Below, piece after piece: positions 1-48,007 of a stretch of 48,007 bases of DNA (within the stretch, counting starts at the first letter, position 1; each line of letters begins with the position of its first letter). This DNA comes from an uncultured Clostridia bacterium (GTDB lineage: Bacteria > Bacillota > Clostridia > TANB77 > CAG-508), in NCBI GenBank assembly GCA_947629625.1, contig CANRES010000004.1, positions 1-48,007 on the forward strand. The letters run 5' to 3'. Under the pieces are notes generated by a model, which saw nothing but the letters and a program-made list of their open reading frames with translations, was not told where the DNA came from and searched no databases. Made by a program: the position numbers and the translations under genes.

Positions 1-1
1 A

Positions 2-1120
2 GATTGTAAAGAATGTAAAACAAGACATAGAGCAGATAAATTAATAGAAGAATGGATGCATGAACATAACTGCGAAGAAATAGTTGACGGATGGCCAGAC
101 GAAAAAATGATAAACTATATAAAAGAAAACAATATTGTATGTCCTAATTGTGGAAAATTAAACTTCACAGATATTAGAAAATTCAATTTAATGTTTAAAA
201 CATTTCAAGGGGTTACAGAAGACTCAAAAGCAGAAATATATTTAAGACCAGAAACAGCACAAGGAATATTTGTAAACTTTAAAAATGTTATGAGAACAAC
301 AAGAAAAAAATTACCAATGGGAATTGCCCAAATTGGTAAAGCATTTAGAAATGAAATAACACCAGGAAACTTTACATTTAGAACACGTGAATTTGAACAA
401 ATGGAATTAGAATTTTTCTGTAAACCAGGAACAGACTTAGAATGGTTTGAATATTGGAGAAATTATTGTAAAAATTGGTTAATAAATTTAGGAATGAAAG
501 AAGAAAATATTAGATTAAGAGACCATAGTAAAGAAGAATTAGTATTTTATAGTAAAGCAACAACAGACATAGAATTTGCATTTCCATTTGGATGGGGAGA
601 ATTATGGGGAATAGCAGATAGAACAAATTATGATTTATCAAGACATATGGAAGTATCAAAAGAAGACTTTTCATACCTAGAAGAAGAAACAGGAGAAAAA
701 TATATACCATATTGTATAGAGCCATCTTTGGGAGCAGATAGAGTTGTATTAGCATTTCTTTGTAATGCTTATGACGAAGAAGAAATTGCCGAAGGAGATG
801 TAAGAACAGTATTACATTTACATCCTGCACTTGCACCATTTAAAGCAGCAATTTTACCACTATCTAAAAAATTAAGTGAAAAAGCAGAAGAAGTTTATCA
901 AAACTTATCAAAAGAATTTATGTGTGATTATGATGAAGCAGGTTCAATAGGAAAAAGATATAGAAGACAAGACGAAATTGGAACACCATATTGCATAACA
1001 ATAGATTTCGATACATTAGAAGATAATTCTGTAACAATTAGAGATAGAGATACAATGGAGCAAGTAAGAGTAAAAATAGACGAAATTAAAGAGTGGATAA
1101 ATGAAAAAATAAAATTTTAA
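2..1120 (+). CDS. glyQS: Glycyl-tRNA synthetase, class IIa homodimeric type; 5'-truncated by the window edge
   Basis: Frame is open from base 2 ([19 protein letters not shown]...). Motifs [45 protein letters not shown] and the anticodon domain [22 protein letters not shown]. Confidence 0.96.
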
Positions 1121-1134
1121 TTAGGAGGAAAACT

Positions 1135-3054
1135 ATGATAAAAATAACATTAAAAGATGGTTCAAATATGGAGGTTGAACAAGGAACAACAATATTAGAA
1201 GTAGCAAAAAAAATAAGTGAAGGACTAGCAAGAATGGCAACATGTGGAAAAGTAAATGGAGAAGTTCAAGATTTAAGATATAAATTAGAAGAAGACTGTG
1301 AATTAACAATAGAAACATTTGAAAGCAGTTTAGAAGGAAAAAAAGCATATTGGCACACAAGTTCACACATATTAGCACAAGCAGTAAAAAGACTATTTCC
1401 AAATACAAAATTTGCAATAGGACCTGCAATAGATGAAGGATTTTACTACGATTTTGATGTAGAAAAACCATTCTCAGAAGAAGACAAAACAAAAATAGAA
1501 GAAGAAATGAAAAAAATAATAAAAGAAAACATAGAAATAGAAAAATTTGTACTTCCAAAAGAAGAAGCAATAAAATTAATGGAAGGACAAATATATAAAC
1601 AAGAATTAATAAGAGAATTACCAGAAAATGAAGAAATATCCTTCTATAAACAAGGAGATTTTACAGACTTATGTGCAGGACCACACTTAGAAAATACAGG
1701 AAAAATAAAAACAATAAAAATATTATCATCATCAGGAGCATATTGGAGAGGTAGCGAAAAAAATAAAATGCTACAAAGAATTTATGCAATATCATTTCCA
1801 AAAGCAAGTGAGTTAGAAGAATATTTAGCAAAATTAGAAGATGCAAAAAATAGAGACCATAGAAAAATAGGAAAAGAACTAGAATTATTTATGACACATG
1901 AATTAGTAGGATCAGGACTACCAATGTATTTACCAAATGGAGCAACAGTTAGAAGATTATTAGAAAGATATATTCAAGATAAAGAAATAGCATTAGGTTA
2001 TAAACATGTATATACACCATCAATGGCAAATGTACAATTATACAAAACAAGTGGACATTGGGACCATTATAAAGAAGATATGTTTCCTGTTATGAAAATG
2101 GAAAATGAAGAAATAGTATTAAGACCAATGAACTGTCCACATCACATGTTGATATATAAAAACAAAATGCATTCATATAGAGATTTACCAATTAGAATAG
2201 GAGAATTAGCACACGATTTTAGATATGAAGCAAGTGGAAGTGTATGTGGATTAGAGAGAGTTCGTGAAATGTGTCAAAATGATGCACATTTATTTGTAAG
2301 ACCAGACCAAATAAAAGAAGAATTTAGAAAAGTTGTAAACTTAATTCTTTCAGTATATAAAGATTTTGGATTTAAAGATTACACATTTAGATTATCATTA
2401 AGAGATAAAGAAAATAAAGAAAAATACTTTGATAATGACGAAATGTGGGAAAAAGCAGAAAGTCAATTAAGAGAGATTTTGAAAGAATTAAACTTAAACT
2501 TCTATGAAGCAGAAGGAGAAGCAGCATTTTATGGACCAAAACTAGATGTTCAAATAAAAACAGCAATAGGACATGATATAACAATATCAACATGTCAATT
2601 AGACTTTTTATTACCAGAAAGATTTGAACTAGAATATATAGGAGAAGATGGCAAACCACATAGACCAGTAGTAATTCATAGAGCAATATTAGGAACATTA
2701 GATAGATTTATATCATTCTTAATAGAAGAAACAAAAGGAGCATTTCCATTATGGTTATCTCCTATACAAGTAAGAATATTACCAATAGCAGATAAATTTA
2801 TAGATTATGCAAAAACAGTTGTAGAAAAATTAGAAAGTAAAGGTATTAGAGTAGAACTAGACGATAGAAATGAAAAAATAGGATATAAAATACGTGAAGC
2901 ACAACTTCAAAAAATACCATATATGTTAATAGTTGGAGAAAAAGAACAAGAAACAAATTCTGTAAGTGTACGTTCAAGAGAACAAGGAGATATAGGTGCA
3001 GTAGAAGTAGAAAAATTTATTAGAGAAATTGAAGAAAAATTAAATAATAAATAA
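1135..3054 (+). CDS. thrS: Threonyl-tRNA synthetase
   Basis: N-terminal TGS domain; HTSSHILAQAV; DLCAGPH; RPMNCPHH; GEAAFYGPKLD; HRAILG. RBS AGGAGG. Confidence 0.98.
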   Translation: MIKITLKDGSNMEVEQGTTILEVAKKISEGLARMATCGKVNGEVQDLRYKLEEDCELTIETFESSLEGKKAYWHTSSHILAQAVKRLFPNTKFAIGPAIDEGFYYDFDVEKPFSEEDKTKIEEEMKKIIKENIEIEKFVLPKEEAIKLMEGQIYKQELIRELPENEEISFYKQGDFTDLCAGPHLENTGKIKTIKILSSSGAYWRGSEKNKMLQRIYAISFPKASELEEYLAKLEDAKNRDHRKIGKELELFMTHELVGSGLPMYLPNGATVRRLLERYIQDKEIALGYKHVYTPSMANVQLYKTSGHWDHYKEDMFPVMKMENEEIVLRPMNCPHHMLIYKNKMHSYRDLPIRIGELAHDFRYEASGSVCGLERVREMCQNDAHLFVRPDQIKEEFRKVVNLILSVYKDFGFKDYTFRLSLRDKENKEKYFDNDEMWEKAESQLREILKELNLNFYEAEGEAAFYGPKLDVQIKTAIGHDITISTCQLDFLLPERFELEYIGEDGKPHRPVVIHRAILGTLDRFISFLIEETKGAFPLWLSPIQVRILPIADKFIDYAKTVVEKLESKGIRVELDDRNEKIGYKIREAQLQKIPYMLIVGEKEQETNSVSVRSREQGDIGAVEVEKFIREIEEKLNNK

Positions 3055-3075
3055 TGGTTAAAATAAAAATTAAAT

Positions 3076-3115
3076 AAAAAAGCAATATAATTAACAAAAA
3101 ATTATATTGCTTTTT
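3076..3115 (+). terminator. Intrinsic terminator after thrS
   Basis: Inverted repeat AAAAAGCAATATAATT / AATTATATTGCTTTTT. Confidence 0.7.
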
Positions 3116-3181
3116 AGTTATATAATTATAAAAAAATAATATAAATATAAAGAAACTTAACAATAAAAAGAGAGGTTTTTT

Positions 3182-3904
3182 ATGTTTATATTTAGGAAAA
3201 AAAGATTAATAACTTTGTTATCATTAGTTTGTTTAGTAATATTAAGTTGTTCAGTAACAATTAATAAAAATGAAATAGAAGAAAACACAGTAGAAACAGT
3301 ATCACTACCTGTTACAAACAAAGTAATAGTAATAGATGCAGGGCATGGAACACCAGATGAAGGGGCACAAAATGAAAATGGACTTACAGAAGCGGCAATA
3401 AATTTAAAAATTGCATTAAAATTACAAAACCTATTAGAACAAAGTGGTTGTACAGTTATATTAACAAGGTCAGACGAAAATGCAATATATAATGCAGAAA
3501 GTAACACAATAAAACAAATGAAAGTATCAGATATTAAAAATAGAGTAAAAATAGGAAATGAATCCTCAGCAGATATTTTTGTATCTATTCATCTAAATAA
3601 AATACCACAATCCCAATATTATGGGTGGCAAACTTTTTATAAAAATGGAAACGAAAAAAGTGTAAGTTTAGCAACAAATATTCAAGATGGATTAAATGAA
3701 GCAATTAATAGAGAAAATAAAAGAGTACCACTTAAAATTTCTGGAATATATATTGTTGACCATGTTGAAATACCACTTGCCATCGTAGAATGTGGATTTT
3801 TATCTAATAGAGAAGAAGCAGAATTATTACAACAAGAAGAATATCAAGATAAACTTGCTTGGGGAATTTATAATGGCATAAGTAATTATTTCTACACTAA
3901 TTAA
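3182..3904 (+). CDS. cwlD: N-acetylmuramoyl-L-alanine amidase (Amidase_3), CwlD-like spore cortex enzyme
   Basis: N-terminal hydrophobic anchor; VIVIDAGHG..DEGA, FVSIHLN, GWQTFY, IVECGFLSN.EEAELL...YQDKLAWGIY. Confidence 0.8.
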   Translation: MFIFRKKRLITLLSLVCLVILSCSVTINKNEIEENTVETVSLPVTNKVIVIDAGHGTPDEGAQNENGLTEAAINLKIALKLQNLLEQSGCTVILTRSDENAIYNAESNTIKQMKVSDIKNRVKIGNESSADIFVSIHLNKIPQSQYYGWQTFYKNGNEKSVSLATNIQDGLNEAINRENKRVPLKISGIYIVDHVEIPLAIVECGFLSNREEAELLQQEEYQDKLAWGIYNGISNYFYTN

Positions 3905-3959
3905 TAATTTACAAGTATAAATTAAGTATATAAATTCAAAAGATACAAACACAAATGAA

Positions 3960-3988
3960 GTATAAAAAAACCAAATTTGGAAATACTT
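3960..3988 (+). promoter_or_regulatory. Putative forespore sigmaF/sigmaG-type promoter of sigG
   Basis: GTATA-N14-GGAAATACTT resembles the sigmaF consensus (GYWTA...GGnnAnAnTW); lies just upstream of RBS AAGGAGG and the TTG start. Confidence 0.5.
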
Positions 3989-4022
3989 TTAATTAAGTAA
4001 ATTACCAAAGGAGGTTTTTTAT

Positions 4023-4796
4023 TTGATAAAGAAGGTAGAAATATGTGGAGTAAACACATCAAAATTACCAGTTCTTTCAAATGAAGAAAAAAACGAACTA
4101 TTTATCAAAATAAAAAATGGTGATGAAGAAGCAAGAACAACATTTATAAACGGAAATTTAAGATTAGTATTAAGTGTAATACAAAGGTTTTCAGATAGGG
4201 GAGAAAATGCAGACGATTTATTTCAAGTAGGTTGTATAGGTTTAATAAAATCAATAGATAATTTTGATTTATCACAAGGAGTTCAATTTTCAACTTATGC
4301 AGTACCAATGATAATTGGAGAAATTAGAAGATATTTACGAGATAATAACTCAATAAGAGTAAGTAGGTCAATAAGAGACTTAGCATATAAGGCATTGCAG
4401 TCAAAAGAAAAATTAACAAAAGAAACAGGAAAAGAACCTACAATAGAAGAAATATCAAAAGACCTACAAGTACCAAAAGAAGATGTAATATTAAGTTTTG
4501 ATGCAATACAAGACCCTATATCACTACAAGAACCAATATATAAAGACGGAACAGAAAATATGTATGTAATAGACCAAATAAGAGATACAAAAAATACAGA
4601 CGAAAAATGGACAGACGATTTAACAATTTCACAAGCAATGAAAAAATTAAATGATAGAGAAAAAGTTATAATAACAAAAAGATTTTTTGATGGAAGAACA
4701 CAAATGGAAGTAGCAGAAGAAATAGGCATTTCACAGGCTCAAGTTTCAAGATTAGAAAAAAATGCAATAAGCCGAATAAAAAAATTATATAAATAA
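4023..4796 (+). CDS. sigG: RNA polymerase sporulation sigma factor SigG
   Basis: Diagnostic N-terminus KVEICGVNTSKLPVL; NLRLVLSVIQRF; DDLFQVGCIGLIKSIDNFD; TQMEVAEEIGISQAQVSRLEK. TTG start. Confidence 0.96.
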   Translation: MIKKVEICGVNTSKLPVLSNEEKNELFIKIKNGDEEARTTFINGNLRLVLSVIQRFSDRGENADDLFQVGCIGLIKSIDNFDLSQGVQFSTYAVPMIIGEIRRYLRDNNSIRVSRSIRDLAYKALQSKEKLTKETGKEPTIEEISKDLQVPKEDVILSFDAIQDPISLQEPIYKDGTENMYVIDQIRDTKNTDEKWTDDLTISQAMKKLNDREKVIITKRFFDGRTQMEVAEEIGISQAQVSRLEKNAISRIKKLYK

Positions 4797-4829
4797 GCAA
4801 TAGAAAAAATTTTTATTTCTATTGCTTTT
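4795..4829 (+). terminator. Intrinsic terminator after sigG
   Basis: AAGCAATAGAAA / TTTCTATTGCTT followed by a T-rich tract. Confidence 0.7.
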
Positions 4830-4849
4830 ATTTTATTTTTTGATATAAT
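4822..4849 (+). promoter_or_regulatory. Putative sigmaA promoter of the mur cluster
   Basis: TTGCTT-N16-TATAAT with TGn extended -10; the -35 overlaps the sigG terminator. Confidence 0.5.
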
Positions 4850-4943
4850 ATTTAATGAAAAAATATTAGTTATATAATACAGATTAAATAAATATATTTA
4901 TAATATATACAACCATAAAGAAAAAAGAAAGGAAAAGATATTT

Positions 4944-6416
4944 ATGGAGTTAAAAAGAATATTAGGAGGCTTAGAAAATTTAAAAGCAAGAGGAAATTTA
5001 GATGTAGATATAACCAACATTAGTAGTGATTCAAGAGAAATAAAAGAAAATGGAATGTTTATAGCAATAAAAGGATATGAAACAGACGGACATAATTACA
5101 TAGATTCTGCTATACAAAATGGAGCAAAAGTTGTAATGGTAGAAGAAGGAATAGATATAAAAACACTAAACATTCCAAAAGAAATTACACTAATTGTAAG
5201 TACAAATACAAGATACGCATTAGCAATATGTGGTTGTAATTTTTATGGGGAACCATCAACTAAATTTAAACTTATAGGAGTTACAGGAACAAAAGGAAAA
5301 ACAACAACAACATATATGATTAAATCTATCTTAGAAAAACAAGGAAAAAAAGTAGGTTTAATAGGAACAATAGCAACATATATAGGAGATAAAAAAATAG
5401 AAGATTCAGATAGAACAACACCAGAAAGTATAAAATTACAAAAAATATTTGCAGATATGGTAAAAGCAAAAGTAGATGTAGTAGTAATGGAAGTATCTTC
5501 ACAAAGCTTAAAATTAGACAGAGTAGCAGGATGCGATTTCGATATAGGAGTATTTACAAACTTTTCAGAAGACCATATTAGCGAAAAAGAACATCCAAAT
5601 ATGCAAGATTACTTTGAATCTAAAATAAAATTATTTAGTATGTGTAAAACAGCATTTGTAAATGTTGACGATATATATGGCCTAAAAATTTCAAAATTAA
5701 ATAATGGATGTGAAATGCACACTTACGGAATAGATAATTTTGCAGAAGTATTAGCAAAAGATATTACAATTACAAATTCATTTGTAGATTTCAAAGTAAA
5801 AATAAATGGAAAAAATGAAAGAATAAAAGTAGGAATACCAGGTAGATTTAGTGTATATAACTCATTAGCTGCAATATGTGTTGCTTTAAAATTAGGAGCA
5901 AGTACAGAAAGCATAAAAGAAGCATTATTAGAAGTTAGAGTTCCGGGAAGAAGTGAATTAATAGATAACAAAAAAGAATTAGTAATAATGATAGACTATG
6001 CACATTCACCTGAAAGCCTAGAAAATATTTTATCAGCAGTAAAATCATATACAAAAGGAAAAGTAATATCACTATTTGGTTGTGGAGGAGATAGAGATAA
6101 AACAAAAAGACCAATAATGGGAGAAATATCAGGAAGAATAGCAGATTACACTATAATAACATCAGATAATCCAAGAACTGAGAATCCAGACGAAATAGTT
6201 AATGAAATAGAACAAGGAATAAAAAAGACAAACGGAAAATATATTTGTATAGTAGATAGAATAGAAGCAATAAAACACGCAATATCAATTGCAACAAAAA
6301 GAGATATAATAGTTCTTGCAGGAAAAGGACACGAGCCATATCAAGAAATAAATCATATTAAACATCCTTTTGATGAAAGAATAATAGTTAAAGAAATTAT
6401 AGACGAAATGAAATAA
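4944..6416 (+). CDS. murE: UDP-N-acetylmuramoyl-L-alanyl-D-glutamate--2,6-diaminopimelate ligase
   Basis: GVTGTKGKTTT, RTTPES, MEVSSQ, DYAHSP, FGCGGDRD, DNPR (DAP-type specificity motif), LAGKGHE. Confidence 0.96.
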   Translation: MELKRILGGLENLKARGNLDVDITNISSDSREIKENGMFIAIKGYETDGHNYIDSAIQNGAKVVMVEEGIDIKTLNIPKEITLIVSTNTRYALAICGCNFYGEPSTKFKLIGVTGTKGKTTTTYMIKSILEKQGKKVGLIGTIATYIGDKKIEDSDRTTPESIKLQKIFADMVKAKVDVVVMEVSSQSLKLDRVAGCDFDIGVFTNFSEDHISEKEHPNMQDYFESKIKLFSMCKTAFVNVDDIYGLKISKLNNGCEMHTYGIDNFAEVLAKDITITNSFVDFKVKINGKNERIKVGIPGRFSVYNSLAAICVALKLGASTESIKEALLEVRVPGRSELIDNKKELVIMIDYAHSPESLENILSAVKSYTKGKVISLFGCGGDRDKTKRPIMGEISGRIADYTIITSDNPRTENPDEIVNEIEQGIKKTNGKYICIVDRIEAIKHAISIATKRDIIVLAGKGHEPYQEINHIKHPFDERIIVKEIIDEMK

Positions 6417-6433
6417 AGAAAAGAGGTACATAA

Positions 6434-7411
6434 GTGGAATTTCAAATAAAAATATTATTATTATCTTTTGTTGCAACAACTGCATTAGGAATAATAATTA
6501 TACCAATATTAAGAAGGCTGAAAGTAGGTCAAATTGAAAGAGATGATGGTCCAGAATCACATTTGAAAAAACAAGGAACTCCTACAATGGGAGGAATAAT
6601 AGTAATTTTAGCAACTGCAATTTTAACTGCAACTGCTTATGGCTATTATATAGGAGATGAGCCAGAAGTAGCAAATAAACTATTACCAATATTATTAATA
6701 TCAGCAGGTTTTGGATTAGTAGGTTTAGTTGATGATATAAAAAAATTAATATTAAAAAATACAGATGGATTAAAACCAGCATACAAAATGATAGGATTAC
6801 TTATTATATCAGTAATATATGTATTGTATTTAGTATACTTTTTAAAAATAGATACATATACATATATACCAATTTTAAAAACATATATAAATTTGTGGTT
6901 ACCAATATATATATTATTTAATATATTTGTAATTTTAGGAACAACAAATGCAGTAAATTTAACAGATGGGGTAGATGGATTAGCAACAAGTGTATCAGTA
7001 ATTATAATTGCATGCCTAACTGTAATTGGAATTATATATGATGTTAAAGAAGTTGCAGTATTTGGAAGTATTGTTACAGGAACATGTCTAGGCTTTTTAA
7101 TATTTAACTTACATCCTGCCAAAGTATTTATGGGAGATACAGGCTCATTACTATTAGGAGGAGTTATTGCAGGAATGTCTATATACTTAAAAATGCCATT
7201 ATTACTACTAATAATAGCAATAATACCAATAGCAGAAACAATATCTGTAATAATTCAAGTAGTATACTTTAAGAAAACAGGAAATAGAGTATTCAAAATG
7301 GCCCCATTGCATCATCATTATGAATTATCTGGCTGGAATGAAAATAAAGTTGTATCAATATTTAGTATAATAACCTTAATATTTTGTGTAATAGGATTAT
7401 ACGTTATTTAA
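6434..7411 (+). CDS. mraY: Phospho-N-acetylmuramoyl-pentapeptide transferase
   Basis: KQGTPTMGG, NAVNLTDGVDGLA, VFMGDTGS, MAPLHHHYE; multi-pass membrane protein; GTG start. Confidence 0.97.
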   Translation: MEFQIKILLLSFVATTALGIIIIPILRRLKVGQIERDDGPESHLKKQGTPTMGGIIVILATAILTATAYGYYIGDEPEVANKLLPILLISAGFGLVGLVDDIKKLILKNTDGLKPAYKMIGLLIISVIYVLYLVYFLKIDTYTYIPILKTYINLWLPIYILFNIFVILGTTNAVNLTDGVDGLATSVSVIIIACLTVIGIIYDVKEVAVFGSIVTGTCLGFLIFNLHPAKVFMGDTGSLLLGGVIAGMSIYLKMPLLLLIIAIIPIAETISVIIQVVYFKKTGNRVFKMAPLHHHYELSGWNENKVVSIFSIITLIFCVIGLYVI

Positions 7412-7437
7412 AAAAATCAAAAGAGAGGAGCATATAA

Positions 7438-8596
7438 ATGCCAAAAAAGAAAAAAGAAAATAAATTTTCAAGTTTTATAGATAAACCATTTGACTTTATT
7501 TTATTTATAGTTATCCTATTGTTATTATCAATAGGAATAATAATGGTATTATCAGCAAGTGCTCCATCTGCATTAGCAGAAACGGGAAATAGTTATTCTT
7601 ATGTTACAACACAAGCGGTAAGTGCAGTATTAGGAATAATATTAATGTTAGTTATATCAAAAATAGATTATAGATTTTATAAAAAGTTTTATAAAATATT
7701 ATATTGGGTATCAATAGGTTTACTTGCAATAGTTTTAATACCGGGAGTTGGTTACGCAGCAAATGGTGCTTTAAGATGGATAGATTTAGGTTTTACAACT
7801 ATACAACCATCAGAAATAGTAAAAATTGCTTTAATAATATTTTATGCAGCATTCTTAACAAATAATAAAGACAAATTATCAAAATGGAAAACAGGATTTT
7901 TAATACCACTTCTAATCTTAGTACCTATAATTTTAGAATTAGTTTTAATACAAGACCATTTAAGTGCTACATTAGTTATAGTTGCAATTATTTCAATAAT
8001 GATGCTAATTGCAGGAACAAAATTGAGACATTTTATTATAACAGGTCTACCAATAGCGGCTGTTGGAGTTATTGGATTAATATTACTTGCAAAATATGCA
8101 GATATAGGTGGATTTAGACTTGCAAGATTAACTGCATTTTTAGACCCATGGCAAGACCCAACAAATACAGGATGGCAGATAATAAATAGTTTATATGCAA
8201 TAGGGTCAGGAGGTTTATTTGGTTTAGGTTTAGGAAATAGTAAACAAAAATATTTATATATACCAGAGCCACAAAACGACTTTATATTCTCAGTATTTGC
8301 AGAAGAATTAGGATTTTTAGGATGTGTAGTAGTAATATTACTATTTGCAATATTTATTTGGAGAGGAATATTAATATCAATGAAAGCACCAGATATGTTT
8401 GGAAGTCTTGTTGCAATTGGAATAACATCACTTGTGGGAATTCAAGCAATTATAAATATAGCAGTTGTAACATCGTCAATACCAAATACAGGAATGCCTC
8501 TGCCGTTTTTTAGTTATGGTGGTACGGCTCTGTTAATACTATTATGTGCAATGCGGAATTTTATTAAATATTTCTCGTGCAAGTAAAAAAATATAA
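7438..8596 (+). CDS. ftsW: SEDS peptidoglycan glycosyltransferase FtsW/SpoVE, with an apparent +1 frameshift near the 3' end
   Basis: IQPSEIVK, LYIPEPQNDFIF, GMPLPFFSYGGT. The given ORF stops at 8586 (…MRNFIKYFSCK), while the conserved ending GILLNISRASKKI* is in the +1 frame at 8555-8596. Confidence 0.9.
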
Positions 8597-8647
8597 AAGA
8601 AAATTTTTATTAAAGAGTAAATTAAATTACTCGAATGGAGGTTTTTT

Positions 8648-9766
8648 ATGAGAGTTATAATAGCAGCAGCAGGTACAGCAGGACATATAAATCCGGGTAT
8701 TGCAATAGCAAACAAGATAAAAGAAGAAGAAAGTAATTCTCAAATTATTTTTCTAGGAACTTCAAGAGGACTAGAAAAAGATTTAGTTTCACGTGCAGGA
8801 TATGAATTAAAAACAATAGACGCATATGGACTAAGTAAAAAAATAAGTATAGATAGTATAAAAAATTTATTTAAAACATATAAAGGTATTGGGCAAGCAA
8901 ATAAAATAGTAAAAGAATTTAAACCAGATATAATAATTGGTACAGGAGGATATATATGTGGAGCAGCAATACTTGCAGGTAAGAAAAATAATGTACCTAC
9001 AATTTTACATGAAAGCAATGCCTTACCGGGAAAAGCAGTTAGAATGTTATCAAAAAAGGTAGATAAAATTCTATTAGGATTTGAAGACGCAGTACAAAAA
9101 TTAGATGAAAAAGAAAAACTTGTTGTAACAGGAACACCTGTAAAGATAAGAGATTTAAATTTATCAGATAAACAAAAAGAACAAAAATTAAAACAATTAG
9201 CATTTAGCCCAAATAAACCTTTAATTTTAATATTTGGTGGTAGTCAAGGTGCAAAAAAAATTAATGATGCAGTTTTTGAAATTATAAAACAAAAATTAAA
9301 TAACAATTATCAAATAATATGGGCAACAGGACCAACTCAATACGATAATATTGTTGAACAATTTAAAAAAGAAAACATAGATATTGAAACATTAATTGGG
9401 GTAAAAGTTCTTCCATATATATACAATATGGAAGAAATAATGAACATTGCATCAGTATTAGTATGCAGAAGTGGAGCAATGACAGTTACTGAAATTTCAA
9501 AATTAGGAAAACCTGCAATATTTATTCCATTACCTAATGTTAGTGAAAATCATCAAGAATATAATGCAAGAACATTAGAAAAATTGAGTGCAGCAAGAGT
9601 AATTTTAGATGCAGAATTAAATGCAAATATCTTAAATGAAAATATAAATAGTGTAATATCTAATAGAAATAACTTAGAACAAATGGGTATTAATGCAAGA
9701 CTATTAAGCATAAGTAATGTTGAAGATAAGATTTATGACGAAATAACAAAATTAGTTAATAAATAA
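8648..9766 (+). CDS. murG: Undecaprenyl-PP-MurNAc-pentapeptide GlcNAc transferase
   Basis: AAAGTAGHINPG, GTGGYI, HESNALPG, FGGSQGA, CRSGAMT, HQEYNA. Confidence 0.96.
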   Translation: MRVIIAAAGTAGHINPGIAIANKIKEEESNSQIIFLGTSRGLEKDLVSRAGYELKTIDAYGLSKKISIDSIKNLFKTYKGIGQANKIVKEFKPDIIIGTGGYICGAAILAGKKNNVPTILHESNALPGKAVRMLSKKVDKILLGFEDAVQKLDEKEKLVVTGTPVKIRDLNLSDKQKEQKLKQLAFSPNKPLILIFGGSQGAKKINDAVFEIIKQKLNNNYQIIWATGPTQYDNIVEQFKKENIDIETLIGVKVLPYIYNMEEIMNIASVLVCRSGAMTVTEISKLGKPAIFIPLPNVSENHQEYNARTLEKLSAARVILDAELNANILNENINSVISNRNNLEQMGINARLLSISNVEDKIYDEITKLVNK

Positions 9767-9780
9767 TTAAATATATAAAA

Positions 9781-9812
9781 AAGAGGGAATTCTTAATAAA
9801 GAATGCCCTCTT
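9781..9812. terminator. Likely bidirectional terminator between murG and the convergent small gene
   Basis: AAGAGGGAATTCTT / AAGAATGCCCTCTT hairpin between convergent ORFs. Confidence 0.7.
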
Positions 9813-9820
9813 AAAGATAA

Positions 9821-10054
9821 TTACGGATTCCAAGTTAATAAAATTTCAAAAACTTCTTCTGATTTTTCTACTGTCTTAGAAAAAAATGAAACATAGTAAT
9901 AATTTTCAATTTTAGTACATGTCATACTTGCTCTAATATTTTTAGATGCTATAAAGTAAATAAAATTTTGAAAATCAGCACTAGATACTTTTATATTGCA
10001 CATATGCCCTAAAAGTATTAATTCATTTTTTTCAGAAAACCGGTCGTAATACAT
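9821..10054 (-). CDS. Small hypothetical protein (77 aa, MYYDRFSEK...LLTWNP)
   Basis: Lies in intergenic space rather than opposite another gene; strong RBS GAAAGGAGAG (10070-10061) 6 nt before the ATG at 10054; terminator downstream. Confidence 0.65.
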   Translation of the reverse strand: MYYDRFSEKNELILLGHMCNIKVSSADFQNFIYFIASKNIRASMTCTKIENYYYVSFFSKTVEKSEEVFEILLTWNP

Positions 10055-10190
10055 TGGAATCTCTCCTTTCAAAAATAAACTGTACTATTAATTATATGTG
10101 GTAATAATTAAAATATGATAAAAAATATAAATAAATTTTAAAATAACAGTAAAATATTTATCTAATATAAAAACAAAAAGAGGTAAAAAA

Positions 10191-13100
10191 ATGGAAAATA
10201 ATAAAGTTAAATGGACAAAAGAACAAGTAGAAGCAATAAATGAAAAAAATTCAAATATATTAGTTGCAGCAGCAGCAGGAAGTGGAAAAACTGCGGTATT
10301 AGTTGAAAGAATAATAAATAAAATAATAAACGAAAAAATAGATATAGATAAAATTTTATTAGTTACATTTACAAATGCAGCAGCAGCAGAAATGAGAGAA
10401 AGAATATTAAGTGCAATATATAAAAAAATAGATGAAGAACCAGAAAATAGAGACTTACAAAGACAAATTACACTATTATCAAGGGCAAGTATATGCACAA
10501 TACACTCATTTTGTTTAGAAGTAATAAAAAACAATTTTTACGAATTAGATATATCACCAAATTTTAGAATAGGTGAAGAAACAGAATTAGAAATAATAAA
10601 AAATGACTGTATAGAAGAACTATTTGAGAATAAATATGAAAATGAAGATAAAGACTTTTTAAAATTAATTGAATGTTATACAGGTTATAGAAATGATGAA
10701 GATTTAAAACAATTAATATTAACAATATATAAATATATTCAAAGTAGTCCATATCCAGAAATTTGGATAGAAGAAAAAATTAATGAATTTGATTTAAAAG
10801 AAAAATTAGACGAAGATTTTTCAAATACAATATGGGGAAAAATAATAATAAAAAATATACAAAAACAATTAGAATCAAATATAATAACATTGACATCAGT
10901 AAAAAATGAATTAAAAAAACTACCAGAATTTGAAAAATTTTATAACATAATATGTAATGACATAATAGAATATGAAAGATTACAAAAAATAGAAGAATGG
11001 GATAAATTATCAGAGAATATTTTAAATTTTAAACCAGATGACTGGATTAAAAATTCAAAAGTAGACCTAGATATAAAAGAAAGAGCAAAAGAAATTAGAG
11101 ATGATGCAAAGAAAAGTATAAATAAATTTAAATATGGAATAATGCAATATAATTCTAAAATGGCTAATGAAGAAATATATGCAATGTATGAAATATTAAA
11201 TTCTTTAAAAAATTTAATATTAGAATTTTCTCAAAAATTTTCAGAAGAAAAAAAGAAAAGAAATCTTATAGACTTTAATGACATAGAGCACTTTGCTTTA
11301 AAAATATTAGATAATGAAGAAATAGCAAAAAAATATAGAGAAAAATTTGTAGAAATTGCAATAGACGAATATCAAGATAGTAACTTAATACAAGAAAAAA
11401 TATTAACAAAAATATCAAATGGAAAAAATATATTTATGGTAGGAGATGTTAAGCAAAGTATATATAAATTTAGGCAAGCAAGACCAGACCTATTTATAGA
11501 AAAATATGAAAATTACGATTTCGTAAATGATTTTAATGAAAATAGCAAGGGTAAAAAAATTCAATTATTTAAAAATTTTAGAAGTATGAGTAATATCCTA
11601 GACATCACAAATTTAATATTTAATAACATTATGAGTAAAGAGTTAGGAGAAATAGAATATACAGAAGAAGAATACTTAAATATTTGTGAAAATTATGAAA
11701 AAATATCATTAGAAAAACCAACAAAATCTGAACTAAATATTATAAATCTTGGAGATGAAGTAATAGAAGAAAAAGAATATGAAGAAGATGATGACGAAGA
11801 TAAAGAAACAGAAGAAGTAGAAGAACAAATAGAAAATACAGTATTAGAAGCAAGGTTAGTTGTAAAAAGAATAAAAGAACTAATGGAAAGCGATTATAAA
11901 GTATATGATAAAGAAGTAGGATATAGAAAGTTAAAGTATAAAGATATAGTAATATTATTAAGATCAACATCAGTACAAGCACAAGTATATGAAAAAGAAT
12001 TAACAAAAGCAAATATACCAGTTTTTACAGATACAAATAATCAATTTTTAGATACAATAGAAATACAAACAATAATTAGTCTATTAAAAATAATAGATAA
12101 CCCTATACAAGATATTCCACTTGTAACAGTTTTAAGAAGCATAATTGGAGGCTTTACAGATAATGAATTAATAGAAATAAGAATTAACAATTATAATATA
12201 TCTTTTTATGAAGCAATGATAAAATACAAAACACAAGAAAATGCAGATAAAAAAATAATAGAAAAAATAGATAATTTATTTAATATGTTAGATAAATACA
12301 GAAAAGAAAAAGAATACTTACCATTAAATGAATTGATATGGAAAATATACATAGATACAGGATTTTATAACTATGTTACATTAATGCCAAATGGCTTAAT
12401 AAGACAAGCAAATTTAAAACTATTATTTGAAAAAGCAAAAAAATATGAAAGTGCAAGTTTTAAAGGACTATACAATTTTATAAATTTTATAGACAAAATG
12501 AAAACAAAAAATGAGGACTTTGGTTCAGCAAAATTAATAGGTGAAAATGAAGATGTTGTTAGAATAATGAGTATTCATAAAAGTAAAGGACTAGAATTCC
12601 CTATTTGTTTTTTATGCAGTACAGGAAAGCAATTTAATTTTCAAGATTTAAGACAAAATATATTGCTACATGAAAATATAGGTTTTGGACCAAAATATAT
12701 AGATGCGGAAAGAAAAATAAAAAATAACACATTAGCAAAAGAAGCAATAAAAATAAAAATGAAAGAAGAAACTCTTGCAGAAGAAATGAGAATTCTATAT
12801 GTTGCATTAACAAGAGCAAAAGAAAAATTAATAATAACTGGAATATCTAAAAATTTAGAAGAAGAAACAAAAAATAAACAAAATCTATTAAAATTATATT
12901 CTATGGAAGATACTAATAAAATAAATCCTAATATAGTTTCAAAATGTAAATCTTATCTTGAATGGATAAATTTAGTATATCTTAATAACAAAGATAAAAT
13001 AAACGATATATTAGAATTAAATACTTATAATAAACAAGAATTAATAGATACATCAAAAGAAGGTATAGAAGCAGAAGATTTTGTTAAAAAATTAGAAAGT

Positions 13101-13835
13101 GTAAATATAGATAATAAAAATATAGAAAAAATAAACTCCTTATTACAATGGCAATATAAATATAAAGAATTATCAAAAATTGAAACCAAAAGTTCTGTTA
13201 CAAAAATAAAACAAATGCAAAATGTGGAAGAAGAAAATATTGAAAATGAATTAAGCATACCAAAATTTTTAAGTGAAGAAACAAAAATAACAAATGCACA
13301 AATTGGTACATTAATACATTTATGCTTTAAGAATTTAGAATTTAATATAGAATATACAGAAGAAAAAATAAAAGAATTAGTTAATTCTCTATATGAAAAA
13401 GAAATTATAACAAAACAGGAAATGGAAAGTATAGACATTAACCAAATATTAAAATTTACAAAATCAAGTTTATGGAACGAATTAAAAAACGCAAAAAAGG
13501 TTTATAAAGAATTACCATTTTATATTAATATACCTGTAAATGAAATATATAGTGATATACCAAAAACAGAAGATAAGATATTAGTTCAAGGTATTATAGA
13601 TTTATTTTTTATTGATAAAAATGATAATGTTGTTTTAGTAGATTATAAAACAGATTTTATAAAACAAGGTCAAGAAAATATTTTAGTTGAAAGATATAAA
13701 AAGCAATTAGATTTATATAAAAATGCACTAGAACATGCTTTAAATAAAAAGGTCAATAGGGTTTTAATATATTCGGTTTGCTTAAACAAAGAAATTGAAG
13801 CGCACGTTGGGGACGTTAAAAATGTGCACGTTTAG
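10191..13835 (+). CDS. addA: ATP-dependent helicase/nuclease subunit A
   Basis: WTKEQ..AI, AAAGSGKTAVLVERI, IDEYQDSN, VGDVKQSIYKFRQA, MSIHKSKGLEF, LYVALTRAKEKL, C-terminal PD-(D/E)XK nuclease QGIID...DYKTD. Confidence 0.95.
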   Translation: MENNKVKWTKEQVEAINEKNSNILVAAAAGSGKTAVLVERIINKIINEKIDIDKILLVTFTNAAAAEMRERILSAIYKKIDEEPENRDLQRQITLLSRASICTIHSFCLEVIKNNFYELDISPNFRIGEETELEIIKNDCIEELFENKYENEDKDFLKLIECYTGYRNDEDLKQLILTIYKYIQSSPYPEIWIEEKINEFDLKEKLDEDFSNTIWGKIIIKNIQKQLESNIITLTSVKNELKKLPEFEKFYNIICNDIIEYERLQKIEEWDKLSENILNFKPDDWIKNSKVDLDIKERAKEIRDDAKKSINKFKYGIMQYNSKMANEEIYAMYEILNSLKNLILEFSQKFSEEKKKRNLIDFNDIEHFALKILDNEEIAKKYREKFVEIAIDEYQDSNLIQEKILTKISNGKNIFMVGDVKQSIYKFRQARPDLFIEKYENYDFVNDFNENSKGKKIQLFKNFRSMSNILDITNLIFNNIMSKELGEIEYTEEEYLNICENYEKISLEKPTKSELNIINLGDEVIEEKEYEEDDDEDKETEEVEEQIENTVLEARLVVKRIKELMESDYKVYDKEVGYRKLKYKDIVILLRSTSVQAQVYEKELTKANIPVFTDTNNQFLDTIEIQTIISLLKIIDNPIQDIPLVTVLRSIIGGFTDNELIEIRINNYNISFYEAMIKYKTQENADKKIIEKIDNLFNMLDKYRKEKEYLPLNELIWKIYIDTGFYNYVTLMPNGLIRQANLKLLFEKAKKYESASFKGLYNFINFIDKMKTKNEDFGSAKLIGENEDVVRIMSIHKSKGLEFPICFLCSTGKQFNFQDLRQNILLHENIGFGPKYIDAERKIKNNTLAKEAIKIKMKEETLAEEMRILYVALTRAKEKLIITGISKNLEEETKNKQNLLKLYSMEDTNKINPNIVSKCKSYLEWINLVYLNNKDKINDILELNTYNKQELIDTSKEGIEAEDFVKKLESVNIDNKNIEKINSLLQWQYKYKELSKIETKSSVTKIKQMQNVEEENIENELSIPKFLSEETKITNAQIGTLIHLCFKNLEFNIEYTEEKIKELVNSLYEKEIITKQEMESIDINQILKFTKSSLWNELKNAKKVYKELPFYINIPVNEIYSDIPKTEDKILVQGIIDLFFIDKNDNVVLVDYKTDFIKQGQENILVERYKKQLDLYKNALEHALNKKVNRVLIYSVCLNKEIEAHVGDVKNVHV

Positions 13836-13854
13836 AAAAAGCAATATATGAAGA

Positions 13855-13893
13855 AGAAAGTAATATAGAAAATAAAACTATATTGCTTCTTTT
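13855..13893 (+). terminator. Probable terminator after addA
   Basis: AGTAATATAG / CTATATTGCT hairpin followed by TCTTTT. Confidence 0.55.
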
Positions 13894-13939
13894 AATATGA
13901 TTTTTTTTCTGAATTTACAAACTTTTTTACAAAAATTGG

Positions 13940-13968
13940 TTGACATTTATCGTTATTCGAGTTATAAT
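13940..13968 (+). promoter_or_regulatory. sigmaA promoter of the S10 operon
   Basis: Perfect consensus TTGACA-N17-TATAAT. Confidence 0.9.
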
Positions 13969-13974
13969 ATAAAG

Positions 13975-14188
13975 GCATTTAGATTTGCGTTGAAGCGAAA
14001 TGTGGCTACAACCTATGAATAAGTAGGTATGGAGGGAACTTTCGTGGAGTATGTCTTGGCTTAGACCGGGCGGTAAGTAGTTGCACTTATCCCAAGGAAC
14101 ACTTGGGCTTATATATTGGTGAATTATGCAACACCAGGGTGCGTTTAAACTTGCCTAGGTAAATTTTTATTTAAGGAGGGAAAATACT
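13975..14188 (+). promoter_or_regulatory. Structured 5' leader of rpsJ (ribosomal protein leader RNA)
   Basis: About 210 nt, GC-enriched UTR containing TGAAGCGAAA...TTTCGTGGAG pairing reminiscent of Firmicute S10 leaders, plus hairpins CCCAAG/CTTGGG and TGGTG/CACCA. Confidence 0.6.
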
Positions 14189-14512
14189 ATGGCAAAACAA
14201 ATGGTAGCAAGTGAAAAAATTAGAATAAGATTAAAAGCTTATGACCATGTAGTTTTAGATCAGTCTGCTGAAAAAATAGTAGATACTGCTAAAAGAACAG
14301 GGGCAAAAGTATCAGGTCCTATTCCACTACCAACACAAAAAGAAATCGTAACAATTTTACGTTCACCACACAAAGACAAAGATTCAAGAGAACAATTTGA
14401 AATGAGAACACATAAAAGAGTTATAGATATTCTTTACCCTACACAAAAAACAGTAGATAGCTTAATGAAATTAGAATTACCTGCTGGTGTAGATATAGAA
14501 ATGAAATTATAA
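14189..14512 (+). CDS. rpsJ: 30S ribosomal protein S10
   Basis: [31 protein letters not shown]. Confidence 0.98.
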
Positions 14513-14561
14513 AAACCATGCTGATAAAATATCAGCCAATAGTTAGGAGGAAAAATTAATT

Positions 14562-15197
14562 ATGAACAAAGCAATCATAGGAAAAAAAGTTGGAATGACA
14601 CAAATCTTTGACGAAAAAGGTTCTGTAATTCCAGTAACAGTTATTGAAGCAGGACCATGTGTTATAGCACAAATAAAAAATGCTGAAACAGATGGATACA
14701 ATGCAATACAATTAGGATATGGAGATGTAAAAGAAAAACATATCAACAAACCAGAACAAGGACACTTTAAAAAATCAAATCTTTCATTTAAGAAACATTT
14801 AAGAGAATTTAAAGTAAACACAATCGAAAACGTAAAAGTTGGAGACGAAGTTAAAGTAGACGTATTTGAAGCAGGAGATAAAATAGACGTACAAGGAACA
14901 ACAAAAGGAAAAGGATTCCAAGGCGTAATTAAACGTCATGGTCAACATAGAGGTCCTATGGGACATGGTTCAATGTATCACAGAAGACCAGGTTCAATGG
15001 GTTCTACATCAACACCAGGTAGAGTATTTAAAGGTAAAAAACTTCCAGGACACATGGGAGTACAAACAGTTACAATACAAAACCTAGAAGTTGTAAGAGT
15101 AGATTTAGATAAAAATGCACTATTAGTTAAAGGTAGCGTACCAGGAAACAAAGGTGCAATATTAAAAATAAAATTAGCAGTAAAATCAGCGAAATAA
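14562..15197 (+). CDS. rplC: 50S ribosomal protein L3
   Basis: [38 protein letters not shown]. Confidence 0.98.
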
Positions 15198-15214
15198 GAA
15201 AGGAGGAAAATTAG

Positions 15215-15838
15215 ATGCCTAAAATAGATGTATATAATATAGAAGGTAAAAAGGTTAGTGATATCGAATTAAAAGAAGAAATATTCGGTATAATACCAAA
15301 CGAAAATATAGTACATAGTGTACTAAAAAATTATTTAGCAAATCAAAGACAAGGTACACAAAACACAAAAACAAGAAGTGAAGTATCTGGTGGTGGTAAA
15401 AAACCTTGGAGACAAAAAGGTACAGGTAGAGCAAGACAAGGAAGTATACGTGCACCACAATGGATTAAAGGTGGTATAGCATTAGGACCAAAACCACGTA
15501 GTTATAAATACAGTGTAAATAAAAAAGAAAAAAGATTAGCAATAAAATCAATATTAAGTTCAAAAGTAGCAGAAAGTCAATTAGTTGTAGTAGATAAATT
15601 TGATTTTAAAGAAATAAAAACAAAAAATATGGCAACAGCATTAAAAAATTTAAAAATTGCTGAAAAAGCACTAATATTATTACCAGAAAAAGATATGAAT
15701 GTTCAAAAATCAGCAAGAAATATAGAAGGAGTTAAAACAAGCTTAGTAAATACAATAAATGTATATGATTTATTAAAATACAATAAATTAGTTGTAACTC
15801 TTGATACTGTTAAAAAATTAGAGGAGGTGTACGCATAA
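15215..15838 (+). CDS. rplD: 50S ribosomal protein L4
   Basis: [33 protein letters not shown]. Confidence 0.98.
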
Positions 15839-16182
15839 TGAGACCAGAAGACATTATAGTAAAACCAATAATAACTGAAAAAAGCAGTTCAGACATACAA
15901 GAAGGAAAGTATACCTTTAAAGTAAATAAAAAAGCCACAAAAATTGATATTGCAAAAGCAGTTGAAAAACTTTTCGAAGTAAAAGTTTTAAAAGTAAATA
16001 CAATATCAGTAAAAGGAAAAGAAAAAAGAGTTGGAGCACATCAAGGAAGAACATCAGACTGGAAAAAAGCAGTAGTTACAATAGATACAAATCCAACTGA
16101 AAAATCATACCTTGCAAAAGGTGGAAAAACAGTAAAGGTATCTAAGAAATATAAAGATTCAATAGAATCATTTACAGCATAA
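15838..16182 (+). CDS. rplW: 50S ribosomal protein L23, C-terminally extended
   Basis: PIITEKS, YTFKV, WKKAVVT; operon position. Confidence 0.96.
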
Positions 16183-16240
16183 AAAAATAAAATATCGGGA
16201 AATAACCCGGAAAATAAATAAAAGAAAAGGAGATTTAAAA

Positions 16241-17068
16241 ATGGGAGTAAAACATTTTAACGCATACACTCCATCAAGAAGAAATATGACAGTTTCTTCA
16301 TTTGATGAAATTACTAAAAAAACACCAGAAAAATCTTTACTTGCTAAAAAGAAAGAAAAAGCAGGAAGAAACTCTTATGGTAGAATAACAGTAAGACATC
16401 AAGGCGGTGGAAATAGACAAAAATATAGAATAATAGATTTTAAACGTAAAAAAGACGATATGGTAGCAACAGTTATAGGTATAGAATATGACCCAAACAG
16501 AAGTGCAAATATTGCTTTAATAGAATATGAAGACGGAGAAAAAGCATATATATTAGCACCACTTGGATTAACAGATGGAGATAAAGTAATATCTGGAGAA
16601 AAAGCAGATATTAAACCAGGAAATTGTATGGCAATAGAAAATATACCAGTAGGTACTATGATACACAATATAGAATTAAATCCAGGTCAAGGTGGAAAAA
16701 TGGTTAGAGCAGCAGGTCAAGTAGCTCAATTAATGGCAAAAGAAGGAAAATATGCACATATTAGATTACCTTCTGGCGAAATGAGATTAGTAATGACAAG
16801 ATGTAGAGCAACAATAGGAACAGTAGGAAATGCAGACCAAGAAAATATTAAAATTGGTAAAGCAGGAAGAAAAAGACACATGGGTATAAGACCAACAGTT
16901 AGAGGTTCAGTTATGAACCCAGTAGACCACCCACATGGTGGTGGTGAAGGTAGAGCACCAGTTGGTAGACCAGGCCCACTTACTCCTTGGGGTAAACCAG
17001 CACTTGGATACAAGACAAGAAATAAGAAAAAGTCAACTAATAAATATATAGTTAAAAGAAGAAAATAA
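16241..17068 (+). CDS. rplB: 50S ribosomal protein L2
   Basis: [36 protein letters not shown]. Confidence 0.98.
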
Positions 17069-17088
17069 AAAAGGAGGAAAGAGAATAT

Positions 17089-17370
17089 ATGTCAAGATCT
17101 AGCAAGAAAACACCTTTCGTTCAACCTAAACTATTAAAAAGAATAGAAGCAATGAACGAAACAGGTAATAAAGAAGTATTAAAAACTTGGTCAAGAGCAT
17201 CTACTATTTATCCACAAATGGTTGGACACACAATAGCAGTTCATGATGGTAGAAAACATGTACCAATTTATATAACTGAAGAAATGATAGGACATAAATT
17301 AGGTGAATTTGCTCCTACAAGAACATTTAAAGGTCATGCAGGAGAAAAAGCATCAAATGTAAAAAAATAA
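17089..17370 (+). CDS. rpsS: 30S ribosomal protein S19
   Basis: [28 protein letters not shown]. Confidence 0.98.
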
Positions 17371-17404
17371 ATTATTAATGCTAAGTAATAAGGAGGAAAA
17401 ATAA

Positions 17405-17758
17405 GTGGAAGAATCAACAGTATTAGAAGCTAAAGCAACACTTAAATATGCTAGAATTTCAGCGAGAAAAGTTAAAATAGTAGCAGATTTAATTAAAGGA
17501 AAAAATGTAAATGAAGCTTTAGCTATTGTAAAATTCACACCAAAAGCAGCATCTGAAATAATTGAAAAATTATTAAAATCAGCTATTGCAAATGCTGAGA
17601 ATAATCATAATATGAATAGCCAAAACCTATATGTTGCTGATATATTTGCAAATCAAGGACCAACATTAAAAAGAATAAGACCAGCAGCAAAAGGTTCTGC
17701 AGTTAGAATAAGAAAAAGAACAAGTCATATAACAATAATATTAAGGGAAAAGGAATAA
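17405..17758 (+). CDS. rplV: 50S ribosomal protein L22
   Basis: [31 protein letters not shown]; GTG start after AGGAGG. Confidence 0.97.
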
Positions 17759-17780
17759 TTTAGAAAGGAGGATTTTTAAC

Positions 17781-18443
17781 ATGGGACAAAAAATGAATCC
17801 ACATGGTTTAAGAATTGGCGTAATAAAAGATTGGAATTCAAAATGGTATGCTGATTCAAATAAATTTAGTGATTATTTAGTGGAAGATTATAAAATTCGT
17901 GAATATGTTAAGAAAAAATTATTTATTAGCGGTATTTCTAAAATAGAAATAGAAAGAACAGCTAAATTTGTTAAAGTTAATGTATATTCAGCAAAACCTG
18001 GTCTAGTAATAGGAAAAGGTGGAGCAATAGCAGAAACTTTAAAAGTAGAATTACAAAAAATGATTAATAAAGAAGTAAACTTAAATATAATTGAGGTAAA
18101 AAATATAGATACAGATGCACAATTAGTTGCAGAAAATATCTGTGCTCAATTAGAAAAAAGAATATCTTTTAGAAGAGCAATGAAACAAGCAATGCAAAAA
18201 GCAATGAAGGCAGGTGCTCTTGGAATTAAAACATCAGTATCTGGAAGATTAGCAGGAGCAGATATGGCAAGAACTGAGTTTTATAAAGAAGGAACAATAC
18301 CATTACAAACTTTAAGAGCAGATATAGACTATGGTTTCTATGAAGCAAATACAACTTATGGAAAAATAGGTGTAAAAGTTTGGATATATAAAGGTGAGAT
18401 TCTTCCATCTAAAAAAGCAAAAGTGGAAGGAGGAGAAAAATAA
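17781..18443 (+). CDS. rpsC: 30S ribosomal protein S3
   Basis: [35 protein letters not shown]. Confidence 0.98.
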
Positions 18444-18886
18444 TGCCATTAATACCAAAAAGATCAAAATTTAGAAAAATGCAAAAAGGTAGAAATAGAG
18501 GTAAAGCAACAAGAGGAAATATGGTTACAGACGGAGATTACGGACTACAAGCAACAGAAGCTGCTTGGATAACAACAAACCAAATAGAAGCAGCCCGTGT
18601 TGCTATGACACGTTATATTAAAAGAGGTGGAAAAGTTTGGATAAAAATATTTGCAGATAAACCAGTAACTAAAAAACCTGCAGATACTCGTATGGGTAAA
18701 GGTAAAGGAGCACCAGAATACTGGGTTGCAGTTGTAAAACCAGGAAGAGTATTATTTGAAATCCAAGGAATTCCAGAAGATGTTGCAAAAGAAGCGTTAA
18801 GATTAGCAGCAAATAAACTACCAGTAAAAACAAAATTTGTAGTAAGAGAAAATAAAGTAGGTGGTGATAGTGATGAAGATAAATAA
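18443..18886 (+). CDS. rplP: 50S ribosomal protein L16
   Basis: [28 protein letters not shown]. Confidence 0.98.
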
Positions 18887-19070
18887 AATAGTAGAAATGT
18901 CTTCACCAGAACTAGAAAAAGAGTTAAGTGAATTAAAATCAGAATTATTTAAGTTGAGATTTAGTTTAGCAACAAATGGACTAGACAATCCAATGAAAAT
19001 AAAAGAAATAAAAAAAGACATAGCTAGAATAAAAACAGTATTAAGACAAAGAGAATTGAAAGGAGAATAA
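18873..19070 (+). CDS. rpmC: 50S ribosomal protein L29
   Basis: [17 protein letters not shown]. Start moved to ATG 18873, behind RBS GGTGGTGA. Confidence 0.94.
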
Positions 19071-19074
19071 TTCT

Positions 19075-19338
19075 ATGGAAGAAAGAAATCTTCGTAAAGT
19101 TATGATAGGTACTGTAACATCTAATAAAATGGATAAAACAGTAGTTGTATCAGTTGAAAAAAGTGTAAGACATAAAATTTACAATAAAATTGTAAAAAGA
19201 ACATATAAATTAAAAGCACATGATGAAGAAAATAAATGCAACATAGGAGATAAAGTTAAAGTAATGGAAACTCGTCCACTTTCAAAACAAAAAAGATGGA
19301 GAGTTGTTGAAATTGTAGAAAAAGCAATAATAAAATAA
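19075..19338 (+). CDS. rpsQ: 30S ribosomal protein S17
   Basis: [27 protein letters not shown]. Confidence 0.98.
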
Positions 19339-19365
19339 AAATTAAAGATAGGAGGAAACCATATT

Positions 19366-19734
19366 ATGGTACAACAACAGACTATATTAAAAGTAGCTGA
19401 TAACACTGGTGCAAAAGAAATAATGTGTATCAGATGTTTAGGTGGTTCTTATAGAAAATATGCAGGAATAGGCGATGTAATCGTTGCTTCTGTTAAAAGT
19501 GCTACACCAGGTGGCGTTGTAAAAAAAGGTGATGTTGTAAAAGCAGTTGTAGTTAGAACAAAGAAAAGTATTAGACGTGCCGATGGTTCATATATTAGAT
19601 TTGATGAAAATGCAGCAGTTCTTATTCGTGACGATAAAACACCAAGAGGAACTCGTATATTTGGACCAATAGCAAGAGAGTTAAGAGATGGAGAGTATAT
19701 GAAAATACTTTCATTAGCACCAGAGGTTTTATAA
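19366..19734 (+). CDS. rplN: 50S ribosomal protein L14
   Basis: [28 protein letters not shown]. Confidence 0.98.
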
Positions 19735-19778
19735 ACCTTAAATAAAAAAATCTTGTAATAAAGAGGTGAAAAAATATA

Positions 19779-20087
19779 ATGAAAATAAAAAAAGGCGATA
19801 ATGTTATGGTTTTATCAGGAAATGATAAAGGTAAAACAGGTGAAGTTTTAGAAGTTATACCAAAAACAGAAAAAATAATTGTTAAAGGTGTTAATATAAG
19901 AAAAAAACATACAAAACCTAGAAAACAAGGGGAACAAGGTGGAATTATTCCAGTTGAATGTGCTATACATAGTTCAAAAGTAAATATAGTATGTCCAAAA
20001 TGTAATAAACCAACTAGAATAGGTTATCAAATTGAAAAAGATGAAAAAATTCGTGTTTGTAAAAGATGCGGTAATAAATTGAAATAG
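19779..20087 (+). CDS. rplX: 50S ribosomal protein L24
   Basis: KOW motif IKKGDNVMVLSGNDKGKTG; C-terminal CxxC...CxxC. Confidence 0.97.
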   Translation: MKIKKGDNVMVLSGNDKGKTGEVLEVIPKTEKIIVKGVNIRKKHTKPRKQGEQGGIIPVECAIHSSKVNIVCPKCNKPTRIGYQIEKDEKIRVCKRCGNKLK

Positions 20088-20109
20088 GAAAGGAGGTCTA
20101 TATTAGACT

Positions 20110-20649
20110 ATGGAAAAATTAAGAGAGCAATATGAAAAAGAAGTAGTTCCAGCATTAATGAAAAAATTTAATTATAAATCTATTATGCAAGTTCCAAAAC
20201 TTGAAAAAATAGTTATAAATATAGGTTTAGGAGATATAAAAGAAAATCCAAAATCATTAGAAAATGCTATGAATGATTTAAGTTTAATAACAGGTCAAAA
20301 ACCAGTTGTTACAAAGGCTAAAAAAGCAATAGCAGCATTTAAAATTAGAGAAGGTGTAAATATAGGATGCAAAGTTACATTAAGGTCAACAAAAATGTAC
20401 GAATTTGCATACAAATTCTTTAATGTTGCTCTTCCAAGAGTAAGAGATTTTAGAGGTGTTTCTACAAACTCTTTTGATGGAAGAGGAAATTACTCAATAG
20501 GAGTTAAAGAACAATTAATATTCCCTGAGATTGAATATGATAAAGTAGATAAATTAAGAGGAATGGATATAATATTTGTTACAACAGCAAAATCTGACGA
20601 AGAAGCAAGAGAATTATTAACATTATTAGGTATGCCATTCAAAAATTAA
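20110..20649 (+). CDS. rplE: 50S ribosomal protein L5
   Basis: [28 protein letters not shown]. Confidence 0.98.
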
Positions 20650-20702
20650 AAAATAATAGGAAGTTAATTCCTACACTTAAAAAAGGAGTGTGAATAAATC
20701 AA

Positions 20703-20888
20703 ATGGCAAAAAAGTCAATGAAAGTAAAACAAGCTAGACCACAAAAATACAAAACAAGAGAATATAATAGATGTAAAATTTGTGGTAGACCACATGCTTA
20801 TATAAGAAAATATGGAATATGCCGTGTTTGTTTTAGAGAATTAGCACATAAAGGAGAAATTCCAGGTGTTAAAAAAGCAAGTTGGTAA
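20703..20888 (+). CDS. rpsZ: 30S ribosomal protein S14, zinc-binding type Z
   Basis: 61 aa; RCKICGRPH...CRVCFRE, KKASW. Confidence 0.97.
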
Positions 20889-20925
20889 AAATTAATTTTA
20901 GAAAAAGATAGGAGGTAAAGATTTA

Positions 20926-21324
20926 ATGAATACTACTGACCCAATAGCAGATATGTTAACAAGAATTAGAAATGCAAATACATCTAAACATAAAACTGTT
21001 GATATACCTGAATCAAATATAAAATTAGCAATAACAAAAATATTATTTAAAGAAGGATATATAAAATCATTTGAAGAAATAAGTACAGAAAATCAAGGAA
21101 TTATAAGAATTACTTTAAAATATGATGAAAAAGGTAAAAGAGTTATAGCAGGTTTAAAAAGAATAAGTAAACCAGGATTAAGAATATATGCAGCAAAAGA
21201 CGAGTTACCAAAAGTATTAAATGGATTAGGAATAGCTTTAATTTCTACTTCAAAAGGAATAATGACAGATAAAGAAGCAAGAGAATTAGGAGTTGGAGGA
21301 GAAGTTCTAGCTTACGTTTGGTAA
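20926..21324 (+). CDS. rpsH: 30S ribosomal protein S8
   Basis: [31 protein letters not shown]. Confidence 0.98.
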
Positions 21325-21357
21325 TAAAAATATAATAAATAAGAAAGGAGAATTACA

Positions 21358-21897
21358 ATGTCAAGAATAGGAAATAAACCTATTACAGTACCAAGTGATG
21401 TTGAAGTAAAAATAGATGGTCAAAAAATTACTGTAAAAGGACCAAAAGGAACATTAGAAAGAGAAATACATAAAAATATGAAAATGTCATTAGAAAATAA
21501 TGTTATTACAATAAAAAGACCAGATGATGAACCAGCAAATAGAAGTTTACATGGTTTAACAAGAACATTAATAAATAATATGATAATAGGTGTTAAAGAC
21601 GAATTTAAAAAAGACCTTGAAATAAATGGTGTTGGATATAGAGTACAAAAACAAGGAAATAATTTAGTTTTATCTTTGGGATATTCACATCCAGTAACAT
21701 TTAATGCACCAGAAGGAATAACATTTGACGTTCCAAGTCAAAACCAAATAACAGTAAGAGGAATAGATAAAGAATTAGTTGGTCAAACTGCCGCTGTTAT
21801 TAGAACAAAGAGATTACCAGAAGTTTATAGAGGTAAAGGTATTAAATATGCTGATGAAGTTATTAGACGTAAAGAAGGAAAAGCAGGTAAAAAATAG
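21358..21897 (+). CDS. rplF: 50S ribosomal protein L6
   Basis: MSRIGNKPI, GVGYR, LGYSHPV, YRGKGIKY. Confidence 0.98.
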   Translation: MSRIGNKPITVPSDVEVKIDGQKITVKGPKGTLEREIHKNMKMSLENNVITIKRPDDEPANRSLHGLTRTLINNMIIGVKDEFKKDLEINGVGYRVQKQGNNLVLSLGYSHPVTFNAPEGITFDVPSQNQITVRGIDKELVGQTAAVIRTKRLPEVYRGKGIKYADEVIRRKEGKAGKK

Positions 21898-21941
21898 AAT
21901 TCATATTACTAATGCTGTTACATTAGTAGAAAGGAGAAAAT

Positions 21942-22301
21942 ATGATAAACAAAGCAAATAGAAATGAAGAAAGAAAAAGAAGACATATTCGTGTTCGTAG
22001 AAAAATAAGTGGTACAGCAGAATGTCCAAGACTATGTATATTTAGAAGCAATAAAAATATATTTGCACAAATAATTGATGATGTTGAAGGTAAAACATTA
22101 GTTAGTGCATCAACATTAGATAAAGAAATAAAAACAAAATATAGTAATATAGAAGCAGCAAAAGAAGTAGGAGCATTAATAGCAAAAAGAGCATTAGAAA
22201 AAAATATAAAAACAGTTGTATATGATAGAGGAGGATACATCTATCATGGTGTTGTAAAAGAATTTGCTGAAAGTGCACGTAGTGCAGGATTAGAATTTTA
22301 A
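21942..22301 (+). CDS. rplR: 50S ribosomal protein L18
   Basis: [28 protein letters not shown]. Confidence 0.98.
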
Positions 22302-22332
22302 TAAAACTTGTTGAAAGGAGAAAAAAATCTAA

Positions 22333-22818
22333 ATGGAAAATACAGTAGAATTAAAAGAAAAAGTAGTTGCTATTAACAGAGTTGCTAAAGTTGTTAAAGG
22401 TGGTAGAACTTTTAGATTTAGTGCTGTTGTAGTTGTTGGTGATGAACAAGGTCATGTTGGTGTTGGTAGCGGTAAAGCATCAGAAGTTCCAGATGCTATA
22501 AAAAAAGCAATAGAAGATGCAAAGAAAAATTTAGTTGAAGTACCAGTTGTAGGTACAACAATACCTCATGAATATGTTGGAAAATTTGGTAGTGCAAGTG
22601 TTATATTAAAACCAGCAGCAGAAGGTACTGGTGTTATTGCAGGTGGTAGTGTTAGACCAGTATTAGAATTAGCAGGATACAAAGATATAAGAACAAAAGT
22701 TAATGGAACAAATAATCCAAGAAACGTTGTTTATGCTACTATAAATGCTCTTGAAAATATGAGTACTGTTGAACAAATAGCAAGAAAAAGAGGAAAAAAA
22801 GTAGAAGAAATATTATAA
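22333..22818 (+). CDS. rpsE: 30S ribosomal protein S5
   Basis: [22 protein letters not shown]. Confidence 0.98.
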
Positions 22819-22860
22819 TAGTACAATAAAAATAATAAAATTTGAGAGGAGGACAAGGAA

Positions 22861-23295
22861 ATGCAATTAGGTGAATTAAAACCAGCAACTGAAAAAATAC
22901 AAAGAAGAAGAGTAGGACGTGGTATTGGTTCAGGTTTAGGAAAAACATCTGGAAAAGGACATAAAGGACAAAAAGCAAGATCAGGTGGAGGAGTTAGACG
23001 TGGTTTTGAAGGTGGTCAAACTCCATTATATAGAAGATTACCTAAAAGAGGTTTTACAAATATACACGCAAAAAATTATGTAGAAATTACATTAACTATG
23101 CTTAATAAATCTAAAGCAACAGAAGTAACAGCAGAAACTTTACTTGAAGAAGGAATAATAAGTAAAATTAATGATGGAATAGTTGTTTTAGGAACAGGAA
23201 GTTTAGATAAAAAATTAACAGTTAAAGCAAAGAGATTTACAAAAACAGCTGCTGAAAAAATCGAAGCTGTTGGTGGAAAGATAGAGGTGATTTAA
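22861..23295 (+). CDS. rplO: 50S ribosomal protein L15
   Basis: [42 protein letters not shown]. Confidence 0.98.
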
Positions 23296-24618
23296 TTGTT
23301 AAAAACTATACAAAACGCATTAAAAACACCTGAAATAAGAAAAAAATTATTATTTACACTTGTATTAATAGTTGTATTTAGATTAGGTTGTTTTATAACA
23401 GTTCCAGGAGTTGATGCACTAGAATTAGAAGAAGCAATGTCAGTATCTAGCAATGGTATAAGTGGATTAATAGATTTAATATCAGGTGGAGCCTTTTCAA
23501 GATTTTCAATATTTGCAATGTCAATAAATCCATATATTACTGCATCAATAGTAATACAATTATTGGCAATGATAATACCTTCATTAGAGAGATTAACTAA
23601 AGAAGGTGGAGAAGAAGGAAGAGCAAAAATTAATAGATATACAAAAATTGCTACAATTATATTAGCATTAATAGAAGCATTAGGATTATTCCTAACATAT
23701 AAATCTTATGGAATATTCATAGATACAAGCTTCTTAACAGGAGTATTAGTTGTATTATCATTAATGACTGGTACAGCATTACTTATGTGGTTAGGTGAAC
23801 AAATAACTGCAAAAGGAATTGGAAACGGAATATCATTAATAATATTTGTTGGTATAGTTTCAGGTTTACCAAGTTTAGTAAATACAATTAAAAATTTAAT
23901 ATTTACTCCAGCAGGTTTCTCTACTACAGGATTATTAACTGCATTGGGTATAATTATAGGTGCTATAATTTTAGTTGCAGGAGTTGTATTTGTACAACAA
24001 GCAGAGAGAAGAGTACCTGTACAATATGCTAAAAAAGTTGTTGGAAGAAAAATGTATGGTGGACAAAATACACATATACCATTAAAACTTGCTATGGCAG
24101 GTGTTATGCCAGTTATATTTGCATCATCATTTATGACATTCCCTGCAATGATATTACAAATATTTATATCAGATATAGCAACAAGAACTGGATTTTGGGC
24201 AGGAGTATATAAATTTTCAATAGCAACATCTACATCAAACGTACCAATAGGATATTCAATAGCAAATGCAATTGTATACTTATTGTTAATAGTAGGATTT
24301 ACATTTTTCTATACTTATGCAACATTTAATCCAGCAGAAGTTTCAAACAATATTAAGAAAAATGGTGGATTTATACCAGGAATTAGAGCAGGAAAACCTA
24401 CAACAGATTATTTAACATCAATTATGAGTAAGTTAACATGGTTTGGAGGATTCTTCTTAGCAATAATAGCAATATTACCAATGCTATTAAGATTTACAGA
24501 CTTAAACTTAACATTTGGTGGAACATCAATATTAATCGTTGTTGGTGTTGCATTAGAAACTGTTCAACAATTAGAATCACAATTAGTAATGAGACATTAC
24601 AAAGGATTCTTAGAATAA
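23296..24618 (+). CDS. secY: Preprotein translocase subunit SecY
   Basis: SIFAMSINPYITASI, GIGNGISLIIF, AGVMPVIFASS, FIPGIRAG, FGGTSILIVVGV; TTG start. Confidence 0.98.
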   Translation: MLKTIQNALKTPEIRKKLLFTLVLIVVFRLGCFITVPGVDALELEEAMSVSSNGISGLIDLISGGAFSRFSIFAMSINPYITASIVIQLLAMIIPSLERLTKEGGEEGRAKINRYTKIATIILALIEALGLFLTYKSYGIFIDTSFLTGVLVVLSLMTGTALLMWLGEQITAKGIGNGISLIIFVGIVSGLPSLVNTIKNLIFTPAGFSTTGLLTALGIIIGAIILVAGVVFVQQAERRVPVQYAKKVVGRKMYGGQNTHIPLKLAMAGVMPVIFASSFMTFPAMILQIFISDIATRTGFWAGVYKFSIATSTSNVPIGYSIANAIVYLLLIVGFTFFYTYATFNPAEVSNNIKKNGGFIPGIRAGKPTTDYLTSIMSKLTWFGGFFLAIIAILPMLLRFTDLNLTFGGTSILIVVGVALETVQQLESQLVMRHYKGFLE

Positions 24619-24651
24619 TAATTTATAATAAAAATAAAAAATTAATAAAAT

Positions 24652-24737
24652 CACAGCCTTATATAGATTTTTTGAAAAATTATGGCTTTTATAATAAAGA
24701 CCTAATCTTTCAAAAAATTCTATAAAAATAGGCTGTG
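24652..24737. repeat. Long imperfect inverted repeat (about 86-nt hairpin) between secY and adk
   Basis: CACAGCCT...ATAGATTTTTTGAAAAATTATGGCTTT pairs with AAAGACCTAATCTTTCAAAAAATTCTAT...AGGCTGTG. Confidence 0.75.
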
Positions 24738-24810
24738 TATAATAATTTTTTTAATTATTATAAAAAATAATAATTAAAAAAGTTATTTAATTTAAAGGAG
24801 TTGTTAAAAA

Positions 24811-25476
24811 ATGATTATAATTATGTTAGGGGCACCAGGCACTGGAAAAGGTACAGTAGCAACAATATTAGCACAAGGATTAAATATTCCTCAAATATCA
24901 ACAGGAGATATGTTTAGAAAAGCAATAAGTGAAAAAACAGAAGTAGGAATAGAAGCAAATAAATATATATCAGAAGGAAAACTTGTTCCAGACGATATAA
25001 CAATAAAAATTGTTGAAGAAAGATTAATGCAAGAAGATACTAAAAATGGAGCAATATTAGATGGTTTTCCAAGAACAGAAAATCAAGCAAAAGTATTACA
25101 AAAATTTTTAGAAGAACAAGGAAAAACAGTAAATTATGCAATAAACTTATCTTCACCAGAAGATGAAATAATTGAAAGAATAGTAAATAGAAGAGTTTGC
25201 TCAAATCAAGAATGCAAAACAATATATAATGTTACATTATCACCTTCAAAAGTAGAAGGTATATGCGATAAATGTGGACAAAAATTAATTCAAAGACAAG
25301 ATGATACAGAAGAAACTGTTAAAGAAAGAATAAAAACTTATAAAGCAACATCACAACCAATAATAGATTTCTATAAAGAAAAAAATGTTTTAGTTGATGC
25401 ACTTGTAAGTAAAAAAATAAATAAAATGGGAAAAGACATAGCACAAGATTTAATAAAAATGATAAAAGGAGAATAA
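24811..25476 (+). CDS. adk: Adenylate kinase with zinc-binding LID
   Basis: GAPGTGKGT, ISTGDMFR, LDGFPRT; LID CSNQEC...CDKC. Confidence 0.97.
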   Translation: MIIIMLGAPGTGKGTVATILAQGLNIPQISTGDMFRKAISEKTEVGIEANKYISEGKLVPDDITIKIVEERLMQEDTKNGAILDGFPRTENQAKVLQKFLEEQGKTVNYAINLSSPEDEIIERIVNRRVCSNQECKTIYNVTLSPSKVEGICDKCGQKLIQRQDDTEETVKERIKTYKATSQPIIDFYKEKNVLVDALVSKKINKMGKDIAQDLIKMIKGE

Positions 25477-25488
25477 AAAAGACCTAAA

Positions 25489-26259
25489 ATGATAGAAATT
25501 AAATCTAAAAGAGAAATTGAACTTATGAAGGAAGCATGTAGAATAGCAGCACTAACTCATAAGGCAATAGAAGAAGCAATTAAACCCGGAGTATCTACAT
25601 TAGAATTAGATATGATTGCAGAAAATGTAATTAGAAAAAATGGTGGAATACCAGCAGAAAAAGGGTATCCAAGTGGAATAAAAGGTGTACCAGATTTTCC
25701 TGCATCAATATGTGCCTCAATAAATGATGAGGTCATACATGGAATTCCATCTAAAAATGTTATATTAAAAAATGGAGATATCATAAGTATAGATTTAGTT
25801 GCATATAAAGATGGCTTCAATGGAGATATGGCAAGAACATATATAGTAGGAACTACAAGTAAAGAAAATGAAAGATTAATTGAAATTACAAAACAAGCAT
25901 TTTTTGAAGGTATTAAATTTGCAAAAAAAGGTTATAGAATAGGAGATGTATCTCACGCTATTGGGGAATTTGTAGAAAAAAATGGATATAGTGTTGTAAA
26001 AGAATTTCAAGGGCACGGAATAGGAAGACAAATGCATGAAGATCCGGGAATTCCAAACTATGGAAAAGCAGGTAAAGGTGCAAAATTAGAACCCGGTATG
26101 ACACTTGCAATAGAACCAATGGTAATAATGGGAAAAGAAAATATTTTAGAATTAGATGACGGCTGGACAATCATTACAGAAGATGGTACAAATTCAGCTC
26201 ATTATGAAAATACAATTTTAATTACAGAAAAAGAGCCAGAGATATTGACAAAAATTTAA
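25489..26259 (+). CDS. map: Type I methionine aminopeptidase
   Basis: CASINDEVIHGIP, GHGIGRQMHEDP, AIEPM, SAHYENT. Confidence 0.97.
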   Translation: MIEIKSKREIELMKEACRIAALTHKAIEEAIKPGVSTLELDMIAENVIRKNGGIPAEKGYPSGIKGVPDFPASICASINDEVIHGIPSKNVILKNGDIISIDLVAYKDGFNGDMARTYIVGTTSKENERLIEITKQAFFEGIKFAKKGYRIGDVSHAIGEFVEKNGYSVVKEFQGHGIGRQMHEDPGIPNYGKAGKGAKLEPGMTLAIEPMVIMGKENILELDDGWTIITEDGTNSAHYENTILITEKEPEILTKI

Positions 26260-26273
26260 AAGTGATATATAAT
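26245..26273 (+). promoter_or_regulatory. Internal sigmaA promoter for infA-rpmJ-alpha operon
   Basis: Perfect TTGACA-N17-TATAAT overlapping the 3' end of map. Confidence 0.85.
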
Positions 26274-26315
26274 ATAAAGGCTAATTAATTTTTAATTATT
26301 TAAGGAGGAGTTAAA

Positions 26316-26534
26316 TTGGCAAAAGAAGACATAATTGAGGTAGAAGGAACAGTAGTAGAAACACTACCAAATACTAATTTTAAAGTTGAACTAGAAAATG
26401 GGCATCAAATATTAGCACATATTTCAGGAAAACTTAGAATGAACTACATAAAAATATTACCGGGTGATAAAGTAAAAGTAGAACTTTCACCTTATGACTT
26501 AACAAAAGGTAGAATTATATGGAGGGCTAAATAG
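26316..26534 (+). CDS. infA: Translation initiation factor IF-1
   Basis: [39 protein letters not shown]; TTG start. Confidence 0.98.
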
Positions 26535-26585
26535 AACAAATAAAAATTTGTTTAAAATATAAGATTATTTGAAGAGGTGAAGAAA

Positions 26586-26699
26586 ATGAAAGTAAGACCA
26601 TCAGTAAAAAAAATATGCGAAAAATGCAAAGTAATCAAAAGAAAAGGTGTTATTAGAGTAATATGTGAAAACCCAAAACATAAACAAAGACAAGGGTAA
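26586..26699 (+). CDS. rpmJ: 50S ribosomal protein L36 (not in the ORF track)
   Basis: Manual translation: [37 protein letters not shown]; RBS GAGGTGA. Confidence 0.97.
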
Positions 26700-26869
26700 T
26701 TAAATTTTGATATTTACACAAAAACGGGTAGCGGCTGTTAAAATCCTTTTTGTGTTTATATATATTTATGCTGGAATGTTTAATGACTATTATTATATAT
26801 AATAATACATTTCACATTAATCAGGAAGGCACACTAATTAAATATTTATTTGGAGGTGCAAAAAAAAAT
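26700..26869 (+). promoter_or_regulatory. Putative structured leader upstream of rpsM
   Basis: 170-nt spacer with nested pairings (TGTGTT/GGCACA, TTAATG/CATTAA, TATTATTA/TAATAATA) and the GC-rich block GGGTAGCGGCTG. Confidence 0.45.
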
Positions 26870-27238
26870 ATGGCTCGTATAGCAGGAGTAGATTTACCAA
26901 GAGAAAAAAGAGTAGAAATAGGGCTTACCTATATATATGGAATAGGAGTTTCTAGTTCTAACAAAATTCTTAAAAAAGCTGGTGTTAATCCAGATACAAG
27001 AATTAAAGACTTAACAGACGAACAAGTAAACAGTATAAGAAAAGTAATAGACGACGAATACAAAGTAGAAGGAGACTTAAGAAGGGAAGTTGCTCTAAAC
27101 ATAAAAAGACTTACTGAAATCGGATGTTATAGAGGTTTAAGACATAGAAGAGGACTACCTGTAAGAGGACAAAGAACAAAAACTAATGCTCGTACAAGAA
27201 AAGGTCCTAGAAAAATAGTTAGTAAAAGTAAAAAATAA
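26870..27238 (+). CDS. rpsM: 30S ribosomal protein S13
   Basis: [33 protein letters not shown]. True start 26870, behind GGAGGTG. Confidence 0.98.
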
Positions 27239-27254
27239 GGAGGTAAGAAACTAA

Positions 27255-27650
27255 ATGGCTAAGCAAAATGTAGCAAAAAAGACACCTAGAAGAAATAGAA
27301 AAAACATCGATAAGGGTGCTGCTCATATTCATTCTAGTTTTAATAATACAATAGTTACTGTTACTGATGTTCAAGGAAATGTTATATCTTGGGCAAGTGC
27401 AGGAGAACTTGGTTTTAAAGGTTCAAGAAAAAGTACACCATTTGCTGCTGGTCAAGCAGCAGAAACTGCTGCAAAAGCAGGAATGGAACATGGTTTAAAA
27501 TCTGTTGAGGTATATGTAAAAGGACCGGGAGCCGGACGTGAAGCGGCAATTAGAGCACTTCAAACAGCAGGTCTAGAAATTAGCGTTATAAAAGACGTAA
27601 CTGCAATACCACATAATGGATGTAGACCACCAAAAAGAAGAAGAGTATAA
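27255..27650 (+). CDS. rpsK: 30S ribosomal protein S11
   Basis: [34 protein letters not shown]. Confidence 0.98.
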
Positions 27651-27684
27651 AAAATAATTTTTTAGTGAGGTGAAATTTAATAAA

Positions 27685-28311
27685 ATGGCAAGATATAAAG
27701 ATGAACAATGTCGTATATGCCGTAGAGAAGGACAAAAATTGTTTTTAAAAGGTTCAAGATGCTATACAGATAAATGTAGCGTTTCAAGAAGAAATTATGC
27801 ACCAGGTCAACATGGACAAAAAAAGGCAAAACTTTCTGAATACGGTACACAATTAAGAGAAAAACAAAAAACAAAGTCATTCTATGGAGTAGGAGAAAGA
27901 CAATTTAGAAAATATTTTGAAATGGCTTCAAACAAAAAAGGAATTACAGGTGAAAATTTACTTCAAATATTAGAAAGTAGATTAGACAATGTAGTTTACA
28001 GATTAGGATATGGTAGTTCAAGACCACAAGCAAGACAACTTGTAAACCATGGACATTTTGAAGTAAATGGTAAAAAAGTTGATATAGCATCATACTTAGT
28101 AAAACCGGGTGATGTTATAGCAGTTAGAGAATCTAAAAAAGATTCTGCAATAATCAAAGCAAATGTTGAAGCAAATAGTGCAAGACCAGTACCAGCATGG
28201 CTTGAAAAAAATGTTGAAAAATTAAGTGGTAAAGTAGTAACATTAGCATCTAGAGAGGATGTTGATATCCCAGTTGAAGAGCATTTAATAGTTGAGCTTT
28301 ACTCTAAATAA
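27685..28311 (+). CDS. rpsD: 30S ribosomal protein S4
   Basis: [43 protein letters not shown]. Start reset to ATG 27685. Confidence 0.98.
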
Positions 28312-28340
28312 TAATTGTAATTAAATTTTAGGAGGTAAAA

Positions 28341-29288
28341 ATGATAGAATTTGAAAAGCCTAATATTGAATGTTTAGAAATAGACGAAGAAAATAATTAT
28401 GCAAAATTTGTTTGTGAACCATTAGAAAGAGGATATGGTGTAACAATAGGAAATTCTTTAAGGAGAATATTATTATCATCATTGCCGGGAGATGCAATTA
28501 CAAGTGTTAAAATTGATGGAGTAGTACATGAATTTTCTACTATACCAAATGTAGTTGAAGATGTACCAGAAATTATAGTAAATTTAAAAAGTGTAAGATT
28601 TAAGGCTTACGACAGTGAAGAAAAAATAATTAGAATTGATTTTAAAGGTGAAGGAGAAGTTACAGCAGGAGATATAATTACAGATGGATCAATAGAAGTT
28701 TTAAATAAAGATTTACATATTGCAACAGTTGCAGAAGGTGGACATCTTGTAATGGAAATGACTGTTGATAGAGGTAGAGGATATAATAGTTCTACAAAAA
28801 ATAAAAAACCAAACCAAGACATATCAGTTCTTCCAATAGATTCAATATATACACCTGTTAAAAAGGTAAACTATTCAGTTGAAAATACTAGAGTAGGTCA
28901 AATGGTTGATTTTGATAAATTAATAATTGAAATATGGACAGATGGAAGTTTAAAAGCTTATGAAGCATTAAGCTTAGCTGCAAAAGTTTTATCTGGACAT
29001 TTAGAGTTATTTATAGATTTATCAGAAGCAACAAAAAATACACAAGTAATGGTTGAAAAAGAAGAAAATAAAAAAGGCAAAGTTTTAGAAATGTCTATCG
29101 AAGATTTAGAGTTATCTGTTAGATCATATAACTGCTTAAAAAGAGCTGGAATATCTAAGGTAGAAGATTTAGCAAATAAAACAGAATCAGAAATGTTAAA
29201 AGTTAGAAATTTAGGTAAAAAATCTTTTGATGAGGTTACAAACAAACTTCATTCATTAGGACTTGATTTCGCTGAGGAAGAAGACTAA
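28341..29288 (+). CDS. rpoA: RNA polymerase alpha subunit
   Basis: [44 protein letters not shown]. Confidence 0.98.
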
Positions 29289-29308
29289 GAGAAAGGAGAA
29301 AAAGTAAA

Positions 29309-29833
29309 ATGGCTAAAAATAGAAAATTAGGTAGAACAACAGACCAAAGATTAGCAATGTTAAAAACACAAACTACTGATGTAATATTACATGGAAAAAT
29401 AGAGACTACTGAATGTAGAGCAAAAGAAGTAAAATCAATAGTTGATTCTTTAATAGCATTAGCAATTAAAGAAAAAGATAATTTTGATATGGTTGATGTA
29501 AAAGTTGTTCGTGCTAAATTAGACAGTAAAGGAAATAAAGTTACAGAAAAAGTAACAAGCAAAAATGGTAAAGACTACTTAAAAGTAGTAAAAGAAGAAA
29601 TTACTGAAAGTAGACAAAAAGATAAGCCAACAAGATTAAATGCAAGAAGAAAAATGATGAGAAAATTAAATAAAGTTAAAGATAGTGAAGGTAAAAATAT
29701 AGATTTACCATCAAAATTATTTAACGAAATAGCTCCAAAATACGAAGGTAGAGTTGGAGGATATACAAGAATAATAAAATTAGGACAAAGAAGAGGAGAT
29801 GCAGCAGAAGTTGTTATTCTTGAATTAATTTAA
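29309..29833 (+). CDS. rplQ: 50S ribosomal protein L17 with internal insertion
   Basis: [42 protein letters not shown]; 174 aa. Confidence 0.96.
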
Positions 29834-29857
29834 AAAAATATCAACATATAAGAAAAT

Positions 29858-29978
29858 TGTGCGTTAGCGAAAGCAAAGCTTTCGACGCACACATGTGCAT
29901 TTTGCTTCGCAAATATGCACAGCCCAATGTAAATTAACCTTTTTGTATACAGAAAAATCTTCGATTTTTCCTATACAA
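29858..29978. repeat. Three tandem hairpins downstream of rplQ (REP-like or structured 3' UTR)
   Basis: H1 29858-29891 TGTGCGT..CGAAAGC-AAA-GCTTTCG-ACGCACA; H2 29894-29921 TGTGCATTTTGC-TTC-GCAAATATGCACA; H3 29943-29978 TTGTATA..GAAAAATC-TTC-GATTTTTC.TATACAA. Confidence 0.75.
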
Positions 29979-30030
29979 TAAAAAAGAGAAACTAGATAGT
30001 GATTATCTAATTTCTTTTTTTATTGTATAG
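29971..30030. terminator. Long terminator hairpin ending the alpha operon
   Basis: CTATACAATAAAAAAGAGAAA.TAGATA / TATCTA.TTTCTTTTTTTATTGTATAG. Confidence 0.7.
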
Positions 30031-30047
30031 AAATTCTTATAAAAGTA

Positions 30048-30076
30048 TTGAAAAAGTGAATTTTTTATGTTAAAAT
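30048..30076 (+). promoter_or_regulatory. sigmaA promoter of the type III TA operon
   Basis: TTGAAA-N17-TAAAAT with TGn extended -10. Confidence 0.8.
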
Positions 30077-30108
30077 GAATATACTGAATAAGTAATAGCA
30101 ATATTACT

Positions 30109-30219
30109 AAAAAAGATGGAGTACCCAAGCCATAGTGGGAATTAAAAAAGATGGAGTACCCAAGCCATAGTGGGAATTAAAAAAGATGGAGTACCCAAGC
30201 CATAGTGGGAATCAAAAAA
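30109..30219 (+). ncRNA. Type III TA antitoxin RNA (ToxI/antiQ-like), about 3.2 tandem 35-nt repeats
   Basis: Unit AAAAAAGATGGAGTACCCAAGCCATAGTGGGAATT at 30109, 30144 and 30179 (third ends ATC), no spacers. ATGG/CCAT and CCCA/TGGG form an H-type pseudoknot. Located between promoter and terminator, upstream of the toxin. Confidence 0.92.
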
Positions 30220-30221
30220 TA

Positions 30222-30249
30222 AGGGGGCAACTTTTTAAAGTTGCCCTTT
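30222..30249 (+). terminator. Terminator between antitoxin repeats and toxin gene
   Basis: AGGGGGCAACT / AGTTGCCCTTT hairpin with a short U tract, consistent with partial read-through. Confidence 0.85.
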
Positions 30250-30270
30250 AATAATATTTAGGAGGTAAAA

Positions 30271-30750
30271 ATGGAAAAATTAAAACTTTATTATATAGAA
30301 AATAATTATATAGAATATTTAAGAAAATTTGATAGCAAGGTAGCATACAACAAAATACCTAATAGACCATATATAGGAGTTGTATATACATATAATAATT
30401 TTAAATATTTTGCACCTTTAAGTTCACCAAAAGAAAAACATATAAAAATGAATAATAATGTTATAGATTTATTTAAAATAAAAAATGGTGAATTAGGTGT
30501 TATAAACTTAAATAATATGATACCATGCCCAGAAAAAGTATTACACGAAATTATACCAATAGTAAAAGATGATAAATATAAAAAATTATTAGAAAATCAA
30601 ATTACTGAAATTAATTCAAAAAGAGAAAATTTATATAAAAAAGTATATAGATTTCAAAGAGAATATAGAAACAATAGATTATTTCCTAATATTCTAAATA
30701 GATGTTGTAATTTTATTTTATTGGAGCAAAAATGCATAGAATATAAATAA
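30271..30750 (+). CDS. Type III TA endoribonuclease toxin, ToxN/AbiQ family
   Basis: 159 aa; YIEYLRKFDSKV, RPYIGVV, YFAPLSSPK, GVINLNNMIP, CCNFILLEQKC. RBS AGGAGG; canonical repeat-terminator-toxin layout. Confidence 0.92.
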   Translation: MEKLKLYYIENNYIEYLRKFDSKVAYNKIPNRPYIGVVYTYNNFKYFAPLSSPKEKHIKMNNNVIDLFKIKNGELGVINLNNMIPCPEKVLHEIIPIVKDDKYKKLLENQITEINSKRENLYKKVYRFQREYRNNRLFPNILNRCCNFILLEQKCIEYK

Positions 30751-30854
30751 AAAATCATATTTTCTTATAATATTACAAAAATATAGTCTAAATACTAGAA
30801 ATATAATAATTTTTGTGATATTATATAGGGGTAAAAAAATTTTGGGAGCAAATT

Positions 30855-32714
30855 ATGGACAAAATAATAGATAACATAAATTCAGTAGAAGATGTAAAGA
30901 AATTAACAATAGAAGAAAAAAAACAACTAGCGCAAGAAATTAGAGAATTCATAATAGAAACAGTATCAAAAACAGGGGGGCATCTTGCATCAAATTTAGG
31001 AGTTGTAGAATTAACAATTGCTTTACATTCAATATTTGATGTACCAAAAGATAAAATAGTATGGGACGTAGGACATCAAACTTACGTGCATAAAATACTA
31101 ACAGGGAGAAAAGATAAATTAAATACAATAAGAACACTAAATGGACTAGCAGGATTTCCAAAAGTGTGTGAATCAGAATGCGATTGTTTTAATACAGGTC
31201 ATAGTAGCACATCAATATCAGTAGCACTAGGAATGGCAAAATCAAGAGATTTAAAACAAGAAAAAAATAGTGTAATAGCAGTAATAGGAGATGGAGCACT
31301 TACAGGAGGAATGGCATTAGAAGCCTTAAATAATGCAGCAAGCCTAAATACCAACATAATTGTAATTTTAAACGATAATGAAATGAGCATATCAAAAAAT
31401 GTTGGTGGAATTTCAATGAGTCTTAGTAGACTTAGAACAAAAAAGTTTTATACAAAATCTAATAAATATGTAAAAAGCGCATTAGGAAAACTACCAAAAC
31501 AAGGTAAAAAATTTATAAGATTTATTAGAAAAATAAAATATAGTATCAAGCAATTAATATTACCAAACATGCTATTTGAAGACTTAGGCTTTAAATATTT
31601 AGGACCAGTTGATGGTCATAATATTGAAAAACTAGAAGACTTATTAAGAATTGCAAAAGACATAGACGGACCAATATTAATACATGTAATAACAAAAAAA
31701 GGCAAAGGTTACAAGCCAGCAGAAGAAAATCCAGATAAATTCCATAGTAGTTCTAGTTTTGATATTGAAACAGGTAAACCTTTAAAAGAAAAGAAAGAAG
31801 ATTATTCTAATACATTTGGAAAAAAGATAGTAGAACTTGCAAAAGAAAACAAAAATATTGTAGCAATTACAGCTTCAATGAAAGATGGTACAGGTTTAAC
31901 AGAATTTGCAAAAGAATTTCCTGAAAGATTTTTTGATGTTGGAATTGCAGAACAACACGCATTAGGAGTTGCAGCAGGACTTGCAAGTCAAGGACTTATA
32001 CCAATAATACCAATATATTCTTCATTTTATCAAAGAGCATATGATCAAGTAATACATGATATATGTATTCAAAAATTACCAGTTATCATGTGTGTAGATA
32101 GAGCAGGAATTGTTGGAAATGATGGAGAAACACATCAAGGAATATATGATTTATCATTTTTTAACATTGTACCAAATCTAACAATTATGGCACCAAAAGA
32201 TTTTAAAGAATTAGAAAATATGTTAGAATTTGCAATAAATTTAAAAGCACCAGTTGTTATAAGATACCCAAAGGGAAGTGAAGGGAAAAATAAAGTTGAA
32301 ACAGAAACAGAAATACAACTTGGAAAAGCAGAAAAAATAAATGATGGACAAGACCTAACAATTGTTGCAATTGGAAAAATGGTAGATAGGGCAATAGAAA
32401 TATCAAAAATATTAAAAGAACAAAATATAAATGTAGACTTAATAAATGCAAGATTTTTAAAACCATTAGATGAAGAAACAATATTAAATTCTATAATAAA
32501 AACTAAAAAAGTAATTACAATAGAAGATAATATTATAAAAGGTGGTTTAGGAAGTAGTATAGAAGAAGTAATAATAAAAAATAATATAAAAGATATAAAA
32601 TTTAAAAAATTTGGATATCCAGATAAATTTATACAACATGGAAATATAGAAGAATTAGAAAAAATATATAAATTAGATACAAATAGTATTATAGAAGAAA
32701 TAAAAAAATTATAA
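30855..32714 (+). CDS. dxs: 1-deoxy-D-xylulose-5-phosphate synthase
   Basis: GGHLASNLGVVELT, WDVGHQ, GDGALTGGMALEALN, DVGIAEQHA, DGETHQG. Confidence 0.97.
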   Translation: MDKIIDNINSVEDVKKLTIEEKKQLAQEIREFIIETVSKTGGHLASNLGVVELTIALHSIFDVPKDKIVWDVGHQTYVHKILTGRKDKLNTIRTLNGLAGFPKVCESECDCFNTGHSSTSISVALGMAKSRDLKQEKNSVIAVIGDGALTGGMALEALNNAASLNTNIIVILNDNEMSISKNVGGISMSLSRLRTKKFYTKSNKYVKSALGKLPKQGKKFIRFIRKIKYSIKQLILPNMLFEDLGFKYLGPVDGHNIEKLEDLLRIAKDIDGPILIHVITKKGKGYKPAEENPDKFHSSSSFDIETGKPLKEKKEDYSNTFGKKIVELAKENKNIVAITASMKDGTGLTEFAKEFPERFFDVGIAEQHALGVAAGLASQGLIPIIPIYSSFYQRAYDQVIHDICIQKLPVIMCVDRAGIVGNDGETHQGIYDLSFFNIVPNLTIMAPKDFKELENMLEFAINLKAPVVIRYPKGSEGKNKVETETEIQLGKAEKINDGQDLTIVAIGKMVDRAIEISKILKEQNINVDLINARFLKPLDEETILNSIIKTKKVITIEDNIIKGGLGSSIEEVIIKNNIKDIKFKKFGYPDKFIQHGNIEELEKIYKLDTNSIIEEIKKL

Positions 32715-32727
32715 AAGGATGTTTAAT

Positions 32728-32919
32728 ATGTTAAAAATATTTTTATTAATATTAGGTTTACTATTAGCAACATTTGGAGTTATAATGATATATGATGCAA
32801 GACTAATAACAAAGAAAATGTTTAGTTTTGGAGACCAAAATGAAGCAACAAGTGGATTAAAAATAGTAGGATTTATATTATCAATAATAGGTGCTTTACT
32901 AATTTACTTTAATTTTTAA
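32728..32919 (+). CDS. Small two-TM membrane protein, unknown function
   Basis: Two hydrophobic helices around YDARLITKKMFSFGDQNEATSG; likely start ATG 32728 after AAGGATG; fills the operon gap. Confidence 0.7.
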   Translation: MLKIFLLILGLLLATFGVIMIYDARLITKKMFSFGDQNEATSGLKIVGFILSIIGALLIYFNF

Positions 32920-32931
32920 AAGGAGAATAAA

Positions 32932-34083
32932 ATGTTAAAAAGTACAAATAAAATTTTAATAACATTAGTATCTATTCTAATACTTTTATTAATTATAGCA
33001 GTAGTATTATTTTCAATAGTAATAAAAAATACAAGTAAAGAAGAAGAAAATAAAGCAACTGCAATGGCAGAAAATACATTAAATCTTATAGATATTGAAC
33101 AAGTAGAAAAAAATCAAAATGTTTTAGTTGCATATTTAGGAGAAAACAATTTAGATGGTAGTGTTATAGAAATTGGAACAGATAAAATAAATAATGTGGT
33201 AGAAAATAATTTAGCACCATATTATATAAAAGTAAATGTTCAAACAAATACAATAACAATATATAAAAAAGATGGAAATGGAAATTATAATATTCCATTA
33301 AAAGCAATGATATGTTCATGCGGAAGTGAAACACCAGTTGAAGGAACATTTAGTTTAAAAAAATATAATAACTGGCAATGGAAAACAATTTCAGGAAGAC
33401 AATATGTGCAATATGCTTCACAAATATCAGGAGATATATTGTTACAATCAGTTCCATATACTGTAAAAGGAGATAAATCTAGTTTAAATTATGAAGAATA
33501 TGATAAACTAGGAACATTTTCAACACAAAGTTCTATTTCTTTACAAGTAATAGATGCAAAATGGATATATGAAAATTGTCCTGCTGGAACACAAATAACT
33601 TTTTATACAGAAGAAACTCCGGGACCACTTGGAAAACCAACATCACAATTAATAACAGAAGATGAACAAGTAAGAGGTTGGGACCCAACAGATCCAGAAG
33701 AAAATAATCCTTGGAAAAATTATGTAAGACCTGAAAAGAAAGAAGAAGATAATCAAACAAATAACAATGTTTTAAATGAAAATATACTTAACCAAAATAC
33801 AGTAAATGAAAATACATTAAATAATGATATGCAAAACAATAACAATTTAAATAATACATTAGATAATAACAACCTAAATAATAATAACTTAAATAATAAC
33901 ACATTAAACGATAATAATGTAGGAAATTTAGTTAATAGTAATACAGTAGATAACAATAATTTAAACAACAATGAGGTTAATAATAATCAAACAAACAATA
34001 ATAGAGTACCAGAAAATAGGGTATTAGAAGAAAATGATGATGTAGTAATTAAAAGTGAAGTAATAGATACAAATACACTTTAA
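32932..34083 (+). CDS. Membrane-anchored L,D-transpeptidase (YkuD-like) domain protein, probably inactive, with Asn-rich tail
   Basis: N-terminal TM; PYYIKVN, AMICSCG..TP.GTF, YVQYASQI.GDILLQSVPY, EEYDKLG, DAKWIYENCPAGT, GWDPTDP. Catalytic His and Cys positions read Gln and Ser. Confidence 0.75.
   Translation: MLKSTNKILITLVSILILLLIIAVVLFSIVIKNTSKEEENKATAMAENTLNLIDIEQVEKNQNVLVAYLGENNLDGSVIEIGTDKINNVVENNLAPYYIKVNVQTNTITIYKKDGNGNYNIPLKAMICSCGSETPVEGTFSLKKYNNWQWKTISGRQYVQYASQISGDILLQSVPYTVKGDKSSLNYEEYDKLGTFSTQSSISLQVIDAKWIYENCPAGTQITFYTEETPGPLGKPTSQLITEDEQVRGWDPTDPEENNPWKNYVRPEKKEEDNQTNNNVLNENILNQNTVNENTLNNDMQNNNNLNNTLDNNNLNNNNLNNNTLNDNNVGNLVNSNTVDNNNLNNNEVNNNQTNNNRVPENRVLEENDDVVIKSEVIDTNTL
33751..34035 (+). 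repeat. Asn-rich coding repeat with 5-aa (15-bp) period
   Basis: Units such as LNNNT, LDNNN, LNNNN, LNDNN; DNA TTAAATAATAAC-like. Confidence 0.8.
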
Positions 34084-34107
34084 AATAAAAATATGGGAGG
34101 ATAAAAA

Positions 34108-36525
34108 ATGTTAGATAAAAAATATGATGCACAAGAAAAAGAAAAGAAATGGATGGATTATTGGAAAGACAATAAAATATATGAATTTAAAAGAAATGGA
34201 AAAGAAGTATATTCAATAGATACACCACCACCAACTGTTAATGGAAAAATTCATATTGGACACATCTTTTCATATACACAAACAGAAATGCTTGCAAGAT
34301 ATAAAAGATTAAGAGGATATAATATATTTTATCCATTTGGATTTGACGATAATGGTTTACCTAGTGAAAGACTTGTTGAAAAAGAACAAGGAAAAAGAGC
34401 ACACGAAATAGGTAGAGAAGAATTTTCAAAATTATGTTATGAAACAACAAATAAATATGAAGAAGAATTTAAAGAATTATTTAGCAGAATGGGAGTAAGT
34501 ACAGACTGGAATATACAATATAAAACTGTAAGTCCATCAACAATAAAAATAAGTCAAAAATCATTTTTAGATTTAATAGAAAAAAATTGTTGCTATCATA
34601 AAGAAAGTCCTGCATTATGGTGTAATGAATGTTTAACATCTATTGCACAAGCAGAACTAGAAACAAAAACAATAAAAACTACATTTAACTATATAAACTT
34701 TAAAACTGTTGAGGATAATGAAGAATTTACTATTGCTACAACAAGACCAGAATTATTACCTGCAATAGTATGTGTATTTGTTAATCCTAATGACGAAAAA
34801 CGTAAACATTTAATAGGAAAAACCGCAAAAATACCAGTAATAGATGTTGAAGTACCAATAATGGCAGACGAAAAAGTTGCAATGGATAAAGGTACAGGTA
34901 TTGTTATGTGCTGTACATTTGGAGACCAAACAGATATTGAATGGTGGAAAAAATATAAATTACCATTAAAATATATATTAACTGATAATGGAAGAATTAT
35001 AGATTCTGTTCCAAAATATGGTGGATTAAAAATAAAAGAAGCAAGAAAACAAATAATAGAAGATTTACAAAATGGTGGATATGTTGTAAAAATAGAAGAG
35101 TTAGAACATGAAGTACAAACACATGAAAGATGTGGAAAAGAAGTAGAATATGCTGTAATGAAACAATGGTTTATAGATACAATAAATCATAAAGAAGATT
35201 TCTTAAAAATAGGAGACGAAATAAATTGGCATCCAGCACACATGAAAACAAGATATATAGAATGGGTAAATAATATAGCATGGGACTGGTGTATTTCAAG
35301 ACAAAGATATTTTGGTGTACCATTCCCAGTATGGTATTGTAAAAAATGTGGTGAGCCAATATTTGCAAGAAAAGAAGATTTACCAGTAAATCCATTAGTA
35401 GATAAACCAAAATGCTCAAAATGTCCAAAATGTGGTAGTGAAGAAATAGTTCCAGAAACAGATGTAATGGATACATGGGCAACATCATCAGTAACTCCAT
35501 TAATAAATATGAGATATGATGAACAAGAAAATTATGAAGATATATTAAAACCTATGAGTTTAAGAACAAATGCTAGTGAAATAATAAGAACATGGGATTT
35601 TTATACAATAGTAAAAAGTTTCTATCATTTCAAACAAAGACCATGGAACAATGTTATGATTTCAGGCTTTGTTATGGCAAGTAAAGGAGAAAAAATAAGT
35701 AAAAGTAAAGGAAATAGTAAAGTTGAGCCAATAGACTTAATAAATCAATATTCAGCAGATGTAATAAGATATTGGGCAGGAACAGGAAGACTTGGAACAG
35801 ATATAGTATTTAGTGAAGAAACTTTATTACGTGGAAAGAAATTAATAAATAAGATATGGAATGTTTCAAAATTTATTGAAATGCACCTAACAGATTTTGA
35901 AGATAAAGAATTTAATGATTTTGAATATATAGATAAATGGATATTAGGAAATTTCCAAGAAGTAGAAAAATCTTTTATAAATTATTTAGAAGAATATGAA
36001 GTAGGTTTAGCATTAAATACATTAGAAAAATTTTTCTGGGAATTTTGCGATAATTATATAGAAATAGTAAAACATAGATTATATAGACCAGAGGAGTTTG
36101 GAGAAACACCAAGATATAGTGGACAAAAAACAGTATATATTATACTATACAAATTATTACAAGATTTTAGTATATTCTTCCCATTTATAACAGAAGAAAT
36201 ATTCCAAGAACTATATCATAATAATAAATCAATTCATACAACAGAAATAAAACCATTAAACTATAATTTTGTAAACGAAATAAAAAACGGAGATAAAATA
36301 GTTGAAATAATAAGTCAAGCAAGAGGAGCAAAAACAAATAGTAATGTATCTTTAAAAACACCTATAAAAAATTTAGAAATAGGGTTATCAAAAGAATTAG
36401 AAGAAGCGGTTAATAAATCTATAAAAGACTTTAAAGCAACACTATTTATTGAAAATATTAATATAAAACCAATAGATAAAGATTATGAAATATACAATAT
36501 AGAATTAAATTTAGACCAAGAATAA
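34108..36525 (+). CDS. valS: Valyl-tRNA synthetase, archaeal-like (type 2)
   Basis: YSIDTPPPTVNGKIHIGH, PFGFDDNGLPSE, WDWCISRQRYFGVPFP, MDTWATSS, EIIRTW, KISKSKGN; 805 aa, no bacterial C-terminal coiled coil. Confidence 0.93.
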   Translation: MLDKKYDAQEKEKKWMDYWKDNKIYEFKRNGKEVYSIDTPPPTVNGKIHIGHIFSYTQTEMLARYKRLRGYNIFYPFGFDDNGLPSERLVEKEQGKRAHEIGREEFSKLCYETTNKYEEEFKELFSRMGVSTDWNIQYKTVSPSTIKISQKSFLDLIEKNCCYHKESPALWCNECLTSIAQAELETKTIKTTFNYINFKTVEDNEEFTIATTRPELLPAIVCVFVNPNDEKRKHLIGKTAKIPVIDVEVPIMADEKVAMDKGTGIVMCCTFGDQTDIEWWKKYKLPLKYILTDNGRIIDSVPKYGGLKIKEARKQIIEDLQNGGYVVKIEELEHEVQTHERCGKEVEYAVMKQWFIDTINHKEDFLKIGDEINWHPAHMKTRYIEWVNNIAWDWCISRQRYFGVPFPVWYCKKCGEPIFARKEDLPVNPLVDKPKCSKCPKCGSEEIVPETDVMDTWATSSVTPLINMRYDEQENYEDILKPMSLRTNASEIIRTWDFYTIVKSFYHFKQRPWNNVMISGFVMASKGEKISKSKGNSKVEPIDLINQYSADVIRYWAGTGRLGTDIVFSEETLLRGKKLINKIWNVSKFIEMHLTDFEDKEFNDFEYIDKWILGNFQEVEKSFINYLEEYEVGLALNTLEKFFWEFCDNYIEIVKHRLYRPEEFGETPRYSGQKTVYIILYKLLQDFSIFFPFITEEIFQELYHNNKSIHTTEIKPLNYNFVNEIKNGDKIVEIISQARGAKTNSNVSLKTPIKNLEIGLSKELEEAVNKSIKDFKATLFIENINIKPIDKDYEIYNIELNLDQE

Positions 36526-36539
36526 GAGGAGGAAACAAT

Positions 36540-39302
36540 ATGTGCGAAGAAAAAAAGGATTATAGTAAAACATTAAATTTGCCACAAACAGATTTCCCAA
36601 TGAGAGGAAACTTACCAGAAAATGAACCAAAAATATTTGAAGAAATATTTGAAAATAATTTATATGAAAAAATGTTGAAAAAAAATGAAGGGAAGAAATC
36701 ATTTGTATTACATGATGGACCACCTTATGCAAACGGTGAAATACATGCAGGTCATGCTATAAATAAAGTATTAAAAGATACAATAGTTAGATATAAAAAT
36801 TTAAGAGGATATTACACACCATTCATTCCGGGTTTTGATACACATGGTATGCCAACAGAGAAAAAAGCAATAGAAAAATTAGGATTAAATAGAGATGAAA
36901 TACCAGTATCACAATTTAGGGATACATGTAAACAATTTACACAAGAATATAAAGATAAACAAATAGAAGGTTTTAAAAGATTAGGTGTATTAGGAGATTG
37001 GAAAAATCCATATATAACTTATGATCCTAAAATAGAAGCAAAACAATTAGGCGTATTTGGGGAAATGTATAAAAGAGGTTATATATATAAAGGATTAAAA
37101 CCTGTATATTGGTGCACAGACTGTGAAACTGCATTAGCAGAAGCAGAAATAGAATATAAAGATGTAAGTTCAAATACAGTATATGTAAAATTTCCTGTAA
37201 TAGATAGTAAAGGATTATTTGATGTAAAAAATACATATATGGTAATATGGACAACTACACCATGGACATTGCCGGGTAATACTGGTATTACAATAGGATC
37301 AGACTTTAAATATAGTTTAGTAGATATAGAAGATTGCAAAGTAATTATAGCAAGTGAACTTGTTGAAAATGTAATGAAAATTGCAAAAATAGAAAATTAT
37401 AAAACTATAAAAGAATTTGAAGGTAAAGATTTAGAAGGAATAAAATGTAAACACCCATTTTTAGATAGAGAATCAAAAGTTGTACTTGGTAGTGATGATA
37501 CAATATTAGTAGAATTAGATACAGGTACAGGTGCAGTTCATACAGCACCGGGTTATGGTAAAGAAGACTATTTATGTGGTATAAAAAATGGATTAGAAAT
37601 AATAGTAACAGTAGATGAAAAAGGACATCAAACAGAAGGTGCAGGAATATTTGCTGGAATGTATTATGCAAAATCAGATAAAGAAATAGCAAAATGGTTA
37701 GAAGAAAATAATTTATTATTAGCAAAACAAGAAATAGTTCACTCATACCCACATTGTTGGAGATGTAAACACCCAGTAATATATAGAGCAACAAGCCAAT
37801 GGTTTGCTTCAATAGAAGGATTTAGAAAAAAAGCGTTAGAAGCAATTAAAACAGTAAAATGGTATCCTGCATGGGGAGAAGAAAGAATTACAAAAATGAT
37901 AGAAGATAGAAACGACTGGTGTATATCTCGTCAAAGAACATGGGGAGTTCCATTACCAATATTCTATTGTAAAGAATGTGGAAAAGAGTATGTAACAAGT
38001 GAAAGTTTAGATAAAATAATAAACATTGTTAGAGAAAAAGGCACAAATGCTTGGTTTGATATGACAGAAAAAGAATTAATGCCAGAAGGTGCAAAATGTA
38101 GTGAATGTGGATGTACAGAATTCAAAAAAGAGACAGACATAATGGACGTATGGTTTGATTCTGGTTCTACACATGAATCAGTTATTGCAGAAAGAGGAAT
38201 AGCAGAACCAGATTTATATTTAGAAGGAAACGACCAATATAGAGGATGGTTCCAGTCTTCATTATTAACATCTGTTGCAACAAAAGATAAAGCACCATAT
38301 AAAGAAATAGTTACTCATGGTATGCTAGTAGATGAGCAAGGAAGAAAAATGTCAAAAAGTTTAGGAAATGTTATATCACCACAAGATATAATAAAAGAAT
38401 TTGGGGCAGATATATTAAGACTTTGGGTTTTATCTTCAGATTATAAATCAGAACTTGCATTATCAAAAAATATATTAAAACAAGTATCAGAAGTTTATAG
38501 AAAAATAAGAAATACTGCAAGATATATTTTAGGAAATATTAACGATTTTAATGTAAATGAACCTGTAAAATATGAAGATTTACAAGAAATAGATAAATGG
38601 GCGTTATTAAAATTAAATAGATTAATAAAAGACTGCATAAAAGCTTATGACGAATACGATTTTAATAAAGCGTACCAAGCATTAAATACATTCTGCGTTG
38701 TAGATATGAGTAATTTCTATTTAGATATTATAAAAGATAGACTTTATACATGTAAATCAAATTCTATTGAAAGAAGATCTGCACAAACGGCAATGTATGA
38801 AATTTTACAAGCATTAGTTAAAATATTAGCACCTATGGCATGTTTTACGGCAGAAGAAATATGGAAATATATGCCTCATAAAGACGGAGAAAATACAGAA
38901 AGTGTTATGCTTTCATATTATCCAGAAGTAAATGAAAAATATGAAAATAGTGAATTAGAAGAAAAATGGAATAAAATTATAAAAGTTAAAGAAATAGTTG
39001 CAAAAGAATTAGAAGTAGCAAGAACAGAAAAAATTATAGGACACTCTTTAAATGCAAAAGTAATAATATATGCAGATGGAGAGGAATATAAATTCTTAAA
39101 AGAAAATGAAGAATTAATATTACCAGTTTTAATTGTTTCAGCATTAGAAATTCAAAATAAAAAGGTAGATAACGAAATTGAAGTAAAAGTAGAAGTTGCA
39201 CCGGGTGAAAAATGTGAAAGATGCTGGATGTATTCTGAAACAGTAGGAGAAGATAAAGAAAATCCTACAATATGTAAAAGATGCAGTAATGCACTTAAAT
39301 AA
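36540..39302 (+). CDS. ileS: Isoleucyl-tRNA synthetase, type 1
   Basis: LHDGPPYANGEIHAGH, WTTTPWTLP, DWCISRQRTWGVP, EGNDQYRGWFQSS, KMSKS, C-terminal Zn finger CERCW...CKRC. Confidence 0.98.
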   Translation: MCEEKKDYSKTLNLPQTDFPMRGNLPENEPKIFEEIFENNLYEKMLKKNEGKKSFVLHDGPPYANGEIHAGHAINKVLKDTIVRYKNLRGYYTPFIPGFDTHGMPTEKKAIEKLGLNRDEIPVSQFRDTCKQFTQEYKDKQIEGFKRLGVLGDWKNPYITYDPKIEAKQLGVFGEMYKRGYIYKGLKPVYWCTDCETALAEAEIEYKDVSSNTVYVKFPVIDSKGLFDVKNTYMVIWTTTPWTLPGNTGITIGSDFKYSLVDIEDCKVIIASELVENVMKIAKIENYKTIKEFEGKDLEGIKCKHPFLDRESKVVLGSDDTILVELDTGTGAVHTAPGYGKEDYLCGIKNGLEIIVTVDEKGHQTEGAGIFAGMYYAKSDKEIAKWLEENNLLLAKQEIVHSYPHCWRCKHPVIYRATSQWFASIEGFRKKALEAIKTVKWYPAWGEERITKMIEDRNDWCISRQRTWGVPLPIFYCKECGKEYVTSESLDKIINIVREKGTNAWFDMTEKELMPEGAKCSECGCTEFKKETDIMDVWFDSGSTHESVIAERGIAEPDLYLEGNDQYRGWFQSSLLTSVATKDKAPYKEIVTHGMLVDEQGRKMSKSLGNVISPQDIIKEFGADILRLWVLSSDYKSELALSKNILKQVSEVYRKIRNTARYILGNINDFNVNEPVKYEDLQEIDKWALLKLNRLIKDCIKAYDEYDFNKAYQALNTFCVVDMSNFYLDIIKDRLYTCKSNSIERRSAQTAMYEILQALVKILAPMACFTAEEIWKYMPHKDGENTESVMLSYYPEVNEKYENSELEEKWNKIIKVKEIVAKELEVARTEKIIGHSLNAKVIIYADGEEYKFLKENEELILPVLIVSALEIQNKKVDNEIEVKVEVAPGEKCERCWMYSETVGEDKENPTICKRCSNALK

Positions 39303-39320
39303 TCTTTTTAGGTGATTTAT

Positions 39321-40181
39321 ATGGAAATAATTATAGGTAAAAATGCAGGTTTTTGTTATGGAGTAAAAAACGCAGTAGTAAACACAGAAGAACAACTAAA
39401 AGAAAATAAAAATATATATTGTTTGGGCGAGTTAGTTCATAATAGGCAAGTAGTAGAAAAACTAGAAAATTCAGGTTTAAAAATTGTAGATAAATTAGCA
39501 GATTCTAAAAATAAGATAATAATAAGAGCACATGGAACAGAAAAAAAGACTTATGAAGATGCTAAAAAAATGAATATAGAAATTTTAGATTATACTTGCC
39601 CAAACGTTTTAAAAATACATAATATTGCAAAAGAGTTTGCAAGTAAGGGATACTATATTTTCTTAATAGGTGAAAAAAAGCACCCAGAAACTATTGGAAA
39701 TATTAGCTTTTGCGGAGAAAATTCGTTTTTAATAGAAAACGAAAATGAAATAAAAGAAGCAATTAATAATTTTGAAAATTCTAAATTAAATAAATTATTA
39801 ATAATAACACAAACAACATTTAGCTTAGAAAAATTTAATTTATATGTAGATATTATAAAAAATAATTTAAATGAAAATGTTGAATTAGTAGTAAAAAATA
39901 CAATTTGTAATGCAACAAAAATAAGGCAAGAAGAAACCGAGCAAATTTCAAAAAAAGTTGATTTTATGATAATTGTTGGCGGAAAAAATAGTTCAAATAC
40001 CAAAAAACTTTTTCAAATTGCTAAAACAAATTGTAAAAATTCAATTATTATAGAAACAAAAGAGGAATTAAATTTAGAGGATATAAAAAATTATAAAACA
40101 ATAGGAATTATGGCAGGTGCATCTACACCAGATTATATTATAGAAGATATATATAACACTATAAGTAATTACATAAATTAG
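39321..40181 (+). CDS. ispH: 4-hydroxy-3-methylbut-2-enyl diphosphate reductase
   Basis: AGFCYGV, LVHN, IRAHG, DYTCP, HPE, NTICNAT..RQ, SSNTKKL, AGASTP. Start reset to 39321. Confidence 0.96.
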   Translation: MEIIIGKNAGFCYGVKNAVVNTEEQLKENKNIYCLGELVHNRQVVEKLENSGLKIVDKLADSKNKIIIRAHGTEKKTYEDAKKMNIEILDYTCPNVLKIHNIAKEFASKGYYIFLIGEKKHPETIGNISFCGENSFLIENENEIKEAINNFENSKLNKLLIITQTTFSLEKFNLYVDIIKNNLNENVELVVKNTICNATKIRQEETEQISKKVDFMIIVGGKNSSNTKKLFQIAKTNCKNSIIIETKEELNLEDIKNYKTIGIMAGASTPDYIIEDIYNTISNYIN

Positions 40182-40210
40182 TTATGGAGTAAAATTTTAA
40201 TCTGTTTTAG

Positions 40211-40239
40211 TTGCAATTACTGAACATTTATGATACAAT
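40211..40239 (+). promoter_or_regulatory. Putative sigmaA promoter of secG/tRNA
   Basis: TTGCAA-N17-TACAAT with TGn extension. Confidence 0.65.
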
Positions 40240-40281
40240 ATTTGTTAGAATTTTATTAGTTACATTAAAGAGGAGGAAAAA

Positions 40282-40530
40282 ATGCAAGTATTAAAATATA
40301 TATTCGTAGTAATAGATATAATAGTTTGCTTAGTATTAACAATTTTATGTCTAATACAGTCAAAAGATGATGAAGGACTATCTTCAACAATTACAGGATC
40401 ATCAACTGGAAACTTTTATGAAAAAAATAAAGGAAAAACAAAACAAGGTAAAATGAAAAAAGCAACAATAATATCAGCAGTTTTATTTGTAGTATTATCA
40501 GTAGTAACATCAATATTATATGTAATCTAA
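40282..40530 (+). CDS. secG: Preprotein translocase subunit SecG
   Basis: 82 aa, two TM helices, loop LIQSKDDEGLSSTITG. Confidence 0.85.
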   Translation: MQVLKYIFVVIDIIVCLVLTILCLIQSKDDEGLSSTITGSSTGNFYEKNKGKTKQGKMKKATIISAVLFVVLSVVTSILYVI

Positions 40531-40560
40531 TAGGAAATTATATAATTTCCTATTTTAAAT

Positions 40561-40635
40561 GGCCCGTTGGTCAAGCGGTTAAGACGCAGCCCTCTCAAGG
40601 CTGAGTGATGGGTTCGATTCCCGTACGGGTCACCA
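40561..40635 (+). tRNA. tRNA-Glu, anticodon CTC
   Basis: Acceptor GGCCCGT/ACGGGTC, anticodon arm CAGCC-CT CTC AA-GGCTG, T-loop GTTCGATTC, encoded CCA. Confidence 0.95.
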
Positions 40636-40705
40636 AAATCATTCCTATGCAAAATTGTATGGGATTTTTTGCTATATAAATATTTAAAATAAAAAGGAAT
40701 AAAAA

Positions 40706-41554
40706 ATGACGATTAAAAAGTTAATAATATATGGAACTAAAAAAATAAAAGAAAATAATATAGAAAATGCAAATTTACAAGCAAAAATAATATTATTAAA
40801 TTTAATAAAACAACCAAAAGAATATCTAATAATAAATCAAGAAGAAAAAATATCAGAAGAAATAGAAGAAAAATATAAAGAAGATATAAACAAAATAATA
40901 GATGGTATGCCAATACAATACATTACGAAAAATCAAGAATTTATGAAACTTAACTTCTATGTAGATAAAAATGTATTAATACCTCAACCAGATACAGAAA
41001 TATTAGTAGAAGAAGTAATAAATATAAGCAAAAAATTAGACAATATAAATATATTAGATATATGTACAGGAAGTGGTGCAATAGCAATTTCACTTGCGAA
41101 ATACATAAAAAATTCTAAAATTTATGCAACAGATATAAGTGAAGAAGCAATTAAAATTGCAAGCAAAAATGCAAAACAAAATGAGGTTAAAGAACGAATT
41201 ACATTTTTAGTATCAGATATGTTTGATAAAATTTCAAATCAAAAATTTGATATAATAGTATCAAATCCACCATATATAGAAAAAAATGTAATAAATAATT
41301 TGCCAAAACAAGTAAAAAATGAGCCGTATATTGCATTAAATGGAGGAGAAGACGGATTAGATTTCTATAAAATAATATCAAATAGTGCATATAAATTTTT
41401 AAATGATGATGGATACTTATGTTTAGAAATAGGATATAATCAAAAAAACGATGTAATAAAACTATTAGAAAATACTAATAAATATAAAGATATATATTGC
41501 AAAAAAGATTTAGCAAATAATGATAGAATAATTATTGCAAGAAAAAAGGTGTGA
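40706..41554 (+). CDS. prmC: Release factor glutamine methyltransferase
   Basis: PIQYI, VLIPQPDTE, LDICTGSGAIA, VSNPPYI, ALNGGEDGL, EIGYNQ. Confidence 0.95.
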   Translation: MTIKKLIIYGTKKIKENNIENANLQAKIILLNLIKQPKEYLIINQEEKISEEIEEKYKEDINKIIDGMPIQYITKNQEFMKLNFYVDKNVLIPQPDTEILVEEVINISKKLDNINILDICTGSGAIAISLAKYIKNSKIYATDISEEAIKIASKNAKQNEVKERITFLVSDMFDKISNQKFDIIVSNPPYIEKNVINNLPKQVKNEPYIALNGGEDGLDFYKIISNSAYKFLNDDGYLCLEIGYNQKNDVIKLLENTNKYKDIYCKKDLANNDRIIIARKKV

Positions 41555-41559
41555 TAAAT

Positions 41560-42441
41560 ATGTCATTTTCATCTGAAATAAAAGAGGAATTAAGTAAATT
41601 AAATACTTTAAGCAACAAAGAAAATGTAATAGCAGAACTTGTAGGATATTTATTAAGCAGTAATATAGTATTAACAAATACTAAGGTAAAATACTCAACA
41701 GAAAATGAGTATAATATAAATAGATTTAATAAATTACTTAAAACATTATCAATAGACTATAAAATAGACATACAAGGTAAAATTTATACAATAACATTTA
41801 AAAACAATATTAATATAAAAGAATTAAATTTTGATAAAAATGTAATTGAAATAAATGATATGGAAGTAAATAATAAATCAGAAAATTATTTAAAAGCACT
41901 TGTAAGAGGAGCATATTTAGGGGCTGGCTCTTTAAATAACCCAAGTACAAAATATCATTTAGAAATAATACTAAGTTCACAAAAAAATGCAGAATATATT
42001 GCAAATATTCTTAACAAATTTGGTATAATAACAAAATTTCTAGAAAGAAAAAAAGGTTACTCAATATACATAAAAGACGGAGAACAAATATCAAATTTAT
42101 TAGCATTTATAGGCTCTAATAAATCAGTATTAAAATATGAAGAAATTAGAGTTGTAAAAGAAACTAGAAATAATATAAATAGATTAGTAAACTGTGAAAC
42201 TGCAAATTTAAATAAAACAATAAATGCATCAATTCAACAAATAGAAGCAATAAAATTAATAAAAAGTAAAAATAAATTTGATACTTTACCAGATATGTTA
42301 AAAGAGATAGCAAATTTAAGAATTAAAAATCCAGATGCAAGTCTAATAGAATTAGGAAATATGTTAAATGAGCCAGTAGGAAAGTCTGGTGTAAATTATA
42401 GATTAAAAAAATTAGTTGAAATAGCAAACGAATTGAGGTAG
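41560..42441 (+). CDS. whiA: DNA-binding protein WhiA
   Basis: MSFSSEIKEEL, GSLNNP..YHLEI, NRLVNCETANLNKT, GKSGVNYRL. Confidence 0.94.
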   Translation: MSFSSEIKEELSKLNTLSNKENVIAELVGYLLSSNIVLTNTKVKYSTENEYNINRFNKLLKTLSIDYKIDIQGKIYTITFKNNINIKELNFDKNVIEINDMEVNNKSENYLKALVRGAYLGAGSLNNPSTKYHLEIILSSQKNAEYIANILNKFGIITKFLERKKGYSIYIKDGEQISNLLAFIGSNKSVLKYEEIRVVKETRNNINRLVNCETANLNKTINASIQQIEAIKLIKSKNKFDTLPDMLKEIANLRIKNPDASLIELGNMLNEPVGKSGVNYRLKKLVEIANELR

Positions 42442-42443
42442 AA

Positions 42444-43589
42444 ATGAAAGAATTAGGAATATATATACATATACCATTTTGCAAAAGAAAATGTAATTAT
42501 TGTGATTTTATATCATTTCAAGATAAAGATAATTGTATAAGTAAATATGTAGAATGTTTAAAAGAAGAAATAAATAAAACTATAAAATTAAGTAACTATA
42601 AAGAATATATAGTAAAAACAATATATATTGGAGGAGGTACCCCTTCATATATAGATTCAAAATTTATTGTAGAGATAGTAAATGAAATAAAAGAAAAATT
42701 TAATGTAGATAAAAATGCAGAAATAACAATAGAAATTAATCCGGGTGCAGTTAATGAACAAAAATTATATGATTACTATAATGTAGGAATAAATAGACTT
42801 AGTATAGGTTTACAATCTGATAATGATGAACTTCTAAAAACAATAGGGAGAATACATAATTTTAATGAATTTTTAGATATATATAAAATAGCAAGAAAAA
42901 TTGGGTATAAAAATATAAATATAGATTTAATGTTAGCATTACCAAATCAAACAGTAGAAATGTTAGAAAATACAGTAAATAATGTTATAAGACTAAATCC
43001 AGAACATATTTCACTATATTCTCTAATTGTAGAGGAAGGAACAAAATTAGAAAAACAACTTGAAAATAAGGAACTAACACTTCCAAATGAAGAAACAGAA
43101 AGAGTAATGTATCATTTAACAAGAAAAATATTATATGAAAATAAATATATTCAATATGAAATTTCAAATTTTAGTAAAAAAGGATATGAATCAAAACACA
43201 ATTTAGACTGTTGGAGTCAAAAGGAATATATTGGTTTTGGGCTTGCTTCACATTCATATATAAACATGGAAAGATTTTCTAATACAACAAATATTAATGA
43301 ATATATAACAAACATTCAAAATAATAAAATAGAAAAAAACTATATAACACATGAAAAACAAAATTTAGAAAGTCAAATGAAGGAATATATGATACTAGGT
43401 TTAAGAAAAATTGATGGCGTAAATATTACAGAATTTAAGCAAAAATTTAATCAAAATCCAATTTATTTATTTAGAATTGAATTAAATAATTTAGTAAATA
43501 AAGATTTAATTGAAATACAAGAAAATAATATAAAATTAACTAATAAAGGGTTAAACTTTGCAAACATTGTATGGGAAGAATTTATATAA
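42444..43589 (+). CDS. hemW: Radical SAM heme chaperone HemW (HemN-like)
   Basis: YIHIPFCKRKCNYCDF, YIGGGTPS, QYEISNFS, SKHNL. Confidence 0.9.
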   Translation: MKELGIYIHIPFCKRKCNYCDFISFQDKDNCISKYVECLKEEINKTIKLSNYKEYIVKTIYIGGGTPSYIDSKFIVEIVNEIKEKFNVDKNAEITIEINPGAVNEQKLYDYYNVGINRLSIGLQSDNDELLKTIGRIHNFNEFLDIYKIARKIGYKNINIDLMLALPNQTVEMLENTVNNVIRLNPEHISLYSLIVEEGTKLEKQLENKELTLPNEETERVMYHLTRKILYENKYIQYEISNFSKKGYESKHNLDCWSQKEYIGFGLASHSYINMERFSNTTNINEYITNIQNNKIEKNYITHEKQNLESQMKEYMILGLRKIDGVNITEFKQKFNQNPIYLFRIELNNLVNKDLIEIQENNIKLTNKGLNFANIVWEEFI

Positions 43590-43663
43590 TTTATATTAAA
43601 ATCTAGAAAAAGTAGGAAAAATATGATATAATTACATATAGTATATTGTTTTAGGAGAAAAAT

Positions 43664-44653
43664 ATGAAGGTATATCGAATTTATGATTATATTAATTGGA
43701 AAAGAAACAATAAAGATGAAAATACTGGCAAATATAGAAATCCTAGAAAAAAAATTTTTAAAATGGGTTTAAAACTTAAATATGATGAGTTAACTCAAAG
43801 TGAAAAAGAAGAAATAGAATTAGGAAAATGGCTAAATGAAAACCCTAACATAGATAATAAAATTAAAAAATATGCAAATTCTGATATAACAAAAATGAAA
43901 AGAAGATATAAAAATATTAGATTAAAACCAATAAATTATCAAGAAAAAATAATAAACTATGATGTTTACTTAGAATGGATAAAACAGCATATAAATAAAG
44001 AAACAGGAAAAATATCTAAGCCAACTCAGTTTATATATAGAAATGGGAAATTCTTAAAAAATGTTAATGAAATGACAGAAGAAGATAAATTTCAAATAGA
44101 TTTATATTATTGGTGGTTAAGAAATTCAACTGAAAAATATGTTCTAAAAAAATATAAAGACTATGATTTAGAAGATATACCAGAAAAAGATAGAGAAGTA
44201 GTAAAAAAATATAGAGATATAATAAATTTTGCAAAAGAATTCCAACCAAAAGAAAATAAAAAAATTGAAGCATTTGACACTGAAAAATATAATATGTATT
44301 TAGAATGGAAAAAACAACATAAAATAGAACAATATGTTGGATATAAAGAACCAAGACATGTAATATTAAATTCAAATGGTGAAGCAAAAGAATTAGAAGA
44401 AATGACTGAAAAAGAAAAAATAGAATATGAAATTGGAAAGTGGTGGCACAATAAACCATTAGAAAGAAAAATTTTAGAAAAATATAGATATATAACAAAT
44501 ATAGAATTTGATAATTTATCAAATGACGAAAAAAGAATAATTATAGATTATTATAATTCAGGAATAAAAGATGTTAACAATATAATTGAAAGGATGAAAA
44601 TAAACTATAAAATTAATAGTAAAAAAGAAGAAAAAGATATAGACGATAGATAA
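43664..44653 (+). CDS. Hypothetical protein with three internal ~90-100 aa Trp-containing repeats
   Basis: RBS AGGAG and extended -10 TGATATAAT upstream; repeated Y.(N/E)W...G....P...(L/M)T..(E/D)K....(L/I)..W pattern. Confidence 0.75.
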   Translation: MKVYRIYDYINWKRNNKDENTGKYRNPRKKIFKMGLKLKYDELTQSEKEEIELGKWLNENPNIDNKIKKYANSDITKMKRRYKNIRLKPINYQEKIINYDVYLEWIKQHINKETGKISKPTQFIYRNGKFLKNVNEMTEEDKFQIDLYYWWLRNSTEKYVLKKYKDYDLEDIPEKDREVVKKYRDIINFAKEFQPKENKKIEAFDTEKYNMYLEWKKQHKIEQYVGYKEPRHVILNSNGEAKELEEMTEKEKIEYEIGKWWHNKPLERKILEKYRYITNIEFDNLSNDEKRIIIDYYNSGIKDVNNIIERMKINYKINSKKEEKDIDDR

Positions 44654-44695
44654 TCTAGAAAAAATTGAAAATAAATACAAATTATAACAATTATA

Positions 44696-44724
44696 TTGAC
44701 TAAAAAAATTTTTTATGATAAAAT
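44696..44724 (+). promoter_or_regulatory. Putative sigmaA promoter of the surface protein gene
   Basis: TTGACT-N17-TAAAAT with TGn extension. Confidence 0.7.
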
Positions 44725-44779
44725 TAATACGTTAATATACATAAAATATGAGAAATAAAAAAGGGGAAAGATAAAGATT

Positions 44780-45634
44780 ATGAAAAAAATAATAAATATA
44801 TTTTTAATTACATTATTAGTATTTTTTATAACAAATATTACAACAGAAGTATCTGCTGCAAGTGATTTTAATATATCAATTAAAACAAATAAAACTACAT
44901 ATACAAAAGGAGAAGATGTTATTGTTAGTGTTGTACTAACACAATCTCCTGAAAATGGAATAAATGAAATATTAGCAACATTAAAATATGATTCTACAAA
45001 ATTACAATATGATAGAATAATAGGAAAAAATGGTTTTGGAAGCGCAAAATATAATCCAAATGGAGGAAAATTAACTTTATCTTCTGGTGATTTTGTTAAA
45101 TCTAATACTGAAATATTTCAAATAGTTTTTAAAACTTTAACTGAAAATGCTGAAAATGTAAATATTACATTAGAAAATATTGAAGCAACAGATAGCGAAA
45201 AACTATATGAACAAAGTAATACAGCAACAACTATAAAAATAGAAACAGTTAATAATAATAACAATAATCAAGATGAAGAAAAGGAAGAAGATAATCAAAA
45301 CAGTAACAACCAAAATAATAACCAAAACAATAATAACAATCAAAATAATAGTAATCCAAATGATAATAACAACAATAATAATGGTAATGTTGGTAATACA
45401 GATAATAATAACGATAATAAAAATAATAACAACAGCAATAACTCTAATAATAACAATGCTAATAATAACACTAATACAGCAAACAAAGAAAATGATAATT
45501 CGTTATATGATGGAGAAAAATTACCACAAGCAGGTTCAGATAATTTAACTATTGTTATATTATCAATAATTGCAGTTATACTTATAATAGCAATATTTGC
45601 AGTAGGTTATAAAAGAGGAAAAAGAAGTAGATAA
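44780..45634 (+). CDS. Secreted, probably sortase-anchored protein: cohesin-like domain, Asn-rich linker, LPQAG sorting signal
   Basis: Signal peptide ending VSA-A; beta-rich domain (GEDVIVSV, LKYDSTKLQY, IFQIVFK); Asn-rich stretch; LPQAG, TM helix and basic tail KRGKRSR. Confidence 0.75.
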   Translation: MKKIINIFLITLLVFFITNITTEVSAASDFNISIKTNKTTYTKGEDVIVSVVLTQSPENGINEILATLKYDSTKLQYDRIIGKNGFGSAKYNPNGGKLTLSSGDFVKSNTEIFQIVFKTLTENAENVNITLENIEATDSEKLYEQSNTATTIKIETVNNNNNNQDEEKEEDNQNSNNQNNNQNNNNNQNNSNPNDNNNNNNGNVGNTDNNNDNKNNNNSNNSNNNNANNNTNTANKENDNSLYDGEKLPQAGSDNLTIVILSIIAVILIIAIFAVGYKRGKRSR

Positions 45635-45654
45635 TATTATTAAAATTAAAAAAT

Positions 45655-45689
45655 AAAGAGTTCAGTAAACAAATTCTGAACTCTTTTTT
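45655..45689 (+). terminator. Intrinsic terminator
   Basis: AAAGAGTTCAG / CTGAACTCTTT plus T tract. Confidence 0.85.
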
Positions 45690-45719
45690 GATTAAATTTT
45701 AAACAATTGTAATAAATAA

Positions 45720-45748
45720 TTGATAAAATAATAAAACAATGATATAAT
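45720..45748 (+). promoter_or_regulatory. Putative sigmaA promoter of the DUF1653-NUDIX pair
   Basis: TTGATA-N17-TATAAT with TGn extension. Confidence 0.7.
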
Positions 45749-45794
45749 TTTAAAAATAAAATAAAAAAATCTTGAATTAAAGGAGCAAATAAAA

Positions 45795-46079
45795 ATGGTA
45801 AAAGGAGAATATTATAAACATTTTAAAGGAGAAAATATATACGAAATTTTAGAAACAGGTGTAATATATTCTGGTGATGCATCAGATAAACCAATTGAAA
45901 ATTTGGTTATATATAAAAATGTATTTCAAGGAAAAATTTTTGCAAGAGAATTAGAAGATTTAATAGAAGAGTTACCAATAGAAAGACAAAAAATATATGG
46001 ACAAAAACATAGGATGGAAAAACTTTCAGAGGAGGAAGTTGAAAAGTTAAAAAACAAATTAGAATTAATCAAAAAATAA
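45795..46079 (+). CDS. DUF1653-like small protein
   Basis: G.YYKHFKG..YEI, LVIYK, IFARE motifs; RBS AAGGAG. Confidence 0.7.
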   Translation: MVKGEYYKHFKGENIYEILETGVIYSGDASDKPIENLVIYKNVFQGKIFARELEDLIEELPIERQKIYGQKHRMEKLSEEEVEKLKNKLELIKK

Positions 46080-46106
46080 TTATGTGCAATAAATAGAAAG
46101 GTAAGA

Positions 46107-46664
46107 ATGATGATAAAAGTATTTGAAATAAAAGAAGGAAATATACAAGAAGAGCCATCAATTAAAAAGATGAAAGCAAGGGCATTATTAATTAATTCTT
46201 CAAATGAAATATTAATTGCAAATTATGGAGGGGTATTTTTATTGCCAGGAGGCTCAATTGAAAAGGGAGAAGATCCAAATTTGGCAATAATTAGAGAAAT
46301 AAAAGAAGAAACTGGTATTGATAGCAAAATAGAAGATTTAAAACCATTTTTAAAAATGCGATATTATCAAATAGGATATCCAGAAAGAAATGGCAAAAGT
46401 TCAGATAGACTATTAATAACATATTATTATTTAGGAAATGTAGAAAGTTTTTCTATGGAAAATAATCATTTATCTGAAAAAGAAAAAAAGGATGGATTTG
46501 AACTTAAATTTTATTCTTTAGATGAAATAGAAAAACTAATAAAAAATAATGATTTTAATAACCCAAGAAAAAAATATTTTGACAAAGAATTAGAAACAAT
46601 TATAGAACAATATAGAAAATTAGAGAAGAATAATGTGGAGTATTTTGTATCATATTATGATTAA
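46107..46664 (+). CDS. NUDIX hydrolase
   Basis: Nudix box PGGSIEKGEDPNLAIIREIKEETG. The last residues VEYFVSYYD match a UvrB motif. Confidence 0.88.
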   Translation: MMIKVFEIKEGNIQEEPSIKKMKARALLINSSNEILIANYGGVFLLPGGSIEKGEDPNLAIIREIKEETGIDSKIEDLKPFLKMRYYQIGYPERNGKSSDRLLITYYYLGNVESFSMENNHLSEKEKKDGFELKFYSLDEIEKLIKNNDFNNPRKKYFDKELETIIEQYRKLEKNNVEYFVSYYD

Positions 46665-46764
46665 CACCAAAAATAGTTTTATCTATCCACTTTTAGCCCT
46701 TTGTAGTCTTATTTAGTTTAGCAAAAAATTACTAAAAAACCATATAAAACTAAAAAACAAAAAA

Positions 46765-46797
46765 AGTTTGTGACCGAATTCGTGTAAAATTCGTGTA
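46765..46797. repeat. Short tandem direct repeats resembling integrase arm-type sites
   Basis: AATTCGTGTA at 46777 and 46788 (11-bp period), with degenerate AGTTTGTGAC at 46765. Confidence 0.45.
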
Positions 46798-46953
46798 GAC
46801 TAAAAAATTATTAAACTTTGAAAAAATTTTGTATAGAGAATTTTTAAAAGATCCATATGATAAAATCATTACACATTATAAATTTGATGAAATAAATAAA
46901 ACAGTAATTGAGATGAAAGATAATCTATTCTATTAAAAAAGAGGTGATTTTGA

Positions 46954-48007
46954 TTGAATAATAAATTTCAAGAAGATGAAATAACAGAATTAAAAAAATC
47001 AACAAGTGAATTAAAAGAAGCAATAATATCAATTGTTTCTATATTGAATAAGCATAGACATGGAAAACTATATTTTGGTATAAAAGATGATGGAACAGTA
47101 ATTGGTCAAGAAGTTAGTGGGAAAACACTAAGATATATTTCAGAAGTTATTTCAAATAAGATAGAACCTAAAATCTATCCAAAGATAAGTAATGTAAAAA
47201 TAGAAGATAAAGATTGCATATTAGTAGAGTTTGAAGGAGAAGATGTTCCATATTTTGCAGATGGAAGAGCTTATATAAGAGTAAGTGATAGAGATCAAAA
47301 GCTTTCTATTTCTGAAATGAGAAAAATATTTTTGAAAACAGAAAATGAGAGTGGAAGTTGGGATTCAAGAATTTCAAACAAAACAATAGAGGATGTTAAT
47401 GAAGAAATATTGAAGGATTATATAGAAAGAGCAAATAAAGCTAAGAGGATACCATTTCAATATACAAATAAAGAAGATGTTTTAAACAAGTTGGGATTAT
47501 TAAGAGATAATAAATTATTAAATGCAGGAAAAGTTTTATTTTGTAATAATAATAATGTAGAACTTCAAATGGCAATTTTTGCAACAGATACTAAAACAAC
47601 ATTTATTGATATCGATAAAGTAGAAGGAAATATTTTCGATTTAATAAAAATAGGACAAGAATATATTAGAAAAAATATTATATGGAATGTGAAAATAACA
47701 GATAAAAGAGAAGAATATCCAGAAATTCCACTAGATTCTATAAGGGAAGCTATTATAAATAGTTATGCACACAGGTTATATCAAGACCCTAAAGGAACAG
47801 AAATATCAATATTTAAAAATAAAGTAGAAATATATAATCCTGGAACATTTCCAGAACAATATACACCAGAAGATTATATACAAAATAGAGCTCATTCAGT
47901 ATTTAGAAATCCAATAATTGCTAATATTTTATATAAATCAAATGATACAGAAACGTATTCTTCAGGAATAAGAAGAATATACGAAGAATGTACAGAAAAT
48001 CAAGTTA
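46954..48007 (+). CDS. Schlafen/AlbA_2-domain protein with HATPase_c_4 (RecG C-terminal-like) region; 3'-truncated, not in the ORF track
   Basis: RBS GAGGTGA, TTG start, frame open to the window end. MNNKFQEDEITELKKST..SILNKHRHGKLYFGIKDDGTVIG; later REAIINSYAHR, IYNPG, RNPIIANILY, SGIRRI. Confidence 0.85.
   Translation, partial: MNNKFQEDEITELKKSTSELKEAIISIVSILNKHRHGKLYFGIKDDGTVIGQEVSGKTLRYISEVISNKIEPKIYPKISNVKIEDKDCILVEFEGEDVPYFADGRAYIRVSDRDQKLSISEMRKIFLKTENESGSWDSRISNKTIEDVNEEILKDYIERANKAKRIPFQYTNKEDVLNKLGLLRDNKLLNAGKVLFCNNNNVELQMAIFATDTKTTFIDIDKVEGNIFDLIKIGQEYIRKNIIWNVKITDKREEYPEIPLDSIREAIINSYAHRLYQDPKGTEISIFKNKVEIYNPGTFPEQYTPEDYIQNRAHSVFRNPIIANILYKSNDTETYSSGIRRIYEECTENQV

Follow-up and report, generated by a model that had tools for sequence, protein, structure and literature searches.

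The window, by which we mean the whole stretch of 48,007 nucleotides that was analysed, belongs to the genome of a small gut bacterium, an uncultured member of the Clostridia (1.26 Mb in 68 contigs, 98% complete), and has a G+C content of 26.5%, with 46% A on the plus strand. The features of importance here are located as follows.

29309-29833: rplQ, flank of the cassette (Ribosomal_L17, E 1e-27)
30048-30076, plus strand: promoter-like site, with -35 TTGAAA (30048-53), a 17-nt spacer and extended -10 TGnTAAAAT (30068-76)
30061-30756, no strand assigned: segment of 696 bp present here and absent from the corresponding spacer of the same-genus genome G002, with boundaries uncertain by a few bases
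30092-30107, plus strand: leader hairpin with a 6-bp stem and GCAA loop, right before repeat 1 and part of the minimum-free-energy fold
30109-30219, plus strand: toxI-like antitoxin array of three 35-nt units and a closing A6 run (30214-19)
30153-30174, plus strand: predicted pseudoknot core of unit 2, with GG 30153-54 pairing to CC 30165-66 and CCCA 30159-62 to TGGG 30171-74
30222-30249, plus strand: terminator or attenuator hairpin of 12 pairs, 5 of them G-C, between the array and toxN
30260-30265, plus strand: ribosome-binding site AGGAGG, 5 nt ahead of the ATG
30271-30750, plus strand: toxN, predicted 159-aa endoribonuclease toxin of the ToxN/AbiQ family (open reading frame with Pfam, PADLOC, PDB and fold matches)
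30855-32714: dxs, flank of the cassette (DXP_synthase_N, E 4e-123)

The array ends 51 nt before the ATG of toxN, on the same strand. The promoter-like site, in which an earlier note on this DNA had already recognised an extended -10 promoter, has a consensus score of 10/12 with the TG and is the top site between 29800 and 30900; as a class, promoter-like sites are not enriched in this interval (7 versus 9.8 ± 3.2 in shuffles). When the cassette was aligned with those of six loci of its own repeat type, the -35 TTGA was found to be invariant over the seven cassettes, the -10 region was aligned and mostly conserved, a GAATATAC-like start region was largely conserved, and the leader palindrome was common to the cassettes. 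A palindrome at the place of the leader hairpin, with other sequences, was also seen by eye (uncounted) in most of the upstream stretches of related loci that were shown.

The hairpin at 30222-30249 had been described earlier as a terminator with a weak U tract, and its tail (AATAATATTT) is weak indeed, which is why it could be an attenuator or a processing signal instead of a terminator. Terminator-like sites numbered 2 versus 0.3 ± 0.5 in shuffles, both being opposite strands of this one hairpin. In each of the seven aligned cassettes a hairpin precedes the ribosome site, its sequence varying from locus to locus, and a pre-toxin hairpin of -8 kcal/mol or lower (median -13.7) was present in 76 of 77 repeat-bearing loci, again with differing sequences, in a count made without shuffle control.

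The toxin and its characterised relatives

The toxN open reading frame matches the Pfam family ToxN_toxin (PF13958) with E 2.1e-40 and 138.9 bits, the cut-off being 25, over positions 1-159 of the 159 of the profile; beyond this family, the Pfam search gave no match better than E 0.1. The product also matches the AbiQ model of PADLOC (E 8e-39). These profile searches bear out the earlier assignment of the 159-aa protein to the ToxN/AbiQ family. By sequence, the sole significant relatives of solved structure are 4ATO (E 1.1e-19), 2XD0 (5e-16), 7D8O (2e-14) and 4GLK (2.8e-14). An AlphaFold model built on 59 homologues (pLDDT 94.3, pTM 0.89) predicts the ToxN fold, a twisted antiparallel beta core with helices around it, and gives TM values of 0.84 with 7D8O, 0.82 with 2XD0, 0.77 with 4ATO and 0.82 with 4GLK, the next structural match being CptN at TM 0.40 (E 0.05).

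The catalytic site of ToxN_Ec is described in PMC8860590 as consisting of Lys33, Thr52, Ser53 and Lys55, with Gly37 and Ala49-Pro50-Leu51 as scaffold. In a HMMER alignment to 2XD0, the printed positions of which were read as ToxN numbers in view of a chain that begins with residue 1, the counterparts in the window toxin are R32, S51, S52 and K54, and for the scaffold G36 and A48-P49-L50. An Arg replacing Lys33 is reported for E. coli ToxN clusters 4 and 5 (PMC8860590). According to PMC5086642, Thr is the ToxN residue at the position of the active-site Ser51 of AbiQ, and the RNase activity of AbiQ is retained when Ser51 is changed to Thr and lost only with Ser51Leu. Among the 59 homologues, G36 and P49 are invariant, and at least 90% share R32, S52, P53 and K54. 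Tyr29, which PMC5086642 also gives as an active-site residue of ToxN, has no aligned counterpart in the window toxin and falls in an insertion of the 2XD0 alignment. The RNA-holding residues Trp57 and Phe88 of ToxN_Ec are replaced by Lys56 and Asn82; ToxN_Bt likewise has Asn at the position of Phe88 in ToxN_Pa and ToxN_Ec, as seen in the 4ATO and 2XD0 alignments. Such replacements would fit a differing cut-site preference. We regard the protein as a putative endoribonuclease of the ToxN/AbiQ family, its function being deduced from family membership.

Of the characterised systems, ToxIN_Bt from the Bacillus thuringiensis plasmid pAW63 provides the best match by sequence to a solved toxin (4ATO, E 1.1e-19, TM 0.77) and has the same order of repeats, terminator and toxin as the window. 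Its cut site A/AAAA (PMC5086642) fits the A6 run between the window units. The two systems differ in that ToxIN_Bt is plasmid-borne and the window module chromosomal, in that the toxins are only about 33% identical, and in that the solved ToxN_Bt chain has 194 residues, of which positions 8-170 align, against 159 aa for the window toxin. The Pectobacterium atrosepticum system ToxIN_Pa (pECA1039; 2XD0 and 2XDD) and ToxIN_Ec (7D8O) share the Pfam family, the fold (TM 0.82 and 0.84) and equivalent active-site positions with the window toxin at 28% identity, and as antitoxin they have a repeat of 36 nt, the fold of which is an H-type pseudoknot flanked by single-stranded tails (PMC5086642, PMC3401426). 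Their cut sites, however, are AA/AU and GAAAU and not a pure A run, and ToxN_Pa is accompanied by 5.5 repeats of 36 nt compared to 3.2 of 35 nt in the window. The third relative, AbiQ/antiQ of Lactococcus lactis plasmid pSRQ900 (4GLK), is linked to the window toxin by the PADLOC match (E 8e-39), by the PDB match (E 2.8e-14) and by a TM value of 0.82. Its active-site Ser, the loss of which abolishes RNase activity (PMC5086642), is matched by a Ser in the window toxin, and its cut site A/AAA (PMC5086642) is A-rich as well. AbiQ is plasmid-borne and about 33% identical to the window toxin, and its phage-defence phenotype has been demonstrated, whereas phage defence by the window module is putative.

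Repeats and candidate pseudoknot

Tandem Repeats Finder (TRF) places the array at 30108-30219, with period 35, 3.2 copies, 98% matches and a score of 217, in agreement with the three near-identical 35-nt repeats noticed earlier. The first two units (30109-30143 and 30144-30178) have the same sequence, from which the third (30179-30213) deviates at the final base only, and a fourth A6 run (30214-30219) closes the array. According to Table 2 of PMC3401426, toxIN loci have repeats of 31-62 nt in 1.9-5.6 copies and toxins of 70-288 aa; the values of the window (35 nt, 3.2 copies, 159 aa) all lie inside these ranges. The repeats of cptIN and tenpIN measure 40-48 and 39-57 nt in the same table, so the 35-nt repeat falls outside both. 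CptIN (Eubacterium rectale, PDB 4RMO) and TenpIN do share the layout of repeats, terminator and toxin, and their toxins are also endoribonucleases, but membership of either family is ruled out by the low likeness to CptN (TM 0.40, E 0.05), by a Pfam match to ToxN_toxin solely, and by the repeat length. The preference of the earlier note for ToxIN/AbiQ over these two families therefore stands.

No second array of this type was found elsewhere in the genome of the window; another ToxN system of that genome, at the ends of contigs C43 and C65, has a repeat unit of about 58 nt. A protein search yielded 1811 relatives of the toxin, the nearest non-self sequence being 86% identical. A profile scan of one genome per species gave 530 ToxN-encoding stretches among 599 candidates, and the best 80 of these 530 were kept, mostly from metagenome-assembled genomes (MAGs) of uncultured Clostridia, Bacilli or 'Tenericutes' and at most 74% identical. 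Tandem repeats of 34-37 nt in 2.2-4.3 copies occur in 76 of these 80 loci; the distance from their end to the start codon is 43-134 nt, except for one locus with 277 nt. Of the four loci without an array, two have less than 200 nt of upstream sequence. In a whole-genome search of relatives, clear arrays were seen at 9 of 20 ToxN loci with the TRF settings used.

The repeats fall into three groups: the 35-nt type of the window, found in seven loci besides the window (alignment A4); a second type, of 36 nt (35-37 nt), which follows the plan of the window repeat and was found in 32 loci (A3); and a GCGGTG type, found in 37 loci (A5, A10). All three have an A run and then a G at the start and a central GCC or ACC, and the repeat type switches along with the toxin subfamily. 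As judged by sequence comparison, the window repeat is one of a large family of repeats in MAGs of gut Firmicutes and is not the orphan that its description as an unrecognised sequence had implied.

Rfam has no family for these repeats, the nine matches at E up to 10 all lying far below the gathering scores, and the sole match on the array is to sbrA on the minus strand (14.6 bits versus 45). This is what speaks for regarding the repeats as some unrelated RNA, such as a small CRISPR-like array, or as a repeat placed upstream of a ToxN gene by coincidence. The units abut without spacers, though, and such a reading is contradicted by the comparative data, i.e. by the recurrence of the layout of array, hairpin and toxN in 76 of 80 related loci and by the repeat type changing together with the toxin subfamily, so that we attach a negligible probability to it.

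The earlier note had proposed that each repeat folds as an H-type pseudoknot in which ATGG/CCAT is interleaved with CCCA/TGGG, and both helices can indeed be written on all three units. The evidence comes from the subfamilies. When all 81 repeat units were aligned jointly with MAFFT (A2), the structural register was lost between subfamilies, and pair counts were therefore taken from the subfamily alignments A3, A4 and A10. Outside these remained L017, L020 and L023, which have no A run followed by G, and L096 and L102, for which the phase rule failed.

The 27 distinct rows of the 36-nt subfamily have helix 2 paired in every cell (100%), with double changes from CG to UA at two pairs (22/5 and 23/3). 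One of the inner pairs of helix 1 is GC in 27 of 27 rows and the other is GC in 25, AU in 1 and unpaired in 1, whereas pairing of the two outer ones fails in 15 and 20 of the 27 distinct rows. The covariation score of 0.187 compares to 0.111 ± 0.014 in shuffles, none of 500 of which reached it, and to at most 0.080 in slid controls. In the GCGGTG subfamily (28 distinct rows) it is helix 1 that is paired in 100% of the cells (GC in 24, AU in 3 and GU in 1 for one pair, GC in 28 for another, UG in 19, UA in 7 and CG in 2 for the last), with UA in 25 and CG in 3 in helix 2. Here the covariation score alone is weak, because a control slid by -1 is nearly equal (0.164 versus 0.172), and the argument is carried by the percentage paired (89.7% versus 64.3%) and by the counts per pair. 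The eight repeats of the window type display no covariation, their 84.4% of paired cells comparing to 83.9% in shuffles and being reached by 310 of 500. Since the window type is without variation, the pseudoknot of the exact window repeat would follow from homology to the sister subfamilies.

Compensatory changes in two sister subfamilies thus support an H-type pseudoknot as the probable topology of these repeats, in which helix 1 would have two to three conserved pairs and not four. The earlier proposal can probably be upheld for the topology and for helix 2, but only the inner two of the four pairs of helix 1 are conserved. The topology of the sister subfamilies would match that of ToxI_Pa and ToxI_Bt, which PMC5086642 describes as a small H-type pseudoknot between single-stranded tails. 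In nested folding, the structure of lowest energy for a unit (-4.6 kcal/mol) contains just helix 2, compared to -1.9 kcal/mol for helix 1 on its own with four pairs. Taken singly, the helices are only marginally stable, so that the fold would require both of them, tertiary contacts or protein.

We consider it very probable, at about 85%, that 30048-30750 on the plus strand is a bona fide and complete type III toxin-antitoxin module of the toxIN family; the locus has all the sequence-level features of toxIN that are given in PMC5086642 and in Table 2 of PMC3401426. The earlier description of a complete ToxIN/AbiQ-like locus was correct both in its coordinates and in its account of promoter, repeats, hairpin, ribosome-binding site and open reading frame. 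A locus of the right family might nevertheless be an inactive relic that is no longer expressed or toxic, as the promoter call and the U tract are consensus matches only. This seems most improbable, given that the toxN open reading frame is intact and full length against the Pfam profile, the active-site positions are kept, two repeats are identical with the third one base off, and ribosome site, promoter and hairpin are at conserved places. Of the sequencing runs listed, none is recorded as RNA.

Presence and absence of the cassette

The position between rplQ and dxs, with no mobility gene adjoining the cassette, was described accurately in the earlier note, which had stressed the location among core genes. 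That location is confirmed, and a chromosomal one is usual for toxIN, being recorded for 57 of 67 loci in Table 2 of PMC3401426. The same-genus genome G002, of which the L17 protein is 99% identical, has rplQ and dxs adjacent to each other without the cassette. Its DNA is 96.8% identical over 878 nt up to 30076 and 95.3% identical over 365 nt from 30736, and the segment that is extra in the window (696 bp) extends from the promoter spacer to six bases beyond the toxN stop. Presence or absence across strains had been put forward as a check on the locus; in this same-genus genome the module is missing from the spacer. G002 has a ToxIN of its own, of the GCGGTG subfamily, elsewhere on the contig that carries its rplQ and dxs.

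On the left, the junction is within promoter-like, A+T-rich sequence, which the empty site of G002 possesses as well. A score as high as that for the likeness of the left and right junction flanks (22) was obtained in 143 of 500 dinucleotide shuffles and in 67 of 965 windows taken at random from the genome; because the likeness is at chance level, no target-site duplication or direct repeat is claimed. By eye, an 8-base T6AT match can be seen at the two ends of the insert, in A+T-rich DNA. Four other genomes, one from the same genus and three from the same family, yielded no dxs within the sequence searched downstream of rplQ; this covered about 4-4.4 kb in three genomes, whereas in G001 the contig ended after about 670 nt.

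Filled and empty sites are both represented in public gut-metagenome contigs. A contig of run X5 has the empty-site form, with 8 letters separating 30054 from 30761 (depth 3.3, the shorter side covering 34 letters). In a contig of run X4 (depth 4.0), 30021 and 30759 are linked through 38 other letters, while other contigs of runs X1, X5 and X6 bridge the filled junctions. Because of their low depth and matching at 90% likeness, these contigs may be from a sister species, and run X1 may be the source sample; they lend weak support to a presence/absence polymorphism of the cassette.

ToxN homologues were found in 18 of 41 sampled relatives, the window genome included, often with more than one each. 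The neighbours rpoA, rplQ, dxs and the YkuD-like gene were seen in none of the approximately 3-kb flanks of 101 other ToxN loci. The 128 open reading frames flanking 38 subfamily-1 loci include 10 tyrosine recombinases and 5 further ToxN genes, and the remaining families, among the best 25 of the 98 matched, are mostly housekeeping. In viral contigs, the window-type repeat pattern had no exact match and a single-protein scan found no relative; a profile scan did detect ToxN relatives, with identities no higher than 51%, in 26 viral contigs. Phages in this collection carry the ToxN family but not the window subfamily.

One may speculate that the cassette of about 0.7 kb, from promoter to stop, is the moving unit, and that bare ToxIN mini-cassettes of this kind are gained and lost in the intergenic promoter regions of core genes of these reduced gut Firmicutes, here directly ahead of the essential gene dxs, without mobility gene, target duplication or terminal repeat, presumably by recombination through flanks or promoter-like sequences after DNA uptake. 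The toxI types, of which at least two per genome occur here and which share one pseudoknot plan, would then form a large uncatalogued RNA family that diversifies against cross-talk. We consider this scenario as a whole improbable, and it is offered as a suggestion.

Possible mode of action and role

In the most plausible scheme, a single promoter would serve the leader and the three toxI repeats of 35 nt, and transcription would extend into toxN whenever the leaky terminator hairpin is read through. Antitoxin RNA would thereby be produced in excess over toxin mRNA, and PMC5086642 names such a high ratio of the two RNAs as the rationale for the terminator. ToxN, as a metal-independent endoribonuclease, would cut the precursor inside the A6 runs to three 35-nt monomers, each of which may adopt a small H-type pseudoknot, its A-rich tails remaining single-stranded. 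Bound to ToxN head to tail, the monomers would form a closed RNA-protein ring in which the active site of the toxin is blocked. If transcription stops or RNA is degraded, for example upon phage infection, the labile antitoxin RNA would be lost, and free ToxN would cut A-rich sites in cellular and phage RNA, leading to growth arrest. We infer every step after the co-transcription of array and toxN, including the cut site, the inhibition by monomers, the stoichiometry of the ring, the toxicity and the phage defence, from what is described for related systems.

If the specificity is as supposed, targets would not be scarce. The plus strand of the 48-kb window has 639 A runs of 5 or longer, or 13.3 per kb, compared to 84 T runs, and nine such A runs lie inside toxN itself. 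Since A runs are so frequent, a freed toxin would be expected to hit nearly every mRNA, its own included, in line with the earlier remark that an RNase cutting A runs would find very many targets here.

What such an activity is used for may be viewed in two ways. An active module could have selfish persistence or stabilisation of its own locus (addiction) as its role, and not phage defence. The 696-bp cassette behaves as an accessory element, present or absent between flanks that are about 96% identical; some type III systems stabilise plasmids (PMC5086642), and the phage resistance reported in PMC3401426 concerns two of the three type III families, in an enteric test host only. Against this, toxIN and AbiQ were discovered through abortive infection (PMC5086642), PADLOC files the window toxin under AbiQ, and the occurrence of ToxN homologues in 18 of 41 sampled relatives, often in more than one copy, is a pattern typical of defence genes. 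Moreover, addiction and phage defence do not exclude each other. A purely selfish role is thus the less likely one, although it deserves more credit than any other alternative considered here.

Viewed as a type III module of the toxIN family, the locus is real but ordinary, since this family is very common in related gut bacteria. It leaves the known working of type III systems unchanged and adds one clean chromosomal example to a well-described family of defence and addiction systems, in this case delimited to 696 bp by virtue of an empty site in a same-genus genome. The natural variation among related toxI repeats of uncultured gut Firmicutes supports the pseudoknot, and the set could seed an RNA family model.

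The rplQ gene and the element that follows it

The L17 protein encoded by rplQ (window 29309-29833) has 174 aa, and the 97 positions of the Pfam L17 model are stretched over residues 17-174, which implies a large internal insertion in this protein relative to the model. The gene is directly followed by the element listed here.

Window 29855-29935: G+C-rich element of 81 nt with two hairpins, directly 3' of rplQ

At least five near-full copies, with 83-100% identity, are present on different contigs of the same genome (G000), together with partial copies. The element also occurs in the rplQ-dxs spacer of G002, a genome of the same genus in which this site lacks the ToxIN cassette, and it is missing, as part of 29837-29980, from one low-depth contig of the gut-metagenome run X5 that was placed at 90% likeness and perhaps stems from a sister species. 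A search of the element against Rfam gave no match. It resembles a small repeat scattered among intergenic regions.

A multi-copy gene family

The DNA adjoining the ToxIN of G002 itself (L008:1-1460) matches more than 40 places in G000 at 78-95% identity, many of them located at contig ends. This stretch corresponds to the 5' portion of the genes of a multi-copy family, together with the region upstream of them, and the family is probably the cause of much of the assembly fragmentation in G000. By our reading of the translation, the products have a putative prepilin-like hydrophobic N-terminus.

Additional ToxN-type genes

G000 carries a further gene of this type.

Ends of contigs C43 and C65 of G000, and L003:1243-1390: a second gene of ToxN type, belonging to another subfamily than the toxN of the window

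This gene is broken across the two contig ends, and its two parts differ at 2 residues in their overlap. Upstream of it, a 29-nt motif occurs three times at a spacing of about 58 nt, and the promoter and leader there closely resemble those of the window cassette. The ToxIN systems of G000 therefore number two or more, and they differ in repeat type. Among the 128 ORFs flanking subfamily-1 ToxIN loci (L024-L065), 10 encode tyrosine recombinases with SAM-like N-domains and five are further ToxN genes; the latter indicate that ToxIN modules occur in tandem or near each other.
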